Positions 1-64,000 of a DNA stretch of 64,000 nucleotides are shown one piece after another. The translations under genes were made by a program, and so were the position numbers. Position 1 is the first letter of the stretch, and every line of letters begins with the position of its first letter. A model generated the notes under the pieces. The model ran no database searches and had not been told where the DNA came from. It saw nothing but the letters and a program-made list of their open reading frames with translations. The stretch comes from Trueperaceae bacterium. Its GTDB lineage: Bacteria; Deinococcota; Deinococci; Deinococcales; Trueperaceae. The stretch covers positions 14,532-78,531 of the forward strand of contig JBBDRK010000069.1 in assembly GCA_040905465.1 (NCBI GenBank). The letters are read 5' to 3'.

Positions 1-372
1 CCCCAGCGCGAGCGAACCGATCTCGAGGCATTCATTCGCGCCTGGACCCTGGCCGATACCAATTTCGCCGAGTGGTACTTCCCGTTGCGGCTGGCGCTCG
101 ACATGACCTTGCTCGACCCGGCCCTGGAGGATGTCGCGGGATTCCTTCCCAATCGGCTGGTCACGGTCCCGACGCTGTCGTTGGGAGCGGGCCGGGGGTT
201 GCTGCCGAGCCTCAACGGCATGCGAACCTACGCCAATATCCGCTACGGCTCGCCGATAACCGTTTACGTGCTGCCCGGGCTCACCCATATCGACATAATT
301 ACGGCACGAGCGAATCCGGTGGTGCCGATCCTGCAACGCTGGATCGCCTTTTTCACCAGCGCGCCGAATTAG
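1..372 (+). CDS. 3' part of an uncharacterised protein, possibly an alpha/beta-hydrolase C-terminus (5' end outside window)
   Basis: Frame 1 is open from base 1 to TAG at 370-372 (PQRERTDLEAF...LPGLTHIDII...). The late His motif is only suggestive. Confidence 0.55.
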   Translation, partial: PQRERTDLEAFIRAWTLADTNFAEWYFPLRLALDMTLLDPALEDVAGFLPNRLVTVPTLSLGAGRGLLPSLNGMRTYANIRYGSPITVYVLPGLTHIDIITARANPVVPILQRWIAFFTSAPN

Positions 373-437
373 GGCAACGCAGCGGGGACGGCCGGGCGCT
401 CGGCCGAAGCCGACGCCTTTCCCGTACACTTAGCAAC

Positions 438-1718
438 ATGCTCGACCTGCGCTACATCCGGGAGAATCCCGAGACCATCCGCCGCGCCATCCGTGCAAAG
501 CAGTTGCCCGACGCCCTGGCAAAACTCGACAAGCTCATTCTCATAGACGAGGAGTACCGCCTGCTGCGACAGGACCTCGAAGAGAAACAGGCACGGCGTA
601 ACGTCGCCAGCAAGGCCATCGGCGACCGCAAGAGGCGGGGTGAGGAGGCCGATGAGCTCATCCGCGAGATGGGCTCGCTGGCCGCCGAGGTCAAGCGCCT
701 CGAGGAGAAGAGCAAGGTACTCGGAGCCCAGGTACAGGAGCTTCAGCTCGAGATCCCCAACCTGCCGCACGAGAGCGTGCCGTACGGGGAGAGCGAACAC
801 GACAACGTGGTGGTGTTCGAACGTGGCGATGCGCCGCGTTTCGACTTCGAGCCGAAGCCGCACTGGGACCTGGCGGTGGAGCGGGGCTGGCTGGACCTGG
901 AGGCCGGGGTGAAGATCACCGGCGCCGGCTTCCCGGTATTCCGGGCAAGCGGCGCACGGCTGATTCGGGCGCTGGAGGGCTGGTTCCTCGACTGTGCCCG
1001 CGAGAGCGGCTACGAGGAGGTGATCCCACCGCTACTGGTGAACGCCCAGTCGGCCCGGGCCACGGGCCAGCTTCCCGACAAGGAGGGGCAGATGTACCGG
1101 GTAGAGGACGGCTTCTACCTGGTGCCGACTTCCGAGATCTCGCTTGCCAATCTCCACCGTGACGAGATCCTCGACGAGGAACTGCTTCCTATTCGCTACG
1201 TGGCGCTCACCCCGTGCTTCAGGCGAGAGGCCGGCTCCTACGGCAAGGAAGTGCGGGGCATCAACCGGGTCCACCAGTTCGACAAGGTGGAGGTCGTGCA
1301 GTTCGCGCGACCGGAGCGTTCTTACGATCTTCTCGAGGAGATGACCGAGATGGCCGAGAACCTTCTCGGTCGTCTGGGCTTGCGTTACCGGCGATTACTG
1401 ATGTGCACCGGCGACATGGGCTTCACCCAGGCCAAGAAGTACGATCTGGAGGTGTGGAGCGCGGGCCAGGGCCGCTGGCTCGAGGTCTCCAGCGTCTCGA
1501 ACATAACCGAGTTCCAGGCGCGCAGGCTGCAGACGCGTTTTCGTCCTGGCGGCGCGGCCGGGCAGGGTCGCCCGGAGATGGTTCACACGCTCAACGGTTC
1601 CGCTCTGGCGTTGCCGCGAACGTTTGCCGCGTTACTCGAGCACTACCAGTGCGAGGATGGAAGCGTCACGGTTCCCGAGGTACTTCGCCCGTATGTCGGG
1701 ACCGACGTGCTGAGTTGA
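438..1718 (+). CDS. serS: Serine--tRNA ligase
   Basis: MLDLRYIREN start, coiled-coil arm, FRREAGSYGKEVRGINRVHQFDKVE and HTLNGSALA motifs. ATG at 438 lies 7 nt after TACACT. Confidence 0.97.
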   Translation: MLDLRYIRENPETIRRAIRAKQLPDALAKLDKLILIDEEYRLLRQDLEEKQARRNVASKAIGDRKRRGEEADELIREMGSLAAEVKRLEEKSKVLGAQVQELQLEIPNLPHESVPYGESEHDNVVVFERGDAPRFDFEPKPHWDLAVERGWLDLEAGVKITGAGFPVFRASGARLIRALEGWFLDCARESGYEEVIPPLLVNAQSARATGQLPDKEGQMYRVEDGFYLVPTSEISLANLHRDEILDEELLPIRYVALTPCFRREAGSYGKEVRGINRVHQFDKVEVVQFARPERSYDLLEEMTEMAENLLGRLGLRYRRLLMCTGDMGFTQAKKYDLEVWSAGQGRWLEVSSVSNITEFQARRLQTRFRPGGAAGQGRPEMVHTLNGSALALPRTFAALLEHYQCEDGSVTVPEVLRPYVGTDVLS

Positions 1719-1764
1719 AGCGTGTGCCGAACCTCCGCGGTTTCCTGTGCTGAGCGGCTCGCGG

Positions 1765-2061
1765 TCAGCCGTCTTCCTCTACCGTTCGCGGCACCTTGAA
1801 AAACCCTGCCTCGGTCTCGACTCCCAGCGCCAGTGCCGTGCTTCGCGGGAGCGACTCACGCGTCTCGTCCTCGCGCAGCACATTGCTGAGCGGCACCGGG
1901 CGAACGAGTTCCTCGACGCCTTCGGTGTCGAGCCGGCTCAGCGAATCGAAGTAGGCTAGAACCGCGCCCAGGTCCTCCCGCACCGACTCCCGTTCACCGT
2001 CGTCCAGGGCGATTCGGGCCAAGGTCTCCAGATGGGCCAGTTGTTCATCGCTGATGCTCAC
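1765..2061 (-). CDS. gatC: Asp/Glu-tRNA amidotransferase subunit C
   Basis: 98 aa with HLETLARI...LDTEGVE...NVLRED...FFKVPR. GTG lies 6 nt after TAGACT. Confidence 0.93.
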   Translation of the reverse strand: MSISDEQLAHLETLARIALDDGERESVREDLGAVLAYFDSLSRLDTEGVEELVRPVPLSNVLREDETRESLPRSTALALGVETEAGFFKVPRTVEEDG

Positions 2062-2115
2062 GGAGGGAGTCTAGCACGGTCTTGCAAGGCCGCCGGCGGC
2101 CTCTCCGGGGCCGGT

Positions 2116-2850
2116 TCAGCGGTAGAAGAGCAGGCCCAGGTGGTAGAACGCGACCACCACCAGCAAAGCCGGCAGCATCGCGGCGATACGGAGCCTACGC
2201 ACCTGGAGCAGGTCGAGACCCAGCCCGACGATCATCAGACCGCCCACGCCGTTGACCAGGAGCACGCGGGGATCGCTGGCGGGTTCCGGTACCAGATTGG
2301 CGAAGAGGCCCGCACCAAGCGACAACCCTCCCTGATAGACGAGCACCGTCACGGCCGAGAAGAGCACGCCGAAGCCGAAACTGGCGGCCAGCGCCAAGGC
2401 GGCGATTCCGTCCAGCGCGGACTTCAGCAACAGGAAGCCGTTGTCGCCGGACAGCCCGTTCTGGATCGAGCCGATGAGCGTCAGCGGGCCCACGCAGAAA
2501 AGCAGGCTGGCGCTGACGAAACCCTGGGTAAAGGTGCCGTGGCCACCGAAGCGCCGCTTGAGCGCCTCCCCCAGTCGCTCGAGGGCGTCGTCCAGCCGCC
2601 ACCACTCGCCCAGCGCTCCGCCCGTGGCCAGCGCGGTGAGCCCTACGATCAGCCCGGGAGGGGTGGTTACCCGGGTCAGGTCGAGAGCGTTGATCACGCC
2701 CACCAGTACGGTCGTGAGGCCGAGCGTCTGCACCACCGTCGCCACCACCCGCTCGGGCAGCCGGTCGCGCAGCAACAGGCCGAGCGCCCCGCCCGTGAGC
2801 ACGGCGACGACATTGAAGACCGTTCCCGAGGTCTGTTCGAACGGGGTCAA
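2116..2850 (-). CDS. DUF554-family membrane protein
   Basis: GTVFNVVAV...SLLFCVGPLTLIGSIQNGL...KSALDG signature. TTG start overlaps the upstream stop. Confidence 0.85.
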   Translation of the reverse strand: MTPFEQTSGTVFNVVAVLTGGALGLLLRDRLPERVVATVVQTLGLTTVLVGVINALDLTRVTTPPGLIVGLTALATGGALGEWWRLDDALERLGEALKRRFGGHGTFTQGFVSASLLFCVGPLTLIGSIQNGLSGDNGFLLLKSALDGIAALALAASFGFGVLFSAVTVLVYQGGLSLGAGLFANLVPEPASDPRVLLVNGVGGLMIVGLGLDLLQVRRLRIAAMLPALLVVVAFYHLGLLFYR

Positions 2851-3458
2851 TCCTCTTCCGCCTGGGTGCGTCCGGTGAGTACCAGAACCGTGACCAGCAG
2901 ACCAGCCAGCAGCGGCAGGCCGACCAGCCAAACCAGCCACGTTCCCAGCCCCCCCTCGCCCGACGGCGGCAACAGCAGCTGCAGATCCACGGCGCTGCTT
3001 CCGCCCACGCCCAGGTTTCCGGCGGCGCTCGACTCGCTTTCGCCATCGACGACCTCGACGAGCGTTAGTCGGTAGACACCTTGTGGCCGCGCCGCTATCC
3101 GGCCACGGTACTCGCCGGAACCGGGCTCGGCGATCAGAGGCTCCGCCAGCGCGAGCGCCCGGTCAGGGAGCGTTCCGTCCTCGGCCTGCTCGTCGACCGC
3201 CGTTTCCGCGTCATCGTCGACCTGGGCCACGAGATTCACGTCGCTGACCTCTCGATGCGAAGAGTCCGTCAGATGGACGCGCAGCTCGAATGCTTCGCCG
3301 GCAACGGGCATGGCGGGTCGCGTGGTGACATGGGCGAACAGCAACGACTGATGCGCCGAGGCGAAGCAGAGCAGCGTCGAGGCGGCGAGCCAACCGAAGA
3401 CCGGTTGGAACGGGCGATGCCTGCCTGGAGGTCGATCGAGTGACAGTTTCATGCTCAA
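2847..3458 (-). CDS. Exported protein with C-terminal membrane anchor (YtkA/FixH-like Ig-type domain, tentative)
   Basis: Signal-like segment, beta-rich core (EPGSGEYRG...GVYRLTL) and C-terminal TM helix; coupled to both neighbours. Confidence 0.6.
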   Translation of the reverse strand: MSMKLSLDRPPGRHRPFQPVFGWLAASTLLCFASAHQSLLFAHVTTRPAMPVAGEAFELRVHLTDSSHREVSDVNLVAQVDDDAETAVDEQAEDGTLPDRALALAEPLIAEPGSGEYRGRIAARPQGVYRLTLVEVVDGESESSAAGNLGVGGSSAVDLQLLLPPSGEGGLGTWLVWLVGLPLLAGLLVTVLVLTGRTQAEED

Positions 3459-4180
3459 TCAGCCCCTTCTTCCACCAGCCGCCATAGCCACTCCCGGGCG
3501 GTTAGTCCGCTCGACCGAATTTCCGCGGCCGCGTCGCGGCCGAACCAACGGTAGTGCCAGGGCTCATAGGCGTAGCAGGTGACCGCCTCGCGGCCTCGGG
3601 GATAGCTCATGACGAAGCCGAAGCGCCAGGCGTTGGCCTGCAACCAGGTTCCCTCGGGCGTCTCCGCCCAGTCGGCCAGGCCCCACGGAGCAGGGCCGCC
3701 TCGGGTGCGCAGGTCGATTGCGGTGCCGAGCTGGTGCTCGGAATGGCCGGGGCGCGCGCTCGTCAACAGGGCCTGCTCGCGACCCTGGGCCCGGACCCAG
3801 CCGCTGAACACCTGCTCCTGGTACTCGAACGACCGGTAGGCGCTCTGTAGCTCGAAGAGCACACCGGCCCGCCCGGCCGCCGACAGGAGCTCGGCGAGGT
3901 CCGCCACTGCCGGGGCCCTGAGGGTGCGGTCGTCGGCGAGGCCGGCTTGCCGTACCGATACCAGGTCGGCGGGCACGAACTCCTCAGGAAGGCGGAACCT
4001 GGTGTCGACGAGGGCGAAACGCCATTGATCCCCGGCACTTACCGGTGTCGGCTGGTCGGCATAGACGCACGCCGGAGGCGCGGCCGCCGTCGCCGGGTGG
4101 GCCAGCACGCCCAGGCAGACGGACCCGAGGGCCCAGTGGCCGATGGTGCCGAACAGGGGCGGACGCAGGCGCAAGCGCAT
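3455..4180 (-). CDS. M15-family D-Ala-D-Ala carboxypeptidase (VanY-like)
   Basis: SAYRS, SARPGHSEHQLGTAID and YEPWHYRW motifs; signal peptide; ATG 7 nt after TACTGT. Confidence 0.9.
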   Translation of the reverse strand: MRLRLRPPLFGTIGHWALGSVCLGVLAHPATAAAPPACVYADQPTPVSAGDQWRFALVDTRFRLPEEFVPADLVSVRQAGLADDRTLRAPAVADLAELLSAAGRAGVLFELQSAYRSFEYQEQVFSGWVRAQGREQALLTSARPGHSEHQLGTAIDLRTRGGPAPWGLADWAETPEGTWLQANAWRFGFVMSYPRGREAVTCYAYEPWHYRWFGRDAAAEIRSSGLTAREWLWRLVEEGAD

Positions 4181-4296
4181 GGCAGCCACAGTACCGCAAC
4201 CTGCTCGCATCGGATCGCTCGGGCCGGCTCCGCCGTGGCCGGCGACCGGGCATGTTGCCGCGCCGGCAGGCCGGTCGCGCCCATGAGCCGGCCACG

Positions 4297-4884
4297 TCAG
4301 CCGGCGGCGTCCGAGGGTGTCAGGACAGACTCGTGCAGGACGACATGACTGGCACCTTTCGGGCTCAACTGGCTGTGAAAGAGCTGCACCGAGTCGACCG
4401 GCCAGGAAACCGGCTCGACCGGCCGCTCACCGCTCAGCAGGGCGGCCATGCGCGTGCGGCCTTCCTGGCCGATCCGGCGGACTCGGCCGAGTGTCAAGTG
4501 GGGCCTGAAGGCGACTTCCGATGGCGGCGTGCCGGTTCGCTGGAGAGCGCGCTCGAGCTGCGCTTGCAGGTGCCCCAGCTCTTCGGTCTCACCGGTTACC
4601 CCCAGCCACAGCACGGCCGGTCTGGCGGGACCGGGGAACACTCCGAAGCCGCCGGTGCGCAACATGAACTGCCGCGTGCCGCGAGCGGCGGAGTCGACTG
4701 CGAAGCGCCAGTTCGCCAGCCCTCGTTCCGGGACGTCCCCCAGGAATCTCAGGGTCAGATGGCTTCGCGCGAGTTCCTGCCAGCGGACATCTGCATCGGT
4801 CAGCTCGTCCGCCAGCGTTTCCTGTGCCGCCCTCAGGACCGCGCGGACTTCGTGTGGGATCGCCAACGCCACGAACAGCCGCAC
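4297..4884 (-). CDS. thpR: RNA 2',3'-cyclic phosphodiesterase (2H family)
   Basis: MRLFVAL start and two HLTL motifs. Confidence 0.92.
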   Translation of the reverse strand: MRLFVALAIPHEVRAVLRAAQETLADELTDADVRWQELARSHLTLRFLGDVPERGLANWRFAVDSAARGTRQFMLRTGGFGVFPGPARPAVLWLGVTGETEELGHLQAQLERALQRTGTPPSEVAFRPHLTLGRVRRIGQEGRTRMAALLSGERPVEPVSWPVDSVQLFHSQLSPKGASHVVLHESVLTPSDAAG

Positions 4885-4886
4885 GC

Positions 4887-5660
4887 TCAGTGGCCGCCCA
4901 GCCGGCCCCGCTGCTCGAGGAACGCCGTTATGCCCTCCTCGAGCAGTGCCGCTACCCGGTCGGGGCGCCGCAGCAGTTCTCTGTCCGATGGGTGACTCAG
5001 GTAGCCGATCTCCACGATAGCCGCCGGTGTCCTCCTGGCCACGCTATGGCGAAAGCTCCCGTTGAAGGCGTAGTACTCCAGCATGTCGCCGGTGACGTTC
5101 GCGTCGTCGTCCGGAAGCGACGAGCCGGCCAGGTAAGCACTGTCCAGAGCTCTCTTCAGCCGCTCGTCCCAGCGGTTGCGCACCGGCCGGAATACAGCGC
5201 TCTTGTAGCCGCGCCGGCCTGGTTCGAGACTGCTGTCGGCGTGGATCGCCACCACCAGCTCGGCTCGGTAGCGCGGCGGAACGGTTGCCGGCAGCAGGTC
5301 GACGGCGATTCCACGCCTCTCGAGTCTTTCCGCCAGTGCGGCGGCGACTGCCCGGTTGACGTCGACCTCCTGCATGCCGCCACCCAAGCCGCCGGTGGAG
5401 ACTCGCAGTCGAGCCAACTCCTCGGGATGCGCCTCGGCATCGAGATGACCGACCTGCAGTCCGATGCGGGGAGGTCCGAGGACCAGGTTTCGGAGGCGCT
5501 GGAACCCATTGCCCGCCGCCTGTCCGGTGCTCTCGGCCAGCGATTCGGTCCGAGTGGGGTGGTTCAGCGCAAGCAGCACGGTGCCGGCGATCAGCAGGAG
5601 CGCCAAAAGCAGTATTCGGCGCGTTACCGAGCCGGAACGCGTGGCCCTGGAAGCTTGCAT
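4887..5660 (-). CDS. N-acetylmuramoyl-L-alanine amidase (Amidase_3-like)
   Basis: N-terminal TM helix; zinc-site motifs LQVGH, QEVDVN, AIHAD, IVEIGY. Confidence 0.85.
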   Translation of the reverse strand: MQASRATRSGSVTRRILLLALLLIAGTVLLALNHPTRTESLAESTGQAAGNGFQRLRNLVLGPPRIGLQVGHLDAEAHPEELARLRVSTGGLGGGMQEVDVNRAVAAALAERLERRGIAVDLLPATVPPRYRAELVVAIHADSSLEPGRRGYKSAVFRPVRNRWDERLKRALDSAYLAGSSLPDDDANVTGDMLEYYAFNGSFRHSVARRTPAAIVEIGYLSHPSDRELLRRPDRVAALLEEGITAFLEQRGRLGGH

Positions 5661-5688
5661 GACAAGAGCTTACCGAAAGCCGGGGCTG

Positions 5689-6327
5689 TCAGATTCGTTC
5701 GTTGGTGAGCCAGAAGACGATGTGCTCGTTTACGTTCTCGATATGGTCGCCGAGACGCTCGAGATAGCGGCCGACGGCGAGTAGCCTGGTGGCGCTGTCG
5801 ATCTTGCTGGGGTCTTCGATCATGTAGCTCAGCAGTTCGCGTTGGATCTGCTCGTAAAGGTCATCTATCTCGTTGTCCATCGCCAGCGCACGTCGCGCGG
5901 CGTCCGCGTCCGACTCGGTCAGGGACCGGATCGTGACCTCGAGCATCGATCCCAGGATCGTGAGGATGCGGTCCATGTCCAGGTATTTCTTCATGGGCGG
6001 TTGGCCGGAGAGCACCAGTGCCGCTCGGGCCACATGCACGGCGTAGTCGCCAGCGCGCTCGATGTCCGCCAGTGCCCGGTGCATCGCACCCAGGAAGCGG
6101 AGGTCCCGCGCTGCCGGCTGCCGGCGCGCGATGACCGTAAGTATTCTCCGTTCGAGCGTCTCCTGCAGCCGGTCTATCCGCTCGTCCGTCTCGATGCAGC
6201 GCTCGCCGGCCGTGGTGTCGGCATCGATAAGCGCGGATCTGGCCAGCTCGCACTCCTCGCGCACGAGACTGAGCATGCGTACGGCCTCGGCGGCGATCTC
6301 CTGGAGATCCTGGTCCAGAGCGGTCAT
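5689..6327 (-). CDS. phoU: Phosphate signalling protein PhoU
   Basis: Two PhoU repeats (RQPAARDLR...DIERAGDYA; DNEIDDLY...YLERLGDH). Confidence 0.93.
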   Translation of the reverse strand: MTALDQDLQEIAAEAVRMLSLVREECELARSALIDADTTAGERCIETDERIDRLQETLERRILTVIARRQPAARDLRFLGAMHRALADIERAGDYAVHVARAALVLSGQPPMKKYLDMDRILTILGSMLEVTIRSLTESDADAARRALAMDNEIDDLYEQIQRELLSYMIEDPSKIDSATRLLAVGRYLERLGDHIENVNEHIVFWLTNERI

Positions 6328-6426
6328 ACAGGGGGAGAGTAGCACACGCTCGAGAAGGTGCCGACGCCGGTCGTCGGTCTAAAATAGGCCCCGTGGGCGC
6401 GATGCGCCCGGTCTGGAGGAGTTCTC

Positions 6427-7086
6427 ATGTCGGCTGTCATCCTCGTGGTCGAGGACGAGCCCGCGGTGCGGGAATTGGTCACGTTCCACCTCGAGCGCGG
6501 CGGGTTCACGGTTCGCGCGGCCGAGGATGCCGAGCAGGCCTGGCCGCTGCTCGCCGACAGCGACCTGCTGGTTCTGGACCGCATGCTGCCCGGCGCATCG
6601 GGCGAAGAGCTGCTGCGTCGCCTGCGCCGGGCCGACGGCTCGCGCCTGCCGGTGCTGATGCTGACTGCCCGCGGAACTGAACTCGACCGGGTCGAGGGGT
6701 TGGAAGCAGGCGCCGACGACTATCTGGTAAAGCCGTTCAGCGCCGCCGAGCTGGTGGCCAGGGTCCGGGCGCTGCTGCGCCGCACAGCGCCGGTGAGGTC
6801 ACACACGGTCGGCGAGCTCACTGTCGACGAGTCGAGCGGTACGGCGCGCCTGGCGGGCAATCCCGTTCCGCTCACCCGCCGTGAGTTCGAGCTGCTGGCC
6901 TTCCTCATCGCCAGCCGCGGCCGCATCTACAGCCGCCGTGAACTGCTCGACCGGGTTTGGGGCGAGGAGTTCCTGGGGACCGAGCGGACCGTCGACCAGC
7001 ATGTGGCCCAACTCCGCTCCCGTCTGGGAAACGAGTTGATCGAGACCGTGCGCGGGCGGGGATACCGGTTGGCCGGTGGCGAGTAG
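6427..7086 (+). CDS. phoB: OmpR/PhoB-family response regulator (PhoB-like)
   Basis: Receiver domain plus winged helix (ERTVDQHVAQLR, ETVRGRGY); SD GGAGGAG; divergent from phoU. Confidence 0.8.
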   Translation: MSAVILVVEDEPAVRELVTFHLERGGFTVRAAEDAEQAWPLLADSDLLVLDRMLPGASGEELLRRLRRADGSRLPVLMLTARGTELDRVEGLEAGADDYLVKPFSAAELVARVRALLRRTAPVRSHTVGELTVDESSGTARLAGNPVPLTRREFELLAFLIASRGRIYSRRELLDRVWGEEFLGTERTVDQHVAQLRSRLGNELIETVRGRGYRLAGGE

Positions 7087-8164
7087 TCCGGTCGGCTGGG
7101 CCGACGCCCTGAACGAGGGCGTGGTGCTGGTGTCCGGGTCGACCGTGCGCTGGCTCAACCGGCGGGCGGCCGAGCTGTTGGACGTCGACCGCGAGCGGGC
7201 GCCGGGTTCGCCGCTCATCGCGGTGTTGCGGGACCACCGGCTCGAGCGCGTGGCACTGGTCGGCGGGGCGCCGGTCGAGGTGATTACCGGCGGCCGTACC
7301 CTGGCGGCAAGGGCGATTGCGGACGGACTGCTGCTCACCGACGTCAGCGAGATCCGGCGCGCCCGCGAGAGCGCGAGAGCCCTCCTGGCGGTCCTGTCGC
7401 ACGAACTGCGCACGCCGGCCACAACCATTCGTTCGGCGCTGGAAGCGCTCCATTTCGATCTGGGCGACGAGCAACGGGCGCGCTTCCTGGCACACGCCGA
7501 GGACGAGTGCGACCGGCTGGGCCGCTTGATCGAGGACCTCACGGTGGACAGCGCGCCCCCGCGGCAACGGCGTCTGGAGCTGCCGTCACTGGTGGAGCGG
7601 GCCGCCCGAATTCTAGCTTCCCGCCTCCAGGAGCGGGAGGTGCGGCTGCGAAGCGAGGTGCCGGCGTTGCTGGTATGGGCCGATGAGGACAAGCTGTTGC
7701 AGGTCCTGCTCAATCTGCTCGAGAACGCCGCGGTTCACGGTCCGGCCAATTCCGAGGTGGTCGTTCAGGCGCGGCTCGACAACGAAGCGGAGCCCGCTCG
7801 CCTGCTCGTGCGGCAGGAGGACGGCCTCGGCCAGGGCGGCGCCAGGAACAGCGTCATGAACGGCGTCATGAACGGCGTCATGAACAGCGGAGCAACGGTG
7901 GTGGTTCGGGTGGTCGACCGAGGGAGGCCGCTCGCGGAAGGCGCCTTTTGCGAGCTGTTCGAGCCGCACGCTCGCGGACGCCGTACCGGTAACAGAGACG
8001 GTAGCGACACGAACGGCAGCGGCGGCACCGCCTCCGGCAGGGGCAGCGGCATGGGACTCTATATCGTGAGGTCGATCGTGGAGCGCTGGGGCGGCACTGC
8101 CTGGGGCCGACCGCTGGCGGACGGCAACGAGTTCGGCTTCACCGTGCCATCGTCTTCGACTTAG
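7076..8164 (+). CDS. phoR: Histidine kinase (PhoR-like, no TM helix)
   Basis: H-box SHELRTP, N-box NLLENA, G-boxes DRGRP and GSGMGL; overlaps the regulator gene. Confidence 0.75.
   Translation: MASSPVGWADALNEGVVLVSGSTVRWLNRRAAELLDVDRERAPGSPLIAVLRDHRLERVALVGGAPVEVITGGRTLAARAIADGLLLTDVSEIRRARESARALLAVLSHELRTPATTIRSALEALHFDLGDEQRARFLAHAEDECDRLGRLIEDLTVDSAPPRQRRLELPSLVERAARILASRLQEREVRLRSEVPALLVWADEDKLLQVLLNLLENAAVHGPANSEVVVQARLDNEAEPARLLVRQEDGLGQGGARNSVMNGVMNGVMNSGATVVVRVVDRGRPLAEGAFCELFEPHARGRRTGNRDGSDTNGSGGTASGRGSGMGLYIVRSIVERWGGTAWGRPLADGNEFGFTVPSSST
7851..7886 (+). repeat. 3 x 12-bp in-frame tandem repeat (GCGTCATGAACG; VMNG) in the kinase ATPase domain
   Basis: Read directly from sequence. 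Confidence 0.9.
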
Positions 8165-8177
8165 CGGAAGAAAGGGT

Positions 8178-8975
8178 CTAGCCGCCGGAGCGCTGTCTCG
8201 ACCGCCGTCTTCGCCGCGGCCCGAGCGGCACGTCCGGAATCTCGGAGTGTCCCAGTTCGCGACGGCGTGCGCTGCGCCGTGCCGTCAGTGGTCCTATCAC
8301 GACGTTGTCGTCGCCTTCCGCGAGATAGATGTTGCTGTCCGGGAAGAGTCTTCGGTAGCCGTTGGGGGTGATCATCACCAGCAGGAATGCGGACGCCAGA
8401 ACGCCCATCCAGGGTGCCGAGTGAGTGGCGAGCAGATTTGCCGCTTCCAGGTTTCCGAATTGCCACTGCCTGAGGGCGAGACCGGCCGTTGCCCATGCGA
8501 GCGTGTAGGCGATGACGGCGTTTACCGGCCCGGCCCAGCGGTGCTCGCGGGGCGAGGGGTAGATGGCCAGCCAGCCGACCAGGGCCAGCTCGAGCCCGAG
8601 CACGGCTTCGCGGGCGGCCGGCAGCGCGCCTTGGGCGCCGAACGAGGCGAAGAGGGCGGCGACCACCAGTCCCGGCGTGGGACCGTAAGCCATCGCTGCA
8701 AGCACCAGCGGAAATCGCTCGATTCCGGCCATGGGCGGAACCGGTTGGTTCGGAGAGATGGTGAGGTCGCCGTAGACCAGCAGCCGCAGCAGCACAGCGG
8801 CAGCCACGCATAGTGCGCAAGCCAAGGCCGGTCGCGGATTGGCGAGCGCGGCCAGGTCCAGGCGGGTGAGCCCGGCGGTCACGCTAACGGCGGCCAGGAA
8901 CAGGGCGGCCAGGAGGCTGTAGCCGAGAATGGGATCGACGACGAACAGGCCGATCAGGGGGTCCAGGTCCGGCAT
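8178..8975 (-). CDS. Integral membrane protein, ECF S-component-like (tentative)
   Basis: About 7 hydrophobic segments, PLVLAAMAYGPTPGLVVAALF motif, basic C-tail; ATG 6 nt after TACACT. Confidence 0.6.
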   Translation of the reverse strand: MPDLDPLIGLFVVDPILGYSLLAALFLAAVSVTAGLTRLDLAALANPRPALACALCVAAAVLLRLLVYGDLTISPNQPVPPMAGIERFPLVLAAMAYGPTPGLVVAALFASFGAQGALPAAREAVLGLELALVGWLAIYPSPREHRWAGPVNAVIAYTLAWATAGLALRQWQFGNLEAANLLATHSAPWMGVLASAFLLVMITPNGYRRLFPDSNIYLAEGDDNVVIGPLTARRSARRRELGHSEIPDVPLGPRRRRRSRQRSGG

Positions 8976-9079
8976 CCGCCGAGTGTAGCACTAGCACCAA
9001 TTCGCCAAGTATGCCTTTCTGCTCTCCGGGCGGCTGAAAGGAGCCGCAATTTCCCACACTCTCGGCAATACTCATCTTG

Positions 9080-9095
9080 ATGACATTCGTGTCAT
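9080..9095. promoter_or_regulatory. Palindrome ATGACA-ttcg-TGTCAT, candidate operator at the patatin promoter
   Basis: Perfect 6-bp arms, 11 nt upstream of TATACT (9107-9112). Confidence 0.45.
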
Positions 9096-9120
9096 ATTTG
9101 AGCCCCTATACTTGAAGGCC

Positions 9121-10149
9121 ATGATCCCAGCCCCCAGCGACCCAGCCCCCGACCCAGCCCCCAGCGACCCAGCCCTCAGCGACCCTGCCCCCAGCGAGCC
9201 CGCCCTAAGCAAAACAGCTCCGAACGATACGGCTCCCAGCGATACGGCTCCCTGCGACACGGTTGTCAGCGATACGGTTGTCAGCGACACGCGTCCGCGT
9301 ATCGGAATCGCGCTGGGCGGCGGAAGCGCACGTGGCTACGCACACATCGGGGTGTTGGCGACCCTGGAGCAGCACGGTCTTGCTCCCGACCTGGTTGCCG
9401 GTACCTCGTTCGGCGCGGTAATCGGTGCACTGTACGCCTCTGGGCGCAGCGTGTCCCAGATGCGCCACGACGCCTCGGTGATGCGTCGCCGGCATCTGCT
9501 TCCGCAGCTCGATTTCGGCCTGCACCGAGCGGCCCTGTTCGAGGGCCGCAGGCTCGAACGCTACCTGGAGGGCCTTACCGAGGGCAGGCATTTCGAGGAC
9601 CTGAAAACTCCGCTGATAGTGGTTACGACAGATGTTGACACGGGTGAGCGGGTACTGCTCCGGTCGGGTCCGCTGGCTCGGGCGCTGCGCGCCAGCGTCG
9701 CCATGCCGGGCGTGTTCTGGCCGGTGGAAGTGGACGGGCGGCGGCTGGTCGACGGTGGCATCGGCACACCGATTCCACTCGATACCCTGGCCGCCTTGGA
9801 CGTCGACATACGTGTGGGCATCGGCGCCGGCATGATGTCGGGAGATTCGCCTGCCATTCAACTGGCCCAGCGCCTGGTCCAGACTCCGGTGGGACGCCGG
9901 CTGCACAGGGCGCTGGCGGACAGCAGCCAGCGGAATCCGGTGGCAAGCCTGGGACGAGCCCTGGCGTTCACCGTCGACAGCTGGAACTGCCCGGAGGCTC
10001 CGCTCGATACCTTGCAGGTCCACACTCGGCCGCCGATCTCGTGGCTGAATTTCAACCGTGCCGAGGCGGCGATCCGCGCCGGGGAAGAGGCGATGGTGCG
10101 ATTCATGCCACGTCTGCGCGTGGCCCTGGCCGACTTCGAGGCCGCCTGA
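9121..10149 (+). CDS. Patatin-like phospholipase with low-complexity N-terminus
   Basis: GGGSARG, GTSFG nucleophile and DGG motifs. Confidence 0.9.
   Translation: MIPAPSDPAPDPAPSDPALSDPAPSEPALSKTAPNDTAPSDTAPCDTVVSDTVVSDTRPRIGIALGGGSARGYAHIGVLATLEQHGLAPDLVAGTSFGAVIGALYASGRSVSQMRHDASVMRRRHLLPQLDFGLHRAALFEGRRLERYLEGLTEGRHFEDLKTPLIVVTTDVDTGERVLLRSGPLARALRASVAMPGVFWPVEVDGRRLVDGGIGTPIPLDTLAALDVDIRVGIGAGMMSGDSPAIQLAQRLVQTPVGRRLHRALADSSQRNPVASLGRALAFTVDSWNCPEAPLDTLQVHTRPPISWLNFNRAEAAIRAGEEAMVRFMPRLRVALADFEAA
9127..9291 (+). repeat. Degenerate 15-bp in-frame repeats (PAPSD / TAPSD / TVVSD)
   Basis: About 11 drifting pentapeptide units. Confidence 0.85.
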
Positions 10150-10174
10150 GGGTCAGGCGGAACCGGGCCGACGC

Positions 10175-11062
10175 CTAGAGGATTCGCTTGCCCAGCAGGC
10201 TTGCGGCCATCTCCACCATTATGCGGGCGGTGCGGTTCTTCTCATCCAAAAAGGGATTGACCTCTACCAGGTCCACGCTTTCGACAACTCCGGCGTCGGC
10301 GAACAGCTCCATCAGCAGGTGCGCTTCCCGGTAACTGAGCCCGCCGGGGACGGGCGTGCCGACTCCCGGCGCGAGGTCGGGCTCGAGCGCGTCGGCATCG
10401 AACGAAAGATGGACCCGGTCCACCTGCGCCAGGTGCTCCAACGCTTCGGCCGCGATACTGGCGATGCCGCGGCAGTCGACATCCTTCATGGTGAAGGCCT
10501 TCAGGCCCAGCTCGCGCACCAGGCGCTGCTCGCCGTCGTCGAGTGCGCGCAGTCCGATGAACACCACGTCTTCCGGCCTCACGACCGCGCCCCCGCCCCA
10601 GATCTCCAGCAGGCCTGCGTGGCCCCGTCCCAGCAGGTGAGCCAGCGGCATGCCGTGGATGTTCAGGCTCGGTGAGGTCTCGGGAGTATTGAGGTCGGCG
10701 TGGGCATCCACCCAGACGACGCCGGTACGGCCACCCCTGGCCGCCGCGCCGGCGACGGTGCCCATCGACACCGAGTGATCTCCACCCAACGAGACCGGCA
10801 CGGTCGTGGCGGGCAACGCCGCGAGAGTCTCGAACGCCCTGCGGCAGGTGTCGGCGATCGTCTCCACGAACCGCAGGTCGCCGGAGCGTGCCAGCGCCTC
10901 CGGGACCGGAACCTCGACGTTACCCAGGTCCGCCACCCGGTGCCCGATATCGGCGAGTGTCGATTCCAGCTTGGCCAGTCGCAATGCGCTAGGTCCCATA
11001 TCCACTCCGCGCCGGCCGGCTCCGAGGTCCATCGGAATCCCGAGGATGGCTATGTCGGACAT
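10175..11062 (-). CDS. rocF: Arginase
   Basis: GVDMGP, GGDHSVSMG, DAHADLN, HGMP, SFDAD and VEVNP motifs. Confidence 0.93.
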   Translation of the reverse strand: MSDIAILGIPMDLGAGRRGVDMGPSALRLAKLESTLADIGHRVADLGNVEVPVPEALARSGDLRFVETIADTCRRAFETLAALPATTVPVSLGGDHSVSMGTVAGAAARGGRTGVVWVDAHADLNTPETSPSLNIHGMPLAHLLGRGHAGLLEIWGGGAVVRPEDVVFIGLRALDDGEQRLVRELGLKAFTMKDVDCRGIASIAAEALEHLAQVDRVHLSFDADALEPDLAPGVGTPVPGGLSYREAHLLMELFADAGVVESVDLVEVNPFLDEKNRTARIMVEMAASLLGKRIL

Positions 11063-11068
11063 GGCTCA

Positions 11069-11078
11069 AGGGTAGCAT
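11069..11078. promoter_or_regulatory. Overlapping divergent -10 boxes (TACCCT on minus, TAGCAT on plus)
   Basis: 6 nt before the rocF ATG and 7 nt before the crcB ATG, in a 23-bp intergenic gap. Confidence 0.6.
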
Positions 11079-11085
11079 TGCCCAC

Positions 11086-11478
11086 ATGATGATTCTCGGC
11101 ATCCTCGTCGGAGGCGCGCTCGGGGCACTGAGCCGCTATGGCGTTAGCGTAGCCCTGAATGCCTGGACCGCTAGCGGACCCTACGCCTCGTTCCCGCTCG
11201 GTACCCTGGTCGTCAACGTTGTCGGTTCGTTCCTGCTGTCGTTCCTGGCCAACGCCGGGCTGGCGACCTTGCTGCCGCCAGCGGTGCGAGTGGCGATAGG
11301 CACCGGATTCCTGGGGGCGATGACGACTTTCTCCACTTTAGAGCTGGAGACGGACACGCTGCTGCGAGGTGGCGAAGCGGGAAGAGCTGCGCTCTATTTG
11401 CTCGCCACCCTGGTGCTCGGATACCTGGCGATACTGCTGGGGCGAGTGGCGGCGGCGCAACTGGCGGTCCAGCGGTGA
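11086..11478 (+). CDS. crcB: Fluoride efflux channel Fluc/CrcB
   Basis: GGALGALSRY, FPLGTLVVNVVGSF and GFLGAMTTFST motifs. Confidence 0.93.
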   Translation: MMILGILVGGALGALSRYGVSVALNAWTASGPYASFPLGTLVVNVVGSFLLSFLANAGLATLLPPAVRVAIGTGFLGAMTTFSTLELETDTLLRGGEAGRAALYLLATLVLGYLAILLGRVAAAQLAVQR

Positions 11479-11530
11479 CGGCCACGGCGGGCCGCAACAG
11501 CTTCGGCCGCGACGGGAACTACCGCCGGCC

Positions 11531-13043
11531 CTAGACGCTGTTGCCGGGCCTGTACCAACGGCGGTCTATCGCCGCGGGCAGCCGATCGGCCTGCGGTGGA
11601 CCGAGCGTGCCCGCCTGATAGGGGAAGGGACCGCCAAAATCGTCGTCCTGGCAGCGCAGGATGGGCGCCACCACCCGCCACTGCGCCTCCACCTCGTCGG
11701 CCCGCATGAACAGCGTGGCGTCTCCGAGCATGGTGTCGAGCAGGAGCGTCTCGTAGGCGTCGGGATTGGGACGCGCGAAGCGGGATGCGTAGGTGAACTC
11801 CATGTTGGCCCGCTCCAGCTCGATTCCCTGGCCCGGGACCTTGGTGTTGAAGCGCACCGCGATGCCTTCGTCGGGCGTCAGCCGCAATGTGAGCCGGTCT
11901 GCGCGCAGCTCCTCCGGCAGCGTGAAGGGAACGTGCGGGGGCGTCTTGAAGCGCAGCACGATCTCGGTCGCCTTGCCCTCGAGCCGCTTGCCGCTGCGCA
12001 CCAGGAACGGAACGCCGCTCCAGCGCCAGTTGTGGATCTCGAACCGGGCGGCGGCATAGGTCGCCTGGCGCGACGCTGGGTCGACATCCTCCTCCTGACG
12101 GTATCCGCGCGTCCCTGGAGCCTCGACATACTGACCCAGCACCGTGTCTTCCGGGGCCGCGCAGCCCATGGCGTCGAACAGCTTGACCTTCTCGTTCCGT
12201 ACGCTGGTGGCGTCGTAGCGAGCCGGCGGCTCCATCGCCACCAGCGCCAGGAGTTGCAGCAGATGGTTCTGGAATACGTCGCGGACCACGCCCGACTCCT
12301 CGTAGAACCCGCCGCGCCCCTCGACTCCCACGCTCTCGGTCATCGTCAGCTGCACGTGGTCGATGTAGCGGTTGCTCCATACCGGCTCGAACAGGGTGTT
12401 GGCGAAGCGCAGCACGGCGAGGTTCTGGGCGGTTTCCTTGGCAAGGTAGTGGTCGATCCGGTAGATCTGCCGCTCCTCGAAGCGTTGCAACAGCAGTTCG
12501 TTCAGCCTGGTCGCACTCGCCAGATCGCGGCCGAACGGTTTCTCGATCACCAGGCGGGTCCAGCCCTCCGAACCGGAACTGAGGCCGGCGTCTGCCAACG
12601 CCTCGACCAGCACCGGATAGGTCGTGGGTGGCGTGGCGGTGTAGAACACCCGGTTCGGTTGCTCGAGCTGGTCCAGCAGCCGCGCCAGGCGCTGCATCGC
12701 CTGCCCGTCACCGTAATCGCCGCGAATGTAGTGAAGGCGAGAGGCCAGCTCCCGCCAGCAACTCTCCTCGAACGAGTCGCCGTGTTCCCGAATCGCCTCC
12801 GCCGCGTGGGCGCGCAAACCGTCGTCGTCCCAGTCGCTGCGTCCGAATCCGATGATGCTGGTGGCCTCGTGAAGGTGTCCGCCGCGGTGCAGCGCGTAAA
12901 GGGCCGGAAGCAGTTTGCGCGACGACAGATCGCCGGTCACCCCGAAAATCACGAATGCCGTTCTCGGAGCGGCCTCGTCCGGGGCCACTCCCCGACTGGC
13001 GGCCTGTGGAACGGGGCGGTCCATCACCGATGCCGGCATCCCC

Positions 13044-13051
<8 letters not shown>
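11531..13051 (-). CDS. zwf: Glucose-6-phosphate 1-dehydrogenase
   Basis: FGVTGDL, IEKPFG, RIDHYLAKE and RDVFQNH motifs. Confidence 0.96.
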
Positions 13052-15241
<2,190 letters not shown>

Positions 15242-15292
15242 GCCGTCGAAAGTGCCGGAGGGGCATTCACCGTGCCCGGTCGGGGCGCATTC

Positions 15293-16261
15293 CTAGATCG
15301 CCAGTACCTTGGCGATCTCGAACAGCTGCCAGTCGAGCTCCTTCTCATGCTCCCAGACGTCGGCCAACGGTACGAAGACCGCTCCGCGCTTGTCCACGCC
15401 CACCATCACGCCCGTCTGGCCCTGCTTGAGCCCGGTGACCGCCATATAGCCCAACCGCGATGCCAGCACCCGGTCGCGCGTGGTGGGCGAGCCGCCACGC
15501 TGAGTGTGGCCGAGGATCGAGGTCCTGACCTCGTAACCACAGACTTTCTGGATGTGCGCCTGCAAGGCGAGCGCCCCGCCGGGGTAGGCGCCTTCGGCCA
15601 CGACCACGATGCTGGAGCTCTTTCCGCGTTCCTGGGCGCTGATGACCATGGCGGCGACTTCGTCGCCGCTCAACTTGGTCTCGGGCAGCAGGATCGCTTC
15701 CGCGCCGCCTCCTACACCCACGTTCAGGGCGATATGCCCGGAGTTGCGGCCCATCACCTCCACCAGAAAGAGCCGGTCGTGCGACGCGGCGGTGTCACGC
15801 AACCTGTCGATCGCCTCGAGCGCTATGTTGAGGGCGGTGTTGAAGCCGATGGTGACGTCGGTGCCGTAGATATCGTTGTCGATCGTGCCGGGGATCCCGA
15901 CCACCGCGGTTCCGTGCTCCTGATGGAGCAGCGAGGCGCCCCGGAAGGAGCCGTCGCCGCCGATGACCACCAGGCCGTCGATCTCCAGCTGCCGCAGGTT
16001 TCGGGCCGCGCGGGCCCTGCCTGGCGGTTCCATGAACTCCTCCGAACGGGCGGTACGCAAGATCGTGCCGCCGCGCTGGATGATGTTGGCCACGGCCCGC
16101 GCCCCCACTCGCTCGATATCGCCTTCGATAAGGCCCTGAAAGCCGCGATAGACGACCGATGTGGCGATGCCCTCGTAGATTCCCGTCCGTATCACCGCAC
16201 GAATTGCGGCGTTCATTCCTGGCGCGTCACCGCCGCTGGTCAGGACCGCGATATGCTTCAC
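15293..16261 (-). CDS. pfkA: ATP-dependent 6-phosphofructokinase
   Basis: TSGGDAPGMN, GGDGS, TIDND and EVMGR motifs; GTG 8 nt after TATACT. Confidence 0.96.
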   Translation of the reverse strand: MKHIAVLTSGGDAPGMNAAIRAVIRTGIYEGIATSVVYRGFQGLIEGDIERVGARAVANIIQRGGTILRTARSEEFMEPPGRARAARNLRQLEIDGLVVIGGDGSFRGASLLHQEHGTAVVGIPGTIDNDIYGTDVTIGFNTALNIALEAIDRLRDTAASHDRLFLVEVMGRNSGHIALNVGVGGGAEAILLPETKLSGDEVAAMVISAQERGKSSSIVVVAEGAYPGGALALQAHIQKVCGYEVRTSILGHTQRGGSPTTRDRVLASRLGYMAVTGLKQGQTGVMVGVDKRGAVFVPLADVWEHEKELDWQLFEIAKVLAI

Positions 16262-16424
16262 GAGGATCGAGTATATCGCGGGGTCGGAGACGACCGGCAG
16301 CACCTTGAGCCGCCGATCGGCTCCTGCAGCCGGTCGGCGGACCGCGTCCTCCGATCGGGAACCGACGCCAGTGGGTGGCTATCGCTTGCCGGGCAGGGTG
16401 TCGATTGTGCAATCATGTGCCAGG

Positions 16425-17564
16425 ATGATTCTCTTTATCGGCACGGAACCTCCATCGGAACAACGAGTAGCTCTGACTCCCCAGGTGGCGGGCCGCCTGA
16501 CGGCGCTTGGCATAGATGTACGCGTGCCCAGCGGCGTGGGGCGGACGCTGCACCTGGATGACGAGTCCTATCGCCAGGCAGGCGCGAGCGTGGTCGCCGA
16601 ATCGGCTCCGGCGATGGCGGAGGCGGACGTGGTTGTCCGGCTCAACGGCCCGAAGCGAGCCGAGGTCGCGGCGATGAAGCCGGGTTCAGTGTTGGTTTCT
16701 TTCCTCGACCCGTTTCGCAATCCGGAGCTGGTGGCGGCGTTGGCGGACCACCGGGTAAGCAGCCTGTGCATGGAGCTCATTCCGCGTAGCACCTATGCGC
16801 AGAAGATGGACGCCCTGTCGTCCCAAGCCAGCCTGGCCGGTTATGCGGCGGTGATTCTCGCCGCCGACCGCATTGATAAAGCGATACCGATGATGAGCAC
16901 GCCGGCCGGAACGATCGCACCGGCGCGCGTGTTCGTGGTTGGCGTCGGGGTAGCCGGCCTTCAGGCCATCGCGACCGCTAAGCGGCTGGGCGCGAGAGTC
17001 GAGGCGTATGACACGCGCCCAGTCGTAGAGGAACAGGTCAAGTCGCTCGGCGCGCGGTTCGTGAAGATCGACGTCGGCGAAACCGGCCAGACGGAGCAGG
17101 GCTACGCCAAGGCGCTCTCCGAGGAGCAGTTGGAGTTGCAGCGGCAACAGATGGGCCGTTTCTGCGCCAACGCCGACATCGTAATAACCACCGCCCAAGT
17201 GTTCGGCCGCCCCGCCCCGCGAATCATCACCGCCGAAATGGTGGCCGGCATGCGGCCCGGCAGCGTGATCGTCGACCTGGCCGCTTCAACCGGCGGCAAC
17301 GTCGAGGGCACGGTCGCCGATCAGGACGTAGAGGTCGGGGGCGTGCTGATCCTCGGGCTCGCCAACATGCCCGGCCTGGTCGCCCGCGACGCCAGCCAGG
17401 TGTACTCTGCCAACGTCGCCAACCTCATCGAACACGCGTTCGACAGCGAGTCGGGCCGCCTGGCGCTCGATCCGGCCGACGACGTGATCGGTTCCTGCCT
17501 GCTTTCGCACGACGGCCAGGTCCGACACGACCAGATACGCGCCCTGGTGGAGGCCGCCGCATGA
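16425..17564 (+). CDS. pntA: NAD(P) transhydrogenase subunit alpha, part 1
   Basis: EQRVALTP, AQKMDALSSQ, GVGVAGLQA and GGNVE motifs. Confidence 0.93.
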   Translation: MILFIGTEPPSEQRVALTPQVAGRLTALGIDVRVPSGVGRTLHLDDESYRQAGASVVAESAPAMAEADVVVRLNGPKRAEVAAMKPGSVLVSFLDPFRNPELVAALADHRVSSLCMELIPRSTYAQKMDALSSQASLAGYAAVILAADRIDKAIPMMSTPAGTIAPARVFVVGVGVAGLQAIATAKRLGARVEAYDTRPVVEEQVKSLGARFVKIDVGETGQTEQGYAKALSEEQLELQRQQMGRFCANADIVITTAQVFGRPAPRIITAEMVAGMRPGSVIVDLAASTGGNVEGTVADQDVEVGGVLILGLANMPGLVARDASQVYSANVANLIEHAFDSESGRLALDPADDVIGSCLLSHDGQVRHDQIRALVEAAA

Positions 17565-17836
17565 TCTTGCTCCTGTTCATCTTCGTTCTCGCGATCTTCC
17601 TCGGACTGGAACTGATCACCAAGGTGCCGTCGCAGCTTCACACGCCCCTGATGTCCGGGGCCAACGCAATTTCGGGAATTACCATCGTCGGCGCCCTCGT
17701 CGCCGCAGGAGCCGGCGGGGTAGTCGGCACCATACTCGGCACTCTGGCTGTCGTCTTCGCCACCATCAACGTCGTCGGCGGTTACATGGTTACCGATCGG
17801 ATGCTGGCGATGTTCAAGAGCGGCAAGGGGCGCTGA
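17561..17836 (+). CDS. pntA: NAD(P) transhydrogenase subunit alpha, part 2
   Basis: LHTPLMSGANAISG and INVVGGYMVTDRML motifs. Confidence 0.93.
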   Translation: MILLLFIFVLAIFLGLELITKVPSQLHTPLMSGANAISGITIVGALVAAGAGGVVGTILGTLAVVFATINVVGGYMVTDRMLAMFKSGKGR

Positions 17837-17837
17837 G

Positions 17838-19217
17838 GTGGACGTCCTGGTTCAGCTCGCGTACATCGCCGCTTCGGTCCTGTTCATCTACGGCCTCAAG
17901 ATGCTGGGAAGGGCGCACACTGCGCGGCGCGGCAACCTCGTTTCGGCGGCCGGCATGCTCCTTGCGGTGGTGGTGACGCTGCTCCAGGGCGGGCTCGATT
18001 ACACCTGGATACTGGTCGGCCTGGTGATCGGCTCGGCCATAGGCCTGGGGGCGGCTCGGCGGGTGCAGATGACCCAGATGCCCGAGATGGTGGCGCTCTT
18101 CAACGGTTCGGGCGGCCTCGCCAGCCTGCTGGTGGGCTGGGCCGAGTATCACAACGCACCCGGGGCGATTCCACCGGTTACCGGCGTGGCGATATTCTTC
18201 GCGGTGCTGATCGGCGCTATCGCCTTCACCGGCAGCGTCGTTGCGTTCGGCAAGCTCTCGGAACGGATTCCGGGTCGTCCTATTCAGTTCCCCGGGCAGC
18301 AGATAGTGAATGCCGGGCTGGTAGCGGCGGCGCTCGTGCTGGGCGCTCTTTACCTGGTAGCGCCCGAAGCGTCCTACCCGATCTTCCTGGCGATAATCGC
18401 GATCTCGCTCGCCCTGGGTGTGCTGGCCGTCATCCCGATCGGCGGCGCCGACATGCCGATAGTGGTGTCGCTCCTCAACTCCTACTCCGGCCTGGCGGCG
18501 AGTGCCGCCGGATTCGTGATCGGCAACAACGTCCTCATCGTCGCCGGCTCGCTGGTGGGAGCCAGCGGGCTGATCCTGACGCAGATCATGTGCAAGAGCA
18601 TGAACCGCTCGCTGGCCAACGTGCTGTTCAGCGGCTTCGGCGCAGTGAGCATCTCCGAGTCGCGTGAGGTCGAGGGCGAGGTACAGCCGTTGTCGGCGGA
18701 GGACGCCTATTTCATCCTGGAAGCGGCCCGCAGCGTGCTGTTCGTGCCCGGTTACGGCATGGCGGTGGCCCAGGCGCAGCACGCGGTGCGCGAGCTGGCC
18801 GACCTGCTAGAGGCGGCCGGCGCCGAAGTGCGTTACGCCATCCACCCGGTCGCCGGGCGCATGCCGGGGCACATGAACGTACTGCTGGCCGAGGCGAACG
18901 TGCCGTATGAGCAACTGGTGGAGCCCGAGGACGTCAATCCGACGATGGCCACCGTAGACGTGGCGGTAGTCATCGGCGCAAACGACGTGGTGAATCCGGC
19001 GGCCCGCGAGGACAAGGGCTCGCCGCTCTACGGGATGCCGATCATCAACGTCGACGAGGCGCGCACCGTTTTCGTGCTCAAGCGCAGCATGAAGCCCGGA
19101 TTCTCGGGCGTGGAGAACGAGCTCTTCTACAAGCCGAACACGCGCATGCTGTTCGGCGACGCCAAGGCGACGCTGTCGACCCTGGTGACCGAGTTCAAGG
19201 ACGCGGTGGCTGCCTGA
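17838..19217 (+). CDS. pntB: NAD(P) transhydrogenase subunit beta
   Basis: IGGADMP, PGYGMAVAQAQH, HPVAGRMPGHMN and GANDVVNP motifs. Confidence 0.96.
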   Translation: MDVLVQLAYIAASVLFIYGLKMLGRAHTARRGNLVSAAGMLLAVVVTLLQGGLDYTWILVGLVIGSAIGLGAARRVQMTQMPEMVALFNGSGGLASLLVGWAEYHNAPGAIPPVTGVAIFFAVLIGAIAFTGSVVAFGKLSERIPGRPIQFPGQQIVNAGLVAAALVLGALYLVAPEASYPIFLAIIAISLALGVLAVIPIGGADMPIVVSLLNSYSGLAASAAGFVIGNNVLIVAGSLVGASGLILTQIMCKSMNRSLANVLFSGFGAVSISESREVEGEVQPLSAEDAYFILEAARSVLFVPGYGMAVAQAQHAVRELADLLEAAGAEVRYAIHPVAGRMPGHMNVLLAEANVPYEQLVEPEDVNPTMATVDVAVVIGANDVVNPAAREDKGSPLYGMPIINVDEARTVFVLKRSMKPGFSGVENELFYKPNTRMLFGDAKATLSTLVTEFKDAVAA

Positions 19218-19265
19218 GGAACCGACAGGAGCCTCTCGAGCGAGCTGCAGGAAGCGTCGAGCCGG

Positions 19266-20450
19266 CTATACCGGCAAGAGCAGGCCGGTAACGTACATGA
19301 TTGCCAGTCCGGAGGCGAATCCCCCCAAGGTCGCCGCTGAGAAACCCCGGCTATCGTTGGGCACGAACTTGCGCGCCAGGTAGGCTCCCAACTCGACCAT
19401 CACCTGGAGGATGGCGCCGGCTCCGATGCCCAGGAACAGTGCCGCCCAGTGGGGGGCGAAAGCGAACGCTCCGATCCAGGTCCCGGCCACGGCAGGCAGG
19501 CCGGCCAGCGCGGCCAGACCCACGAACGCCAGCAGCGGCGCTCGCTGCCTGGTGAGCGTCGCGGCAATTCCGATTCCCTCGGTGAGGTTGTGGAGGGTGA
19601 AGCCGATGACGAGGAAGGAGCCGAGCGCGGCTTGGCCGATGGCGAAGGCCGCGCCGATCGCCAGGCCCTCACCCAGGTTGTGCAGGCCGATGCCGAGAGC
19701 CAGGAACCAGGCGAGCGCCAGCCCGGCGGGCGCGGCGCCGTGCCGGCGGCCGACTGCCACCAGGATGAGGAACGACAGGGCGGCGGCCAGCCACACCGTC
19801 GCGCTTGCCTGGAATGCGCCGGCAGCGCCGGCTGCGAGCTCCAGCCCTTCCTCGAGGGTGTCGACAAGCAGGAAGGCGAGCAGTCCGATGGTGAGCGCCA
19901 GCAGGAAGTGAACGCCACGCCGTCCCGCGGTTCTGAGCCAGGGGTAGAAGAGCAGGCCCAGGGCAACCGGCACGACTCCGACGTAGATTCCCAGGAGGGC
20001 GTAGGCCAGGACCCTGGCGAAGGTCGGTTGCGGCGTAGCGGTCGCCACCTCGATCTCGTGTTCGAAGGTTGCGCCGGTGCTGCTGAGCACGGTGATGAAG
20101 TGAGCTTCGTCCTGCACCCAGGGATAGGGGATGTGCAGCGCGGCGGTGGCCAGCCGGCCGAGCCGCCCCGGCGGGTCCTGGCTGAACTGCCAGAAGGCGC
20201 CGTCTACCTGTACCTGGGCGATGCTCAGCGGCTCTGATCCGTCGGCTCGCACCCACAGGGTGATGCCGGAGTCGTCGAGCCTGGTGCGCTCGACGGTCAA
20301 CCGCTCGACCGGTGGTGCCGAAACGCCGAGCGGTGCCAGCGGGTCGGTAGCCAGGAACAAGCTCAGCAGGCCGGCCAGGAGCACGAGCGGAACCAGCGCC
20401 CAGAGGATATCGAGGCGTCTGGCGCCTCCGACTGCCGCGTCGCTGCTCAT
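19266..20450 (-). CDS. ZIP (ZupT/GufA)-family metal transporter with N-terminal extracytoplasmic domain
   Basis: HNLGEGLAIG and HNLTEGIGI metal-site helices; ATGA overlap with the upstream oxidase. Confidence 0.85.
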   Translation of the reverse strand: MSSDAAVGGARRLDILWALVPLVLLAGLLSLFLATDPLAPLGVSAPPVERLTVERTRLDDSGITLWVRADGSEPLSIAQVQVDGAFWQFSQDPPGRLGRLATAALHIPYPWVQDEAHFITVLSSTGATFEHEIEVATATPQPTFARVLAYALLGIYVGVVPVALGLLFYPWLRTAGRRGVHFLLALTIGLLAFLLVDTLEEGLELAAGAAGAFQASATVWLAAALSFLILVAVGRRHGAAPAGLALAWFLALGIGLHNLGEGLAIGAAFAIGQAALGSFLVIGFTLHNLTEGIGIAATLTRQRAPLLAFVGLAALAGLPAVAGTWIGAFAFAPHWAALFLGIGAGAILQVMVELGAYLARKFVPNDSRGFSAATLGGFASGLAIMYVTGLLLPV

Positions 20451-21556
20451 TCCATCACCTCGAAGAAGCTCATCCAGCCCAGTTCAGGGAATTCGGACTG
20501 ATGGGCGTGGAACATGTACGACCCTGGTTCGAAGCCGGCGAACGATATCTCCAGGATCCCGCGCTGCGCCTGACACTGCATGATCGTGTCCACCGTAGTG
20601 CTGGTCGGCTGGAGAGTGGTGCCGTGGTCGTAGTAATCGAAGAAGTTGCCGTGCAGGTGAAATGAGTTGACCGGGTCGAACTCGGTGAGGTTACTGAGGT
20701 ACACCCGGACCGGCCGATCCCGGGCCACCGGGATCGGCTTGTGGGAATATGCGTGCGCCACCGTGTTCACCGCGTACACCTCGTTCTCCTCGTCGAAGTT
20801 GGTGTCGAAGCCGTTCATCACCATCACCATCTCCTGCCAGCGACGGTTCGCGGCCGACCCCAGCAGACGGCTTTCCGCCACATCCGCCGCCTCCGGATGC
20901 TTCGCGGGATCGGGATCGATGATGAAGGAGCCGTACAGCCCCTTGTGGATGTGCCGTTTCAGCGGAATCGCGTGGCAGTGGTAGAGGTGCGTTCCGAAAG
21001 GAAACGCGTCGAACTCGTACACCGTGCTCTGGCCGGGCGCTATCATGCCGGCGCCGACGCCCGGTACGCCGTCCATGCGTGCCGAGTGGATTCCGTGGAA
21101 GTGGATCGTGTGCGGATGCGAGCCGCCGTTGACGAAGGTGACCCGGACTCGGTCGCCCTCGGTGACCCGCAACGTGGGTCCGGGAACCCTGCCGTTGTAG
21201 GTCCAGGCCGGGAAGAACAAACCGGGTGCGATCTCTATCTCCTTGTCGATCGCGGTCAGCTGGAACTCTCGGAGGGTCTGGCCGTTTTCCAGGATCGAGA
21301 TCCGGCCGGTGTCCCAGTCGGTCAGCAGGGTGTGCGGGTCGAAGCCGTTCCGTTCGTGGTCCACCTCGCCCACCGTCGTCATCGCCCCGTGGGCGTCCAT
21401 CCCATGCGCATCCGTTCCGTGCGTATTGCCGCCTGCAGCCGGTGTCTCGGCTTGGCCGGCGACGAACGGCCGTGCGATCTGGCTCAGCAGCAGGCCGGCC
21501 CCTCCCAGCAGTCCGTTTCTCAGCAGTGCGCGACGCAACGGATTGATCGGTTTCAT
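20447..21556 (-). CDS. Tat-exported two-domain multicopper oxidase
   Basis: Twin-Arg signal (LRRALL); HPHTIHFH, YHCH..RHIHKGL, SFHLHG and FHAH copper motifs; 369 aa. Confidence 0.88.
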   Translation of the reverse strand: MKPINPLRRALLRNGLLGGAGLLLSQIARPFVAGQAETPAAGGNTHGTDAHGMDAHGAMTTVGEVDHERNGFDPHTLLTDWDTGRISILENGQTLREFQLTAIDKEIEIAPGLFFPAWTYNGRVPGPTLRVTEGDRVRVTFVNGGSHPHTIHFHGIHSARMDGVPGVGAGMIAPGQSTVYEFDAFPFGTHLYHCHAIPLKRHIHKGLYGSFIIDPDPAKHPEAADVAESRLLGSAANRRWQEMVMVMNGFDTNFDEENEVYAVNTVAHAYSHKPIPVARDRPVRVYLSNLTEFDPVNSFHLHGNFFDYYDHGTTLQPTSTTVDTIMQCQAQRGILEISFAGFEPGSYMFHAHQSEFPELGWMSFFEVME

Positions 21557-21674
21557 TCGCCGTGCCTGCCCGATTCTCCCACGATTACGACCTCCTCTGC
21601 CGTCGGCGTTGCCGCCCCAGGCTCATATGGCGACCGGCGTCGATGAGGCGGGAACGCTAATGCCGCTGAGATGG

Positions 21675-21692
21675 AATTAGCCATACCTAATT
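21675..21692. promoter_or_regulatory. DtxR/MntR-type operator palindrome AATTAG-CCATAC-CTAATT
   Basis: Minus strand reads TTAGGTATGGCTAA; overlaps the predicted +1 of the oxidase promoter. Confidence 0.65.
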
Positions 21693-21695
21693 AAG

Positions 21696-21724
21696 AGTCT
21701 AGGTAGGGCCTCTTTGCTTGTCAA
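21696..21724 (-). promoter_or_regulatory. Sigma70-type promoter TTGACA-N17-TAGACT for the oxidase/ZIP operon
   Basis: Exact -35 at 21724-21719, 17-nt spacer, -10 at 21701-21696. Confidence 0.75.
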
Positions 21725-21932
21725 GGGTTCCGGGATGCGGCGACTCGACGACTTTGCCACCACCGGCGGCTGCGCAACGGCGCTTCCGCACCGCTCACTG
21801 CCCGCTGGACCGTCCTGAATAGCGTCCGCCGCACCATTGTCGTCAAGGCGCGGATGAAAGCATGGTTGAGTTGCCGGCCGTCCCCTGCAGGGCACCCACA
21901 TAGGTCGACGGTCCTCGTGGGGCAACGGCGGT

Positions 21933-21980
21933 TCGAGGGGGACGCGGATCGAAGGGGACGGGGGTCGAAGGGGTCGTAGT
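21933..21980 (+). repeat. 3 x 16-bp G-rich imperfect tandem repeat (TCGARGGGG core)
   Basis: TCGA recurs at 21933, 21949 and 21965. Confidence 0.7.
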
Positions 21981-23430
21981 GACGAACCGGAAGTCTGGGC
22001 ACGAGCAGCAGCGAGGTCCCGCCGAGATGACGCGGGCGACGCGCCAGCCATGGTTGTGGACCAACTTCCTCAACATCGGCCTCGGGATCTGGTTGATTAC
22101 CGCCCCGTTCACCTTCGGTTACCTCGATCCGGCGTCGGTGGGCGACGGTGTCCTGAGGATCACGGCCGAGCGCGAGCTGCCCTCGGTTGCCGTGCGCGGT
22201 GCGGCGATGGCCCGGAGCGATCTGGTCAGCGGTGTACTCATCGTGCTTCTCTCCGCGATCGCGGTGATACCCAGGGCGCGGCTGGACTTCGTGGGGCGTT
22301 GGGGGACCTGCTTCGTCGGCATCTGGCTCGGGTTCGCGCCGCTCCTGTTTTGGTCGCCGAGCCCGGCGGCGTTCGTAAGCGACACCCTCATCGGCGTGCT
22401 GGTCATCACCTTTTCGATTCTCGTGCCGATGATGCCCGGCATGGCGCATCACACGATCATGCAGACGCCGGGACCGGTGGTTCCCAGCGGCTGGACCTAC
22501 AACCCCTCGTCATGGCTGCAACGGGCGCCGATAATAACGCTGGGACTTGTCGGCTGGTTCATCTCGCGCTATCTGGCGGCCTATCAACTCGGCTACATCG
22601 ACAACGTCTGGGACCCGCTCTTCGGTGACAGCACGATGCGGATCCTCGACTCGGAAGTCTCGCGCGCCTGGCCGGTCTCGGATGCCGGATTCGGAGCCTT
22701 CGCGTACACCTTCGAGGTGCTCATGGGCTTCATGGGCGGGACAAGCCGCTGGCGAACGATGCCGTGGATGGTGACCTTCTTCGGAATCCTGGTGATACCC
22801 CTGGGGATCGTGAGCATCGGGCTGGTGATCCTTCAACCGGTGGCGGTCGGGACCTGGTGCACCCTCTGCCTGGTGACGGCACTCGCCATGCTGGTGATGA
22901 TTCCCCTCGCCGTGGACGAAGTGGTGGCGATGATCCAGTTCCTGGAGCGCATGCGACGTCGAGGAAAGTCGCTCTGGCACACATTTTGGGTCGGAGACAC
23001 GCTCGAGCACGCAGCCAACGAGGACCGGCGAACCCCGCCTTACGGCTCGGGTCTCGCGCAACTCGTACCCGCCATGCTGTGGGGAGTAAACGTCCCTCGG
23101 TCCCTGCTGGCGTCGGCGACAGTGGGAGCCTGGCTGATGGCTGCGCCCGCCGTAGCGGGAAGCGGGGGCGCCGCCGCCAACAGCGATCATCTGACAGGTG
23201 CGCTGGTCGTGACGTTCGCGGTCATAGCGATGGCGGAGGCCACCCGGGCGGTGCGGTACGTGAACGTGCCGGCCGGAGCCTGGATTGTCGCCGCACCTTG
23301 GCTCCTGGGGGGTTCGACCATGGGTGCCAGCATCAACGGCCTTCTGGTCGGAGTGGCCGTCATCCTCCTCAGTCTGCCCAAAGGCGCTGTCCGGGACCGG
23401 TACGCCGGCTGGCAGCGCTACATCGTTTAG
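21979..23430 (+). CDS. VKOR-like membrane protein with SPW-type repeats
   Basis: [26 protein letters not shown] and GAWIVAAPW repeats around a VKOR-like core with WCTLC. Start uncertain (21979 or about 22027). Confidence 0.8.
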
Positions 23431-23507
23431 GGCGCCGCCCTGCTGCGACCGTAGACACGAGTGCGGCTGGCCGACGGCCAACGAGCGAACCGCCGGTAAG
23501 CTCCAAA

Positions 23508-23537
23508 CTTGACACGAGTAGACTCAGATTTCATAAT
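23508..23537 (+). promoter_or_regulatory. clpB promoter TTGACA-N17-CATAAT overlapped by a HAIR-like (HspR) inverted repeat
   Basis: CTTGACA-N7-ACTCAGA versus HAIR consensus CTTGAGT-N7-ACTCAAG; ATG 6 nt after the -10. Confidence 0.7.
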
Positions 23538-23543
23538 AACGCC

Positions 23544-26129
23544 ATGAACGCTGAACGGCTCACCGAATCGGCCCTGCAGGCGGTTGCCTCCGGCCAGCAG
23601 GTCGCCCGTACCCGCCAGCACCAGGCGTTCGGGCCGCTCCACCTGGTGACCGCCCTGTTGGCGGACGAAACTGGAGCCCCGGCACGCCTGGTCCAGCGCG
23701 CCGGCGGCGACCTGGAGGCGCTCCGGGGTGAGTTCCACGGCGCACTCGACCGAATGCCTCGCGTGTCGGGTTCAGAAGGCAGTGCCGGCCAGTACATGGT
23801 GCCGGAGTTGGCGAGGGTGTTCGATGAAGCCGAGAAGCTGGCGAGCCATTGGGGCGACAGCTTCATCGCCGCCGACACGCTTGTGGTGGCCCTTCGCGGA
23901 ACCGCCGAGCGCGAGCTCTCGGCATTGCCCGCCAAGGCCGAGCTCGAGCGGGCGGCAGGGGAGATAAGGAAGGGGCGCACGGTGGACAGCAAGACTGCGG
24001 AGGGCGCGTTCGAGGCGCTCGAGCGCTACGGGATAGATCTCACCGCGAGGGCGCGTGAGGGCAAGCTCGATCCGGTCATCGGCCGCGACGAAGAGATCCG
24101 CCGCACCATCCAGATCCTTCTCCGGCGCACCAAGAACAACCCGGTTCTCATCGGCGATCCCGGGGTCGGCAAGACGGCCATCGCCGAGGGTCTCGCGCTG
24201 CGCATAATCAACAAGGACGTCCCCGAGGGCCTGCAGGGCAAGCGCGTCCTCCAGCTCGACATGGGCAGCCTGCTGGCGGGAGCGAAGTACCGGGGTGAGT
24301 TCGAGGAACGACTCAAGGGCGTGATCAAGGAAACCGTCGACTCCGGGGGCGAGATCGTGCTGTTCATCGACGAGCTCCACACCATAGTCGGCGCAGGCAA
24401 AGCCGAAGGGGCGGTGGACGCTGGGAACATGCTCAAGCCGCCCCTGGCGCGCGGCGAGCTGCGGATGATCGGCGCGACCACGCTGGGCGAATACCGTGAG
24501 ATAGAGAAGGACGCCGCCCTCGAGCGTCGCTTCCAGCCGGTGCTGGTGGACGAACCCTCGGTCGAGGAGACGGTGAGCATCCTGCGCGGGATCAAGGAGA
24601 AGTACGAGGTACACCACGGCATTCAGATCTCCGACCTGGCCATCATCGCCGCAGCGTCGCTCTCGCACCGCTACATCGCCGACCGGCGCCTGCCCGACAA
24701 GGCCATCGACCTGATCGACGAGGCCGCTTCGCGTATCCGGGTACAGCTCGAAAGCCTGCCCGAGGAGATCGACGACCTCCGGCGGCGCAAGCTGCAGCTC
24801 GAGGTGGAGCTGCAGGCGCTACGCCGCGAGGAGGATCCGGAATCCGCTCAACGCCTGCTGCGGCTCGAGGAGGAGCTAAGAGGCGTCGAGGACCGAATAT
24901 CCGAGGCGCAGACCGGCTGGGAAGCCGAAAAGGAGGTGCTGGACCGGCTCCGTGACGTGCAGGAGGAGCGCGACAGGGTCAGGACCCAGATGGACGCCGC
25001 CGAGCGCGACTACGACCTGAACCGCGCCGCCGAGCTGCGCTACGGCGAGTTGCCGCGCCTGGACCGGCAGCTCGGGGAGCTGTCCGAGAAGCTCGAAAGC
25101 GCCGAGTATGTGCGGTTGGAGGTGGGCGAGGACGAGGTCGCCGAAGTAGTGTCCCGCTCCACCGGAATTCCCGTCTCGCGGCTGATCGAGAGCGAACGGG
25201 AGAAACTGCTCGAGCTCGAGAGCGCCCTGCACCGACGGGTGGTCGGGCAGGACGAGGCGATCGGCGCGGTTGCCGACGCCATCAGGCGCTCGCGGGCCGG
25301 CCTCGCCGACCCCAACCGTCCGATCGGTTCGTTCATCTTCCTGGGGCCGACCGGCGTCGGCAAGACCGAGACCGCCAAGGCGCTCGCCGAGCAGCTCTTC
25401 GACAGCGAGGAGAACATCATCCGTCTCGACATGTCGGAATACATGGAGAAACACACTGTCGCCCGGCTGATCGGAGCGCCCCCCGGATACGTGGGGTACG
25501 AGGAGGGCGGCCAGCTCACCGAGGCGGTGCGCCGGAGGCCTTACAGCGTGTTGCTTTTCGACGAGGTGGAAAAGGCGCATCCCGACGTTTTCAACGCGTT
25601 GCTGCAACTGCTCGACGACGGACGGCTCACCGACGCCCACGGGCGCACCGTGGACTTCCGCAACACGGTGGTGATCATGACCAGCAACATCGGCTCGCCG
25701 CAGATCCTGGAGATGAGCCGTGCCGGAGCGGAGCAGGAGCAGATCAGAAACGCCGTGTTCGGCCGGCTTCAGGAGCACTTCCGGCCCGAGTTCCTCAACC
25801 GGGTAGACGACATCATCGTGTTCCACGCCCTCGAACGCGAGCAGGTGGCGCGCATCGCCGAGATCCAGCTCGACCGGCTGCGCGAGCGGCTGGCGGGGCG
25901 GCGCATCGGGCTCGAGCTCTCGGAGGTGGCGCTGGCTCACCTGGCGGCCGTGGGATACGACCCGGTCTTCGGCGCCCGGCCCCTCAAGCGGGCGATCCAG
26001 CAGCAGATAGAGACTCCGCTCTCGCGCAAGATAATCGCCGGCGAGGTCGAGGACGGCTCCACCGTTCGGGTAGAGCCGGGTTCCGGTGGTTTCGTGTTCA
26101 GTCGCGCCGAGCCGCAACCGGCGAACTAG
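23544..26129 (+). CDS. clpB: Chaperone ClpB
   Basis: MNAERLTES start, two AAA+ modules ([16 protein letters not shown]) and coiled-coil M domain; 861 aa. Confidence 0.97.
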
Positions 26130-26151
26130 CCGGCAGCGGTAACATGCAGGA

Positions 26152-26901
26152 ATGGTCGACCTCTGCCTGATCGTTCCCCATCCCGATGACGAGGTCTTCG
26201 GAACCGGTGGGCTCATCCGCCGCATGACGCAGCACGGCAAGCGCGTCGCAACCGTCACCCTCACTCGAGGCGGCGCCGGCCGAACCCTCGACCTGTGCAG
26301 CCGCGAGGAGCTCCCGGAGCGGCGCGAAGAGGAGTTGGTCCGGTCGCTGGCAACGCTGGGCGTGCCTCGCGAAGACGCATACGTGTTCGACTACCCCGAC
26401 TTCGTCACCGCAAGCGATCGGGGCATGGATCCGCGAGCCGGGCTGCAGGGCGCCGACCGCGACGAGATCGAGGCCCGCCTCGTTCGGCTGCTCGACGAGT
26501 TGCGCCCGCGCGTGGTCGTGACGTTCCCGCCCAACGGCGGCAACGGACATCCCGACCACGTGGTCACCAACGCGCTGGTGCTGGCCGCCCTCGAGAGGAT
26601 GGCGGAGGCGCCGCAGGAGCTCTACTACTTCGCCAGCGAACGCCCGTACGAAGGTCCGGTTCCGCCGGGTTTCCTGAACAACGACGAGATCGCCCGGCTC
26701 CACCTGCCGCCCACCCACTACCTGGAGCTCGACCGGGAGATAGAAGCCAAGCTCAGAGCAATGGGGCAGCACGAAACCCAGGCGCGCAGCGTTCTGATGT
26801 TCATGCGACGCTTCGCCCGGCGCCTGCTGACTGAGAGCTTCCACCGGGCAGTGCCGGCGCCCACCAGTGAGTCGGTCGGCGACACGGTCTACTGGCTGTG
26901 A
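26152..26901 (+). CDS. PIG-L/LmbE-family deacetylase
   Basis: PHPDDE, GHPDH and HETQ motifs; ATG 6 nt after TAACAT. Confidence 0.88.
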   Translation: MVDLCLIVPHPDDEVFGTGGLIRRMTQHGKRVATVTLTRGGAGRTLDLCSREELPERREEELVRSLATLGVPREDAYVFDYPDFVTASDRGMDPRAGLQGADRDEIEARLVRLLDELRPRVVVTFPPNGGNGHPDHVVTNALVLAALERMAEAPQELYYFASERPYEGPVPPGFLNNDEIARLHLPPTHYLELDREIEAKLRAMGQHETQARSVLMFMRRFARRLLTESFHRAVPAPTSESVGDTVYWL

Positions 26902-27025
26902 GCCTCCGGCACTGAACTTCGCCCGGCGGCGGCCCGAAGATACGGAACCGCGGTGCCTCGCGGCCGTTCCCACCGGTGGTCGGACGGCCGAGCCGTCCTG
27001 CAGAGCGCGTGGTACTTTGGTGGCG

Positions 27026-28432
27026 ATGTTAGCCAGTGGTGACCTGAACGAGCTCGAGCCGGTGCGCCAGGCCCTTGCCCAGGGTAGGTACGACGCCGCT
27101 TTCGCGCTGCTCGAGAGCGCAGCCCGCAGGCCGCGCCGGCGAAGGACCAAGGCGCTCTACCGCCTGCATCTCGCCGGCCTCTATGCGCTCTACGGTGACG
27201 ACGGTCTGGAAGACGGCTCGCTGGCGCTGCGTTCCGCGGTCGAGACAGATCCAGGGGTGACCGAACTGGCTCTTTACCGCGCGCTGTTCTGGGAGTTCGG
27301 CGCGCTCGGGGGAGAGACGGCCCGGGCCGTCAAGCGCGGGGTGAAGCCGGTGCGGGAAGACGGTGACGCCGAGGCGCTCTATCACGCAGCTAACGCGCTC
27401 TACACGGCTGGGGCGCTCGAAGAGGCGTTGTCGTACCTCGCCCAGCTCGACGAAGGGGCGCTGCCCGGTTACCTGGGCTGGCGCCGTTGGTCGCTCATCG
27501 GCCTCGCCGAGGAGCAGCTCGGCCGTCTGGAGGACGCAGCGCAAGCGTTCGAACGATCGGTCGAACTCTCCTCCGGGGCCGATCAGCAACTGGAGCGGCT
27601 GGCACTCGCCGGCTGCCTGCTGGAGTTGCACCGTGGCGACGACACACTGGCGGTCTTGGCCGGGGTCGACAAGGATCTGCTCGAGTCGGACGACGACCTG
27701 ATGCACATGCGATATCTCGCAGGCAGGGCCGAGTACGTTCGAGGGAATCCGAATCGCGCCCTCGTCCTGCTGGAGGAAGCGCGCGCCGTGGGGAGCGGCG
27801 AAGGCGAAGAGCAGTATGCCTTGCTGGTCGCCGAGGGTCAGGTCATGAGCAGCCTCGGGCGCTTCCCGGAGGCCGCCGAAAGGTTCGAGCTGGCGGTCGA
27901 TTTCGCGGCCGAGGATCAGATCTCCTACGCGCTGCACGAGTGGGCGCTGGCGCTGATGGAGACGGGCGAACTCGGTTCCGCCGAGGAGCGGCTCGATGAG
28001 GTGGCGGCGGACCTGGCATACCCCTACCGGGCGGACGCCCTGGCCGATCTGGCCGAGGTGCTTCTTAAGCTCGGCAGTTTCGACAGGGCAGAGGTAGTGG
28101 CGCAGCAGGCCCTCGAACTGGGGGCGACCGCAACCGCCTGTTTCACACTGGGGTCGATCGCTTACGAATATTTCCGGCTCGATGAGGCGGTCACCTGGTT
28201 CGAACGCGCGGCCAGCGCCAGCGAGCCGGGTGACTCTGTCTGGGTGCTTTCTCAGCAATTGCTGGCGGACGTGTTCGCCCAGAAGGGGCCGGAGGTCGCC
28301 GAGCGCCTGGTGACCCACGCGCGGGCGGCTCTCGCCTATACCGATCCCGCCAACGAGTGGTACCTGCCCCTCAAGGGCTACCTGGAGACCGCGGAACGCC
28401 AGCTCGGTGGGCACCGGCGGGTGCTCAACTAG
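27026..28432 (+). CDS. Tetratricopeptide-repeat protein
   Basis: Multiple TPR-like helical repeats; ATG 7 nt after TACTTT. Confidence 0.8.
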   Translation: MLASGDLNELEPVRQALAQGRYDAAFALLESAARRPRRRRTKALYRLHLAGLYALYGDDGLEDGSLALRSAVETDPGVTELALYRALFWEFGALGGETARAVKRGVKPVREDGDAEALYHAANALYTAGALEEALSYLAQLDEGALPGYLGWRRWSLIGLAEEQLGRLEDAAQAFERSVELSSGADQQLERLALAGCLLELHRGDDTLAVLAGVDKDLLESDDDLMHMRYLAGRAEYVRGNPNRALVLLEEARAVGSGEGEEQYALLVAEGQVMSSLGRFPEAAERFELAVDFAAEDQISYALHEWALALMETGELGSAEERLDEVAADLAYPYRADALADLAEVLLKLGSFDRAEVVAQQALELGATATACFTLGSIAYEYFRLDEAVTWFERAASASEPGDSVWVLSQQLLADVFAQKGPEVAERLVTHARAALAYTDPANEWYLPLKGYLETAERQLGGHRRVLN

Positions 28433-28456
28433 CGCGTTGCGCCGCGCACCTCACCC

Positions 28457-30016
28457 ATGGAAGGCCTGCTGATTGCCGAGGAGTTGCGGCAGCTCCGACC
28501 GCTGCTGCCCAGCCGCCGTCTCAGCTGGCGGTTTCCCGACGCGCACACCTTCGTGCTGCCGCTCGCCACGGGCAGCCTGTGGTTGTTCAACCGGCCGCCT
28601 AATCCGCGGCTCGAGTTGCGCTACGACGCTCCCTCGCCGGGTCGAAGCCACTCGGGATTCCAGGACCTGCTGGCGTCGCGCGCGGTCGGGGACCTCGCCG
28701 AAGCTCGGCAACGGAAACTCGACCGGGTCCTGACTCTGGAGTTCGCCGCCGGCGGCGGCTTCGTCGAGACGCCAGGCGTGTTTCTGGTGGCCGAGCTTAC
28801 CGGACGGAACTGCAATCTGATACTTCTCGACAGCAACGAGACCGTGCTCGGCGCCGCCAGGGAGGTCAGATCCGACATCAACCGATTTCGGGAGGTAGTA
28901 GCCGGACGCCCCTACACGCCGCCACCGCCGTATGAAAAGCTCGATCCGCGCACCGCCGGCCGGGAGACGCTGCATGAAGCGCTGTCCGGGGCGCCCCTGC
29001 GTTCCTGGCGAAAGATAGTCGACGGGGTGGGGCCGGAACTGACCAGGGCGCTGGCCGCCGCTACCGAGCTGCCTGACACGCGTGCTCTGGACGGGAGGGA
29101 GCTGAAGCGGGCTCTCGATGTCCTCGAGGGCCTGGTCGAAGCACCTAGCCGGGTCGTGCGAGACGCACTCCAGCGGCCAGACGTGGCCACGTTGCGGCTG
29201 CGTGAGAGACGTCAGGCGGTTCTGGAGCGCCTGAAGAACGAACTACAGCGCGAGGTTACCTTGCTGGAGAAACGTCTGGGGGACCTGACGAAGGCACGAG
29301 AGGCTGCCGCCGAGGCCCATGAGCTGCGCGGCCACGGCGATCTCTTGCTGGCGCTGGCGAATCGGGTGCCGGAAGGTGCGGGGAGCGTCATGCTCACCGA
29401 CTTCTCGGGACGCCCGGTTCGGTTGACCCTCGATCCGAGCATAGGTGCCGCCGCCAACGCCCAGGCGTTTTATGAGCGGGCGCGCAAGCGCGAAGCGCGC
29501 GCTCGCCAGGCCGACCTGCGCGAGCCGGAATTGAGGGAGCGAACCGAGGAGCTGTCCGACCTGTTGCGGAAGTTGCATGAGCGGACCGACGCGGAACTCG
29601 CCCAGTTGACCGAGCGATTCCTTCCCGAGGCCAAGGCCCAAGGCCGAAGCACCCCTGGCGCCCGCTTTCGGGGACCGCACGGTTTCACCGTCCTGGTCGG
29701 GCGCAGCGCTCGGGAGAACGACCAGATCACGTTCAAGTTGGCGCGCAGCCGCGATCTGTGGCTGCACGTTCAGGGCTTTCACGGCGCGCATGTGGTGATT
29801 CTGGCGGAGAACCGTGAGGTGCCGTTCGACACGGTTCTCTTCGCCGCAAGCCTGGCGGCCGGTCACTCCAAGGCGGCGGATTCGGACAACGTGCCGGTGG
29901 ACTACACCCTCCGAAAGAACGTCTGGAAGGTGAAGGGACAGAACGCCGGAGCCGTTCATTTCACCCGGCACAAGACGGTTTACGTGACGCCGAGCCGGAA
30001 TCCACCCGTCGCGTAG
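28457..30016 (+). CDS. rqcH: NFACT/Rqc2-family ribosome quality-control protein
   Basis: LDRVL, ELTGRNCNLIL, coiled coil, GRSARENDQIT, WLHVQGFHGAHV and VDYT motifs. Confidence 0.88.
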   Translation: MEGLLIAEELRQLRPLLPSRRLSWRFPDAHTFVLPLATGSLWLFNRPPNPRLELRYDAPSPGRSHSGFQDLLASRAVGDLAEARQRKLDRVLTLEFAAGGGFVETPGVFLVAELTGRNCNLILLDSNETVLGAAREVRSDINRFREVVAGRPYTPPPPYEKLDPRTAGRETLHEALSGAPLRSWRKIVDGVGPELTRALAAATELPDTRALDGRELKRALDVLEGLVEAPSRVVRDALQRPDVATLRLRERRQAVLERLKNELQREVTLLEKRLGDLTKAREAAAEAHELRGHGDLLLALANRVPEGAGSVMLTDFSGRPVRLTLDPSIGAAANAQAFYERARKREARARQADLREPELRERTEELSDLLRKLHERTDAELAQLTERFLPEAKAQGRSTPGARFRGPHGFTVLVGRSARENDQITFKLARSRDLWLHVQGFHGAHVVILAENREVPFDTVLFAASLAAGHSKAADSDNVPVDYTLRKNVWKVKGQNAGAVHFTRHKTVYVTPSRNPPVA

Positions 30017-30073
30017 GCAGCGGGAGTAGCGCGGGACGGCTTTGGCACGTGACGAGCGGCGTTAGACTGCCGC

Positions 30074-31273
30074 GTGCCCAAACGCTCCCTCGTCCTCTCG
30101 GGCTCGTCGCTCGCGGCGCTGCTGGTAGCTGCCCACGCCGTCAACGACTCCTTCAGCGGAATGCTGGCCGCCCTGCTGCCTACGTTCCAGGCCCGCTTCG
30201 GGGCCAGCGAAACCGTGCTGGCAGCTCTGGTAGCCACACTGTCGTTCTCCGCATCGGTCACGCAGCCCGTTTTCGGCGCCCTGGCGGATCGTCTCGGCCG
30301 GCGGCTGGTGGGTGCGCTGGGCGTGGTGGCTTCGTCGGCTCTGCTGAGCCTGATGGGCGTGACCGATTCGCTGTGGCTGCTGTTCGGGCTGCTGCTCATC
30401 GGTGGCCTCGGCTCGGCCGCTTTCCACCCCTCGGGTACGAGCATGGCGCGTGCGGCGGCAACTACCAGCCCGGGCATCAAGAGCGGCGTGGCGGTCGGAA
30501 TATTCAGTGCCGGCGGTACTGCCGGAATGGCGTTCGGTCCACTCCTCATCGGATTTTTCGTCATCAACGACATCCTGCAATTTACTCCCTGGTTGATGGT
30601 GCCCGGGCTCGTGCTGGGGGTTCTGCTGTATGTACTGGTGCCCGTCCAGGAGCGGGCAGCGCGCGCCAACCGTCCCAAGCTATTCGATGCGGCGCTGTTT
30701 GCGGGTCCGGTGGGGGTGCTCTGCCTGGCGGGGATCTTGCGGTCCATTGCCTGGGTAACGCTCCTCAACGGCGCCCCCCTGTGGCTGGTACAGGAGCGGG
30801 GTCTCATGGCCTCCAGCCCCACTATCTTCTGGACGCTCGCCGTCTTCTCGTTCTTCGGCGGTCTGGGCGGCATAGTCGGCGGAATGCTTGAGCGGAGGCT
30901 GGGCCGCGAGGCCCTCATCGCCGGTAGCATGCTGCTGGCGCTGGTACCGCTCTATGCGCTTTTCGTCCTGCCCCCCGGCAGCGTGGCTTACTTCACCGTC
31001 GTCGCCCTCGCCGGCGCGCTCGTCAACGGGGGCCTTCCGCTGATGGTGGTCAGTGCCCAGGATCTCGCGCCCAACGCGATGGGAACCGCGTCGGGTATGC
31101 TCATGGGCCTCACATGGGGCACGGCCGGGCTGATCTACATCCTCATCGGGAGCCTTCAGGAGGCGATAGGGGTCGGCCCGGCCATGGCGCTGGCCTTTTC
31201 TACCCTCGTGCCCGGCGCCTTCCTGGCGTTGCGGGTGCTGCGTGGCAATGTCGAGGCGCTCACGGCCGACTGA
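30074..31273 (+). CDS. MFS transporter (Fsr-like)
   Basis: AHAVND, QPVFGALADRLGRR and GSAAFHP motifs; about 12 TM helices. Confidence 0.88.
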   Translation: MPKRSLVLSGSSLAALLVAAHAVNDSFSGMLAALLPTFQARFGASETVLAALVATLSFSASVTQPVFGALADRLGRRLVGALGVVASSALLSLMGVTDSLWLLFGLLLIGGLGSAAFHPSGTSMARAAATTSPGIKSGVAVGIFSAGGTAGMAFGPLLIGFFVINDILQFTPWLMVPGLVLGVLLYVLVPVQERAARANRPKLFDAALFAGPVGVLCLAGILRSIAWVTLLNGAPLWLVQERGLMASSPTIFWTLAVFSFFGGLGGIVGGMLERRLGREALIAGSMLLALVPLYALFVLPPGSVAYFTVVALAGALVNGGLPLMVVSAQDLAPNAMGTASGMLMGLTWGTAGLIYILIGSLQEAIGVGPAMALAFSTLVPGAFLALRVLRGNVEALTAD

Positions 31274-31297
31274 CCAGTCTGAACGGCCGCCGATCAG

Positions 31298-31332
31298 CGT
31301 TCAGGGTGCGTTCGGGCCCCCCACTCTAGGGT
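31298..31332 (+). promoter_or_regulatory. Candidate activator-dependent promoter GTTCAG-N5-GTTCGG-N11-TAGGGT
   Basis: 11-bp-periodic direct repeat with the same geometry as 34428-34462. Confidence 0.55.
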
Positions 31333-31339
31333 GTATGCC

Positions 31340-31867
31340 ATGGAGGTCACCGTGCCCTTGAGACTCGAAGGTACAGCGTCGATGCTGGCCGAAAATTACA
31401 GCCGTCAGGTGTCCATCCTGCTCGTTGAGGATAACGAGGACGACGTGCTGCTCACGCTGCGCGCGTTCAAGAAGAACACCGTCGAGCTCGAAGAGGTCGT
31501 GGTGGTGCGTGACGGAGCCGACGCGCTGGACTACCTGTTCACGCGTGGCCCGTACGAACAGCGCAACCAGGCGATCATGCCCAAACTCATCCTTCTCGAC
31601 ATAAAACTTCCCAAACTGAGCGGCCTGGAACTGCTCCGAGCGGTCCGCAGCGATCCGCGTACCCGCCTCATTCCGGTGGTGATGCTTACCTCGTCCGCCG
31701 CCGAGCAGGACCTGATGTCGAGCTACGGAGCAGGCGCCAACGGTTATATTCAGAAGCCGGTGAACACTCGGCAGTTCGAGGAGACCGTGCAGCAGGTAGT
31801 CAACTACTGGCTGGGGGTCAACCGGGCTCCAGGCAGTATCGGCGAAAGCCTGCACGCCGGCTGCTGA
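31340..31867 (+). CDS. Single-domain response regulator (receiver only)
   Basis: ILLVEDNEDD, LILLDIKLPKLSG, VMLTSS and YIQKP motifs. ATG 31340 is 7 nt after TAGGGT (alternative start 31382). Confidence 0.88.
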   Translation: MEVTVPLRLEGTASMLAENYSRQVSILLVEDNEDDVLLTLRAFKKNTVELEEVVVVRDGADALDYLFTRGPYEQRNQAIMPKLILLDIKLPKLSGLELLRAVRSDPRTRLIPVVMLTSSAAEQDLMSSYGAGANGYIQKPVNTRQFEETVQQVVNYWLGVNRAPGSIGESLHAGC

Positions 31868-31997
31868 CACGGGAAGCCCGGTTGGTACGACTGGCTGGTA
31901 GGTATCGGGATTATTACCTAACCGGTACTGCAAGACTCGCCCGGGGGGTACAGGGACACGGCGACCTGATTCGTCGGGCCTGCGATACTATGGGCCG

Positions 31998-34403
31998 ATG
32001 GTCCTCAAGACGCTCGGCCAGTTCTCACTGGACGGTAGCGGCTTCCGGCGCATAAAGCCCCTGTTGCTCGTCGCCTATCTGACCCTGGAGGGTGCCAAGT
32101 CGCGGCGCTATCTCGCCGAGATCTTCTGGCCCGGGGCCAGCGACGCCATGAACAGCCTGTCGGTAGCCCTTTCGCAGCTGCGGCGAGGCGCTCCCGGGAG
32201 CACCGACGCCGATGAGGCGCGCGCCTGGAGTTTGATTGGCTGCGACGCACTGGAGTTGCGTGCCGCCTTCGCCGGAGGCAAGCTCGAGGAGGTGGCGGAG
32301 CTTTACGAAGGACAGTTCCTGGAAGGCCTGGAGCTCGAACTCGGCGAGGAGTTGGAGGAGTGGGTCTACGTCACGCGCGAATCGCTGGCGGCGACCGCTC
32401 GGGAGGCGTTGCTGCGGCTGGCCGAGATCAAAGCGGGCCAGGGCCGTTTCGACGTGGCCGGCCAACTGGCCGAGCGGGCGTACTACCTGGCGGGGGCGGC
32501 GCCTCCCGAGCCCGAGGAGTTCGTCCGTTTCCAGGTGCTGTTGACTGCAGGCAAGAGTCCGGCCGCGGCCGAGTTGCGGCGCGAGGCGGAGGCCTACGAC
32601 ATCACCCTCTCGATTTCGGCGGACGAGGCGCGAGCACGCATAGGTCAGGTGCTCGTGGGCCGGGAGCGCGAACGCGAACAGCTCGCCGGACTGGCCGAGC
32701 GGGAGTGGGCGTGGCTGCGCGGCGGCAGGGGGATGGGCAAGACGGCGTTGCTGAGGCAGATCCACGGAACCTACCTGCCCGCGCGTAGCGGCCTGCCATA
32801 CGCGACTCTCGAGCCGCTCATCGGAGACAGGCTGGGCCAGAGTGAGACGGTTCTGCTCAAGCAGCTCGCGGGAATGACCGGTACCTGGCTGGTAGACGAT
32901 TGGGAGCAGACCGACCAGGAGAGCCGTCTGCTGCTGGCGCGGCTGCGCTCGCTGCGTCCGCCGGTTCGGGTCGTGATCGCCTCGACCGAGGCGCCGAGCC
33001 TGTCCGTGGACACCGAAATCGAGCTGGGACCGCTGGCGGACGGAGCGCTCGGCGCGTTTCCGGACGCGTGGGAACAGACCGGCGGCCTGCCTGAGCTCGT
33101 GGGCGCCTTTCTGCGCGAGGAGCCGCTGGACGCGGCGCTCGAGCGTCGGTTGGCAAGGCTCAACGACGCGTCGCGCGAAGTCTACCTGGCGCTGGCGCTG
33201 CTGGAAGAGCCCGACCCCGCGCTGGTACGTCGCGCTCTCGGGCTCTCCAGCGCCGCCATCGGCGGAGCGCTCGCCGAGTTGCTGCCCGCGGGATTGATAG
33301 AGCCCTCCGGAGCAGTCCGGGCGCGCCAGTCCGCGCTGACTCATCTCGAGTCGCATCCCACGCTGCTCGGACCGCTGTCGCTGGCCCTGGCGCGCCAGAA
33401 GAGCGGTATCGAGGCGTTCCCTCTGTACCGGCGGGCACGACCCTTCTGGGAGACCAGCGACCTTCCGGCAATAACCGAGTCCTACCTGGCTTGGGGCGAG
33501 GAGCTGCTGCGCCGTGGCTTCGCGAGACGCTCGCTTGACGTCATGGCCGAAGCACCGCCCTCGCAGGCGGCCAACCTGCAGTGGGCGCGGGCGCTCGAGC
33601 AGGCAGGTCAGTACAAGGAGGCGCTCGAAAAGCTCTCCTCGTTGGAGGACAGCACTTTGGTGTCGGCGCTCAAGAGCGCCCTTTACATGCGGTTGGGACA
33701 GCCCGACGAGGCTCACGCGGCCGCCCAGCAAGGACTCGAGGGCGATACCGAAGCGCGCGCCGAAGCGCTCAACACATTGGGCGTGCTGGCTCTTCATCAG
33801 CAGGACTATCCGGCGGCGGAAAGCCTCACGCGCCGGGCGGCGGCCCTGTGGAAGACGCTCGGCAACCAGATGCGGTGGGTGTCGGCGCTGAATAATCTGG
33901 GAATCGCCAGAACCCTGGCAGGTATACCGGGCGAGAACGCCTTTGACGAAGCCCTCAGCGCTGCCGGCGAGAGCGCATTGCTACAGGCCAGGACCCTGCT
34001 GAACGTGGGCTGGACTCGGGAGCGTGAAGAGCGCTTGGAACTAGCCGAAGAAGCCTACCACGAGGCGGCGCGGCTTGCGGCCGAAGCCGGCGTGATCGAG
34101 GTGGCCGCGTGGGCCTGGAACAATCTGGGCGTCCTGCACCACAAGCTGGAACAGGTCGAGCGCGCCAGGGAAGCGTACGAACAGGCGTTGGCGTTGGCCC
34201 AACGCGCCGGCGAGCAGCGGATTCTGGGCATGGTCATGGCGAATCTGGCCGAGCTGACCGAGGATCGCGAGGCCTGGGAGGAGGCGCTGCGCATCCTGGA
34301 GAAGTCCGGCCACGGGACCACGGCTGACAATTTCAGGCGATCGCTGGGTGAAGGTCATGTATTTCAGACGGACGACGAAAGCAAGGAGAACCGTATAGGC
34401 TAG
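31998..34403 (+). CDS. SARP-type wHTH/BTAD + STAND-like P-loop + TPR transcriptional regulator
   Basis: SRRYLAEIFWP...SLSVALSQLRR (wHTH), LYEGQFLEG...EEWV (BTAD), GGRGMGKT, WLVDD, TGGLP, C-terminal TPRs. Confidence 0.82.
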   Translation: MVLKTLGQFSLDGSGFRRIKPLLLVAYLTLEGAKSRRYLAEIFWPGASDAMNSLSVALSQLRRGAPGSTDADEARAWSLIGCDALELRAAFAGGKLEEVAELYEGQFLEGLELELGEELEEWVYVTRESLAATAREALLRLAEIKAGQGRFDVAGQLAERAYYLAGAAPPEPEEFVRFQVLLTAGKSPAAAELRREAEAYDITLSISADEARARIGQVLVGREREREQLAGLAEREWAWLRGGRGMGKTALLRQIHGTYLPARSGLPYATLEPLIGDRLGQSETVLLKQLAGMTGTWLVDDWEQTDQESRLLLARLRSLRPPVRVVIASTEAPSLSVDTEIELGPLADGALGAFPDAWEQTGGLPELVGAFLREEPLDAALERRLARLNDASREVYLALALLEEPDPALVRRALGLSSAAIGGALAELLPAGLIEPSGAVRARQSALTHLESHPTLLGPLSLALARQKSGIEAFPLYRRARPFWETSDLPAITESYLAWGEELLRRGFARRSLDVMAEAPPSQAANLQWARALEQAGQYKEALEKLSSLEDSTLVSALKSALYMRLGQPDEAHAAAQQGLEGDTEARAEALNTLGVLALHQQDYPAAESLTRRAAALWKTLGNQMRWVSALNNLGIARTLAGIPGENAFDEALSAAGESALLQARTLLNVGWTREREERLELAEEAYHEAARLAAEAGVIEVAAWAWNNLGVLHHKLEQVERAREAYEQALALAQRAGEQRILGMVMANLAELTEDREAWEEALRILEKSGHGTTADNFRRSLGEGHVFQTDDESKENRIG

Positions 34404-34427
34404 GCGAACGGTGGGTAGCACGGCCCC

Positions 34428-34462
34428 CGTTCAGGGCTGGTTCAGAGGGGGGAGACTAACCT
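34428..34462 (+). promoter_or_regulatory. Candidate activator-dependent promoter GTTCAG-N5-GTTCAG-N11-TAACCT
   Basis: 11-bp-periodic direct repeat with the same geometry as 31298-31332. Confidence 0.55.
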
Positions 34463-34520
34463 CGGATTGTGGCCTGGACTAATATAAAAAATACAAGTGC
34501 ACTCATAGGGGAGGTCAGCG

Positions 34521-35999
34521 ATGTCCATGCATAACGTTTTGAGAGCCCTCGCGCTGTCATCACTCGCGTTCCTGCTGGCGGCTTGCGGATCCACGACTGA
34601 GCCGTCGGAGTTCTCGGCGCTGTCGACCACCGCGAAGCTTTCGCCCGAGTGGGCCGAGCGGGGAGACATCGTCACCGTGAAGCTCTCGGGCGCCAACACC
34701 AAGAGCGTCGAAGTGACGGTGGCTGCGATAACTGCGAAGGTTTCGATCATCAACGGAAGCGAATTCTCATTCGTCGTGCCGGAGGAGGCACCCGCGGGCA
34801 ATCAGCCCGTGACGATCACCCTTTCGGCACAGACCCTTCTTACCGATATCGATGTCCTCGGTGACGACGTAGTGGCCGGTGAATTCACGCTGGTGGTGGC
34901 TCCCGGGACCACGGTCCCGGATCTCACGAACGTTCTCGACGGGCTCGACTTCCTCGTGCTGGAAGGTCCGCGGCCACTGGGTGCCCAGTCGGGCACCTGC
35001 AGCGGTGAGTTGGTCCGCATCCAGGTTCTCGGTCTGGACACGGGCGAGGCTCTCGATGACCTCAAGAGCCGCGTCGACGGGGAAACCGTCTGGCACAGCG
35101 ACCCGCAGAGCGGGTACTCGACGGGCGCGATCAATCATCTCGGGGCAATCGGTGCGGACGACTCGCGCCTTCGCGGCCTCACTGGCGCCGGAACTCTGAT
35201 CGCCGTTATCGACACCGGCGTGTCCGATCACGACGAGCTGGGCAGCCGCCGGCAACTCGCCGACGGGTACGACTTCATCGACGAGGGGACGCCGGCCGAC
35301 GACTCGTTCGGCGGTAACGGCCACGGCACACCGATAGCCGTACTGGCCGCGGGCACCAGCTCCGGCGTAGCACCGCAGGCGCAGGTCCTGCCGGTCCGGG
35401 TCTGCGGCTCCGACGGTACGTGCTATACCAGCGACGTGTTACTCGGTGTCTGCCATGCGCTGGCGACCTCGGAGGGCCGTAGCGAGGGGATGGACGACCT
35501 GATCATCAACTTGAGCCTGGGTGGCGAGACCCCGGTAGAGTCGATCCGGTCGGCCCTGGAGTTCGCCCTGCAGAACGGCACGCTGATAGCCGCCGCCGGC
35601 GGCAACGAGCGCGAGCAGGGCTCGCCCCGGCACTACCCGGCAGCCTACGACTTGAAGGGCCTGCTGGCGGTTGCGGCCTTGCAGGCATCGTCACTCGGTG
35701 AGCTCGCAGGTGACTGGAAACCCGCCTCGTTCGGCACTCGCGGGGACTACCTCGACATAGCCGCCCCGGGCGTGGATCTCACCAGCGGCAACTCCGCGGG
35801 AGGCTACAGCTCCGGCTACAGCGGGACCTCCTTCGCCACCGGCTTGGCGTCGGGCGCCCTGGCCGTCTGGCGTGAAGCGAACGACAGCATGAGCGCAGCT
35901 GACGTAGAGGCCGGCGTCAAGGCCGCCGCACGCCCGCTCGACTATTCCGAGAACGAAGTCGGCGCGGGAATGCTCGATCTCTCGGACGAGCCGAATTAG
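34521..35999 (+). CDS. Lipoprotein subtilisin-like (S8) serine peptidase with N-terminal Ig-like domain
   Basis: Lipobox LLAAC; triad VIDTG / GHGT / GTSFA; oxyanion AAGGN; SD GGGGAGG. Confidence 0.9.
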   Translation: MSMHNVLRALALSSLAFLLAACGSTTEPSEFSALSTTAKLSPEWAERGDIVTVKLSGANTKSVEVTVAAITAKVSIINGSEFSFVVPEEAPAGNQPVTITLSAQTLLTDIDVLGDDVVAGEFTLVVAPGTTVPDLTNVLDGLDFLVLEGPRPLGAQSGTCSGELVRIQVLGLDTGEALDDLKSRVDGETVWHSDPQSGYSTGAINHLGAIGADDSRLRGLTGAGTLIAVIDTGVSDHDELGSRRQLADGYDFIDEGTPADDSFGGNGHGTPIAVLAAGTSSGVAPQAQVLPVRVCGSDGTCYTSDVLLGVCHALATSEGRSEGMDDLIINLSLGGETPVESIRSALEFALQNGTLIAAAGGNEREQGSPRHYPAAYDLKGLLAVAALQASSLGELAGDWKPASFGTRGDYLDIAAPGVDLTSGNSAGGYSSGYSGTSFATGLASGALAVWREANDSMSAADVEAGVKAAARPLDYSENEVGAGMLDLSDEPN

Positions 36000-36020
36000 G
36001 TCGAGAACCACGATTGGAAA

Positions 36021-36054
36021 AGCGGGCAGGAGGCGCCAGAGCCTCCTGCCCGCT
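36021..36054. terminator. Bidirectional intrinsic terminator between the peptidase and fba
   Basis: 14-bp perfect stem AGCGGGCAGGAGGC / GCCTCCTGCCCGCT, flanked by GAAA and CCTTTC. Confidence 0.8.
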
Positions 36055-36082
36055 CCTTTCTCATCGCAGTCGCTCGGCAACC

Positions 36083-37003
36083 TCAGCCCTTGCCCGCGGA
36101 ACCGAACAGCGCGATCCGGTCGCTGACCAGCTCCTTCATCTGATCGCGAGCCGGGCCAAGGATCTTGCGCGGGTCGAACTCGGCCGGCTTGTCGCGCAGT
36201 ATCTCGCGGATGGCGGCGGTGAACCCCAACCGCAGGTCGGTATCGGTGTTGATCTTGGCTATGCCGTGCGAGACAGCCTTGCGCACGTCCTCCTCGTGGA
36301 TGCCCACAGCGCCCGCGAGCACTCCGCCGGCGGCGTTAAGCCGCTCGACCACCAGTGCGGGAACTCCGCTGGCGCCGTGCATCACCAGAGGATGGGGGAG
36401 ACGACGTGCTATCTCGGCGATCCTCTCGAGATCTACGAACGGCCGGGTCTTGCCCTTGTTCGGCCCGTGTGAGGTGCCTATCGCCACCGCCAGGTAGTCG
36501 GCACCGCTCTCAGCCATGAACCGCTCTGCCTCCTCGGGCTTGGTGAGGATGGCGTCCTCCTCGGCCACCACCACATGTTCCTCGACGCCGCCCAAGCGCC
36601 CGATCTCCGCTTCTACCGTGACCCCCACGGCGTGCGCGGCTTCCACCACCTTGCGAGTTTCAGCCACGTTCACCGCTTCGTCCTCATGCGACTTGTCGAT
36701 CATCACCGAGGTGAATCCCGATCGGATAGCGCGCATGCAGGATTCGAACGACGATCCGTGATCGAGGTGAATGGCCACCGGCACGCCGACCTCGCTGCCC
36801 ATGGTGCGCACGATGTCGACCAGTTGCTTGCCGCCGTACTTCAGGGCGCCCTCGGAGAGTGCCACGATGACGGGAGACCGAGAGTCCTCCGCCGCCTCCA
36901 GGATCGCCTGAGTGATCTCCATGTTGTTGGTGTTGAAGGCGCCCACGCCGTATCCGCCGTCGCGCGCCGCCGCGAGTATGTCGAGTCCGCTCACTAGTGC
37001 CAT
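36083..37003 (-). CDS. fba: Class II fructose-bisphosphate aldolase
   Basis: GAFN, HLDHG, GTSHG, LVMHGAS and KINTDTD motifs; ATG 6 nt after TATACT. Confidence 0.96.
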   Translation of the reverse strand: MALVSGLDILAAARDGGYGVGAFNTNNMEITQAILEAAEDSRSPVIVALSEGALKYGGKQLVDIVRTMGSEVGVPVAIHLDHGSSFESCMRAIRSGFTSVMIDKSHEDEAVNVAETRKVVEAAHAVGVTVEAEIGRLGGVEEHVVVAEEDAILTKPEEAERFMAESGADYLAVAIGTSHGPNKGKTRPFVDLERIAEIARRLPHPLVMHGASGVPALVVERLNAAGGVLAGAVGIHEEDVRKAVSHGIAKINTDTDLRLGFTAAIREILRDKPAEFDPRKILGPARDQMKELVSDRIALFGSAGKG

Positions 37004-37044
37004 TCAACGAGTATAACGCGGGTTTCAGGTGTTTCCGGCGGCCT

Positions 37045-37800
37045 TTATCGAGCCGGAGTCGACGAGCGCGAGTTTGCGGCCTTCACAGGTGCGCCGAGCT
37101 CGAACCAGCTACCGAGCACTTCGGTGGCTGCTTCGAGGGCGCCGCCGATGCGCCACCGGCGAAGGTCGCGCTCGCCCACCCGGTTGCTCACGCCTCTGAC
37201 CTCGCCGAACGGGACACCGAGGGCGAGGCACACCTGGGCGGCCGCGGCGCCCTCCATCGATTCTACGGCCACTCGGAATCGACCGGTAGCCGGAACCGTC
37301 TCCTGTGCAATACCCGTAACCGTCTCCGCCGTGCCGAACGGCAGCGCCGGCCAGCGACCGCCGCCGAGGACGGCGGCGAACTCCGAGTCGACCGGCACCC
37401 GGTTGAAGATCCGTTGCGGCGTAGTAAGGAGCGGGAAGCCCAGGCTTTCCAGGTCCTCGAATCCGTTGGCTGTGTCGGCGCCCAAGTCGAGGTGCACCTC
37501 CTCGGCGGCCACGGCGGCCGAGCCGGGGTCGAGGCCCCAACCGTCGAAGGCGCCGCCGACTCCAAGTTGCACTACCGCTCCTGGCCGCAGCAGGTCGATG
37601 GCCAGAGCAAGGCCGGCGGCAGTGTTGGCTTTGCCCACACCTAGCCAGGCGACCACCGCCGGGACGCCGCAGACGTGACCGGCATGTGCCTCGCCGTAAG
37701 GCAGTGGTTTCAGGGACGGACCGTCGAGCCGCTCGAGGAGAGGTTCGACCTCCCTCCGAGTCGCGCCGACGACCAGGCGGAGCGGCCGAGCGTCATCCAC
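37045..37800 (-). CDS. mqnB: Futalosine hydrolase
   Basis: PNP/MTAN fold: GVGKAN, GVGGAF, DLGA, ESMEGAAAA, RGVSNRVGERD..W. Confidence 0.85.
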   Translation of the reverse strand: MDDARPLRLVVGATRREVEPLLERLDGPSLKPLPYGEAHAGHVCGVPAVVAWLGVGKANTAAGLALAIDLLRPGAVVQLGVGGAFDGWGLDPGSAAVAAEEVHLDLGADTANGFEDLESLGFPLLTTPQRIFNRVPVDSEFAAVLGGGRWPALPFGTAETVTGIAQETVPATGRFRVAVESMEGAAAAQVCLALGVPFGEVRGVSNRVGERDLRRWRIGGALEAATEVLGSWFELGAPVKAANSRSSTPAR

Positions 37801-37811
37801 CCCGACTCCGC

Positions 37812-38744
37812 TCAGGCGACCCGTGCCGGAATGTCGAGGAGCGCCTGCACGAAGGCAGCCGCATCGTAAGGCTGCAGGTCCTCGGCCTGCTCGCCCACAC
37901 CGATGAACCTGATCGGCAGTTCCACTTCACGCGTGATCGGCAGGAGGATCCCGCCCTTGGCGCTGCCGTCGAGCTTGGTAACAATCACGCCGGTCACGCC
38001 TACCGCCTCGTGGAACTTCCGCGCCTGCTCGAGGCCGTTCTGGCCGGTTACCGCATCGAGTACCAGCCACACGTCGCGCGGTTCTCCCGGGTCGGCCTTG
38101 GCGATCACACGCTTGACCTTCTTGAGCTCCTCCATGAGGTTGTGCTTGGTATGCAGCCGGCCGGCGGTGTCGACGAACAGCAGATCGTATCCGCGCGCCT
38201 TGCGAGACTGCGCCGCGTCGAACGCTACCGCGCCCGGGTCGCTGCCGTCGGGGCCGCTGACCGTCGGGATCTCCAGCCGCTCGCCCCACAGCTCCAGTTG
38301 AGCGGTCGCGGCAGCCCGGAAAGTGTCGCCGGCCGCGAACATGACCCGTTTGCCGTGGCTTCGGTAGTAGCGGCCGAGCTTGGCGATGGTCGTGGTCTTG
38401 CCTACTCCGTTCACTCCCACGACCATCACCACCTTGCCCAACGGCTCTACCTGGTGACGGGTGACGTCCAGTTCGAAGCCGACCCGGCGCAGCTTCTGGC
38501 GCATCCGATTGGGCTCGAGCTGGTCGAGCAGTGCCTGCTCGAGAGCATCCCGGAACGAGGTGCCTCGCTCGCGCTCTCGCTTTGCTCCGGCCACCACGTC
38601 CTCGGCGATGCGAGCCCCGACGTCGGCTCCGATCAGGGCGAACTCCAGATCCTCCCAGTCCATCTCCCAGCCGTGACCGGTGTCCTGAGCCAGGACGTCG
38701 CGCGTGCGCCCCAAGCCCTGACGCAGCCTGTCGAACCACGCCAT
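37812..38744 (-). CDS. ftsY: SRP receptor FtsY
   Basis: GVNGVGKTTT, DTFRAAA, DTAGR and TKLDGSAKGG motifs. Confidence 0.96.
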   Translation of the reverse strand: MAWFDRLRQGLGRTRDVLAQDTGHGWEMDWEDLEFALIGADVGARIAEDVVAGAKRERERGTSFRDALEQALLDQLEPNRMRQKLRRVGFELDVTRHQVEPLGKVVMVVGVNGVGKTTTIAKLGRYYRSHGKRVMFAAGDTFRAAATAQLELWGERLEIPTVSGPDGSDPGAVAFDAAQSRKARGYDLLFVDTAGRLHTKHNLMEELKKVKRVIAKADPGEPRDVWLVLDAVTGQNGLEQARKFHEAVGVTGVIVTKLDGSAKGGILLPITREVELPIRFIGVGEQAEDLQPYDAAAFVQALLDIPARVA

Positions 38745-40324
38745 CAGCTGCTGGCGCCCGTCTTCTGCGAATCGCCCTGCGCATGCTTCTGTCGCGATCG
38801 GGCTTCGTTCTCCGCCTTCACCCGGGCCTTTTCCTGCGCCTCCTGCTGGGCTTTTTTCTGGGGGTTGTCGTCGGGCAGCCCGGAGTTGATGACCTGAATG
38901 GCACGACCGATCCGCGCAAGCACCGTCTGCTTTCCGAGAATGGTTATCAGGTCGATGACCGACGGGGTATTGCTGCGCCCACTGAGGGCCACACGAAGCG
39001 GCATCATCACCTTGCCCAGGCCGACGCTCTGCTCCTGCACGTAGTCGTGGACCAGTTCATCGATGCTGTCGTAATCGAAGAACTCGAGCATCGAGAGCTC
39101 CCGCTCCAGGTCCTCCAGGTAGGACTGGCCGGCCGCCAGGCGCTTGCGGGCATCCTCGTCGTAGAAGATGCTGTCGTCGAAAAAGTAGCCGCTCTGCTCG
39201 ACGAAGTCGGTGAGCGTCTCCACGCGCGGCTGCAACACGTCGATCACGTCCAGGAGGTAATCCTCCTCGGTCCAGTCGTAACCGCCGGCGCGCAGCAGCG
39301 GGGCGGCGCGCCGGGCAACCTCGTCGAGCGGCAGCAGCTCGCGCAGGTACTTGGCATTGAAGTGTCGCAGCTTCTTCAGGTCGAAAACCGGGCCGCCCAG
39401 GGAGATCCGCTCCAGCGAGAACATGGCGACCATGTCGTCGACCGAGAAGAACTCGCGCCCATCCGGCATGCTCCAGCCCATGTTGCCCAGGAAGTTCAGG
39501 AGCGCCTCGGGCACGATCCCCTGATTCCGGTAGGAGTCCACGCTGGTGTCGAGCTTGCGCTTGCTGATCTTGGTCTTGTTCTTATCGGGGTTCCGGAGCA
39601 ACGGCATGTGAGCGAATACCGGCAACGGCCAGTCGAACGCCCGGTAAAGCAGCACGTGGATCGGTGTGGACGTGATCCACTCCTCGGCGCGAACGACGTG
39701 GGTTACCTCCATGAGCCTGTCATCGACGACGTTGGCGAGGTGGTAGGTCGGAAATCCGTCGCTCTTGAGGATCACCGGATCGCGGATCTCCTTGTTGGCG
39801 ATCGAAATCGGGCCCCGCAACTGGTCCGCGAAGTCGGTCGAGCCGCGCTCAGGCGTGACCAGGCGGACCACATGCGGTTCCCAAGCGGCCGCCCGGCGCT
39901 GCTGCTCGTCGACCGGTACGGCACGGCCGCGGGCGTCGTAACCAGGATCCTGTCCACGGCGCTTCTGTTCGCGGCGCATCTCGTCGAGCTCGGCCGCCGT
40001 CTCGAAGGCACGGTACGCCTTGCCCTGGTCCAGCAGGCGATCGACGTGCTCACGGTAGATGGCGAGCCGCTCGCTCTGACGGTACGGACCATTCGAGCCG
40101 CCCCGGCGCGGGCTCTCGTCGGGCTCGAGGCCGAGCCAGGTCATCGTGTCGAGGATGCTCTCTTCCGAGGCGGGATCGTAGCGTTCCCGGTCGGTGTCTT
40201 CGACGCGGAGGATGAACCGCCCACCGTGACTCTTGGCGAGCGCGTAGTTGAACAGTCCGATGTAGGCCGTTCCGACGTGGGGGTCACCCGTCGGCGAGGG
40301 CGCTATTCGGGTCACGACAGTCAT
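38744..40324 (-). CDS. gltX: Glutamate--tRNA ligase (charged C-terminal extension)
   Basis: RIAPSPTGDPHVG, RVEDTD and KISKR motifs. Confidence 0.96.
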   Translation of the reverse strand: MTVVTRIAPSPTGDPHVGTAYIGLFNYALAKSHGGRFILRVEDTDRERYDPASEESILDTMTWLGLEPDESPRRGGSNGPYRQSERLAIYREHVDRLLDQGKAYRAFETAAELDEMRREQKRRGQDPGYDARGRAVPVDEQQRRAAAWEPHVVRLVTPERGSTDFADQLRGPISIANKEIRDPVILKSDGFPTYHLANVVDDRLMEVTHVVRAEEWITSTPIHVLLYRAFDWPLPVFAHMPLLRNPDKNKTKISKRKLDTSVDSYRNQGIVPEALLNFLGNMGWSMPDGREFFSVDDMVAMFSLERISLGGPVFDLKKLRHFNAKYLRELLPLDEVARRAAPLLRAGGYDWTEEDYLLDVIDVLQPRVETLTDFVEQSGYFFDDSIFYDEDARKRLAAGQSYLEDLERELSMLEFFDYDSIDELVHDYVQEQSVGLGKVMMPLRVALSGRSNTPSVIDLITILGKQTVLARIGRAIQVINSGLPDDNPQKKAQQEAQEKARVKAENEARSRQKHAQGDSQKTGASS

Positions 40325-40410
40325 GGTGAACCCTCCCTATGCGGGCATTCTAGCTCAGGCGCGTGCGGCCGAGTGTCGTCTCTGGGCCGCTGACAACGGA
40401 CTTTTCGGCT

Positions 40411-41220
40411 CTACCTGAACGCCAGCGAGACCAGCGTGAGCGCCGATACGGTCCAGAGGTAGGGAGCGAAGATCCTGAAGCGCCCGCGGCGCAGCAGCCG
40501 GAACAGCCACACCAGTGCCAGGTAACCGGTAACGAACGATGCGACAGTCATCGCGGCCACTGCCGCAAGCGGAATCTCGGCGGCCCGCACCTCGGTCATG
40601 CCCAGTAGCGCGACGCCGAACGAGGCCACCAGGTAGAGCAGGAAAGAGAAACGCGCGGCCAAGGCGCCGTCGCAACCGCGACCGAGCAGGGTAGCTATGG
40701 TGGCGCCGGAGCGCGATATGCCGGGCACGACCGCCAGCCCTTGCGCCACGCCGGCGATAAGCGCGTCCTTGAAAGTCAGCGTGGCCGGGGTGGACTTGGC
40801 TCCGGTCTTCGGGGCTACCCAGAGTATCAGCCCGGTCACCGCCAGCGCGATCGCCACCGGGAACGGTGCGTTGAGCGTGTGGAAAACGCCGCGCAGGGCA
40901 AGGCCCAGGAGCGCGGTGGGAATCGATCCCGCCAGCACCAGCAGCGCCAGCCGCCAGCCTTCGCCCAGCCGCGCCTCGGCGCTGACCAATCCCCTGAAGA
41001 ACCCGCTCAACGCCTGCCAGACGTCCTGCCTGAGCACGATCAATACCGCCAGCAGAGTGCCGGTATTGGTGGCTATGTCCACGGCCAACTCCAGCGAGCC
41101 GTCGCCTTCGTCGAAACCGAAGAACCAGTTGGCCAGCACCAGGTGCCCGGACGACGAGACCGGCAGGAACTCGGTAAGCCCCTGGACAATGCCCAACACG
41201 ACGGCTTCGAATACGGTCAC
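40411..41220 (-). CDS. uppP: Undecaprenyl-diphosphatase
   Basis: QGLTEFLPVSSSGH and PGISRSG motifs. Confidence 0.94.
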   Translation of the reverse strand: MTVFEAVVLGIVQGLTEFLPVSSSGHLVLANWFFGFDEGDGSLELAVDIATNTGTLLAVLIVLRQDVWQALSGFFRGLVSAEARLGEGWRLALLVLAGSIPTALLGLALRGVFHTLNAPFPVAIALAVTGLILWVAPKTGAKSTPATLTFKDALIAGVAQGLAVVPGISRSGATIATLLGRGCDGALAARFSFLLYLVASFGVALLGMTEVRAAEIPLAAVAAMTVASFVTGYLALVWLFRLLRRGRFRIFAPYLWTVSALTLVSLAFR

Positions 41221-41256
41221 GGCTTACCTATCTGATCTGAACCTGACTACCGAGAA

Positions 41257-41291
41257 CCGGGGCTGGAGAGAGCGTGTCTCTCCAGCCCCGG
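41257..41291 (-). terminator. Hairpin, likely terminator of rplM-rpsI
   Basis: 15-bp perfect stem CCGGGGCTGGAGAGA with 5-nt loop; only a short U-tail (TTCT). Confidence 0.65.
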
Positions 41292-41340
41292 CACTAACCG
41301 ATGCCTGCGCAACGCAAGCCGGCGGGTCGACTGGCGTCGC

Positions 41341-41727
41341 TCAGCGCTTGCTGAACTGCGGCGCGCGGCGCGCCTTCTTGAGTCCGTACTTCTTGCGTTC
41401 GACCACTCGTGCGTCCCGGCTGAGGTAGCCGCCCTGCTTGAGCGCCGGCCGGAAGTTGGGGTCCACGTGCAGGAGCGCGCGGGCGACCCCCAGGCGGATC
41501 GCGTCCGCCTGGCCGCTCGGACCGCCACCGGCAACGGTGATGAGCGCGTCATAGCGACCCGCGGTGTTGGTGACTTTGAGCGGCTCGAGCGCCTGCACGC
41601 CCACCAGGATGCCACGGAAGAAGTCCTGGAAGTCCTTGCCGTTAACGGTGATGCGACCACTACCGGGGCGCAGGAATACGCGGGCTATCGCTGCCTTGCG
41701 GCGGCCGGTCCCATAATACTGCTCCAT
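41341..41727 (-). CDS. rpsI: 30S ribosomal protein S9
   Basis: [13 protein letters not shown] and [19 protein letters not shown] motifs. Confidence 0.98.
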
Positions 41728-41798
41728 CAGACGAGCTCCATCTCTAGCGGCTTCCGGTCACGGGGCGTCGCCCGGTCCCATTCGATATCGTTTTCCAT
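41727..41798 (-). other. 23-codon mini-ORF ([23 protein letters not shown]) between rplM and rpsI
   Basis: TGATG overlap with both neighbours; bounded by 21/23-identical direct repeats at 41723-41745 and 41794-41816. Confidence 0.6.
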
Positions 41799-42223
41799 CA
41801 AGCGAGCTCCATCTCTTTCGGCTGTTGTGCGGCGTGCGGGTGAGCGGCGCCTGCGTAAACCTTCATGCGGCGAATCAGCCTGCGGCCCATTCGGGTCTTC
41901 GGCAGCATTCCCCACACCGCCCGCTCCAAGACGCGCTCAGGGTGCTTGGTGAGCATCTCCCGCGCGGTGGTGCTGCGCAGCCCGCCCTGGTAGCCGGTGT
42001 AACGCGTGTACACCTTCTGATCGAGCTTGTGGCCGCTGAATACGACCTTCTCGGCGTTGACTACCACCACGAAGTCTCCTCCGGGCTGGTTTGGCGTGTA
42101 ATCGACTTTGTGCTTCCCGCGCAGGACCTGGGCGATCTGCGTAGCCAAACGGCCAACGGTCTGGCCCTCGGCGTCGATCAGCACCCACTCGTGCGTCGTT
42201 TCCTTGGGAAAATAGGTCTTCAC
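41798..42223 (-). CDS. rplM: 50S ribosomal protein L13
   Basis: [19 protein letters not shown] and HPHAAQ motifs. Confidence 0.98.
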
Positions 42224-42531
42224 TTCAAGTCACGTCCTCTGGCTTGGGGTTGCTCTGCCGAATCCATCGCGTCCATCGTCCCGGATGCCTTGTTCGATCG
42301 ATCGTTTCCCAGTTGATCGTACGGAGACGACCGAGCCCCGGCGCCCGGCGCCAGGTTCGAACGGGCAGTACCGTGGCCGACAAGGCACGAAACCAAACGA
42401 AAGTGTAGCACATGCCCGCCGGCCTCGTAAAGCTGGGCGACGACAGCGAACAACGTGACAGTCGCTTCGGCGGCGGCCGCAGCGGAAGCGGCCCGGCCTT
42501 GCGCTACAATCGCACCACTCGGGAGGCCCAT

Positions 42532-44901
42532 ATGCTCCGTGCCCTGCGCGGCCTGCTGCTATTCGTCGTTCTCGCTCTGATCGTGCTCGCTGGGTTGTAC
42601 GCCTGGGTGCAGACATCGCTGCCGCGCCGTCAGGGCGCCATCTTGCTCGGCGGGCTCTCCGCCGCAGTCGAGGTGGCTCGCGACGTGGACGGAGTACCGC
42701 ATATCGACGCCGCCTCCCAGGAGGACGTCTATTTCGCGCTCGGCTTCGTCCACGCCCAGGACCGGCTGTGGCAGATGGAGGAGCGCAGGTTGCTGGCTGC
42801 GGGTCGCCTGGCTGAGCTGTTGGGCGAGCGCGCGCTTGCCAGCGATCGCTTCATGCGCTCGTTGGGGCTCTATGGCGCGGCCGAGCGCGACCTGCAGGCT
42901 CTAACGCCGCGAGCGCGCGGAATCGTGCAGGCGTACAGCGAAGGGATCAACGCGTTCCTCGACCGACGCTCCGGCGCGCCGCCGCCCGAGTTCCTCCTCC
43001 TGGGACATCGGCCCGAGCCATGGGCGCCGGTCGATGTGCTGGCGCGGGCGAAGCTGTTCGCCTGGGAGCAGGCGGGTGACTGGCGAGAAGACCTGCTACA
43101 TGGGCTGATAGCGGCCGAAGCGGGCGCGACGGCGTCCCGAAGCCTGTGGCCCACCGCCGCGACGGACGAGGCGGACCACCGAGCGGCACCGCCGGATCTC
43201 TTGCGGCGATTGCCCCTGATGAGTTTGCTGGACGCGACCGCCGGCTTCGCGGGTGGAGGGGACTCCTCGTTGGCGTGGGCAGTCTCCGGCGAGCACACCG
43301 CGGGGGGCGCGGCCCTGCTGGCCATCGAACGGCACGGAGAACAGCAGGCGCCGAGCCCCTGGTATCTGGTACAGCTGACGGCTCCAGGGCTGGACGTTTC
43401 CGGTGCGACGCTCCCCGGCATCCCGGCCGTCCTGGTTGGCCGCAACGACGCGATCGCCTGGGCGCTGACCGGCGCTGACCACGATACGCAGGATCTGTAC
43501 ATCGAGAGGCTGGAGGCGGACCGTTACCTGACGCCCGACGGTTGGCAAGAGCTGGAGACAGTCAGCGAGTCGCTGGAGGTCCGGGGCGGCGACGACGTGC
43601 AAATGTTGGTGAGGCGCACTCGGCACGGTCCGCTCGTCTCCGACGCGCTGGGGCCCGAATCGATCGACGGCGGCCGGATAGACGAATCGACCGCGAGCGG
43701 GGAGAGCCTGGGACTGTCACTGAGCTGGACGGCGCTGCTGGAGGTCGATCGCTCGCTGCAAGGGGCCATCGACATCTCGTTCGCTCGCAATTGGGACCAA
43801 CTGGGCGACGCGCTGCGAAATCTGCAAGAGAGCGGACAGTCGGTGCTCTATGCCGATGTCGAAGGCAGTATCGGTGTGCAGACAACCGGACGCGTCCCGG
43901 TACGCGCCGCAGGCGTCGGGCGCCTGCCGGTGCCGGGTTGGGACGAGTCTTTTGACTGGGACGGCTTCGTTCCCTACGCCGAGCTCCCGCGAATACGCGA
44001 CCCGGCATCAGGAGTGATAGTTGCCGCCGGCGGGGAACCGCCGCAGACCTCCCGCGCACCCTCCCGGCAGAGACCGCCGGCCTCTCGGCAGATTCTCGAG
44101 CTTCTCAACGACCTCGAGTTCCACACAGCTTTCAGCTTCGAACGGATGCTCGGCGAGAGGCCACTGCCGTTGACCGCGGACCTCCTGCCGCTAGCTCGTG
44201 CGGCCCGTCCGACAACCGATGCGGCTAGCCGGGCGCACGCCGAATTGCTGGCCTGGGACGGTTCCTCGAGCGGCGGCACGGCGGCGCCCATTCTCTTTTC
44301 GACATGGTATTCGACGCTGGCGCGGCTGATCTTCGCCGACGACCTCGGCGAAACGCTCGCCGCCGCCGTGGCCGAGCGGCCCGCGTTGATCGCCCGCGTG
44401 GTGAGCGGGCAACCGCAGTGGTGCGACGACGGGAGAACCGCGGAGGCCGAGGACTGCCGCGACCTGTCGACCCGCGCTCTGCGCGACGCTGTGGCCCGTC
44501 TGGGAGAGCGCCACGGGGACGAGCCGGACTCCTGGCGGCGTCGGACCGGTTACGAAGAGATTCACGCTCACCCGGTTCTGACCGGAACGACATTGGCCGG
44601 GCTCTTCGACGTTCGTATCGTTGTCGAGGAGGACGGTTCGGCCGGGAGGGCGGTAGCCGCGCCGGTAGCAGGTGCGCGCGGCGTGCCGGCCCGCGGACCG
44701 GTGCTCCGGGCGGTCTTCGACCTGGGCGATGACTCCTCTTCCGGCTACCTGCTGGCCACCGGCCAATCCGGGAATCCGCTGGCGCGAGACTACCGGGCGT
44801 TCACCGAGGATTGGGGGCGTGTCGACCTGGTTCCGCTGCGCCGCTACGGCGCTGCCGAGACCGGTTCCGGTCGGGTTCTGGTGTTGGAGCCTCGCCGCTG
44901 A
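42532..44901 (+). CDS. Penicillin acylase (S45 Ntn-hydrolase) family protein with degenerate active-site motifs
   Basis: GVPHI..GFVHAQDRLWQME, RRTRHGP and TGQSGNP motifs; N-terminal TM; SD GGGAGG before ATG 42532. Confidence 0.85.
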   Translation: MLRALRGLLLFVVLALIVLAGLYAWVQTSLPRRQGAILLGGLSAAVEVARDVDGVPHIDAASQEDVYFALGFVHAQDRLWQMEERRLLAAGRLAELLGERALASDRFMRSLGLYGAAERDLQALTPRARGIVQAYSEGINAFLDRRSGAPPPEFLLLGHRPEPWAPVDVLARAKLFAWEQAGDWREDLLHGLIAAEAGATASRSLWPTAATDEADHRAAPPDLLRRLPLMSLLDATAGFAGGGDSSLAWAVSGEHTAGGAALLAIERHGEQQAPSPWYLVQLTAPGLDVSGATLPGIPAVLVGRNDAIAWALTGADHDTQDLYIERLEADRYLTPDGWQELETVSESLEVRGGDDVQMLVRRTRHGPLVSDALGPESIDGGRIDESTASGESLGLSLSWTALLEVDRSLQGAIDISFARNWDQLGDALRNLQESGQSVLYADVEGSIGVQTTGRVPVRAAGVGRLPVPGWDESFDWDGFVPYAELPRIRDPASGVIVAAGGEPPQTSRAPSRQRPPASRQILELLNDLEFHTAFSFERMLGERPLPLTADLLPLARAARPTTDAASRAHAELLAWDGSSSGGTAAPILFSTWYSTLARLIFADDLGETLAAAVAERPALIARVVSGQPQWCDDGRTAEAEDCRDLSTRALRDAVARLGERHGDEPDSWRRRTGYEEIHAHPVLTGTTLAGLFDVRIVVEEDGSAGRAVAAPVAGARGVPARGPVLRAVFDLGDDSSSGYLLATGQSGNPLARDYRAFTEDWGRVDLVPLRRYGAAETGSGRVLVLEPRR

Positions 44902-44902
44902 C

Positions 44903-45862
44903 TCAGCCGGGTGCGGGGTAAGGTTCGCCTCGCTGGGTGGCTGTGAACGTCGTGCGTAGGTTTAGGGCATCGAGCAAGGCGGCCGTGCGCTCCTCCAGGA
45001 CCGCCGGCTGGTGGTCGAGCAGGAGGTGCCAACCGGGACGGCCAAGCGCCCGAGCTCGTCGTGAGGGCGGCGGCTCGTCGGGCGGCTGGATGAGATCGTC
45101 GGCGGGAATCGCCTCCGCCCGGCCGTGCTGCAACGCCAGGGCCGCCAGTACGAAGTAGAAAGCGCTGCGAGAGGTAACCTCGACGGACTGCCCGTCGAAC
45201 CTGGCCTCGAGCTTTCCGTGGAGATGACGTACCTGTTCGGCGATCGACTGCACCTCTCCCATGGCGATCCGTTGCAGCGTTACCGACTCTCCGGCCGTCC
45301 CCCGCGACCCCTCCGCGCCCTCGTGCCGCGCCTGCATCCGGTCCTCGGCAGGTCTGCCCCTCCCTGTCCTGCCGTCACGCAGCGCCTCCTTGGCACGGTC
45401 GAAGCGCTCGGACGGTTCGGTTCCCTCGGCCAGGAGCAGGTGGAGTACCTCGGCGAAACCCTCATCGAACAGGTCGAACTCCAGGTTCCGCGCGTCGTCA
45501 GCCGTCGCCGCGCGCCAGACCCGCCCGTTGCTGGCGAGGGTCCAGGCGTGTTCGGCGCCTTCGCGGCCGACTCCGGTCACCGGCGTTTCCACCGCGAAAA
45601 CCGTCACCAGGACCGATTCGGCTCCATTGAGCAGGCGGTAGTCGGCTCGCTCGCGTGCCGGTTCGCCGGCCAGCCGCATCGTCTGCAGGTCGAAGATGTC
45701 TACCGCCAGGGAGTGCAGGAGCGGAAATACAGCAGCCTGTGCCAGGTCGATAGCGCTGGCACGCGGTCTCGCCACTAGTGCCCGCCGCGCCCGCTGCAGT
45801 GCCGCGGCGACCCTGAGGCGCTCGACCTCCAGGTGCGATTCGGGGACCGGTGTATCGCGCAT
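44903..45862 (-). CDS. Hypothetical protein with degenerate HsdR-N-like (PD-(D/E)xK) domain
   Basis: VFPLLHSLAVDIFD..RADYRL..LASNGRVW pattern; ATG 7 nt after TAGACT. Confidence 0.55.
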   Translation of the reverse strand: MRDTPVPESHLEVERLRVAAALQRARRALVARPRASAIDLAQAAVFPLLHSLAVDIFDLQTMRLAGEPARERADYRLLNGAESVLVTVFAVETPVTGVGREGAEHAWTLASNGRVWRAATADDARNLEFDLFDEGFAEVLHLLLAEGTEPSERFDRAKEALRDGRTGRGRPAEDRMQARHEGAEGSRGTAGESVTLQRIAMGEVQSIAEQVRHLHGKLEARFDGQSVEVTSRSAFYFVLAALALQHGRAEAIPADDLIQPPDEPPPSRRARALGRPGWHLLLDHQPAVLEERTAALLDALNLRTTFTATQRGEPYPAPG

Positions 45863-45995
45863 CCTCCTAAGTCTACCGCCCGTCGGCGGGTCGTAGTGGG
45901 CGCCGGCAGCTGCGGCTCCGGCTTCCGGACCGATGTTGCGGACGCCATTACTCCGGAACGCACTGCACCGTGTTCCTCGAGCGGTCTCGAGATCG

Positions 45996-47552
45996 TCAGC
46001 GGACCGGCCGGCGCAGCCCCTTCGGGTAGTGGTTCTTGATGATGTCACGGCTGCTCCGGCCCCATCCGAGCGGGAAGCCGGCAACGGTGACGAGCACCCA
46101 GCCGTCTTCGCCCGGCCGTTCGAGCTCCGCTCCGAGGAGATAAGCGTCGAGGCCGGCTTCGCCGGGCTGCAGGATCACGCTCCGCAGCGCATCTTCGCGC
46201 CGCAACGCCAGTGCCAACGAGTGCGACGGGGCGAAGCGCTCCCGGGATACCGAGCCCAGCCACAACCCGGGTCGCAGGACTCGCACGCCGGCCAGGTCGG
46301 GAGCCCCGGGCGGCACCGCGTAGAGGCCGTCGCGCTGAACGATGAGCGCGTGGTCCGGAAACGGATCTTCGGTCAGGTTGTCGCTGATGAACCCGCGCCA
46401 AAGCTCCTTCGCCTGACGCGACTCGGCCGAATCGCCGGCAGACTCGCCGGCAGACTTCCCGGCGGAGCCGCCGGCTGTCGCTCCGCTCCGGCCCTGCCCG
46501 TAGTTTCGCCGCCCCTCGTTCCTCCCGATTCGGGTCGACACCGGTCCCGTGTCCCCGGTTCTGTCGGCAGGCTCCGGGGGCGACTCGTGCCCTCTCCTCA
46601 GCAGCACCAGGAAGTGGCCTTCTCCGGCGTGCCGGTGGGGCCATATCCGCACGGCGCGACGCAACTCGGTTGCCCGTTCGCCACCGGCCCACTCGGGACG
46701 GCCGGAAGCGACTCCTGCCAAGCCGGTCTCGATCGCCTCCCAGTCCGGGCGCTCCGCCAGGAACCGCCCGATCACCTCCTCGTTCTCGGCCGGTTCCAGC
46801 GTGCAGGTGCTGTAGGCAAGCCGTCCACCCGGCCGTACCAGCCGCGCTGCCTCGGCCAGGAGAGCGTCCTGCCGGATAACGCATGACTTCACTATCTGCG
46901 GGCTCCAATGAGCGATCGCTTCGGGAGTCTTGCGGAACATGCCCTCTCCGGAGCACGGGGCGTCCAGAAGCACCGCGTCGAAGCGAGCCGACCACAGGTC
47001 GGCCAAGGTCCTCGGATCCGCGCTGGTCACCAGCGCTCGGCGCGCTCCCCAGCGCTCGAGATTCCTGCTCAGCTCACGGGCCCGGCCGCCATGGACGTCG
47101 TTCGCAACCAGTAGCCCACTGTCGCCGAGCAGCGCCGCAAGGTGCGTACTCTTGCCTCCAGGCGCGGCCGCGAGGTCGAGGACGCGTTCGCCGGCACGTG
47201 GCGCCAGTGCCTCGGCGACCGCCATGGCCGAGGGCTCCTGCAGGTAGTAGAGTCCCGCGGCGTGAAAGGGATGCCGGCCCGGGCTTCCGTCGAACTCCAG
47301 AACGAAGCCGGCTGGACACCACGGCACGGCTTCGAGCGACCACGAAGGCGGTCGCGTCGATCGAGACGGTGGCGATCGAGGCTGTGGCGGTACTGCCTGC
47401 GACAGGAGGCGCTCGAACGCGGCCGCCGAGAGCTTGAGGGTATTGACCCGCAGGCCTGTTACGGGAGGCTCCTGCAGGCTGAGCTCCAGCCGGTCGGCCT
47501 CCGGGCCGAGGAGCCGGCGCATGCGCGCTCGAAACTCGGAGGGCAGGTTCAG
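45996..47552 (-). CDS. rsmF: RsmF/NOL1-family rRNA m5C methyltransferase
   Basis: YYLQEPSAM, LAAAPGGKS, DAPCSGEG, YSTCT and KNHYPKGLR motifs. Start is CTG 47552 (inferred) or ATG 47522. Confidence 0.9.
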   Translation of the reverse strand: MNLPSEFRARMRRLLGPEADRLELSLQEPPVTGLRVNTLKLSAAAFERLLSQAVPPQPRSPPSRSTRPPSWSLEAVPWCPAGFVLEFDGSPGRHPFHAAGLYYLQEPSAMAVAEALAPRAGERVLDLAAAPGGKSTHLAALLGDSGLLVANDVHGGRARELSRNLERWGARRALVTSADPRTLADLWSARFDAVLLDAPCSGEGMFRKTPEAIAHWSPQIVKSCVIRQDALLAEAARLVRPGGRLAYSTCTLEPAENEEVIGRFLAERPDWEAIETGLAGVASGRPEWAGGERATELRRAVRIWPHRHAGEGHFLVLLRRGHESPPEPADRTGDTGPVSTRIGRNEGRRNYGQGRSGATAGGSAGKSAGESAGDSAESRQAKELWRGFISDNLTEDPFPDHALIVQRDGLYAVPPGAPDLAGVRVLRPGLWLGSVSRERFAPSHSLALALRREDALRSVILQPGEAGLDAYLLGAELERPGEDGWVLVTVAGFPLGWGRSSRDIIKNHYPKGLRRPVR

Positions 47553-48100
47553 TCGTCGCCTCCACCGTCGAGTTCCGGGCCGCCTTCCTCGTCACCTTGC
47601 GTGCGGCTCGCTGCGCCCCTGCGATCGGCGCTACGCGCTTCGTTGGCCCGCAAGGCGGCTAGCTCGCCGAGCTGGCGGATCTCCTCGATGAACCGGTCTA
47701 CCGAATCGAAGTCCCGGTAGACGCTCAGGAAGCGGATATAGGCGACGTCGTCGAGGCCCTTCAGGAATTTCAGGGTACGCAGGCCGACCTCCTCGGAGGC
47801 GATCTCCGGTGCCTGGATCTCGTCCTCGAATCCGTAGGCGAACTCACGCAACTGCTTCTCGGTCACCGGTCTCTTGTTGCAGGCGATGCGCAGCTTGTCG
47901 AGCAGCTTGTCGGGATTGAACGCCTCGCGACGGCCCGAGCGCTTGCTCACCATCAGTGCTTCGAACTGAGCTCGCTCATAGGTCGTGAAACGGCGGTGAC
48001 AGTTGGCGCAATCGCGGCGACGGCGAATCGAGGTGCCTTCGTCGGACGGCCGTGAGTTGATCACTCGGGTGTCGTTCGATGTGCAGTAGGGGCATTTCAT
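47549..48100 (-). CDS. nrdR: Transcriptional repressor NrdR (in frame with upstream SDR-like ORF)
   Basis: MKCPYC..SR..IRRRRDC..C..RFTTYE zinc ribbon, ATP cone and AYIRFLSVY. Confidence 0.93.
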   Translation of the reverse strand: MKCPYCTSNDTRVINSRPSDEGTSIRRRRDCANCHRRFTTYERAQFEALMVSKRSGRREAFNPDKLLDKLRIACNKRPVTEKQLREFAYGFEDEIQAPEIASEEVGLRTLKFLKGLDDVAYIRFLSVYRDFDSVDRFIEEIRQLGELAALRANEARSADRRGAASRTQGDEEGGPELDGGGDD

Positions 48101-48958
48101 GGTAGCGCCATCGCCGAGCTGCCGGGCGCAGCCCGGCAGCTCTCTGGGGAATGCCACCTCGTCGGCGAACTCTCGCTCGCCGTCGTCGCCGTCGTTGCCG
48201 TTGTCGAAGGAATCCTCGTTGCCGTCGTCGTAGAGGCTCGCCTCGAGGTCGTCCTGGCGCACGCTCGAGTCGAGCGCGGCCTGGACCTCCGGGAGGAGCG
48301 ACTCCACGACCTTCGGCGGCGGAGGCAGCTCGACGTAAAGCTGCTGCCCACGTACCCCTTGCGCGGTTGCCGAGCCCAGGTACAGCACGCTGTCGATGAG
48401 AGCGGCATCGTGTCGAGGATCGGACGCCTGCCGCGACGGAACCACCATGTTCGCTCTCAACCGCTCGTAACGATCTCCGAACCCGGCCACCATCCCGGAC
48501 AGCGCTCCGCGTACCGCGGTCATCTGCGGCTCGTCGGCGCTCTCGGGCGGGGCGACCAGCACCAGCCAGCCCTCCCGCAGCACCTGGGCACAGACCTTTA
48601 GCGTCAGGTAGCTGCTCTTGATGTCCTCATCGAGCAACTCCACGAACTCGCTCTCCCCGAGAGCATGGAACGGCGTGTGACTCCCGTAGGCTGCCACGTG
48701 AATCACGCCGTTGAGATCACCGAAGATCTCGTAGACCTTGTGAAAGGCGTTCAGGACGTCCATGTGGGTGGTCATGTCGGCCTGGATGGGGATGGCCTGG
48801 CCCCCGAGCTCCTCGATCTCCGCCGCCGTCTTGGATGCGAGATCGACGTCACGATCGGCGCACACAACGTCATGCCCACCATGGCCGCAGGCAAGGGCGA
48901 CAGCCCGGCCGAAGCCCTGTCCGACATTAGTCACGAGCACCACGCTGGCTGTACCCAT
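48101..48958 (-). CDS. Atypical SDR-like Rossmann protein; no stop codon before nrdR
   Basis: VLVTNVGQGFGRA, IQADM..., acidic tail; ATG 48958 is 7 nt after TATCCT. Confidence 0.75.
48116..48142. other. Perfect 12-bp hairpin in the SDR-nrdR linker
   Basis: GAGCTGCCGGGC-GCA-GCCCGGCAGCTC. Confidence 0.85.
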
Positions 48959-49092
48959 AAGAGGTAGGATACAGCCCATTCAGACGCGGCCACAAGGGAT
49001 GCCGCGACCCACTGTGAATACCTTTATGGACGGCCCACCGCCCTGATCGGCTAGAACTGGACGGGGTGGGAGCGGCAACTGGAGGGCGTTGA

Positions 49093-49677
49093 GTGTTTTC
49101 TAGGCGAACCAGAGGACGGCGCGGCAGCGGCGAACCGTTTACCTACATCCAGGAGGGAACCGTGCTTCGCGGCGATCTCGAGGCAGCCGGCAGGGTCCGG
49201 ATTCACGGGACCGTGCTGGGCAACGTCACGGTAGCCGGAGTTCTCGAGGTGGCCGCCGAAGGTATGGTGAAGGGCGATCGTGTCGAGGCCGATCAGGTGC
49301 GGATACTCGGTGCCGTCGAGGCGATGGTGTGCGCGGCCGGCAAGGTCGAGATCTGGCGCGGCGGCCAACTGACCGGAGACGTAAGGGCGGCATCGCTCGA
49401 CATCGAAGAGGGCGCGAGCTTCACCGGCCGGAGCGAGATGCGCCCACCCGGGTCTCCACCTGCCCTGCCCGATGGGAGCGCGCGGGCTGGGCAAGTAAAC
49501 GCTTCTCCTTCCGACGCAGAAACCGAGGCGGAGTCCGGCGCGGAAACCGGCGCGGAATCCGGCGCGGAATCCGGCCCAAAGACCGTAGCAAGGACCGGCG
49601 CAGGAGCCCGCGCTGCCGACGAGGAAGACCCCGCTTCGGAGACGCCGCTTACGGCTTCCGTTGAGCCGCGGACCTGA
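49093..49677 (+). CDS. Bactofilin (polymer-forming cytoskeletal protein) with low-complexity tail
   Basis: TYIQEGTVLRGDL..VRIHG..LDIEEGASFTG beta-helix; 4 x 12-bp repeat at 49528-49575. Confidence 0.88.
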   Translation: MFSRRTRGRRGSGEPFTYIQEGTVLRGDLEAAGRVRIHGTVLGNVTVAGVLEVAAEGMVKGDRVEADQVRILGAVEAMVCAAGKVEIWRGGQLTGDVRAASLDIEEGASFTGRSEMRPPGSPPALPDGSARAGQVNASPSDAETEAESGAETGAESGAESGPKTVARTGAGARAADEEDPASETPLTASVEPRT

Positions 49678-49813
49678 TTCGCCTACCGGCGACACGCCGC
49701 ACCATTTGAATTCGACACACCGTAGACAGTGCTCGCGGTCCTCGATCTTTTGGTGACTGCTACACTGTCCGGAACCAGTATTCCGGCCACTCCGTGATAG
49801 GTTTGGAGAACTG

Positions 49814-50701
49814 ATGGCACTGGAACGCTTCTTCCGGCGCAACCGGCCCACCAAAGGCGACGACGACAACAGTCCCACGGGACTGTGGATGAAGTGCGAG
49901 TCGTGTGGGGCTCAGATATACCGCAAGGACCTGGTGGCAAGCCACTACGTCTGTCCCGAATGCAACTTCCACTACCGCATGCCGGTAGACGCTCGCATCG
50001 GCTTGCTGGCCGACGAGGGCAGCTTCGAACAATGGTCGGGATCGCTGACTCCGGAAGACCCACTCGAGTTCATCGATACCGAGCCGTATCTGGAACGTAT
50101 CGAACGTGTGCAGGCGAAACAGGGTCGAAACGACGCGATCGTCACCGGCGGTGCGTTGCTCGAGGGCGAACCGGTGGCGCTGGCGGTCATGGACTTCTTC
50201 TTCGCTGGAGGCTCGATGGGGTCGGTCGTCGGTGAGGAGATAGCTCGAGCGGCCGAGAGAGCGGCAGAGGAGGGTCGGAGCCTCATCGCCGTGACCGCAT
50301 CGGGCGGCGCCCGGATGCAGGAGGGCGCGCTCTCGTTGATGCAGATGGCCAAGACGACCGTGGCGCTGGAGGCGCTGGCCGAGCGTGGGCTGCCCTACAT
50401 AGCCGTACTGACCGATCCCACCACCGGCGGGGTTACGGCGAGCTTCGCGACACTCGGCGACCTGGTGCTGGCCGAGCCGAAGGCTCTCATCTGCTTCGCC
50501 GGCCCGCGCGTTATTCAGCAGACGATCAAGCAGGACCTGCCGGAGGGGTTCCAGCGCTCGGAGTTCCTGCTCAAACGGGGGATGATCGACGATGTGGTCG
50601 ATCGCCAGAGGCTCAAGGAACAACTGGCTTCCTATCTTCGTCTGCTTCGAGGCGGCCTGACTGCCCTCACCGAGGAGGACGCCCGTGGCGTTGCCGTTTG
50701 A
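49814..50701 (+). CDS. accD: Acetyl-CoA carboxylase carboxyltransferase beta
   Basis: CESC..CPEC zinc finger, [10 protein letters not shown] and SGGARMQEG motifs. Confidence 0.96.
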
Positions 50702-51638
50702 GAAGCCGATCGAGGATCTCGAGGCCAGGATCAGTGACATGCGGGTCTACGCGGAGGATCAGTCGGTCGACCTCGGCGAGGAGATTCGGCTGCTCGAGGA
50801 CAGGCTCGACCGCCTGCGCTCCGAGACGTTCGCGAATCTCTCTCGCTGGCAACGCGTTCAGGTCGCGCGTGCACCCGGTCGGCCCACCGGTCTCGACTAC
50901 CTGCAGAGCGTGTTCAGCGACTTCCAGGAGCTCCACGGTGACCGGATTCTGGGTGATGACCCGGCCATCGTCTGCGGCCTGGCTCGGCTGGACGACCAAT
51001 CGGTGATGGTGCTGGCGCAGCAGAAGGGGCGCGACACCAAGGAAAACATTCACCGCAACTTCGGCATGTCACATCCCAGCGGCTACCGCAAGGCCATTCG
51101 GATGTTCGACCTGGCGGACAAGTTCCGGCTGCCCGTCATCACGCTCATCGACACTCCCGGCGCGTACCCGGGAATCGCCGCCGAGGAGCAGGGGCAGGCG
51201 TGGGTGATCGCCGAGGCTATCCGCCGGATGAGCCGCCTCCGTGTGCCTGCCATAAGCGTTGTGATCGGGGAGGGCGGCTCCGGTGGAGCGCTCGCCATCG
51301 GCGTGGCCAACCGCGTGCTCATCCTGGAGAACGCCATTTATTCGGTGATAAGCCCCGAGTCGTGTGCCGCAATCCTCTGGCGTGACGCCGCCGAAGCGCC
51401 ACGCGCCGCCGAAGCGCTCAAGCTCACCGCCCGGGATCTGCTCGAACAAAACGTGGTGGACCGGGTGATCGACGAACCGGTGGGCGCCGCTCACAAGGAT
51501 CCTCAGGGAGCGATGGATATCGTAGGCGAGGTGTTGCGCGAGGAGCTGGAGCGCCTCTCCCGGTTGCGGCCCGAACAACTTGTGTGCGGCCGCAGAGACC
51601 GTTTTCGCCAACTCGGCCGGGTGCGCGAGGTTTCCTGA
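50685..51638 (+). CDS. accA: Acetyl-CoA carboxylase carboxyltransferase alpha
   Basis: [14 protein letters not shown] and GEGGSGGA motifs. Confidence 0.96.
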
Positions 51639-51648
51639 GGTCCGCCGG

Positions 51649-52314
51649 CTATCCGCCGGTCGCCGCTCGACGCAGATCGCCGATGTTCTGCGCTATGCCG
51701 GACCGGCCGTTGAAGACCGAGCTGCCGGCTACCAGCAATTCGGCACCGGCGGCAACCGCCGCGCCCGCCGTGTCGATGTTGATGCCGCCGTCCACCTCGA
51801 TGCGGCACTCCGGGTTGAGCTGGTCACGCCACTCTCGGACTACGCCCAGGCGTTCGAGGGTGGCGGGAATGAAGCTCTGACCGCCGAAGCCGGGGTTCAC
51901 GCTCGTCAGCAGCGTCAGGTCCAACTCCGGCAGTGCCCCACGGACGACGGCAAGCGGCGTTAGCGGATTCAGGGCCAGACCGGCCTTGGCTCCGCCATTG
52001 CGGATGAGCTGAAGCGTGCGGTGCAGGTGCGTACTTGCCTCGGCGTGAACGGTCAGCCAATCGGCGCCGGCAACGGCAAACGCCTCGACGTGACGCTCTG
52101 GTTCGACGATCATCAGATGCACGTCCAGTGGAAGATCAGTCGCGCGCCGGCATGCCTCCACGATCAGCGGGCCGATGGTTATGTTGGGAACGAAGCGGCC
52201 GTCCATCACGTCTATGTGGATGACGTCCGCTCCGGCACGTTCGGCCTCCTGGACCTGCTCGGCCAGCCGGCCGAAGTCGCTGGCCAGGATCGACGGCGCA
52301 ATGAGTACGGTCAC
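51649..52314 (-). CDS. rpe: Ribulose-phosphate 3-epimerase
   Basis: IAPSIL, HIDVMDG, DVHLM and EVDGG motifs; GTG 7 nt after TATACT. Confidence 0.95.
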   Translation of the reverse strand: MTVLIAPSILASDFGRLAEQVQEAERAGADVIHIDVMDGRFVPNITIGPLIVEACRRATDLPLDVHLMIVEPERHVEAFAVAGADWLTVHAEASTHLHRTLQLIRNGGAKAGLALNPLTPLAVVRGALPELDLTLLTSVNPGFGGQSFIPATLERLGVVREWRDQLNPECRIEVDGGINIDTAGAAVAAGAELLVAGSSVFNGRSGIAQNIGDLRRAATGG

Positions 52315-52362
52315 GGGCCGGAGTATAGCAACGAAAGTGGCCGCCACGGGGCCAGGCAGGTC

Positions 52363-52422
52363 GTGCCGCTCTCAAGTGTGCCGCTCTCAAGTGTGCCGCT
52401 GTCAAGTGTGCCGCTGTCAGGT
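52363..52422. repeat. Intergenic 4 x 15-bp tandem repeat GTGCCGCT(C/G)TCA(A/G)GT
   Basis: Read directly; lies between the gabT end and the rpe promoter. Confidence 0.92.
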
Positions 52423-52475
52423 GGTACCGGAGCTCGAACGGTGCGGTCGTCGACGAGCCGGTCGGTCAGTGCCGT

Positions 52476-53792
52476 TCAGGCGACGACGGTGACCGACTCC
52501 AGCACCTGCGCGAATGCGCGCTCGAGCTTTTCCAACCCCTCGCCCAACTCGGCATCGCTCAGGTTGAGCGGGGGCAGCAGCCGGATCACGTTGCCGTAGG
52601 TCCCGGTCGGCAGGAGGATCAGGCCGTCCTCGCGGGCGGCGGACACGATCGCTTCGACCGCTTCCTTGTTGGGGCCCTTTCCGTCGCCGTGAACCAGCTC
52701 GATACCGACCATCGCCCCCAGGCCGCGCACCTCGCCGATTTGTGGCCAGCGCCGCTTCAGCTCCTCCAACCGGGCGGTGGCACGTCGGCCGATCTCCGCC
52801 GACCGGGCCAGCAGGTCCTCGCCCTCGATGACATCCAGCGTCGCCAATGCGGCTGCACAACCGGCGGGGTTGCCGCCGAAGGTGGAGCCGAGCATGCCGG
52901 GGTTGATCGCGTCCATGATCTCGGCCTTGCCGATCACCGCCGACAGGGGGAAGCCCGAAGACAGGGCCTTGGCGGTAGTCACCAGATCGGGCTCGAGCCC
53001 GTAGTGGTCGACCGCCCACCAGCGGCCGGTGCGCCCGATGCCGGCTTGCACCTCGTCGTCTACCCAGAGTGCGCCGATCTCCGTGGCGTATTCGCGCAGG
53101 CCCGCCAGGAAGTTTGCCGGAGCGGGGATGAAGCCGCCCTCACCGGCCACCGGTTCGATCACGAACGCCGCTACCTCGCCCTCACCGATGGTCGTGGCGA
53201 CGAGGTCCTTTAGCACCTCGAGGGCCTTGGCGCCGGTTTCCTCGGCGTCCTTGGCTCCCCAGGGGTTACGGAATGCGTAGGGGTAGGGGGCCCGGTAGAT
53301 CTCCGCCGCGCGCGGAGCGAAGCCGGCCTTGTACGGCTGGGCCTTGCCGGTCAGTGACATGGCCATGTGGGTCCGGCCGTGGAAGGCGTGGGTAAATGCG
53401 ACGACGCCCTGTCTGCCGGTATAGGCGCGCGCGATCTTCACGGCGTTCTCCACAGCCTCGGCGCCAGAGTTGACCAGGAAGGTCTTCTTGGGGCTCGGAC
53501 CGGGCGCCAGGTCGTTCAACCGCTCCGCCAGGTCGATATAGGTCTCGTTCATCGCCACGGCGAAGCACAGATGCTGAAAGGCCTCGATCTGCGTCCGGAC
53601 AGCTTCCAGCACCCGAGGGTGGGAGTGACCGATGTTCATCACGGCGATGCCGGCCGACCAGTCGAGGTACTTCTTGTCGTCGGCGTCCCAAACGTAGGAG
53701 CCCTGGGCTCGCTGGGGGTAGAACGGGTGAACGCTGTATGCTGCCGGTGCCACCGCTGCGGCCCGCCGACGGGAGAGTGTTTCGTTGCTCAT
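52476..53792 (-). CDS. gabT: 4-aminobutyrate aminotransferase (class III PLP)
   Basis: NSGAEAVENAVK, FHGRT, DEVQAGIGRTG and TFGGNP motifs. Exact substrate is inferred. Confidence 0.85.
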   Translation of the reverse strand: MSNETLSRRRAAAVAPAAYSVHPFYPQRAQGSYVWDADDKKYLDWSAGIAVMNIGHSHPRVLEAVRTQIEAFQHLCFAVAMNETYIDLAERLNDLAPGPSPKKTFLVNSGAEAVENAVKIARAYTGRQGVVAFTHAFHGRTHMAMSLTGKAQPYKAGFAPRAAEIYRAPYPYAFRNPWGAKDAEETGAKALEVLKDLVATTIGEGEVAAFVIEPVAGEGGFIPAPANFLAGLREYATEIGALWVDDEVQAGIGRTGRWWAVDHYGLEPDLVTTAKALSSGFPLSAVIGKAEIMDAINPGMLGSTFGGNPAGCAAALATLDVIEGEDLLARSAEIGRRATARLEELKRRWPQIGEVRGLGAMVGIELVHGDGKGPNKEAVEAIVSAAREDGLILLPTGTYGNVIRLLPPLNLSDAELGEGLEKLERAFAQVLESVTVVA

Positions 53793-54028
53793 GGCTCCTC
53801 CTGACCTGAACTGCCTGGCTCGACCGGTCGTCCGGTCCGATGCCCAGTATTATAAATCGAAGCATAGCACGACCATCGAGCTATGATTACCAAGTAGATG
53901 ACGGTCCGGACCAGGGAAACGTCGGCCACGGGAGGCGAATGCAACTGATTCGCTGGCGGTCGCAGACATGCTGCCCGGGCGGAAAACGGGCCGCGCTACA
54001 GGCTGCCGCGCCGCGGTAGCATTTCCGA

Positions 54029-54772
54029 GTGCGACTCGCTGTCACTGTAGAAGATGGAGCCGACGAGCAGTCGGCGGCAGCGCTTGCCGAGCGGCTGGGC
54101 CTGGAGATGCTCGCCGATATTCCGCCTCCTGACATGCTGTTGCTGGTTCGTACCTCGGAGCGGTTGGAACTGCGCGAATCCGGGCCGGCGGCGGGAGGCA
54201 CGCTGGCAGTAGAGTTCCTGCCCGGCCGCGGCTCGCCGCAACTGCGTCGGGCTGCCATGCCCGGCGGCAGGGCGGCGGCAACGGGCGCACCACCGCGGCT
54301 GATCGACGCTACCGCCGGGCTGGCCCAGGACGCCTTCGCCCTGGCGGAGTGGGGTTGCCGGGTCGATCTTATCGAGCGCTCGCCGGTGGTGGCGGCCCTG
54401 CTGGCCGACGGTCTGGAGCGCGCACGCCGTGACGGGAGGACCGGCGACGCCGCCTCTCGCATGCATCTGCATCAGGGTGAGGCGCTGGACATCCTGCCGC
54501 GGCTGAAGCCCGCCGGGGTCGTCTACCTCGATCCGATGTACCCGCGCAGCGGCCGCGAGGGTCGAAAGGGCAAGGGGATGCGACTGTTGCGCGAGCTGCT
54601 GGGAGACGACAGGGACGCCCATACTCTGCTGGAAGCCGCCAGGCGGGCGGCCGGTCGCAGGGTCGTGGTGAAGCGGCCACTACGTGCTCCGGCGCTGGCG
54701 GGCCACAAGCCATCCGGTAGCCTGACTGGCACCACCGTCCGTTACGATCTCTATGGTCCGCTCCGCGACTGA
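54029..54772 (+). CDS. rsmJ: 16S rRNA m2G1516 methyltransferase (RsmJ-like)
   Basis: DATAGLAQDA, YLDPMYP and VVVKRP motifs; GTG 6 nt after TAGCAT. Confidence 0.85.
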   Translation: MRLAVTVEDGADEQSAAALAERLGLEMLADIPPPDMLLLVRTSERLELRESGPAAGGTLAVEFLPGRGSPQLRRAAMPGGRAAATGAPPRLIDATAGLAQDAFALAEWGCRVDLIERSPVVAALLADGLERARRDGRTGDAASRMHLHQGEALDILPRLKPAGVVYLDPMYPRSGREGRKGKGMRLLRELLGDDRDAHTLLEAARRAAGRRVVVKRPLRAPALAGHKPSGSLTGTTVRYDLYGPLRD

Positions 54773-54796
54773 AGGTGCGGGGCACGAGAGGAGACG

Positions 54797-55630
54797 ATGA
54801 GCGTAAAGCCGATCGAGACGATCACAGTAGTCGGCGCCGGCACCATGGGTGGCGGCATAGCGGCGATGTGCCTGGCGGCCGGCTACCGGGTACGGCTCTA
54901 CGACCCGAGTCGCGAAGCTCTGGAGCGCGCCCGCAAGCGCATCGCCAAGCGTGACGAGCAGGCCGAGGCCGAAGGGCGCCTCGACCTCCACTACCAGCTC
55001 GAGGGGGCGGCGGAGAGTTGCGACTTGCTGATCGAAGCGGTGCCGGAGAGGCTCGAGCTGAAGCGCGAGGTCTTCCAACGGGCAGATGTCGCGGCTCCGG
55101 CTCACGCCATCTTCGCCAGCAACACCAGCGAGTTGTCGATTACCGCCATGGCCGGCGCCACGAAGCGACCGGATCGGGTCGTGGGGATGCACTGGTTCAA
55201 TCCGCCGGAGCGGATGAAGCTCATCGAGATGGTACGTGGCGTGCACTCTTCGCGGGAGGCGGTGGAAGCCGTTGCCGTGGTCGCCGGTCGCTGCGGCAAG
55301 ACGACGGTGCTGGTGAAGGATCGCCAGGGATTCGTGACCACGCGGGCACTTGCGGCCCTGCTCACCGAGTCGATGCGCATGTTCGAGGAGGGAGTGGCTT
55401 CGAAGGCGGATATCGACACCGCCGTCAAGCTGGGATTGAACCATCCGATGGGTCCGCTGGAGTTGGCCGACTATGTCGGCTTGGACACCATGCTCTTCAT
55501 CGGCGAATCGCTCACCGAAGCGCTGGGGGAGAGGTTTCGCCCCCCGCAGATATTGCGCAAGCTGGTGGAGGCCGGCCGCCTCGGCTGCAAGAGCGGCGCC
55601 GGCTTCTACGACTACGGCGAAGCGCGCTGA
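54797..55630 (+). CDS. 3-hydroxyacyl-CoA (3-hydroxybutyryl-CoA) dehydrogenase
   Basis: GAGTMGGG, EAVPE, SNTS, MHWFNP and HPMGP motifs. Confidence 0.92.
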   Translation: MSVKPIETITVVGAGTMGGGIAAMCLAAGYRVRLYDPSREALERARKRIAKRDEQAEAEGRLDLHYQLEGAAESCDLLIEAVPERLELKREVFQRADVAAPAHAIFASNTSELSITAMAGATKRPDRVVGMHWFNPPERMKLIEMVRGVHSSREAVEAVAVVAGRCGKTTVLVKDRQGFVTTRALAALLTESMRMFEEGVASKADIDTAVKLGLNHPMGPLELADYVGLDTMLFIGESLTEALGERFRPPQILRKLVEAGRLGCKSGAGFYDYGEAR

Positions 55631-55686
55631 GAAGCGAAGATGCCTCCCCCGCGCTTCAGTCGAGACTGACTTCGGGGGAGGCTCTC

Positions 55687-55760
55687 TGGCTGGCCCACAG
55701 GGATTCGAACCCCGACCGACCGGACCAAAACCGGTTGTCCTGCCATTAGACGATGGGCCA
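55687..55760 (-). tRNA. tRNA-Gln (TTG)
   Basis: TGGCCCATCGTCTAATGG...TTG...GGTTCGAATCC...GCCA; 74 nt with encoded CCA. Confidence 0.95.
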
Positions 55761-55817
55761 ATGTTACCGCCGGTGCGACCCGGCTGACGCCGTTGCCGCG
55801 CCCAGCGGTTTGCTGAT

Positions 55818-55891
55818 TGGCTGGCCCACAGGGATTCGAACCCCGACCGACCGGACCAGAACCGGTTGTCCTGCCGTTAGACGATGGGCCA
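55818..55891 (-). tRNA. tRNA-Gln (CTG)
   Basis: Near-identical copy with CTG anticodon; upstream TTGACG-N18-TACACT promoter (55935-55906). Confidence 0.95.
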
Positions 55892-56186
55892 ACAAAGCGA
55901 CGACTAGTGTATTGGGCGTCGGCGCTCCTCGTCAAGCGCAGCGGCGACGGCGTACGGCCGTGAGACATGCTCCGGCCCGAGTTGGGCGCCCGGCAGCGCG
56001 CTGGGCCGGCGCGAGCAAGTGCGGTCGGGTGGCTTACTGGCGCCGGCCGCGATGCTGCGGTATACTCGGCCTGTTTGGCCGCCGGGCACGACCTGCTTGC
56101 CCTGAAACCTTGCCCTGAAACCGGCCGTGGGCCGGTCTTGTCCCGCAAGGGGCGATGGCAACTGCGGGAATGCGGCCCGAGTTCGT

Positions 56187-56397
<211 letters not shown>

Positions 56398-56480
56398 CCC
56401 GGGCACGGTTCCGGGGGCCGTCTTACGCCAACAGCCGGTATGATCCCGGCGGGGCGAAGCAGGGGGGTCCAGGAGGGAAC

Positions 56481-57110
56481 ATGGAGCGAGTCCGCGTCAT
56501 CGATCATCCCCTCGTGCAGCATAAGCTGTCCATCCTTCGTGACCGAGAGACAGGGGTGCGCGACTTTCGCGCCCTGTGCACCGAGATCAGCATGCTGATG
56601 GCGTTCGAAGCGATGCGTGACCTGCCGCTCGCCGATGCCGTGGTCGAGACTCCTGTCGCGCCCGCCAAGGTAAAGCGTCTGACCGGCAAGAAACTTGCCC
56701 TGGTGGGAATCCTGCGCGCCGGGCTGATCATGGTCGACGGGCTTCTCACGCTCGTGCCGAGCGCACGTGTCGGTCACATCGGGCTCTACCGCGATCCGAC
56801 GACGCTGAAGCCGGTCGAATACTACAAGAAGCTGCCTACCGACATCGCCGAGCGCGACGTGTTCCTGCTCGACCCGATGCTCGCTACCGGCGGTTCCGCC
56901 GCCGCGGCGGTGAGTATCCTCGAGGACATGGGGGCTCGGAGCGTCCGCCTGTTGTGCATTCTCGGCGCACCCGAAGGCATCGCCGCCGTTCACGAGGAGC
57001 ACCCCGACGTGGAGATCATCCTGGCAGCCTGCGACGAGCGGCTGAACGAGAAGGGATATATAGTTCCGGGCCTGGGAGATGCCGGCGACCGGATCTACGG
57101 AACCCGCTAG
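56481..57110 (+). CDS. upp: Uracil phosphoribosyltransferase
   Basis: [14 protein letters not shown] and [12 protein letters not shown] motifs. Confidence 0.97.
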
Positions 57111-57194
57111 GGCCCCGAACGACCTTGCTGGGCGCTGCTCGCGACATGCCCTATGTCTCACTCTCCGGCGCAACCCGCGGATAGAATGTGAGCC

Positions 57195-58301
57195 GTGCCG
57201 GAGAACGTAATCGAGATCGCACCACTTGTCCTCTGCTCCTTCATCGCCGCTCTCGTCGCGGTTTCCGTGGCAGTTCCCTGGGTACGTGACTTCGCACTGA
57301 AGATCGGCGCGTATCAGGACGGCGGCGTGGCCCACGGCGACGGCCGGCGGGTCCACAACGGCAAGGTCCCGAATATCGGGGGGGTTGCGATATTCGGTGG
57401 CTTCCTGGTGGCGCTCCTCATAGGCAGCCTGGTCCGACCGGGGCTGCTCGACTCGTTCCGGGTGGAGTTGTTGGCCATCGTTCTCGGCGGCAGCCTCATG
57501 GTCCTGGTCGGCTTTCTCGACGACATGTGGGACGTGCCGCCGGGCATGCGCCTGGCCGCGCAGTTCCTGGCGGCCGGCATCCTCGTGGTCAACGGCGTGA
57601 AGATCGAGTTCATCACCGACTACTTCGGCGGCGGAAACTACCTCTTCATGCCCGAGGTGCTGACCGTGGCGGTGACGCTCGTGTGGGTGGTCGGCTTCAC
57701 CAACGCGTTCAACTTCATCGATGGGCTCGACGGCCTCTCGTCGGGGATCGCGGCGATATCCTCGCTGAGCCTGCTGGCCGTCGCTCTGCAGTTCCCCGAC
57801 CGTGGCGCGGCGATACTCCTCCTTGCCTCGCTGGCAGGCTCCGCGCTCGGCTTCCTGCGCCACAATTTCAATCCAGCGAACATCATCATGGGCGACTCGG
57901 GCGCCTACATGCTCGGCTATGTGCTGGCGGCGGTCAGCGTACTGGGAGCGCTGAAGGTCACCGCGGCGGTAACGATCGCCGCCCCGATCCTCATCCTCGC
58001 CCTGCCGGTACTGAACATCACCCAGGTGACGGTGCGCCGGCTGCGCCGGGGCGTGAGTCCGTCGGTTGCTTCCAACGATCATCTGCACGACCTGATTCGC
58101 GAACGTAGCGGCTCGCCGCGCGTCACCGTGATGTTGTTGTGGCTGGCCACGTTGGCGCTCGGCACGCTGGGAATGCTGTTGTCGCGTACCCCGCCGGCCC
58201 TGATGTACCTGACAGTGGTCGCCACGGTTCTGCTGATCGCCGGCGCCAGCCTGGTGCGGCTCATCGAAGTGCGGCTCGAGCGAGGAGCCGGCGGAACGTG
58301 A
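57195..58301 (+). CDS. wecA: Undecaprenyl-phosphate GlcNAc-1-phosphate transferase (WecA/TagO family)
   Basis: [24 protein letters not shown] and HLH motifs. Confidence 0.88.
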
Positions 58302-59419
58302 GCCGGAAACGGGTGTGCGTTGCCTTCGGCACCCGCCCCGAAGCGAACAAGATGGCGCCGGTGGTGTTCGGCCTTCGAGAGCAGCCCGGTGTGGAGCCGC
58401 TCGTGCTGGTGACCGGTCAACACCGCGAGCAGCTCGACGACAGCCTGCGGCTCTTCGGGTTGGAGCCCGACGCCGATCTGGCGGTGATGACCGAGCGGCA
58501 GACGCTGCCCGAGCTTCTCGCCCGGATCGTACCCCGGGCCGCCGAGCGGCTGGGGTCGCTCAGGGCCGATTACGTGCTGGTGCACGGAGATACGCTCACT
58601 ACGTTCGCAGTGGCATTGGCCGCCTTCTACGAGGGCATACCGCTGGCGCACGTCGAGGCCGGCCTGCGGTCGTTCGACCTGGCGGAGCCGTTCCCCGAGG
58701 AGGCCAATCGCCGCCTTACCGACGTGCTCACCGACCTCGACCTGCCGCCCACGCCGCTGGCGCGTCGCAACCTGCTGGCCGAGGGGAAGAGTTCGGAGCG
58801 CATGGTAGTCACAGGCAATACCGCGGTCGACGCCGTTCACTTCGCTCGCGAGCGCGCCAGGCTCCCGGAACACGTGCCGTGCCGGCCGCTGGTGGCGATC
58901 ACGATGCACCGGCGCGAGAACCTTCCGGTGATGGGCTCGCTGGCGGCGGTGCTGCGCGAGGTAGCGCTGGCGTTCCCCGAATTCACATTCGTCTATCCCA
59001 TGCACCTCAATCCCGCCGTGCGCGACGCGGTGGTTCCCGTGCTCGGCGGCGTCGCCAACGTGATGCTCGAGGAGCCGTGGGACTATCTGGCGATGCTCGC
59101 GCTGCTGGACCGTTCGGAGCTGGTGATAACCGACTCGGGTGGAATCCAGGAGGAGGGCAGCGCCCTGGGCGTGCCGGTGGTGGTACTGCGCAACGTTACC
59201 GAGCGGCCCGAGGGCGTGGAGAGCGGCTCGCTGCGGCTCGCGGGCAACAGACCGGAACGTGTGCGCGAGATCCTGACCGGCCTCTTGGGGGACCCAATGG
59301 AGCGGACCGCCATGCGCGTGGGCGAAAATCCCTACGGTGACGGCAAGGCCGGCGGCCGAGTCGCCGCTGCGGTGGCCTGGCGGCTGGGGTTGGCCGACAG
59401 GCCGGCCGACTGGCGCTGA
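58298..59419 (+). CDS. wecB: UDP-GlcNAc 2-epimerase (non-hydrolysing)
   Basis: [20 protein letters not shown] and TDSGGIQEE motifs; GTGA overlap with wecA. Confidence 0.95.
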
Positions 59420-59462
59420 CCAGCTGGAGGTAGGGAGCACGGCGAGTGATAGAATCTGCGCC

Positions 59463-60329
59463 GTGTACGAGCACGAGCTGCGCTCCTTGCGCCCCTTTCC
59501 CGGCAGCGTCCGAGCCGGCGGGTTCTACTCCCGGCACTGGCGAGGTTCCGCGGTTATGGGCGTCATCAACCTGACCCCGGACTCGTTCAGCGACGGCGGA
59601 GCGTTTCGTGGAGCGAGCGAGGCCGTCGAGCACGGGAAGAGGCTGGCGCGCGCTGGTGCACTGGCACTGGACGTGGGCGGGGAGTCCACCCGGCCCGGCG
59701 CCGATCCGGTCTCGGAGGAGGTCGAGGCCGAGCGGGTGATTCCTGTCGTGCGCCGACTCGTTCGGGAGGAGTGCGCGCTGATCAGCGTCGACACGTCGAA
59801 GCCGGGCGTGGCACTGGAGTCGCTGCGGGCCGGGGCTCACCTCATAAACGATGTCAGGGGCCTTCGCGACCCCGAGATGGTACGTGTCTGCAGCGAGGCA
59901 GGCGTGCCGGTGGTGATCATGCACATGCAGGGTGAGCCGAGGACCATGCAGCAGGCGCCGGCGTACGAAGACGTGGTGGCCGAGGTTCACGCATTTCTGC
60001 GCGAAGCGAGCCGGAACGCTCGGGAATCGGGGATCCCCGACACGATCGTCGATCCGGGCATCGGTTTCGGCAAGAGAGTGGAAGACAACCTGGCGCTGTT
60101 GCGAGCGGTGGGTGAACTGGCCACCGGTAGGAACAAGGTGCTTGTTGGCGCGTCGCGCAAAGGGCTGATAGCTTCCCTGGCCGGGCAGACTCCGCCGGAT
60201 CAGCGCGATCCGGGCTCCCTGGCCGTACATCTCCATGCCGCGGCGTCCGGCGCTGCACTGGTACGCGCGCATGACGTGTCGGGGCATGTACAGGCGTTGC
60301 GCGTGTGGGAGCGCCTGCATGACGCATAG
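59463..60329 (+). CDS. folP: Dihydropteroate synthase
   Basis: NLTPDSFSDGG, GGESTRPG, DPGIGFGK and SRK motifs; GTG 7 nt after TAGAAT. Confidence 0.95.
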   Translation: MYEHELRSLRPFPGSVRAGGFYSRHWRGSAVMGVINLTPDSFSDGGAFRGASEAVEHGKRLARAGALALDVGGESTRPGADPVSEEVEAERVIPVVRRLVREECALISVDTSKPGVALESLRAGAHLINDVRGLRDPEMVRVCSEAGVPVVIMHMQGEPRTMQQAPAYEDVVAEVHAFLREASRNARESGIPDTIVDPGIGFGKRVEDNLALLRAVGELATGRNKVLVGASRKGLIASLAGQTPPDQRDPGSLAVHLHAAASGAALVRAHDVSGHVQALRVWERLHDA

Positions 60330-60699
60330 CAGCCGGCCGGAGACCGACAGGATCGTACTAAGCGGGATGGAGTTCCACGCCCACCACGGAGCGTTCGCCG
60401 AAGAGGAGCGGCTGGGAGCTCGTTTCACCGTCGATCTCGAGCTCGGGCTGGCCCTGAGCGAGGGAGACCGGCTCGATGAGACGGTCGACTACAGCCGAGT
60501 CTACGCCCGGGTGCGTGAGCTGGTAACAGGCTCCCGTCACCGGCTGATCGAAACCTTGGCTGCTCGCATCGCCCGAACCGTGCTGACTGAGGAGCCATTG
60601 CTGAGCAGCGTGCTGGTGCGCGTTCACAAGCCGCATGCGCCTCTGCCGGGGGTAGTGCGTGACGTGTACGTGGAGGTGCTGCGAGAGCGTGGCACCTGA
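60319..60699 (+). CDS. folB: Dihydroneopterin aldolase
   Basis: FHAHHG..EE, TVDY, LIETLA and KPHAP motifs. Confidence 0.94.
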   Translation: MTHSSRPETDRIVLSGMEFHAHHGAFAEEERLGARFTVDLELGLALSEGDRLDETVDYSRVYARVRELVTGSRHRLIETLAARIARTVLTEEPLLSSVLVRVHKPHAPLPGVVRDVYVEVLRERGT

Positions 60700-61204
60700 G
60701 CTCGCCCTCATCGGCCTGGGCAGCAACCTCGAGGATCCCGCGCGACAGCTGCGAACTGCCTCGATGGAGCTCGCCCGTTGCGGGTCTGTCGAAGCGCTGT
60801 CGAGCCTGTATCGCACCGCACCCGTTGGTGGACCCGCAGGTCAACCCGACTTCCTCAACGCAGTACTTGCGTTGGCTCCGAACGCCTCTTTGGCGACCCC
60901 TCGAGCCATGCTGGACGCGCTGCTCGCCATCGAGCGGCGCCACGGTCGCACGCGGCGAGTACCGTGGGAAGCGCGGACGCTCGACCTCGACCTGCTTGCT
61001 TTCGGGGAGCGCACAGTGGTCGAACCCGGCCTGAGCGTGCCCCATCCGCGACTGCTGGAGCGCGCCTTCGTGCTCGCACCCCTGTGCGAGGCCCTGCCCG
61101 AGTGGCGGCATCCGCTCACCGGTGCGAGCGCGTGCGAGGCGCTGGCACTGTTGCCCTCGGCGCCGCCGGTGACGCGTACCGGCCTCGATTGGGACGCGGG
61201 TTAG
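60689..61204 (+). CDS. folK: HPPK (hydroxymethyldihydropterin pyrophosphokinase)
   Basis: LGSNL, FLN, RTLDLDLL and PHPR..R.FVL motifs. Confidence 0.94.
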   Translation: MAPELALIGLGSNLEDPARQLRTASMELARCGSVEALSSLYRTAPVGGPAGQPDFLNAVLALAPNASLATPRAMLDALLAIERRHGRTRRVPWEARTLDLDLLAFGERTVVEPGLSVPHPRLLERAFVLAPLCEALPEWRHPLTGASACEALALLPSAPPVTRTGLDWDAG

Positions 61205-61214
61205 ACTCGGCCAC

Positions 61215-61913
61215 ATGCGCGTCTTCGCCATCGCCGATCCGCACCTGTCGCGCGCCCAACCGAAACCGATGACCATCTTCGGACCGGCCTGGCAGGGCCA
61301 TCCGGAGGAGTTCTTCACCGGTTGGCGCGAGACAGTCGACGACGGCGATCTGGTGCTGGTGCCGGGCGACCTGTCGTGGGCGCTGCGCCTGGAGGACGCC
61401 CTGCTCGACCTGAACGACATCGCCGCGCTGCCCGGCCGCAAGGTGATCCTGCGCGGAAACCACGATTACTGGTGGCCGTCGGTATCGAAGTTGCGGGCCG
61501 TTTTGCCGAGCGGTATGCACGCGATCCAAAACGATGCCTTGGAACTCAGCGGAGTGGTAGTGGCCGGTAGCCGAGGCTGGGTGTGCCCGGGAAGTCACGG
61601 ATTTTCGGAACAGGACGAGAAGATCTACCGGCGTGAACTGGAACGGTTGCGGCTGTCGCTCGGCGCCGCTCGAAAACTCTCAGGCGAAGCGTTCGTGGTG
61701 ATGCTGCACTTCCCGCCGGTGAACTCCCGACTCGAGCCGTCCGGCTTCACCGAACTCCTGCTGGAAGCCGCTCCGGACGCCGTGGTTTTCGGACACGTGC
61801 ACGGCGAACCGCCGGAACGGGTGATGCCGGACCTTCCCGGAATCGCGACTCACTTCGTAGCAGCCGACGCCTTGGGTTTTCGCCCCGAGCTCGTGTTGGG
61901 CGCCGGCCGCTAG
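61215..61913 (+). CDS. Calcineurin-like metallophosphoesterase
   Basis: DPH, GD, GNHD, HFPP and GHVH motifs. Confidence 0.9.
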   Translation: MRVFAIADPHLSRAQPKPMTIFGPAWQGHPEEFFTGWRETVDDGDLVLVPGDLSWALRLEDALLDLNDIAALPGRKVILRGNHDYWWPSVSKLRAVLPSGMHAIQNDALELSGVVVAGSRGWVCPGSHGFSEQDEKIYRRELERLRLSLGAARKLSGEAFVVMLHFPPVNSRLEPSGFTELLLEAAPDAVVFGHVHGEPPERVMPDLPGIATHFVAADALGFRPELVLGAGR

Positions 61914-61927
61914 CACTAGCTCCCCGA

Positions 61928-62329
61928 TCAAGCTCCCGCTGCGCCGCCGCCGTTTCCGAGCGAGCCGGGCAGCGGCTTGGCTGCGTTCTCACCCAACCGG
62001 TGATAGTGAGTGATGGCAGGCTGCCCCTTCTCCCAGGACAGGCAGATGACCTCGGCCCCGAGTTGGCTGGGAAAGTCCACCAGTCCGGACTCGACGTCTT
62101 TGATGTGCACCCCTATCCGGTCGAGTTGCGCCTTGTCGGACTGAAACTGACCTAGAAGGAAAGAAATCTCCTGCCCGGCATTGCGTGCGTCGACTGAATT
62201 CGGGCGAATGCGGGAGATTCTGTCGCGAAGCCGCTCCAACTCCTGCGCGGCGTCCTGCAACTCACCGAGAAGCCCGTCGACGGTCGGGATCATGTCGGTC
62301 GCTTCCTCGAGCGTAAACAATCGGTACAT
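61928..62329 (-). CDS. DUF2203-family protein
   Basis: FTLEEA..GLVDFPS..CLSWEKG..HYH pattern. Confidence 0.8.
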   Translation of the reverse strand: MYRLFTLEEATDMIPTVDGLLGELQDAAQELERLRDRISRIRPNSVDARNAGQEISFLLGQFQSDKAQLDRIGVHIKDVESGLVDFPSQLGAEVICLSWEKGQPAITHYHRLGENAAKPLPGSLGNGGGAAGA

Positions 62330-62396
62330 CGCTCAACCGTCCTTTCTGTCGCCAGAGTAACCGGGGCGCACCCAGCTCTCTGTCTCCATTTATACA

Positions 62397-62428
62397 AAAG
62401 TTGAGCGTCTAAGACTTAGATTTACCTT
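62397..62428. promoter_or_regulatory. Second HAIR-like operator/promoter (TTGAGC-N7-ACTTAG; possible -10 TACCTT)
   Basis: Aligns with the clpB promoter as AAA(C/G)TTGA-N7-AGACT(C/T)AGATTT. Confidence 0.55.
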
Positions 62429-62603
62429 AATCGCCCTTCATGCTCGCTGCTCTGCAACGCCTGGCTGGCCGGCGGCAGTTGCCGCGATGTGGTTTGATTA
62501 GGGCTCCAGGCCGTCGCGAAGCCGTCTTGATGCGGAGCGACAACCGGCCCGGTTGCTCGGCCGCCAGGCTCGGATGGCCGGTCGAGCGCAGGGAGGAACC
62601 TCG

Positions 62604-63491
62604 ATGAAGACCCTCGGCCTTGACCTGGGCGGCACCAAGATCGCTGCCGCCGTGGTCGAAGATGGAACCGTGCTGGACCGGGAGCGCCGCGATACGCCGC
62701 AAACCGGATTCGGCGCGGTCGTCGAGGCGCTCGCCGGGTCGGCGCACGCGCTGATCGCCCGCCACCCCGACATCGGGGGGGTCGGGATAGGATCGCCCGG
62801 GCCGCTCGACTATGAGCAGGGAATGGTGCTGTTCGCGCCCAACATCCCAGGGATGGACCGGGCCCCACTGGTATCGGAGCTCGAGCGGATGCTGAGCAGG
62901 CGAGTGATCCTGGAGAACGACGCCAACGCGGCCGGCTACGCCGAGCACCTGTATGGGGCGGCACGTGACCTCGAGACCAGCATCTACATTACGATCTCGA
63001 CCGGTATCGGGGGCGGGCTGTTCATTGGGGACCGGCTGATCCGGGGCGCACACGGTCTGGCCGGCGAGATAGGTCACATGATCATGCTGCCCGGTGGACC
63101 CATGGACGGGGACGGGCACCACGGCACGCTCGAGGCGCTGGCTGCCGGCAGGGCGATCGCCCGCGAGGGCTCCTACTCGTACGGCGTGCCGGTGACCACG
63201 GAGGAGGTTTTCGACCGGGCCCGGGCGGGAGAGCGCAAGGCGCTGGCGATGGTCGACAACGCCGCGCGGTTCACCGGAATCGGCATCGCCAACCTGGTCA
63301 AGATCTTCGACCCGGCCGGTTTCGTCATTGGAGGAGGGATGAGTCAGGTGGGCGCCTTCTACCTCGACCGCATCCAGCAGGAGGCCGAGCATTTCCTCGT
63401 CGGTTACCCGGTGCCCGAACTGCGGCCCGCGCTGCTGGGAACCGAAGCCGGAGTCATCGGGGCGGCGGCGGTGGCCGCGCGGGCCGGTTGA
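62604..63491 (+). CDS. ROK-family sugar kinase (glucokinase-like)
   Basis: DLGGTK, ENDANAA, STGIGGG and AGEIGH motifs; SD GGGAGG. Confidence 0.9.
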   Translation: MKTLGLDLGGTKIAAAVVEDGTVLDRERRDTPQTGFGAVVEALAGSAHALIARHPDIGGVGIGSPGPLDYEQGMVLFAPNIPGMDRAPLVSELERMLSRRVILENDANAAGYAEHLYGAARDLETSIYITISTGIGGGLFIGDRLIRGAHGLAGEIGHMIMLPGGPMDGDGHHGTLEALAAGRAIAREGSYSYGVPVTTEEVFDRARAGERKALAMVDNAARFTGIGIANLVKIFDPAGFVIGGGMSQVGAFYLDRIQQEAEHFLVGYPVPELRPALLGTEAGVIGAAAVAARAG

Positions 63492-63766
63492 GCGGCTCGG
63501 CTCAGGCGGACCACCACGATCCGACTGACCGCCACCGCTTCGCCGGTCAGCACCCCTTCGACGTAGACCCGCTGCCCGACGCTCAGCGGCTCCCGTGGCA
63601 CTCCGGCGAGATAGGTCAGGCGTAACTGCCGGCCCGAATCGAGCACGGCCGTGGCTCCGTTCTCCGTCAGCGCGATCAGGTCGGCCGCGAACGCTGTGTC
63701 GCTCCCGGTCCCAGCGGGAACCGGACAACAAGCCATCAGGACGACCGACAGCAGCGCGAGCAGCAC
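63404..63766 (-). CDS. Putative small lipoprotein (OB-fold-like); boundaries uncertain
   Basis: Hydrophobic stretch plus LMAC lipobox and LSVGQRVYVEG; 3' end overlaps the ROK gene by 88 nt. Confidence 0.45.
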   Translation of the reverse strand: MLLALLSVVLMACCPVPAGTGSDTAFAADLIALTENGATAVLDSGRQLRLTYLAGVPREPLSVGQRVYVEGVLTGEAVAVSRIVVVRLSRAAQPARAATAAAPMTPASVPSSAGRSSGTG

Positions 63767-63893
63767 GGGGGCCGAAAGCCGCTGCCGGGGCCGGTCCGTT
63801 GGTGCCCGGCCCGTAACTGCCCGGTCCGTCGGCGACCGGCCGGCCTGAGACTGGCCCGACGATTCGCGGCCAGTCGCAGGCCCGCCGGTGATC

Positions 63894-64000
63894 TCAGCCG
63901 GGGCCCCCATCACTGCCGCCATCACTGCCGCCGTCACTGCCGCCGTCACTGCCGTCACCATTACCGCGCCTGTCGCCACCGGTACTGCTGGGCCGGCCGG
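63894..64000 (-). CDS. Probable 3' end of a gene outside the window, (SDGG)n tail
   Basis: Frame ...GNGDGSDGGSDGGSDGGSDGGPG-TGA encoded by a 12-bp tandem repeat at about 63907-63957. Confidence 0.45.
   Translation of the reverse strand, partial: GRPSSTGGDRRGNGDGSDGGSDGGSDGGSDGGPG

Follow-up and report, generated by a model that had tools for sequence, protein, structure and literature searches.

The window analysed here (the whole stretch of DNA, 64,000 nucleotides in length) carries, on its minus strand, a two-gene operon in which a gene for a multicopper oxidase (MCO) directly precedes a gene for a permease of the ZIP fold. The permease contains an additional N-terminal domain (NTD), and the promoter of the operon overlaps a palindromic operator. 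The individual features are as follows:

21719..21724, minus strand: -35 hexamer TTGACA (promoter scan and direct reading)
21696..21701, minus strand: -10 hexamer TAGACT, after a 17-nt spacer (promoter scan)
21675..21692, unstranded: operator palindrome AATTAG-N6-CTAATT, arms of 6 bp, spacer of 6 bp
21699..21708, unstranded: incomplete inverted repeat of the left box half (8/10), overlapping the -10 hexamer
21557..21689, minus strand: putative 5' leader of ~130 nt, if transcription begins within the box (from the promoter position)
20447..21556, minus strand: two-domain MCO of type C (369 aa) whose N-terminus carries a Tat-like twin-arginine stretch (Pfam, PDB matches, alignment)
19266..20450, minus strand: ZIP-fold permease, 394 aa, whose start overlaps the MCO stop (ATGA) (Pfam, phmmer, AF2, Foldseek)
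20346..20432, minus strand: extra N-terminal transmembrane helix, residues 7-35 (AF2 model; probable topology)
20013..20345, minus strand: NTD, a 111-aa beta-sandwich, residues 36-146, predicted docking face (model and conservation)
19269..20012, minus strand: ZIP core, residues 147-394, with LHNLGEG (H257, N258, E261) and LHNLTEG (H287, N288, E291)

The promoter TTGACA-N17-TAGACT, which had been claimed in the preliminary description, was confirmed as the sole promoter-like site in 19000-22100 (10/12 positions matched; shuffles averaged 0.4). The palindrome placed over +1 was also borne out. It comprises 18 bp (AATTAGCCATACCTAATT at 21675-21692 of the plus strand), and its core TTAGGTATGGCTAA, of the form TTAG-N6-CTAA, occupies 21690..21677 on the minus strand; this core begins 5 nt downstream of the -10 hexamer and therefore covers +1. 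The box had been given as TTAGG-N4-CCTAA, which is correct as regards its DtxR/MntR-type form, but the actual sequence is TTAGc-CATA-CCTAA, with one mismatch. As for the related half-site which had been noted near 21699-21712, CTAGGTAGGG (plus strand, 21699-21708), read in inverted orientation, shares 8 of its 10 positions with the left half of the box (TTAGGTATGG), and GGCCCTA(C/T)CT is found at the same place in locus L009 as well; judged by the letters, this half-site is real only as a resemblance. A riboswitch in the 130-nt leader was rejected, since Rfam gave no match at E <= 1 in 19000-22200, the leader included. MerR-type activation was likewise rejected for this promoter: the spacer is 17 nt long and a MerR gene is absent nearby.

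Pfam recognized Cu-oxidase_3 (residues 116-216) and Cu-oxidase_2 (258-367) in the MCO, whose best PDB relatives are 288-348 aa long, which points to two cupredoxin domains only. Domain 1 contains the motif H193-C194-H195...H202...L207, and domain 2 contains H350-A351-H352, without Cys. The type-C two-domain MCOs (2dMCOs) are defined by having their type-1 copper site confined to the N-terminal domain (PMC13151041). The type-1 ligands H149, C194 and H202, assigned by motif position, were invariant in 73 of 73 sequences, as were the histidines of the trinuclear cluster (H152/H154, H193/H195, H300/H302 and H350/H352), while the axial position 207 was occupied by Leu in 59 and by Met in 14 of these sequences. 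The assignment to type C with HCH..H..L in domain 1 and HAH in domain 2, made earlier, is therefore supported. A twin-arginine stretch (LRRALL) lies near the N-terminus, and RR-x-LL was read by eye in L009, L010 and L013. Three copies of the MCO folded together gave a pLDDT of 93-94, which is no test of assembly, and the mature protein contains 9 Met in 309 residues. Solved members of the clade are PDB 7RAB/7RAC, entered as "multicopper oxidase" (7rab aligns over MCO residues 51-369, E 1.1e-175), and 3GDC (E 4.6e-106), which we take to be from Arthrobacter sp. FB24; a paper describing 7RAB was not found in the literature search.

Entries for copper nitrite reductase (NirK) were also present among the PDB matches (9cck at E 1.6e-38 and many at 1e-23), and the NirK model TIGR02376 was matched at E 7e-28. 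These matches would be explained if the MCO were a NirK, or a laccase with organic substrates, and its link to metal transport incidental. NirK, however, is devoid of the trinuclear cluster, all eight histidines of which are present and invariant here; moreover, the TIGR02376 score was 97.9 bits against a cut-off of 296.3, and a metal substrate is what one would expect of an enzyme so strictly paired with a metal permease under a metal sensor. We consider a NirK or laccase function very improbable.

The two genes are coupled by an ATGA overlap (TCAT at 20447-20450 of the plus strand). The AF2 model of the permease (pLDDT 89.7) comprises a helix (residues 7-35), eight beta-strands within 51-133 and a helical core (144-390), and the additional N-terminal helix would place the NTD outside the cell. 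The permease scored 24.7 bits with Pfam PF02535, below the cut-off of 35.1 and over residues 245-387 only, and 34 bits with the ZupT model NF003243 (cut-off 252); phmmer matched BbZIP of Bordetella bronchiseptica over residues 148-385 (E 1.7e-5). With Foldseek at E <= 0.001 the model matched 10 BbZIP chains only (5tsa, 7z6m; best E 1.5e-6, TM-score (target) 0.64-0.69, ~250 aligned columns), so the core fold is that of a ZIP. Thus the ATGA-coupled ZIP permease of the preliminary description was confirmed, and its extracytoplasmic domain, estimated there at ~100 aa, measures 111 aa in the model.

Identity with BbZIP is 24-26%. The TM4 motif HNxxEG is kept, whereas TM5 contains HNLTEG instead of QDVPEG, and, unlike BbZIP, the permease has the extra helix and the outside domain. 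Going by the roles of the BbZIP residues, the counterparts of the first metal site (H257, E261, H287 and E291) are present and invariant. At the second site the counterparts are N258 and N288 (the latter Asp in BbZIP), and Ala stands in place of Glu240; the second metal site therefore looks incomplete. Within the NTD, D83 is invariant and Q79, W87, E115 and H117 are nearly invariant, while Met and Cys are both missing. In fold it is closest to FlaF, FlaG and archaellin-type beta-sandwiches (4p94_A, Z 11.5, rmsd 1.6 over 88 residues). Neither a CopC-like fold (weak matches, TM-score 0.35-0.38) nor a PCuAC-like chaperone fold (Z 7.6, within the common range) was adopted for this domain.

The 14-mer TTAGGTATGGCTAA occurs in exactly two copies in the 3.53-Mb genome, each at a TTGACA-N17 promoter. 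The second copy is situated at TTGACA-N17-TAACTT, ahead of a TroA-type ABC importer, and its geometry relative to the promoter is the same. The nearest relative of the importer's binding protein, for which Pfam was also run, is TroA of Treponema (E 4.8e-70); its assignment to the His-His-Glu-Asp (PsaA) type was wrong, the TroA alignment giving TAHDAF, i.e. His-His-His-Asp. A third promoter, TTGACA-N17-TATAGT, is followed after 5 nt by the near-identical box TTAGACATGTCTAT and precedes a DtxR-family gene on contig C51. The product of this gene (228 aa) and a protein encoded on contig C43 (229 aa) are the two full-length DtxR-family proteins of the genome, both with Fe_dep_repress, Fe_dep_repr_C and FeoA domains. 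The best solved relatives of the C51 protein, 5zr4 (E 8e-51), DR2539 (8pvt, E 1.1e-41), ScaR and SloR, rank above IdeR and DtxR. By sequence, this DR2539-like regulator is closest to Mn sensors, and it is apparently autoregulated.

In a preprint, the operator crystallized with DR2539, from the dr1709 (mntH) promoter of Deinococcus radiodurans, is given as ATTTTAGTCGCGCCTAAAAT. It is of the same TTAG-N6-CTAA form with A/T flanks, although the six central bases are TCGCGC instead of the GTATGG found here. The candidate targets also differ, being in this genome the MCO-ZIP operon, the TroA-type ABC importer and the regulator's own gene; mntH is apparently absent, and an NRAMP gene was looked for and not found in the genome (95% complete). 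The MCO-ZIP operon has a TTAG-N6-CTAA operator overlapping its promoter and a putative cognate DtxR-family regulator encoded in the same genome. An operator for a repressor of the DtxR/MntR family, as previously suggested, is supported by its likeness to the DR2539 operator, by the DR2539-like regulator and by the regulator genes which adjoin the pair in related genomes.

Genome-wide, the exact TTAG-N6-CTAA motif was not enriched (4 found versus ~10 expected from base composition). Its occurrences on contigs C6 (after an aldehyde dehydrogenase gene) and C16 (before a TctC-like gene) were treated as chance because the promoter geometry is absent there. In a scan with the IdeR consensus (19-mer, <=6 mismatches, plus strand only) a site on contig C15 alone stood out, with 4 mismatches. 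Contig C35 encodes a separate ZnuA, which has an acidic/His-rich loop, and zinc uptake is therefore covered elsewhere. TroA-type binding proteins accept both Zn and Mn. DR2539, moreover, is a dual Mn(II)/Fe(II) repressor according to the title of its description, and for these two reasons the sensed metal is not fixed.

We surveyed the neighbourhoods of 2dMCO+ZIP pairs at 80 loci. The MCO gene lies directly upstream of the ZIP gene at 78 of them, in many phyla; the same holds for 19/19 loci of Deinococcota and 8/9 loci of ammonia-oxidising archaea, and every locus missing the MCO is one without upstream DNA. The pair noted in the preliminary description is therefore a conserved one. The exact TTAG-N6-CTAA box was present in all 19 Deinococcota loci, either upstream of the MCO gene (12) or at an upstream dtxR-family gene (7). 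The box starts 5 nt after the -10 hexamer in L009 and L010 and 6 nt after it in L013; in L010 and L013 the operon opens with an orthologue of the C51 regulator (E 1e-88).

A DtxR/MntR-family gene was found within 4 kb at 24/80 loci, in many phyla, and beside the pair at 12/19 Deinococcota loci. Genes of the metal-resistance type were found within 4 kb at 32/80 loci (MerR 17, CDF 9, P1B-ATPase 8, DUF305 10, HlyD/CusB-like 4), and neither class of neighbour at 29/80. Neighbours were annotated with Pfam for the first 150 of 271 ORFs, the others being classed by phmmer with representatives. Integrase and transposase genes occur near the pair in L017 and L010. Such surroundings would suit a role in metal-stress defence, in which the MCO detoxifies periplasmic Cu(I)/Fe(II) like CueO and the ZIP-like protein belongs to a resistance island as an accessory instead of importing metal in scarcity. 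In this genome, however, the flanking genes are pntB and a VKOR-SPW gene, with no neighbour of the resistance type; the known ZIP proteins import; and an operator for a holo-repressor lies over +1, which therefore implies expression at low metal. Together with the DtxR-family genes beside the pair, these points make metal-stress defence rather unlikely.

Complex prediction with three copies of the MCO and one of the NTD gave scores of 0.82, 0.77 and 0.82, the best control reaching 0.00. At least 89% of the contacts agreed between runs, and the partner's pLDDT was at least 79. The score is the model's own confidence and no measurement; among solved complexes 116 of 157 attained this mark, among mismatched pairs 2 of 215, a calibration which holds only roughly here because three copies plus one were modelled, and from alignments made for this analysis. 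The predicted interface contains D83, E115 and H117 of the NTD, and residues 197-201 (between C194 and H202) and the acidic 252-259 loop of the MCO, so that the conserved Asp/Glu/His patch of the NTD is placed against the type-1 copper loop. Conservation of the NTD columns is 0.75 in the interface versus 0.58 in the rest. The MCO and the ZIP are probably partners in metal uptake, the one docked on the other.

The distance matrices of the MCO and the ZIP are correlated (r = 0.85, 73 pairs; reached by 0 of 999 permutations), which shows co-inheritance and not binding. Since co-inheritance alone accounts for this correlation, the two proteins might share one pathway or regulon without contact, the NTD binding, for example, the cell envelope or another protein; its nearest folds are indeed those of envelope-associated proteins. 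The difference between the predicted complex and the best control argues against this, even with a rough calibration, as do the position of the invariant NTD residues within the predicted interface and the presence of an MCO before the NTD-bearing ZIP in every examined locus with upstream DNA. A link without docking appears quite improbable.

The preliminary inference of a redox-coupled Mn or Fe acquisition module is partly supported, the acquisition of either metal and a coupling of oxidation to transport being conjectural. To the anatomy of both genes, the conservation of the pair, the shared operator and the presence of the regulator, which computation has shown, we add an interpretation that we hold to be fairly likely, namely that of an Mn/Fe-sensor-repressed, physically coupled oxidase-ZIP metal-uptake unit, whose docking is predicted and whose transport direction, metal and role of oxidation we infer. 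The two-gene unit would be repressed by a DR2539-type (manganese-type DtxR-family) sensor, which would also control the TroA-type ABC importer and, as it appears, the gene of the sensor itself. Scarcity of the sensed metal (Mn(II), possibly also Fe(II)) would lift the repression of the operon, and the MCO would be exported by Tat, form the usual 2dMCO trimer and dock on the outward-facing beta-sandwich of the ZIP. In the model, the NTD patch of Asp83, Glu115, His117 and Gln79 would then face the loop with the type-1 copper ligands, and as a result of docking metal ions at the mouth of the ZIP would meet a one-electron oxidase. A divalent ion would then pass, presumably inward, via the ZIP core (His257/Glu261/His287/Glu291).

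Within this uptake reading, it is a tentative possibility that the ZIP imports Mn(II) and that the MCO clears oxidisable competitors (Fe(II), Cu(I)) from the mouth of the ZIP; oxidation of iron followed by its import, by analogy with Fet3/Ftr1, is somewhat less probable. Perhaps, though we would not rely on it, the oxidase trimer docked on the beta-sandwich forms a composite metal site beside the type-1 copper, at which the redox state decides entry into the ZIP. Either the removal of Fe(II)/Cu(I) competitors would make a promiscuous ZIP selective for Mn, or hand-off of the ion would require its prior oxidation. Such a unit would be the first with a ZIP gated by an oxidase, spread horizontally from Deinococcota to cyanobacteria, proteobacteria, Firmicutes and ammonia-oxidising archaea. 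Several observations speak against the sensor-repressed, coupled uptake unit: the MerR, CDF, P1B-ATPase, DUF305 or HlyD genes at 32/80 loci are more in keeping with metal stress than with scarcity, oxidases are unexpected partners for carriers of divalent ions, the ZIP falls under the Pfam cut-off and has Ala at the second-site Glu of BbZIP, and the operator motif lacks genome-wide enrichment.

To our knowledge, Fet3/Ftr1-type iron uptake is the only textbook case of oxidase-permease coupling, and we know of no ZIP transporter that works with a redox partner. In yeast, Fet3p is a multicopper oxidase at the outer face of the iron permease Ftr1p, and the two are obligate partners. The predicted placement of the MCO at the outer face of a metal permease is similar. 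However, the permease here has the ZIP and not the FTR1 fold, and does not belong to the FTR1 family with its REXLE motifs; the MCO would be a soluble, Tat-exported, two-domain trimer, whereas Fet3p is membrane-anchored and has three domains; and contact is predicted via an extra beta-sandwich on the permease. By analogy, the MCO-ZIP unit may work like Fet3/Ftr1 though it is no member of that system. ZIP transporters matter from bacteria to humans, and this unit is strictly conserved and widely transferred. Given the predicted docking domain and, in Deinococcota, the defined sensor and operator, the question is directly testable. In Deinococcota the unit would, if this is true, be a new member of the Mn-homeostasis regulon linked to oxidative-stress resistance.

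A literature search on multicopper oxidase, adjacent ZIP and manganese returned, by title or abstract of the papers surveyed, none on the pair; PMC9240420 lists a ZIP apart from DtxR genes, and a description of the pair is absent from it. MCO1 and the adjacent ZIP of ammonia-oxidising archaea were reportedly treated by Kerou et al. in 2016. The MCO1+ZIP adjacency of these archaea is in print with a copper-uptake hypothesis (Daebeler et al. 2018, PMC5817080; Reyes et al. 2020, PMC7785015). The module had at first not been recognized as characterized, which thus needs correction as to the adjacency, although in the accessible portions of these papers it is listed for archaea only, and no regulator, docking domain or bacterial members are described there. 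In contrast, the unit analysed here is bacterial and lies under an operator of the Mn type of the DtxR family.

In the archaea, as here, the MCO gene lies directly upstream of an NTD-bearing ZIP (identity 44-51% for the MCO and 36-42% for the ZIP), and MCO1 has the same type-1 axial Leu. The ZIP was matched in 37/41 genomes of the archaeal family; of these 37 matches ~32 are full length, NTD included, at 36-42% identity. Moreover, both genes of the homologous pair of Nitrososphaera viennensis are up under Cu limitation, and the authors propose copper uptake. Applied to the present pair, this would mean that Cu(I) is oxidised by the MCO outside the cell and the resulting Cu(II) enters through the ZIP. 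The reported induction is, however, modest (log2 fold change 0.81 and 1.33), with conflicting patterns in N. maritimus. In this genome and across Deinococcota, the operator is that of an Mn-type sensor, common here to the TroA-type importer, and Met- or Cys-rich copper-handling motifs are absent from the NTD and the MCO. Production of a four-copper enzyme for obtaining copper would, in addition, be circular under severe shortage. Copper acquisition is therefore unlikely for the pair described here. The MCO-ZIP unit is nevertheless a conserved core feature of ammonia-oxidising archaea, which may bear on the supply of copper or other metals for nitrification. Shorter ZIPs are also present in archaeal genomes, and these match residues 245-392 of the ZIP only.

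The best-supported reading of our data is that the minus-strand operon would be a sensor-repressed uptake unit, in which a type-C two-domain multicopper oxidase (MCO, 369 aa) would be docked on a ZIP-fold permease (ZIP, 394 aa). Its features in the window are the following:

21724..21719, minus strand: -35 hexamer TTGACA (consensus scan)
21701..21696, minus strand: -10 hexamer TAGACT, 17-nt spacer from the -35 (consensus scan)
21699-21708, plus strand: half-site, an inverted 8/10 copy of the left half of the palindrome, overlapping the -10
21675-21692, plus strand: palindrome AATTAG-N6-CTAATT
21677-21690, plus strand: operator core TTAGGTATGGCTAA within the palindrome, starting 5 nt past the -10
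21556..20447, minus strand: MCO gene
20450..19266, minus strand: ZIP gene

The promoter TTGACA-N17-TAGACT, noted in the preliminary description, was borne out as the sole promoter-like site of positions 19000-22100 (10/12 positions matched; on average 0.4 sites in shuffled sequence). A leader of approximately 130 nt, in which no Rfam match was found, separates the operator from the MCO gene, whose stop codon shares the sequence ATGA with the ZIP start. A gene divergent from this promoter (21979-23430, plus strand) encodes a 483-aa protein in which a VKOR domain (PF07884) is fused to SPW repeats (PF03779); in the cyanobacterial locus L029, too, a VKOR gene lies upstream of the pair.

The 3.53-Mb genome contains exactly two copies of the 14-mer TTAGGTATGGCTAA. 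The one outside this operon overlaps the -10 of a TTGACA-N17-TAACTT promoter upstream of an ABC importer, whose binding protein is nearest to Treponema TroA (E 4.8e-70) and retains the motifs DPH, DPHVW, TAHDAF and FSDAMG. A relaxed-box search revealed a third promoter of the same geometry, TTGACA-N17-TATAGT-5nt-TTAGACATGTCTAT, before a DtxR-family gene (228 aa, contig C51), the start codon of which is probably the ATG within the box. Among solved structures this regulator comes closest to 5zr4, followed by 8pvt and then by ScaR and SloR, with IdeR and DtxR ranking below these. 8PVT is the manganese sensor DR2539 of Deinococcus radiodurans, and its operator in the mntH promoter, which has been crystallised, is published as ATTTTAGTCGCGCCTAAAAT, i.e. 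TTAG-N6-CTAA with A/T flanks (bioRxiv 10.1101/2024.02.12.579695); the window box has the same form. No NRAMP gene was found in the genome (95% complete), which carries one Fur-family gene. It also encodes a second binding protein, of the ZnuA type, with an acidic/His-rich loop, so that zinc probably enters by a route other than the TroA-type importer or the MCO-ZIP operon. We infer that these two are members of a Mn (or Mn/Fe) regulon.

Several other observations concern the same genome. In the TroA-type importer, the ABC-3 permease (L089:5010-6152, plus strand, contig C15) has 380 aa, and its Pfam match stops at residue 275, so that the last 100 aa or so at the C-terminus are unexplained. On C51, the DtxR-family gene is followed downstream on the same strand by an ORF (L001:3-914, minus strand; 304 aa or more) without a Pfam match, which terminates at the edge of the locus with a CxxCH-like CATCH and may be a further regulon member. 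On contig C57 (approximately 71380-71400) the IdeR-like half-repeat TTAGGCTAACTCTAA adjoins a two-mismatch box match; this may be the operator of the second DtxR paralogue, located on C43.

The box and its geometry are retained in the closest relatives, L009 (TTAGGTATGACTAA), L010 (TTAGTTATGCCTAA) and L013 (TTAGATATGCCTAA), and in the latter two an orthologue of the C51 regulator (E 1e-88) is the first gene of the operon. An MCO-seeded search of 201 Deinococcota genomes gave matches in 59 (E <= 1e-20), the best 30 places being retained as loci. In the 19 Deinococcota loci ranking next after the window (L106-L124, each E <= 2e-122), ZIP was always downstream of MCO; an exact box lies within 260 nt upstream of MCO in 12 of them, and at or before an upstream same-strand DtxR-family gene in the remaining 7. 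In operons headed by the regulator (L010, L013, L107, L110 and L111) the ATG within the TTAG-N6-CTAA box appears to be its start codon, in which case the mRNA would be leaderless, with the operator overlapping the start.

A gene-neighbourhood survey, proposed in the preliminary description, confirmed that the pair is conserved. A ZIP-seeded scan with one genome per species gave 252 relatives, of which 80 loci were retained; 78 of these have MCO immediately upstream in the same orientation, and the two misses (L047 and L083) lack upstream DNA. Among the hosts are Trueperaceae and other Deinococcota, cyanobacteria, Halomonas, sphingomonads, rhizobia, Chloroflexota, Brevibacillus and Paenibacillus. 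MCO and ZIP alignment distances are correlated (r = 0.85; 73 pairs; 0/999 permutations), which shows inheritance as a unit and nothing beyond. Through L021 we reached the family of ammonia-oxidising archaea, with ZIP matched in 37/41 genomes (about 32 full length including the extra domain; 36-42% identity) and MCO directly upstream in eight of nine loci, the ninth lacking upstream DNA. L021 (also recorded as L097, contig C91) belongs to a Nitrosotenuis-labelled MAG, and its pair is 59-65% identical to that of the window. The other pair of this MAG, on C23, is 39-56% identical; either the C91 pair was transferred recently, or its contig is bacterial and was binned wrongly.

The oxidase consists of Cu-oxidase_3 and Cu-oxidase_2 domains (Pfam), and the NCBIfam models of NirK, CopA and laccase each score far under their cut-offs. 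Its nearest solved chains are 7rab/7rac (E 1.1e-175, residues 51-369), followed by 3gdc (E 4.6e-106). Among 73 aligned orthologues, there is no variation in the four HxH pairs (H152/154, H193/195, H300/302, H350/352) or in H149, C194, H202 and H204; the axial position 207 is occupied by Leu (59 sequences) or Met (14). Type C is defined, in PMC13151041, by a type-1 site confined to the N-terminal domain, and the earlier assignment to this type holds, with the invariant C194 in domain 1 and HAH in domain 2. The N-terminus contains LRRALL, and RR-x-LL can be read in the relatives.

The Pfam match of the permease is weak (24.7 bits; cut-off 35.1), and a sequence search aligned BbZIP with residues 148-385 (E 1.7e-5). 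Its AlphaFold model (80 aligned sequences, pLDDT 89.7) predicts a helix (7-35), eight strands within 51-133 and a helical core (144-390); the sole structural matches at E <= 0.001 were ten BbZIP chains (best 1.5e-6, target TM-score 0.64-0.69). LHNLGEG (TM4) and LHNLTEG (TM5) are invariant, and the alignment places Ala opposite BbZIP Glu240, which makes a second metal site doubtful. The extra domain (NTD), modelled alone (residues 36-146), was confident (pLDDT 92). Its nearest folds are membrane-anchored beta-sandwiches of archaeal FlaF, FlaG, archaellins and pilins (4p94_A: VIA Z 11.5, rmsd 1.6 over 88 residues; best Foldseek E 1.1e-3), whereas PCuAC-type copper chaperones reached only Z 7.6 and CopC a TM-score of 0.35-0.38. 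D83 is invariant, Q79, W87, E115 and H117 are 96-99% conserved, and the domain contains neither Met nor Cys.

Docking was predicted with three MCO copies (residues 76-369) and one NTD, each with its own alignment. The complex scored 0.82, 0.77 and 0.82 (best of three controls, 0.00), with contact agreement between runs of at least 89% and partner pLDDT of at least 79; 116/157 solved complexes and 2/215 mismatched pairs reach the same mark, counts that are rough here, as the job differs from the calibration. The NTD is predicted to sit between two protomers, contacting through residues 78-87 and 110-128 (including D83, E115 and H117) the MCO residues H147-P148, 197-201 (the C194-H202 loop), 252-259 (the acidic FDTNFDEENE stretch) and 355-360. 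Conservation is 0.75 in the NTD interface columns and 0.58 in the rest. To our knowledge, no complex of this kind has been solved.

Mn(II) or Fe(II) is a likelier metal than copper, given the hard Asp/Glu/His ligands, the lack of Met-/Cys-rich motifs, a sensor of the Mn type and the co-regulation of a TroA-type importer. The oxidase might remove oxidisable ions, Fe(II) or Cu(I), at the entrance to a Mn(II) importer; alternatively, the metal might be oxidised and then imported, by analogy with Fet3/Ftr1. Since ZIP proteins transport divalent ions, we slightly prefer removal at the importer entrance. In ammonia-oxidising archaea the homologous pair is tabulated as the genomic trait "MCO1+ZIP" (PMC5817080). 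Pointing to copper instead, the homologous genes of Nitrososphaera viennensis show a modest rise under copper limitation, and the authors suggested that Cu(I) is oxidised and then imported as Cu(II) (PMC7785015). The type-C oxidase, the ZIP fold and the DR2539-type operator are ordinary family assignments, and only from archaea has the adjacency been published. Our literature searches turned up no account of the pair in bacteria, of its control by a Mn sensor or of the docking domain; Kerou et al. 2016 may add information on MCO1+ZIP.

The wider neighbourhoods in part point away from the uptake reading. Within 4 kb of the pair, a DtxR/MntR-family gene occurs in 24/80 loci, and MerR (17), CDF (9), P1B-ATPase (8), DUF305 (10) or HlyD-type (4) genes in 32/80, five of which also have a DtxR-family gene; 29/80 have neither kind, Pfam names covering 150/271 neighbour ORFs. 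In cyanobacterial loci L022, L024-L028, L030 and L031 the pair lies among genes for DUF305, MerR, a thioredoxin-like 91-aa protein, MerF, HlyD/CusB-like proteins and ChrB, a setting of the metal-resistance-island type that differs from the one in the window.

Follow-up and report, generated by a model that had tools for sequence, protein, structure and literature searches.

To our knowledge, nearly all work on large SARPs, and nearly all known examples, come from Actinomycetota, where these proteins act as switches of antibiotic synthesis, and for AfsR of Streptomyces coelicolor we know of no natural signal. The afsS gene lies directly downstream of afsR. PhoB and PhoP bind as winged-helix dimers, head-to-tail, on 11-bp direct repeats (PHO boxes) near the -35 position, and the peptides of the RRNPP regulators (Rap, NprR, PlcR, PrgX) carry export signals. 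Small SARPs (ActII-ORF4, DnrI, RedD) recognise 11-bp direct repeats, and the spacing between the 3' repeat and the -10 is short and fixed (PMC10936776, sections cited). According to the same sections, the afs box at -40 to -19 is a pair of 11-bp direct repeats that replaces the -35 in front of a weak -10 (PMC10936776). Its target afsS has been termed 'a small regulatory gene' (bioRxiv 10.64898/2026.09.02.748808). The only Deinococcus SARP paper that was found deals, in the part cited, with a receiver-SARP protein whose targets are unknown (PMC3564903).

The locus described here lies in a window of 64,000 nucleotides of Trueperaceae DNA (Deinococcota) and contains an 801-aa regulator gene with a repeat promoter on either side. 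At the level of the fold it has in common with AfsR the three-part SARP-NOD-TPR architecture; a further likeness is that the main target of AfsR is a small gene, afsS. The position of the afs box (-40 to -19) equals that inferred for the boxes here, in terms of sequence geometry only, and the -35-like element of afsS in the upstream repeat, TTCAGC, has TTCAG in common with the half-site here (PMC10936776, sections cited). On the other hand the SARP domain is only about 17% identical to that of AfsR, the host belongs to Deinococcota and not to Actinomycetota, and the probable conserved target is a gene for an S8 lipoprotein, overlapped by a leaderless small ORF, with no link to an antibiotic cluster. 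EmbR of Mycobacterium tuberculosis combines a SARP with an FHA domain, in place of which the regulator here has a STAND ATPase and TPRs. The small SARPs have the same repeat geometry but are cluster-situated regulators of antibiotic synthesis without a sensor module, and PhoB and PhoP also use 11-bp repeats near -35, whereas the regulator here has no receiver and instead, as predicted from its fold, a BTAD, an ATPase and TPRs. As in the RRNPP family a TPR sensor is joined to a DNA-binding domain and a small ORF lies beside the regulator gene; the DNA-binding fold is however a different one, RRNPP proteins have no STAND ATPase, and the small ORF here has no visible export signal. Unlike MalT and the LAL regulators, the 801-aa protein has no C-terminal LuxR-type HTH. 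A literature search found no description of such a module in Deinococcota, in line with what the first-pass annotation of this DNA had supposed.

The regulator and its own promoter

The features of the locus, in order along the window, are as follows.

31299..31320, + strand: receiver-promoter box, a 22-bp direct repeat read directly, GTTCAGGGTGC GTTCGGGCCCC, with GTTCAG at 31299-31304 and GTTCGG at 31310-31315
31327..31332, + strand: -10-like hexamer TAGGGT of the receiver promoter, 11 nt past the second half-site
31340..31867, + strand: receiver-only response regulator, 175 aa (Pfam Response_reg, E 2e-17)
31986..31991, + strand: the regulator's own -10, TACTAT, inside the genus-conserved block CTGCGATACTAT, with the ATG 6 nt later
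31998..34403, + strand: 801-aa regulator ORF; SARP 1-215 (recognition helix 50-64), STAND NTPase, TPR sensor at about 480-790
34429..34450, + strand: protease-promoter box, a 22-bp direct repeat, GTTCAGGGCTG GTTCAGAGGGG, with GTTCAG at 34429-34434 and at 34440-34445
34457..34462, + strand: -10-like hexamer TAACCT of the protease promoter, at an offset equal to that of all related sites
34469..34534, + strand: start of the protease leader, GTG and 21 codons, remnant of a small ORF, with the genus-conserved block GATTGTGGCCTGGACTAATAT
34508..34515, + strand: Shine-Dalgarno sequence of the protease gene, GGGGAGGT, read directly
34521..35999, + strand: S8 subtilase lipoprotein, 492 aa (Pfam Peptidase_S8, E 6e-35; lipobox LAAC, Cys22; Asp231, His268, Ser437)
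36021..36054, + strand: terminator-like hairpin ending the protease transcript, a 14-pair stem (11 G-C) with a T-rich tail behind it

The 801-aa ORF itself was confirmed. The order of domains proposed earlier for the protein, a winged helix with BTAD followed by a P-loop STAND ATPase and TPRs, holds at the level of the fold, as revealed by structure comparison; Pfam is blind to the winged helix and BTAD. The SARP domain is identified by structure comparison only, because Pfam, phmmer and a sequence profile all gave no match: Pfam found neither Trans_reg_C nor BTAD in the N-terminal 241 aa, even at E 10, the gene was not among the matches of a genome-wide PF00486 search, and phmmer and a 28-sequence profile retrieved no SARP chain from the PDB sequences. 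NCBIfam returned nothing meaningful for the protein, and PF03704 (BTAD) is annotated in 1 of the 120 homologues listed (P0077; precomputed annotation). The structure models had a pLDDT of 92.4 at full length and of 96.8 for residues 1-215. EmbR was the best structural match of the latter model (Z 11.9, rmsd 3.6 Å, 204 of 215 residues aligned), the SARP domain of AfsR in its transcription complexes scored Z 11.7 and 11.3, and the next unrelated chain reached Z 8.9 with the winged helix only. Residues 1-80 align to the DNA-binding domains of DrrB, PhoP and SaeR, which are of the OmpR/PhoB type (Z 7.1-8.9), and the alignment to EmbR and AfsR extends through the helical BTAD part of residues 1-215. 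Foldseek matched the N-terminal model to AfsR (E 1e-4, TMq 0.66) and gave as top match of the full model 6mfv_A, a STAND and TPR protein (E 6e-12).

The STAND motifs are a Walker A (GGRGMGKT, 242-249), LVDDW (297-301) and GGLP (362-365); in Pfam this region matched AAA_16 at E 3e-5, below the cut-off of that family, and NACHT at E 0.08, with no match to PF00931. The sensor part matched TPR_12 (E 2.3e-18) as well as TPR_1 and TPR_2, both above their cut-offs, the full model has helical repeats at about 480-790, and RapF was among the weak TPR matches (E 1.2e-3). No Response_reg and no GerE/LuxR match was obtained for the protein with Pfam, and TPR_MalT scored 39.7 bits against a cut-off of 45 bits. 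Taken with the models, an AfsR-like 'large SARP' is the best reading of this protein.

Alignment of the three genomes of the genus shows an invariant CTG.GATA.TAT in front of the regulator gene, followed after 6 nt by ATG or GTG. There is no repeat box in this promoter, from which the regulator mRNA would start leaderless. Neither this conserved promoter nor the leaderless small ORF of the protease leader was in the first-pass annotation.

Two repeat promoters in one genome

The two boxes have the same 11-bp period and the nine bases CGTTCAGGG in common, and in both promoters the hexamer begins 28 nt after the start of the first half-site and 17 nt after that of the second. The identical repeat geometry that had been claimed for them, i.e., coordinates, period, nine shared nucleotides and offset to the -10, was thereby borne out by direct reading. 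The same applies to the lack of a consensus -35: the sequences 17 bp upstream of the hexamers are GGGTGC and GGGCTG, which leaves neither promoter with a sigma-70-like -35, and a consensus scan of 31100-36200 found 0 promoters. Promoters of this phylum are generally without a -35 (PMC4007540, passages cited), and for this reason the missing element carries little weight and is no proof of dependence on an activator. In the three genomes of the genus the T, the A and the last T of the protease -10 are invariant while the inner bases vary. The ATG of the receiver gene lies 7 nt past its -10. The transcript starts that had been predicted, 31340 and 34469, each fall on a start codon 6-7 nt past the -10, as leaderless transcripts would; transcription would thus begin at these two positions, and the receiver mRNA is probably leaderless. 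A start set at a start codon 6 nt past the -10 places the box at -40 to -19. Each 22-bp box is a putative binding site for two protomers of the regulator.

GTTCRG-N5-GTTCRG occurs twice in the window, where shuffled sequences gave an expectation of 0.04, and 6 times on both strands of the 3.53-Mb assembly. The genome scan that had been proposed for the repeat followed by TANNNT gave a clear result: N11-TANNNT follows only two of the six, and GTTCAG-N5-GTTC(A/G)G-N11-TANNNT has its 2 genomic occurrences at 31299 and 34429, flanking the gene for the 801-aa protein. With a weight matrix derived from 43 related sites (see below) the protease box was the best site of the genome (32.6 bits) and the receiver box the second (29.7 bits), followed by one site of 24.2 bits, with all others at or below 17.0. 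The site of 24.2 bits (position 118775 of contig C17) has an 84-aa ORF and a DinB gene behind it; upstream of the orthologues in genomes G001 and G002 the site is not conserved, and for that reason it stays unconfirmed. As the pattern was defined post hoc from the same two sites these chance figures overstate the case, and the real test for the repeats is conservation in other genomes, which they passed.

It is conceivable that the repeats have no regulatory role, the first being the 3' arm of a CTGAACG...CGTTCAG hairpin that ends the MFS transcript and the second a product of chance or the tail of the regulator gene. An 8-pair hairpin is possible at 31278-31305, and the repeat of many relatives extends into the final codons of the regulator gene. 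The hairpin is however no stabler than shuffled sequences (-17.3 vs. -16.3 ± 2.7 kcal/mol, z -0.37), has no T tract, was not flagged by a terminator scan and is missing in G001 and G002, where a third direct repeat stands instead. On the z value, the missing T tract and the non-conservation the hairpin was rejected as an explanation of the first site. Moreover, repeat, spacer length and -10 are kept in 36 of 41 orthologous loci, which is incompatible with chance and makes a non-regulatory origin of the two sites very improbable.

Recurrence of the repeats in Deinococcota

Full-length orthologous loci from three families, Trueperaceae, Thermaceae and Deinococcaceae, were compared, 41 in all. 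In 36 of them a direct repeat of 11-bp period follows closely on the regulator gene: an automatic rule detected the GTTCAG type in 22 loci (20 within about 60 nt of the gene end and 2 about 1 kb further on), and a further 14, initially picked by eye, have a variant of the 11-bp repeat in this position. No repeat was recognised in the remaining five (L052, L068, L071, L075, and L080). An S8 lipoprotein protease lies downstream of the regulator gene in 33 of the 41 loci. This recurrence of the arrangement, with the protease as partner, makes it very probable that the repeats are the regulator's own sites, and the S8 protease is best read as its conserved target. In the 43 related sites, which were selected for likeness to GTTCAG, the spacer to the -10 is fixed at 11 nt, and A at +29 (hexamer position 2) and T at +33 (position 6), neither of which was used for selection, each reach 94%; the -10s are weak, in that 30% of the hexamers begin with C.

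The receiver has a different distribution. It was found at the locus in all three genomes of the genus and adjacent in 0 of 40 other orthologous loci, and the only receiver orthologues with the same promoter are those of G001 and G002, where the box is kept upstream of the gene. Judged from this distribution the receiver would be a target of the regulator in this genus only. The regulon of a protease and a lone receiver that had been proposed earlier would therefore stand for the protease and narrow to this genus for the receiver. Other clades have putative second targets of their own, which are either further regulators or lipoproteins (astacin, cytolysin-like, beta-helix, Ig-like), and in L050 and L064 these are genes for small SARPs (270-281 aa, BTAD E 2e-13 and 3e-8).

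The half-site itself depends on the clade (GTTCAG, GGTCAG, TAACG and others). In the 39 loci compared, a recognition helix with [S/T]59-R60 goes with a [G/A]GTCAG half-site in 8/8 cases and one with Q60 in 0/16, K55/H59 pairs with TAACG, H60 with GTTAAG and A55/K60 with GTTCAT. A second site beside the same gene shows the variant of the first: L105 has AGTTAG/AGTTAG twice, as against 0/16 other loci, and first and second sites also agree in L090, L087, and L055. The co-variation follows the clades, the 7 classes requiring 7 changes on the tree, and a single origin of the GGTCAG class is not rejected (p-AU 0.34), so that independent events of co-variation are few. That the repeats serve as operators of the regulator, as the first-pass annotation had it, now draws on their presence beside the orthologues in three families, on the fixed -10 distance and on the co-variation with both recognition helix and second site; they are very probably its own binding sites.

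Another winged-helix protein, such as a paralogous SARP or a response regulator of the PhoB/OmpR type, could in principle bind the repeats, the neighbouring regulator being incidental. At least 12 proteins of the genome exceed the Pfam cut-off for Trans_reg_C, and the window contains one of these (at about 6856-7071); the genome also encodes two paralogues that share the N-terminal domain of the 801-aa protein with 40-41% identity, and AfsR and PhoP are reported on overlapping Streptomyces sequences (PMC10936776, sections cited). Such a binder is nevertheless quite improbable: the repeats accompany the orthologues of the 801-aa protein in three families, with the nearest OmpR-type gene at a distance of 25 kb, the half-site tracks the recognition helix of this very protein with agreement between the two sites of a locus, and in the adjacent 175-aa receiver Pfam found no output or DNA-binding domain.

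We favour an AfsR-like activator with a small local regulon whose boxes are bound as a substitute for the -35, and give this reading, drawn from sequence comparison and structure models, a probability of about 0.75. Two protomers would sit side by side on the two 11-bp repeats (core GTTCAG) at about -40 to -19, in the place of the -35, and help RNA polymerase to initiate from a weak -10. Two transcripts of the window would be switched on in this way, the leaderless receiver mRNA and the mRNA of the surface-anchored S8 protease, while the regulator gene itself would be driven by its repeat-free leaderless promoter. The ATPase and TPR part may hold the DNA-binding part inactive until the signal comes; peptides released by the protease, put forward in the first-pass annotation, are a speculative candidate for it. 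What the analysis shows is the sequence features, the fold, and how these are conserved and co-vary between genomes; binding, activation rather than repression, the transcript starts and the nature of the signal are inferred. The same protein on the same repeats might also act as a repressor or dual regulator which, at -40 to -19, blocks RNA polymerase until the signal arrives. Promoters of the phylum work without a conserved -35 (PMC4007540, passages cited) and might thus fire unaided, and several sites have good -10s (TATACT, TATCTT, TACACT). Many others however have poor ones, e.g., CAAACT, CAGGAT, and AACCAT, the box position is identical to the activating position of AfsR, and the fold matches SARP activators also in the BTAD part, with which AfsR touches RNA polymerase in its complexes (PMC10936776, sections cited), all of which renders repression unlikely.

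The protease leader and its small ORF

Orthologues of the protease also have lipoboxes, and the leaders at other loci are 52 nt long with GGAGGT at the place equivalent to the Shine-Dalgarno sequence. In most other genera the protease leader opens with an unannotated small ORF that overlaps the protease gene and is degenerate in the window. Its ATG lies 5-9 nt past the -10, its length is 57-99 codons and it has three-base periodicity. The N-terminus of the encoded protein is conserved (MPxS..L....EV), the tail is variable and sometimes Cys-rich, and the overlap with the protease start is out of frame. As a control for the long open frame the protease was recoded synonymously, which is stricter than a comparison with the stop density further down the gene, a measure that overstated the case; it gave values of 0.003-0.76 per locus and a Fisher p of 3.5e-4 over 7 lineages. 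The small ORF would thus seem to be translated in most other genera. Gene finders hardly ever call it (5 proteins in a collection of 5.8 billion), Pfam assigned five of the small ORFs to no family, and no export signal was seen in the product.

It is tempting to speculate that the conserved output of the sensor is a dual-coding leaderless transcript, whose small protein would be either a counterpart of AfsS or a precursor that is cut by the subtilase and sensed by the TPRs; this is a tentative proposal, and rather doubtful at present. If the precursor version is true, subtilase cutting and TPR sensing would close a feedback loop. If the dual-coding version is true, the AfsR-AfsS module would be older and wider than Actinomycetota and tied to surface proteolysis, not to antibiotics. 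The overlapping leaderless small ORF may also be a further case of hidden dual coding.

The natural variation between helix and half-site would amount to a specificity code, in which Q60 goes with GTTCAG, R60 with GGTCAG and K55/H59 with TAACG. Because carriers such as Meiothermus taiwanensis, Calidithermus and Deinococcus alpinitundrae are cultivable, the prediction is directly testable. The locus would represent a large-SARP switch outside Actinomycetota whose regulon is compact and readable from its DNA, with a single conserved target, a surface S8 protease.

Gene order and fold of the regulator

On direct reading of the window, the repeats, hexamers and geometry that the first-pass annotation had claimed before the receiver and subtilase genes were found exactly as described. 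The two promoters have nine bases, CGTTCAGGG, in common and an 11-bp period, and in both an 11-nt spacer lies between the second half-site (the core of one repeat) and the hexamer.

Features of the regulator region in the window
30074-31273, + strand: MFS transporter
31299 (GTTCAG), 31310 (GTTCGG) and 31327 (TAGGGT), + strand: receiver-gene promoter, sequence read directly
31340-31867, + strand: receiver-only response regulator
31998-34403, + strand: 801-aa protein, the regulator
34429 (GTTCAG), 34440 (GTTCAG) and 34457 (TAACCT), + strand: subtilase-gene promoter, sequence read directly
34521-35999, + strand: S8 subtilase with lipoprotein signal LAAC (Cys22) and triad Asp231, His268, Ser437
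36021-36054: strong terminator-like hairpin 3' of the subtilase
36083-37003, - strand: class-II aldolase

Two genes upstream lies the gene for a 519-aa protein (28457-30016, +) with NFACT_N and NFACT-R domains, i.e., RqcH-like ribosome quality control, which is itself preceded by a 521-aa TPR protein at 26867-28432.

The nearest relatives of the 801-aa protein (71% identity) are found in Trueperaceae metagenome-assembled genomes, and full-length orthologues with 42-55% identity occur in Meiothermus, Calidithermus, Deinobacterium and Deinococcus, annotated at source mostly as 'tetratricopeptide repeat protein' and in a few cases as 'SARP family'. Pfam recognised TPRs, plus AAA_16 below threshold; Trans_reg_C and BTAD gave no match in the protein even at E 10, and a profile of 28 N-terminal domains run against PDB sequences found no SARP. 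For the model of residues 1-215 (pLDDT 96.8), the best matches in Foldseek were to the SARP domain of AfsR (8k60_J, E 1e-4, TMq 0.66). VIA-align matched the model to EmbR at Z 11.9 over 204 of 215 residues (rmsd 3.6 A) and to AfsR at Z 11.7 and 11.3; the best-scoring unrelated chain, at Z 8.9, covers the winged helix alone. The full-length model (pLDDT 92.4) matched best a STAND+TPR protein (6mfv_A, E 6e-12), and Walker A GGRGMGKT (242-249), LVDDW (297-301) and the GGLP motif (362-365) are conserved. With the EmbR/AfsR and STAND+TPR matches and these NTPase motifs, the domain order wHTH-BTAD-P-loop-TPR proposed earlier holds at fold level, and the models predict the protein to be a large SARP at that level.

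Repeats across genomes and their putative second targets

The pattern GTTCRG-N5-GTTCRG occurs twice in the window (0.04 expected) and, counting both strands, six times in the entire assembly (3.53 Mb, 65% G+C); just the two window copies are followed by N11-TANNNT. As this pattern was derived from the two window sites themselves, more weight was placed on other genomes. A strict search for GTTC-N7-GTTC found the repeat adjoining the regulator gene in 7 of the first 12 orthologous loci, and a wider survey took in 41 loci with a full-length orthologue, each examined with 4 kb on either side. If up to two mismatches are allowed, a repeat of the GTTCAG type lies on the coding strand about 60 nt or less from the end of the regulator gene in 20 of the 41, and about 1 kb further on in two more. 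Fourteen of the remaining 19 have a direct repeat of different sequence and 11-bp period at the same place, re-found by pattern, with the half-sites GGTCAG, AGTCAG, AGTTAG, ATTCAG/TTTCAG, [A/G]TAACG/TTAACG and GTTCAT/GTTAAG; in five of the 41 (L052, L068, L071, L075 and L080) no repeat was recognised. In the matrix compiled from 43 sites, conservation extends to positions without a role in site choice: C at -1 (72%), G at +6 (83%), A at +29 (94%) and T at +33 (94%), the pattern of a -10, [T/C]A...T, whose distance from the repeats does not vary. Scanned over the window's own genome (G000), this matrix scored the two window sites at 32.6 and 29.7 bits and the next-best site at 24.2.

That third-best site, GTTCAG-N5-GTTCAT-N11-TACCAT at C17:118775 (L125:2776-2815), is intergenic and precedes a family-less 84-aa ORF and a DinB_2 gene; it is not conserved before the orthologues in two further genomes of the genus, G001 and G002. 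The same assembly holds two head-to-head paralogues of the regulator (C49:247237-249135; L002 and L003), whose open frames encode 995 and 1492 aa and which share the N-terminal domain at 40-41% identity; between them lies CGTTCT-N5-CGTTCC, of 11-bp period, with no -10 at the corresponding distance. In G001 and G002 a third CGTTC(G/A) stands 10 bp before the two-repeat box upstream of the receiver gene (L042:7095-7135, L043:7000-7035); the window instead carries CTGAACG (31279-31285), an inverted copy, at about that place.

Of the two targets proposed earlier, protease and receiver, an S8 gene lies downstream of the regulator in 33 of 41 loci, and the receiver gene adjoins it in the window's genus only. 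The second promoter that carries the repeats often diverges from the regulator gene, and its downstream genes differ between clades: the receiver in the window's genus, a LuxR-type response regulator in G008, and small SARPs of 270-281 aa (BTAD E 2e-13 and 3e-8) in two Trueperaceae loci (L050:938-1747, -; L064:3076-3918, -), which suggests a cascade from large SARP to small SARP. In a further member of the Trueperaceae (G017; L037:1632-3425, -) it is a 597-aa lipoprotein with a Thiol_cytolysin domain (cholesterol-dependent-cytolysin-like, Pfam E 2.7e-18), an unexpected family for Deinococcota. Other clades have lipoproteins with beta-helix, Big_5, astacin+PKD, PKD/Big_7 or NHL domains, or small proteins without a family. 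Surface or secreted proteins together with further regulators appear to be the common theme.

Probable recognition of the repeats and mode of control

Across 39 loci the half-site class tracks the recognition helix of the regulator (model residues 50-64). Loci with Q60 (n = 16) have GTTCAG, TTTCAG or GTTCAT-type sites and never a GTCAG half-site (0/16), [S/T]59-R60 goes with [G/A]GTCAG (8/8), K55..H59-[R/K]60 with TAACG (4/4), H60 with GTTAAG (2/2) and A55/K60 with GTTCAT (8/8). Where the regulator gene has a second site alongside, both sites are of the same variant: in L105 AGTTAG/AGTTAG, a type present in none of 16 other loci, flanks the gene on both sides, and the two sites agree likewise in L090, L087, L055, L074, L050, L064 and L079. 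On a protein tree built without the first 100 residues (38 rows; L081, with an interrupted frame, omitted) the half-site classes are clade-specific, with seven changes for seven classes, and the AU test does not reject one common origin for the GGTCAG class (p-AU 0.34); the independent helix/half-site changes are therefore few, though they agree in direction. The closest gene for an OmpR-type regulator lies 25 kb from the repeats, and the 175-aa receiver beside the regulator has no DNA-binding domain. Together with the helix tracking and the agreement within loci, this makes it very probable that the repeats are bound by the 801-aa protein.

A Deinococcus deserti study gives 60% of mRNAs as leaderless, a -10 directly upstream of 94% of starts with no conserved -35, and some leadered mRNAs that open with the start codon of a leader peptide (PMC4007540). 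The receiver ATG lies 7 nt past its -10, the regulator's own ATG 6 nt past a TACTAT kept within the genus, and in other genera the protease promoter has an ATG 5-9 nt past the -10 in 20 of 25 sites, plus L085, L078 and L077. If +1 is taken to be this ATG, the -10 would span -12 to -7 and the two repeats, 22 bp in all, -40 to -19. The afs box of AfsR has the same position, described as two 11-bp repeats from -40 to -19 on which SARP protomers sit next to each other (PMC10936776). Activation is the likelier mode of control, given the weak -10s, the activator fold and the box position shared with AfsR; repression by the regulator at these promoters is less likely but possible, since promoters of the phylum need no -35 (PMC4007540).

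The protease leader and relation to known systems

The distance from the leader ATG to the protease start codon is exactly 52 nt in most loci, with GGAGGT at +40 to +45. The 12 codons from ATG to Shine-Dalgarno have three-base periodicity in 13 aligned leaders (permutation p 0.0002; mean column entropy 1.05, 1.05 and 1.63 at codon positions 1, 2 and 3), and the peptide starts MPxS, continuing ..L....EV, where the Shine-Dalgarno itself encodes EV. This periodicity and conserved peptide start argue for translation of the leader starting at its 5' end, as a small ORF that overlaps the protease gene. Of 25 loci, 22 keep its frame open over 57-99 codons; the figure is 50 in G001 and 21 in the window and L053, against a median of 16 codons for the third frame. 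In a control with the protease synonymously recoded, 0.3-8% of trials kept the frame open in the low-G+C lineages, compared with 15-76% in the others (seven lineages, Fisher's p 3.5e-4), so selection for a long frame is only moderately supported. In the overlap of L050 and L036, read from the printed sequences, the protease frame is more conserved than that of the small ORF. Gene finders hardly ever call the small ORF (five proteins in a large collection), and it has no family in Pfam.

In the window's genus the small ORF is decaying, its start being GTG in G000 and G001 and GTA in G002; the leader's first 21 bases are strongly conserved there despite the degenerate ORF. At the very start of the leader, GATTGTGGCCTGGACTAATAT (window 34463-34485) is near-invariant in all three genomes of the genus, in contrast to the variable sequence around it. 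In two loci (L087:6402 and L043:10129) ACG or GTA replaces ATG or GTG at the start position, followed by codons that still resemble those of relatives, which would reflect either decay or a non-standard start.

The system would work in the manner of AfsR and its afsS promoter. Recent surveys of AfsR-like proteins define members by Pfam tests, which the 801-aa protein fails (bioRxiv 10.64898/2026.09.02.748808), and this definition may explain why proteins of this kind from outside Actinomycetota are missing from the lists. In line with the earlier statement that no description of the module was known, a literature search found none in Deinococcota; the sole Deinococcus SARP paper found concerns a receiver-SARP protein (PMC3564903). 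The switch is of a known type but its phylum is new, as is its readable regulon, and the overlapping small ORF is unusual.
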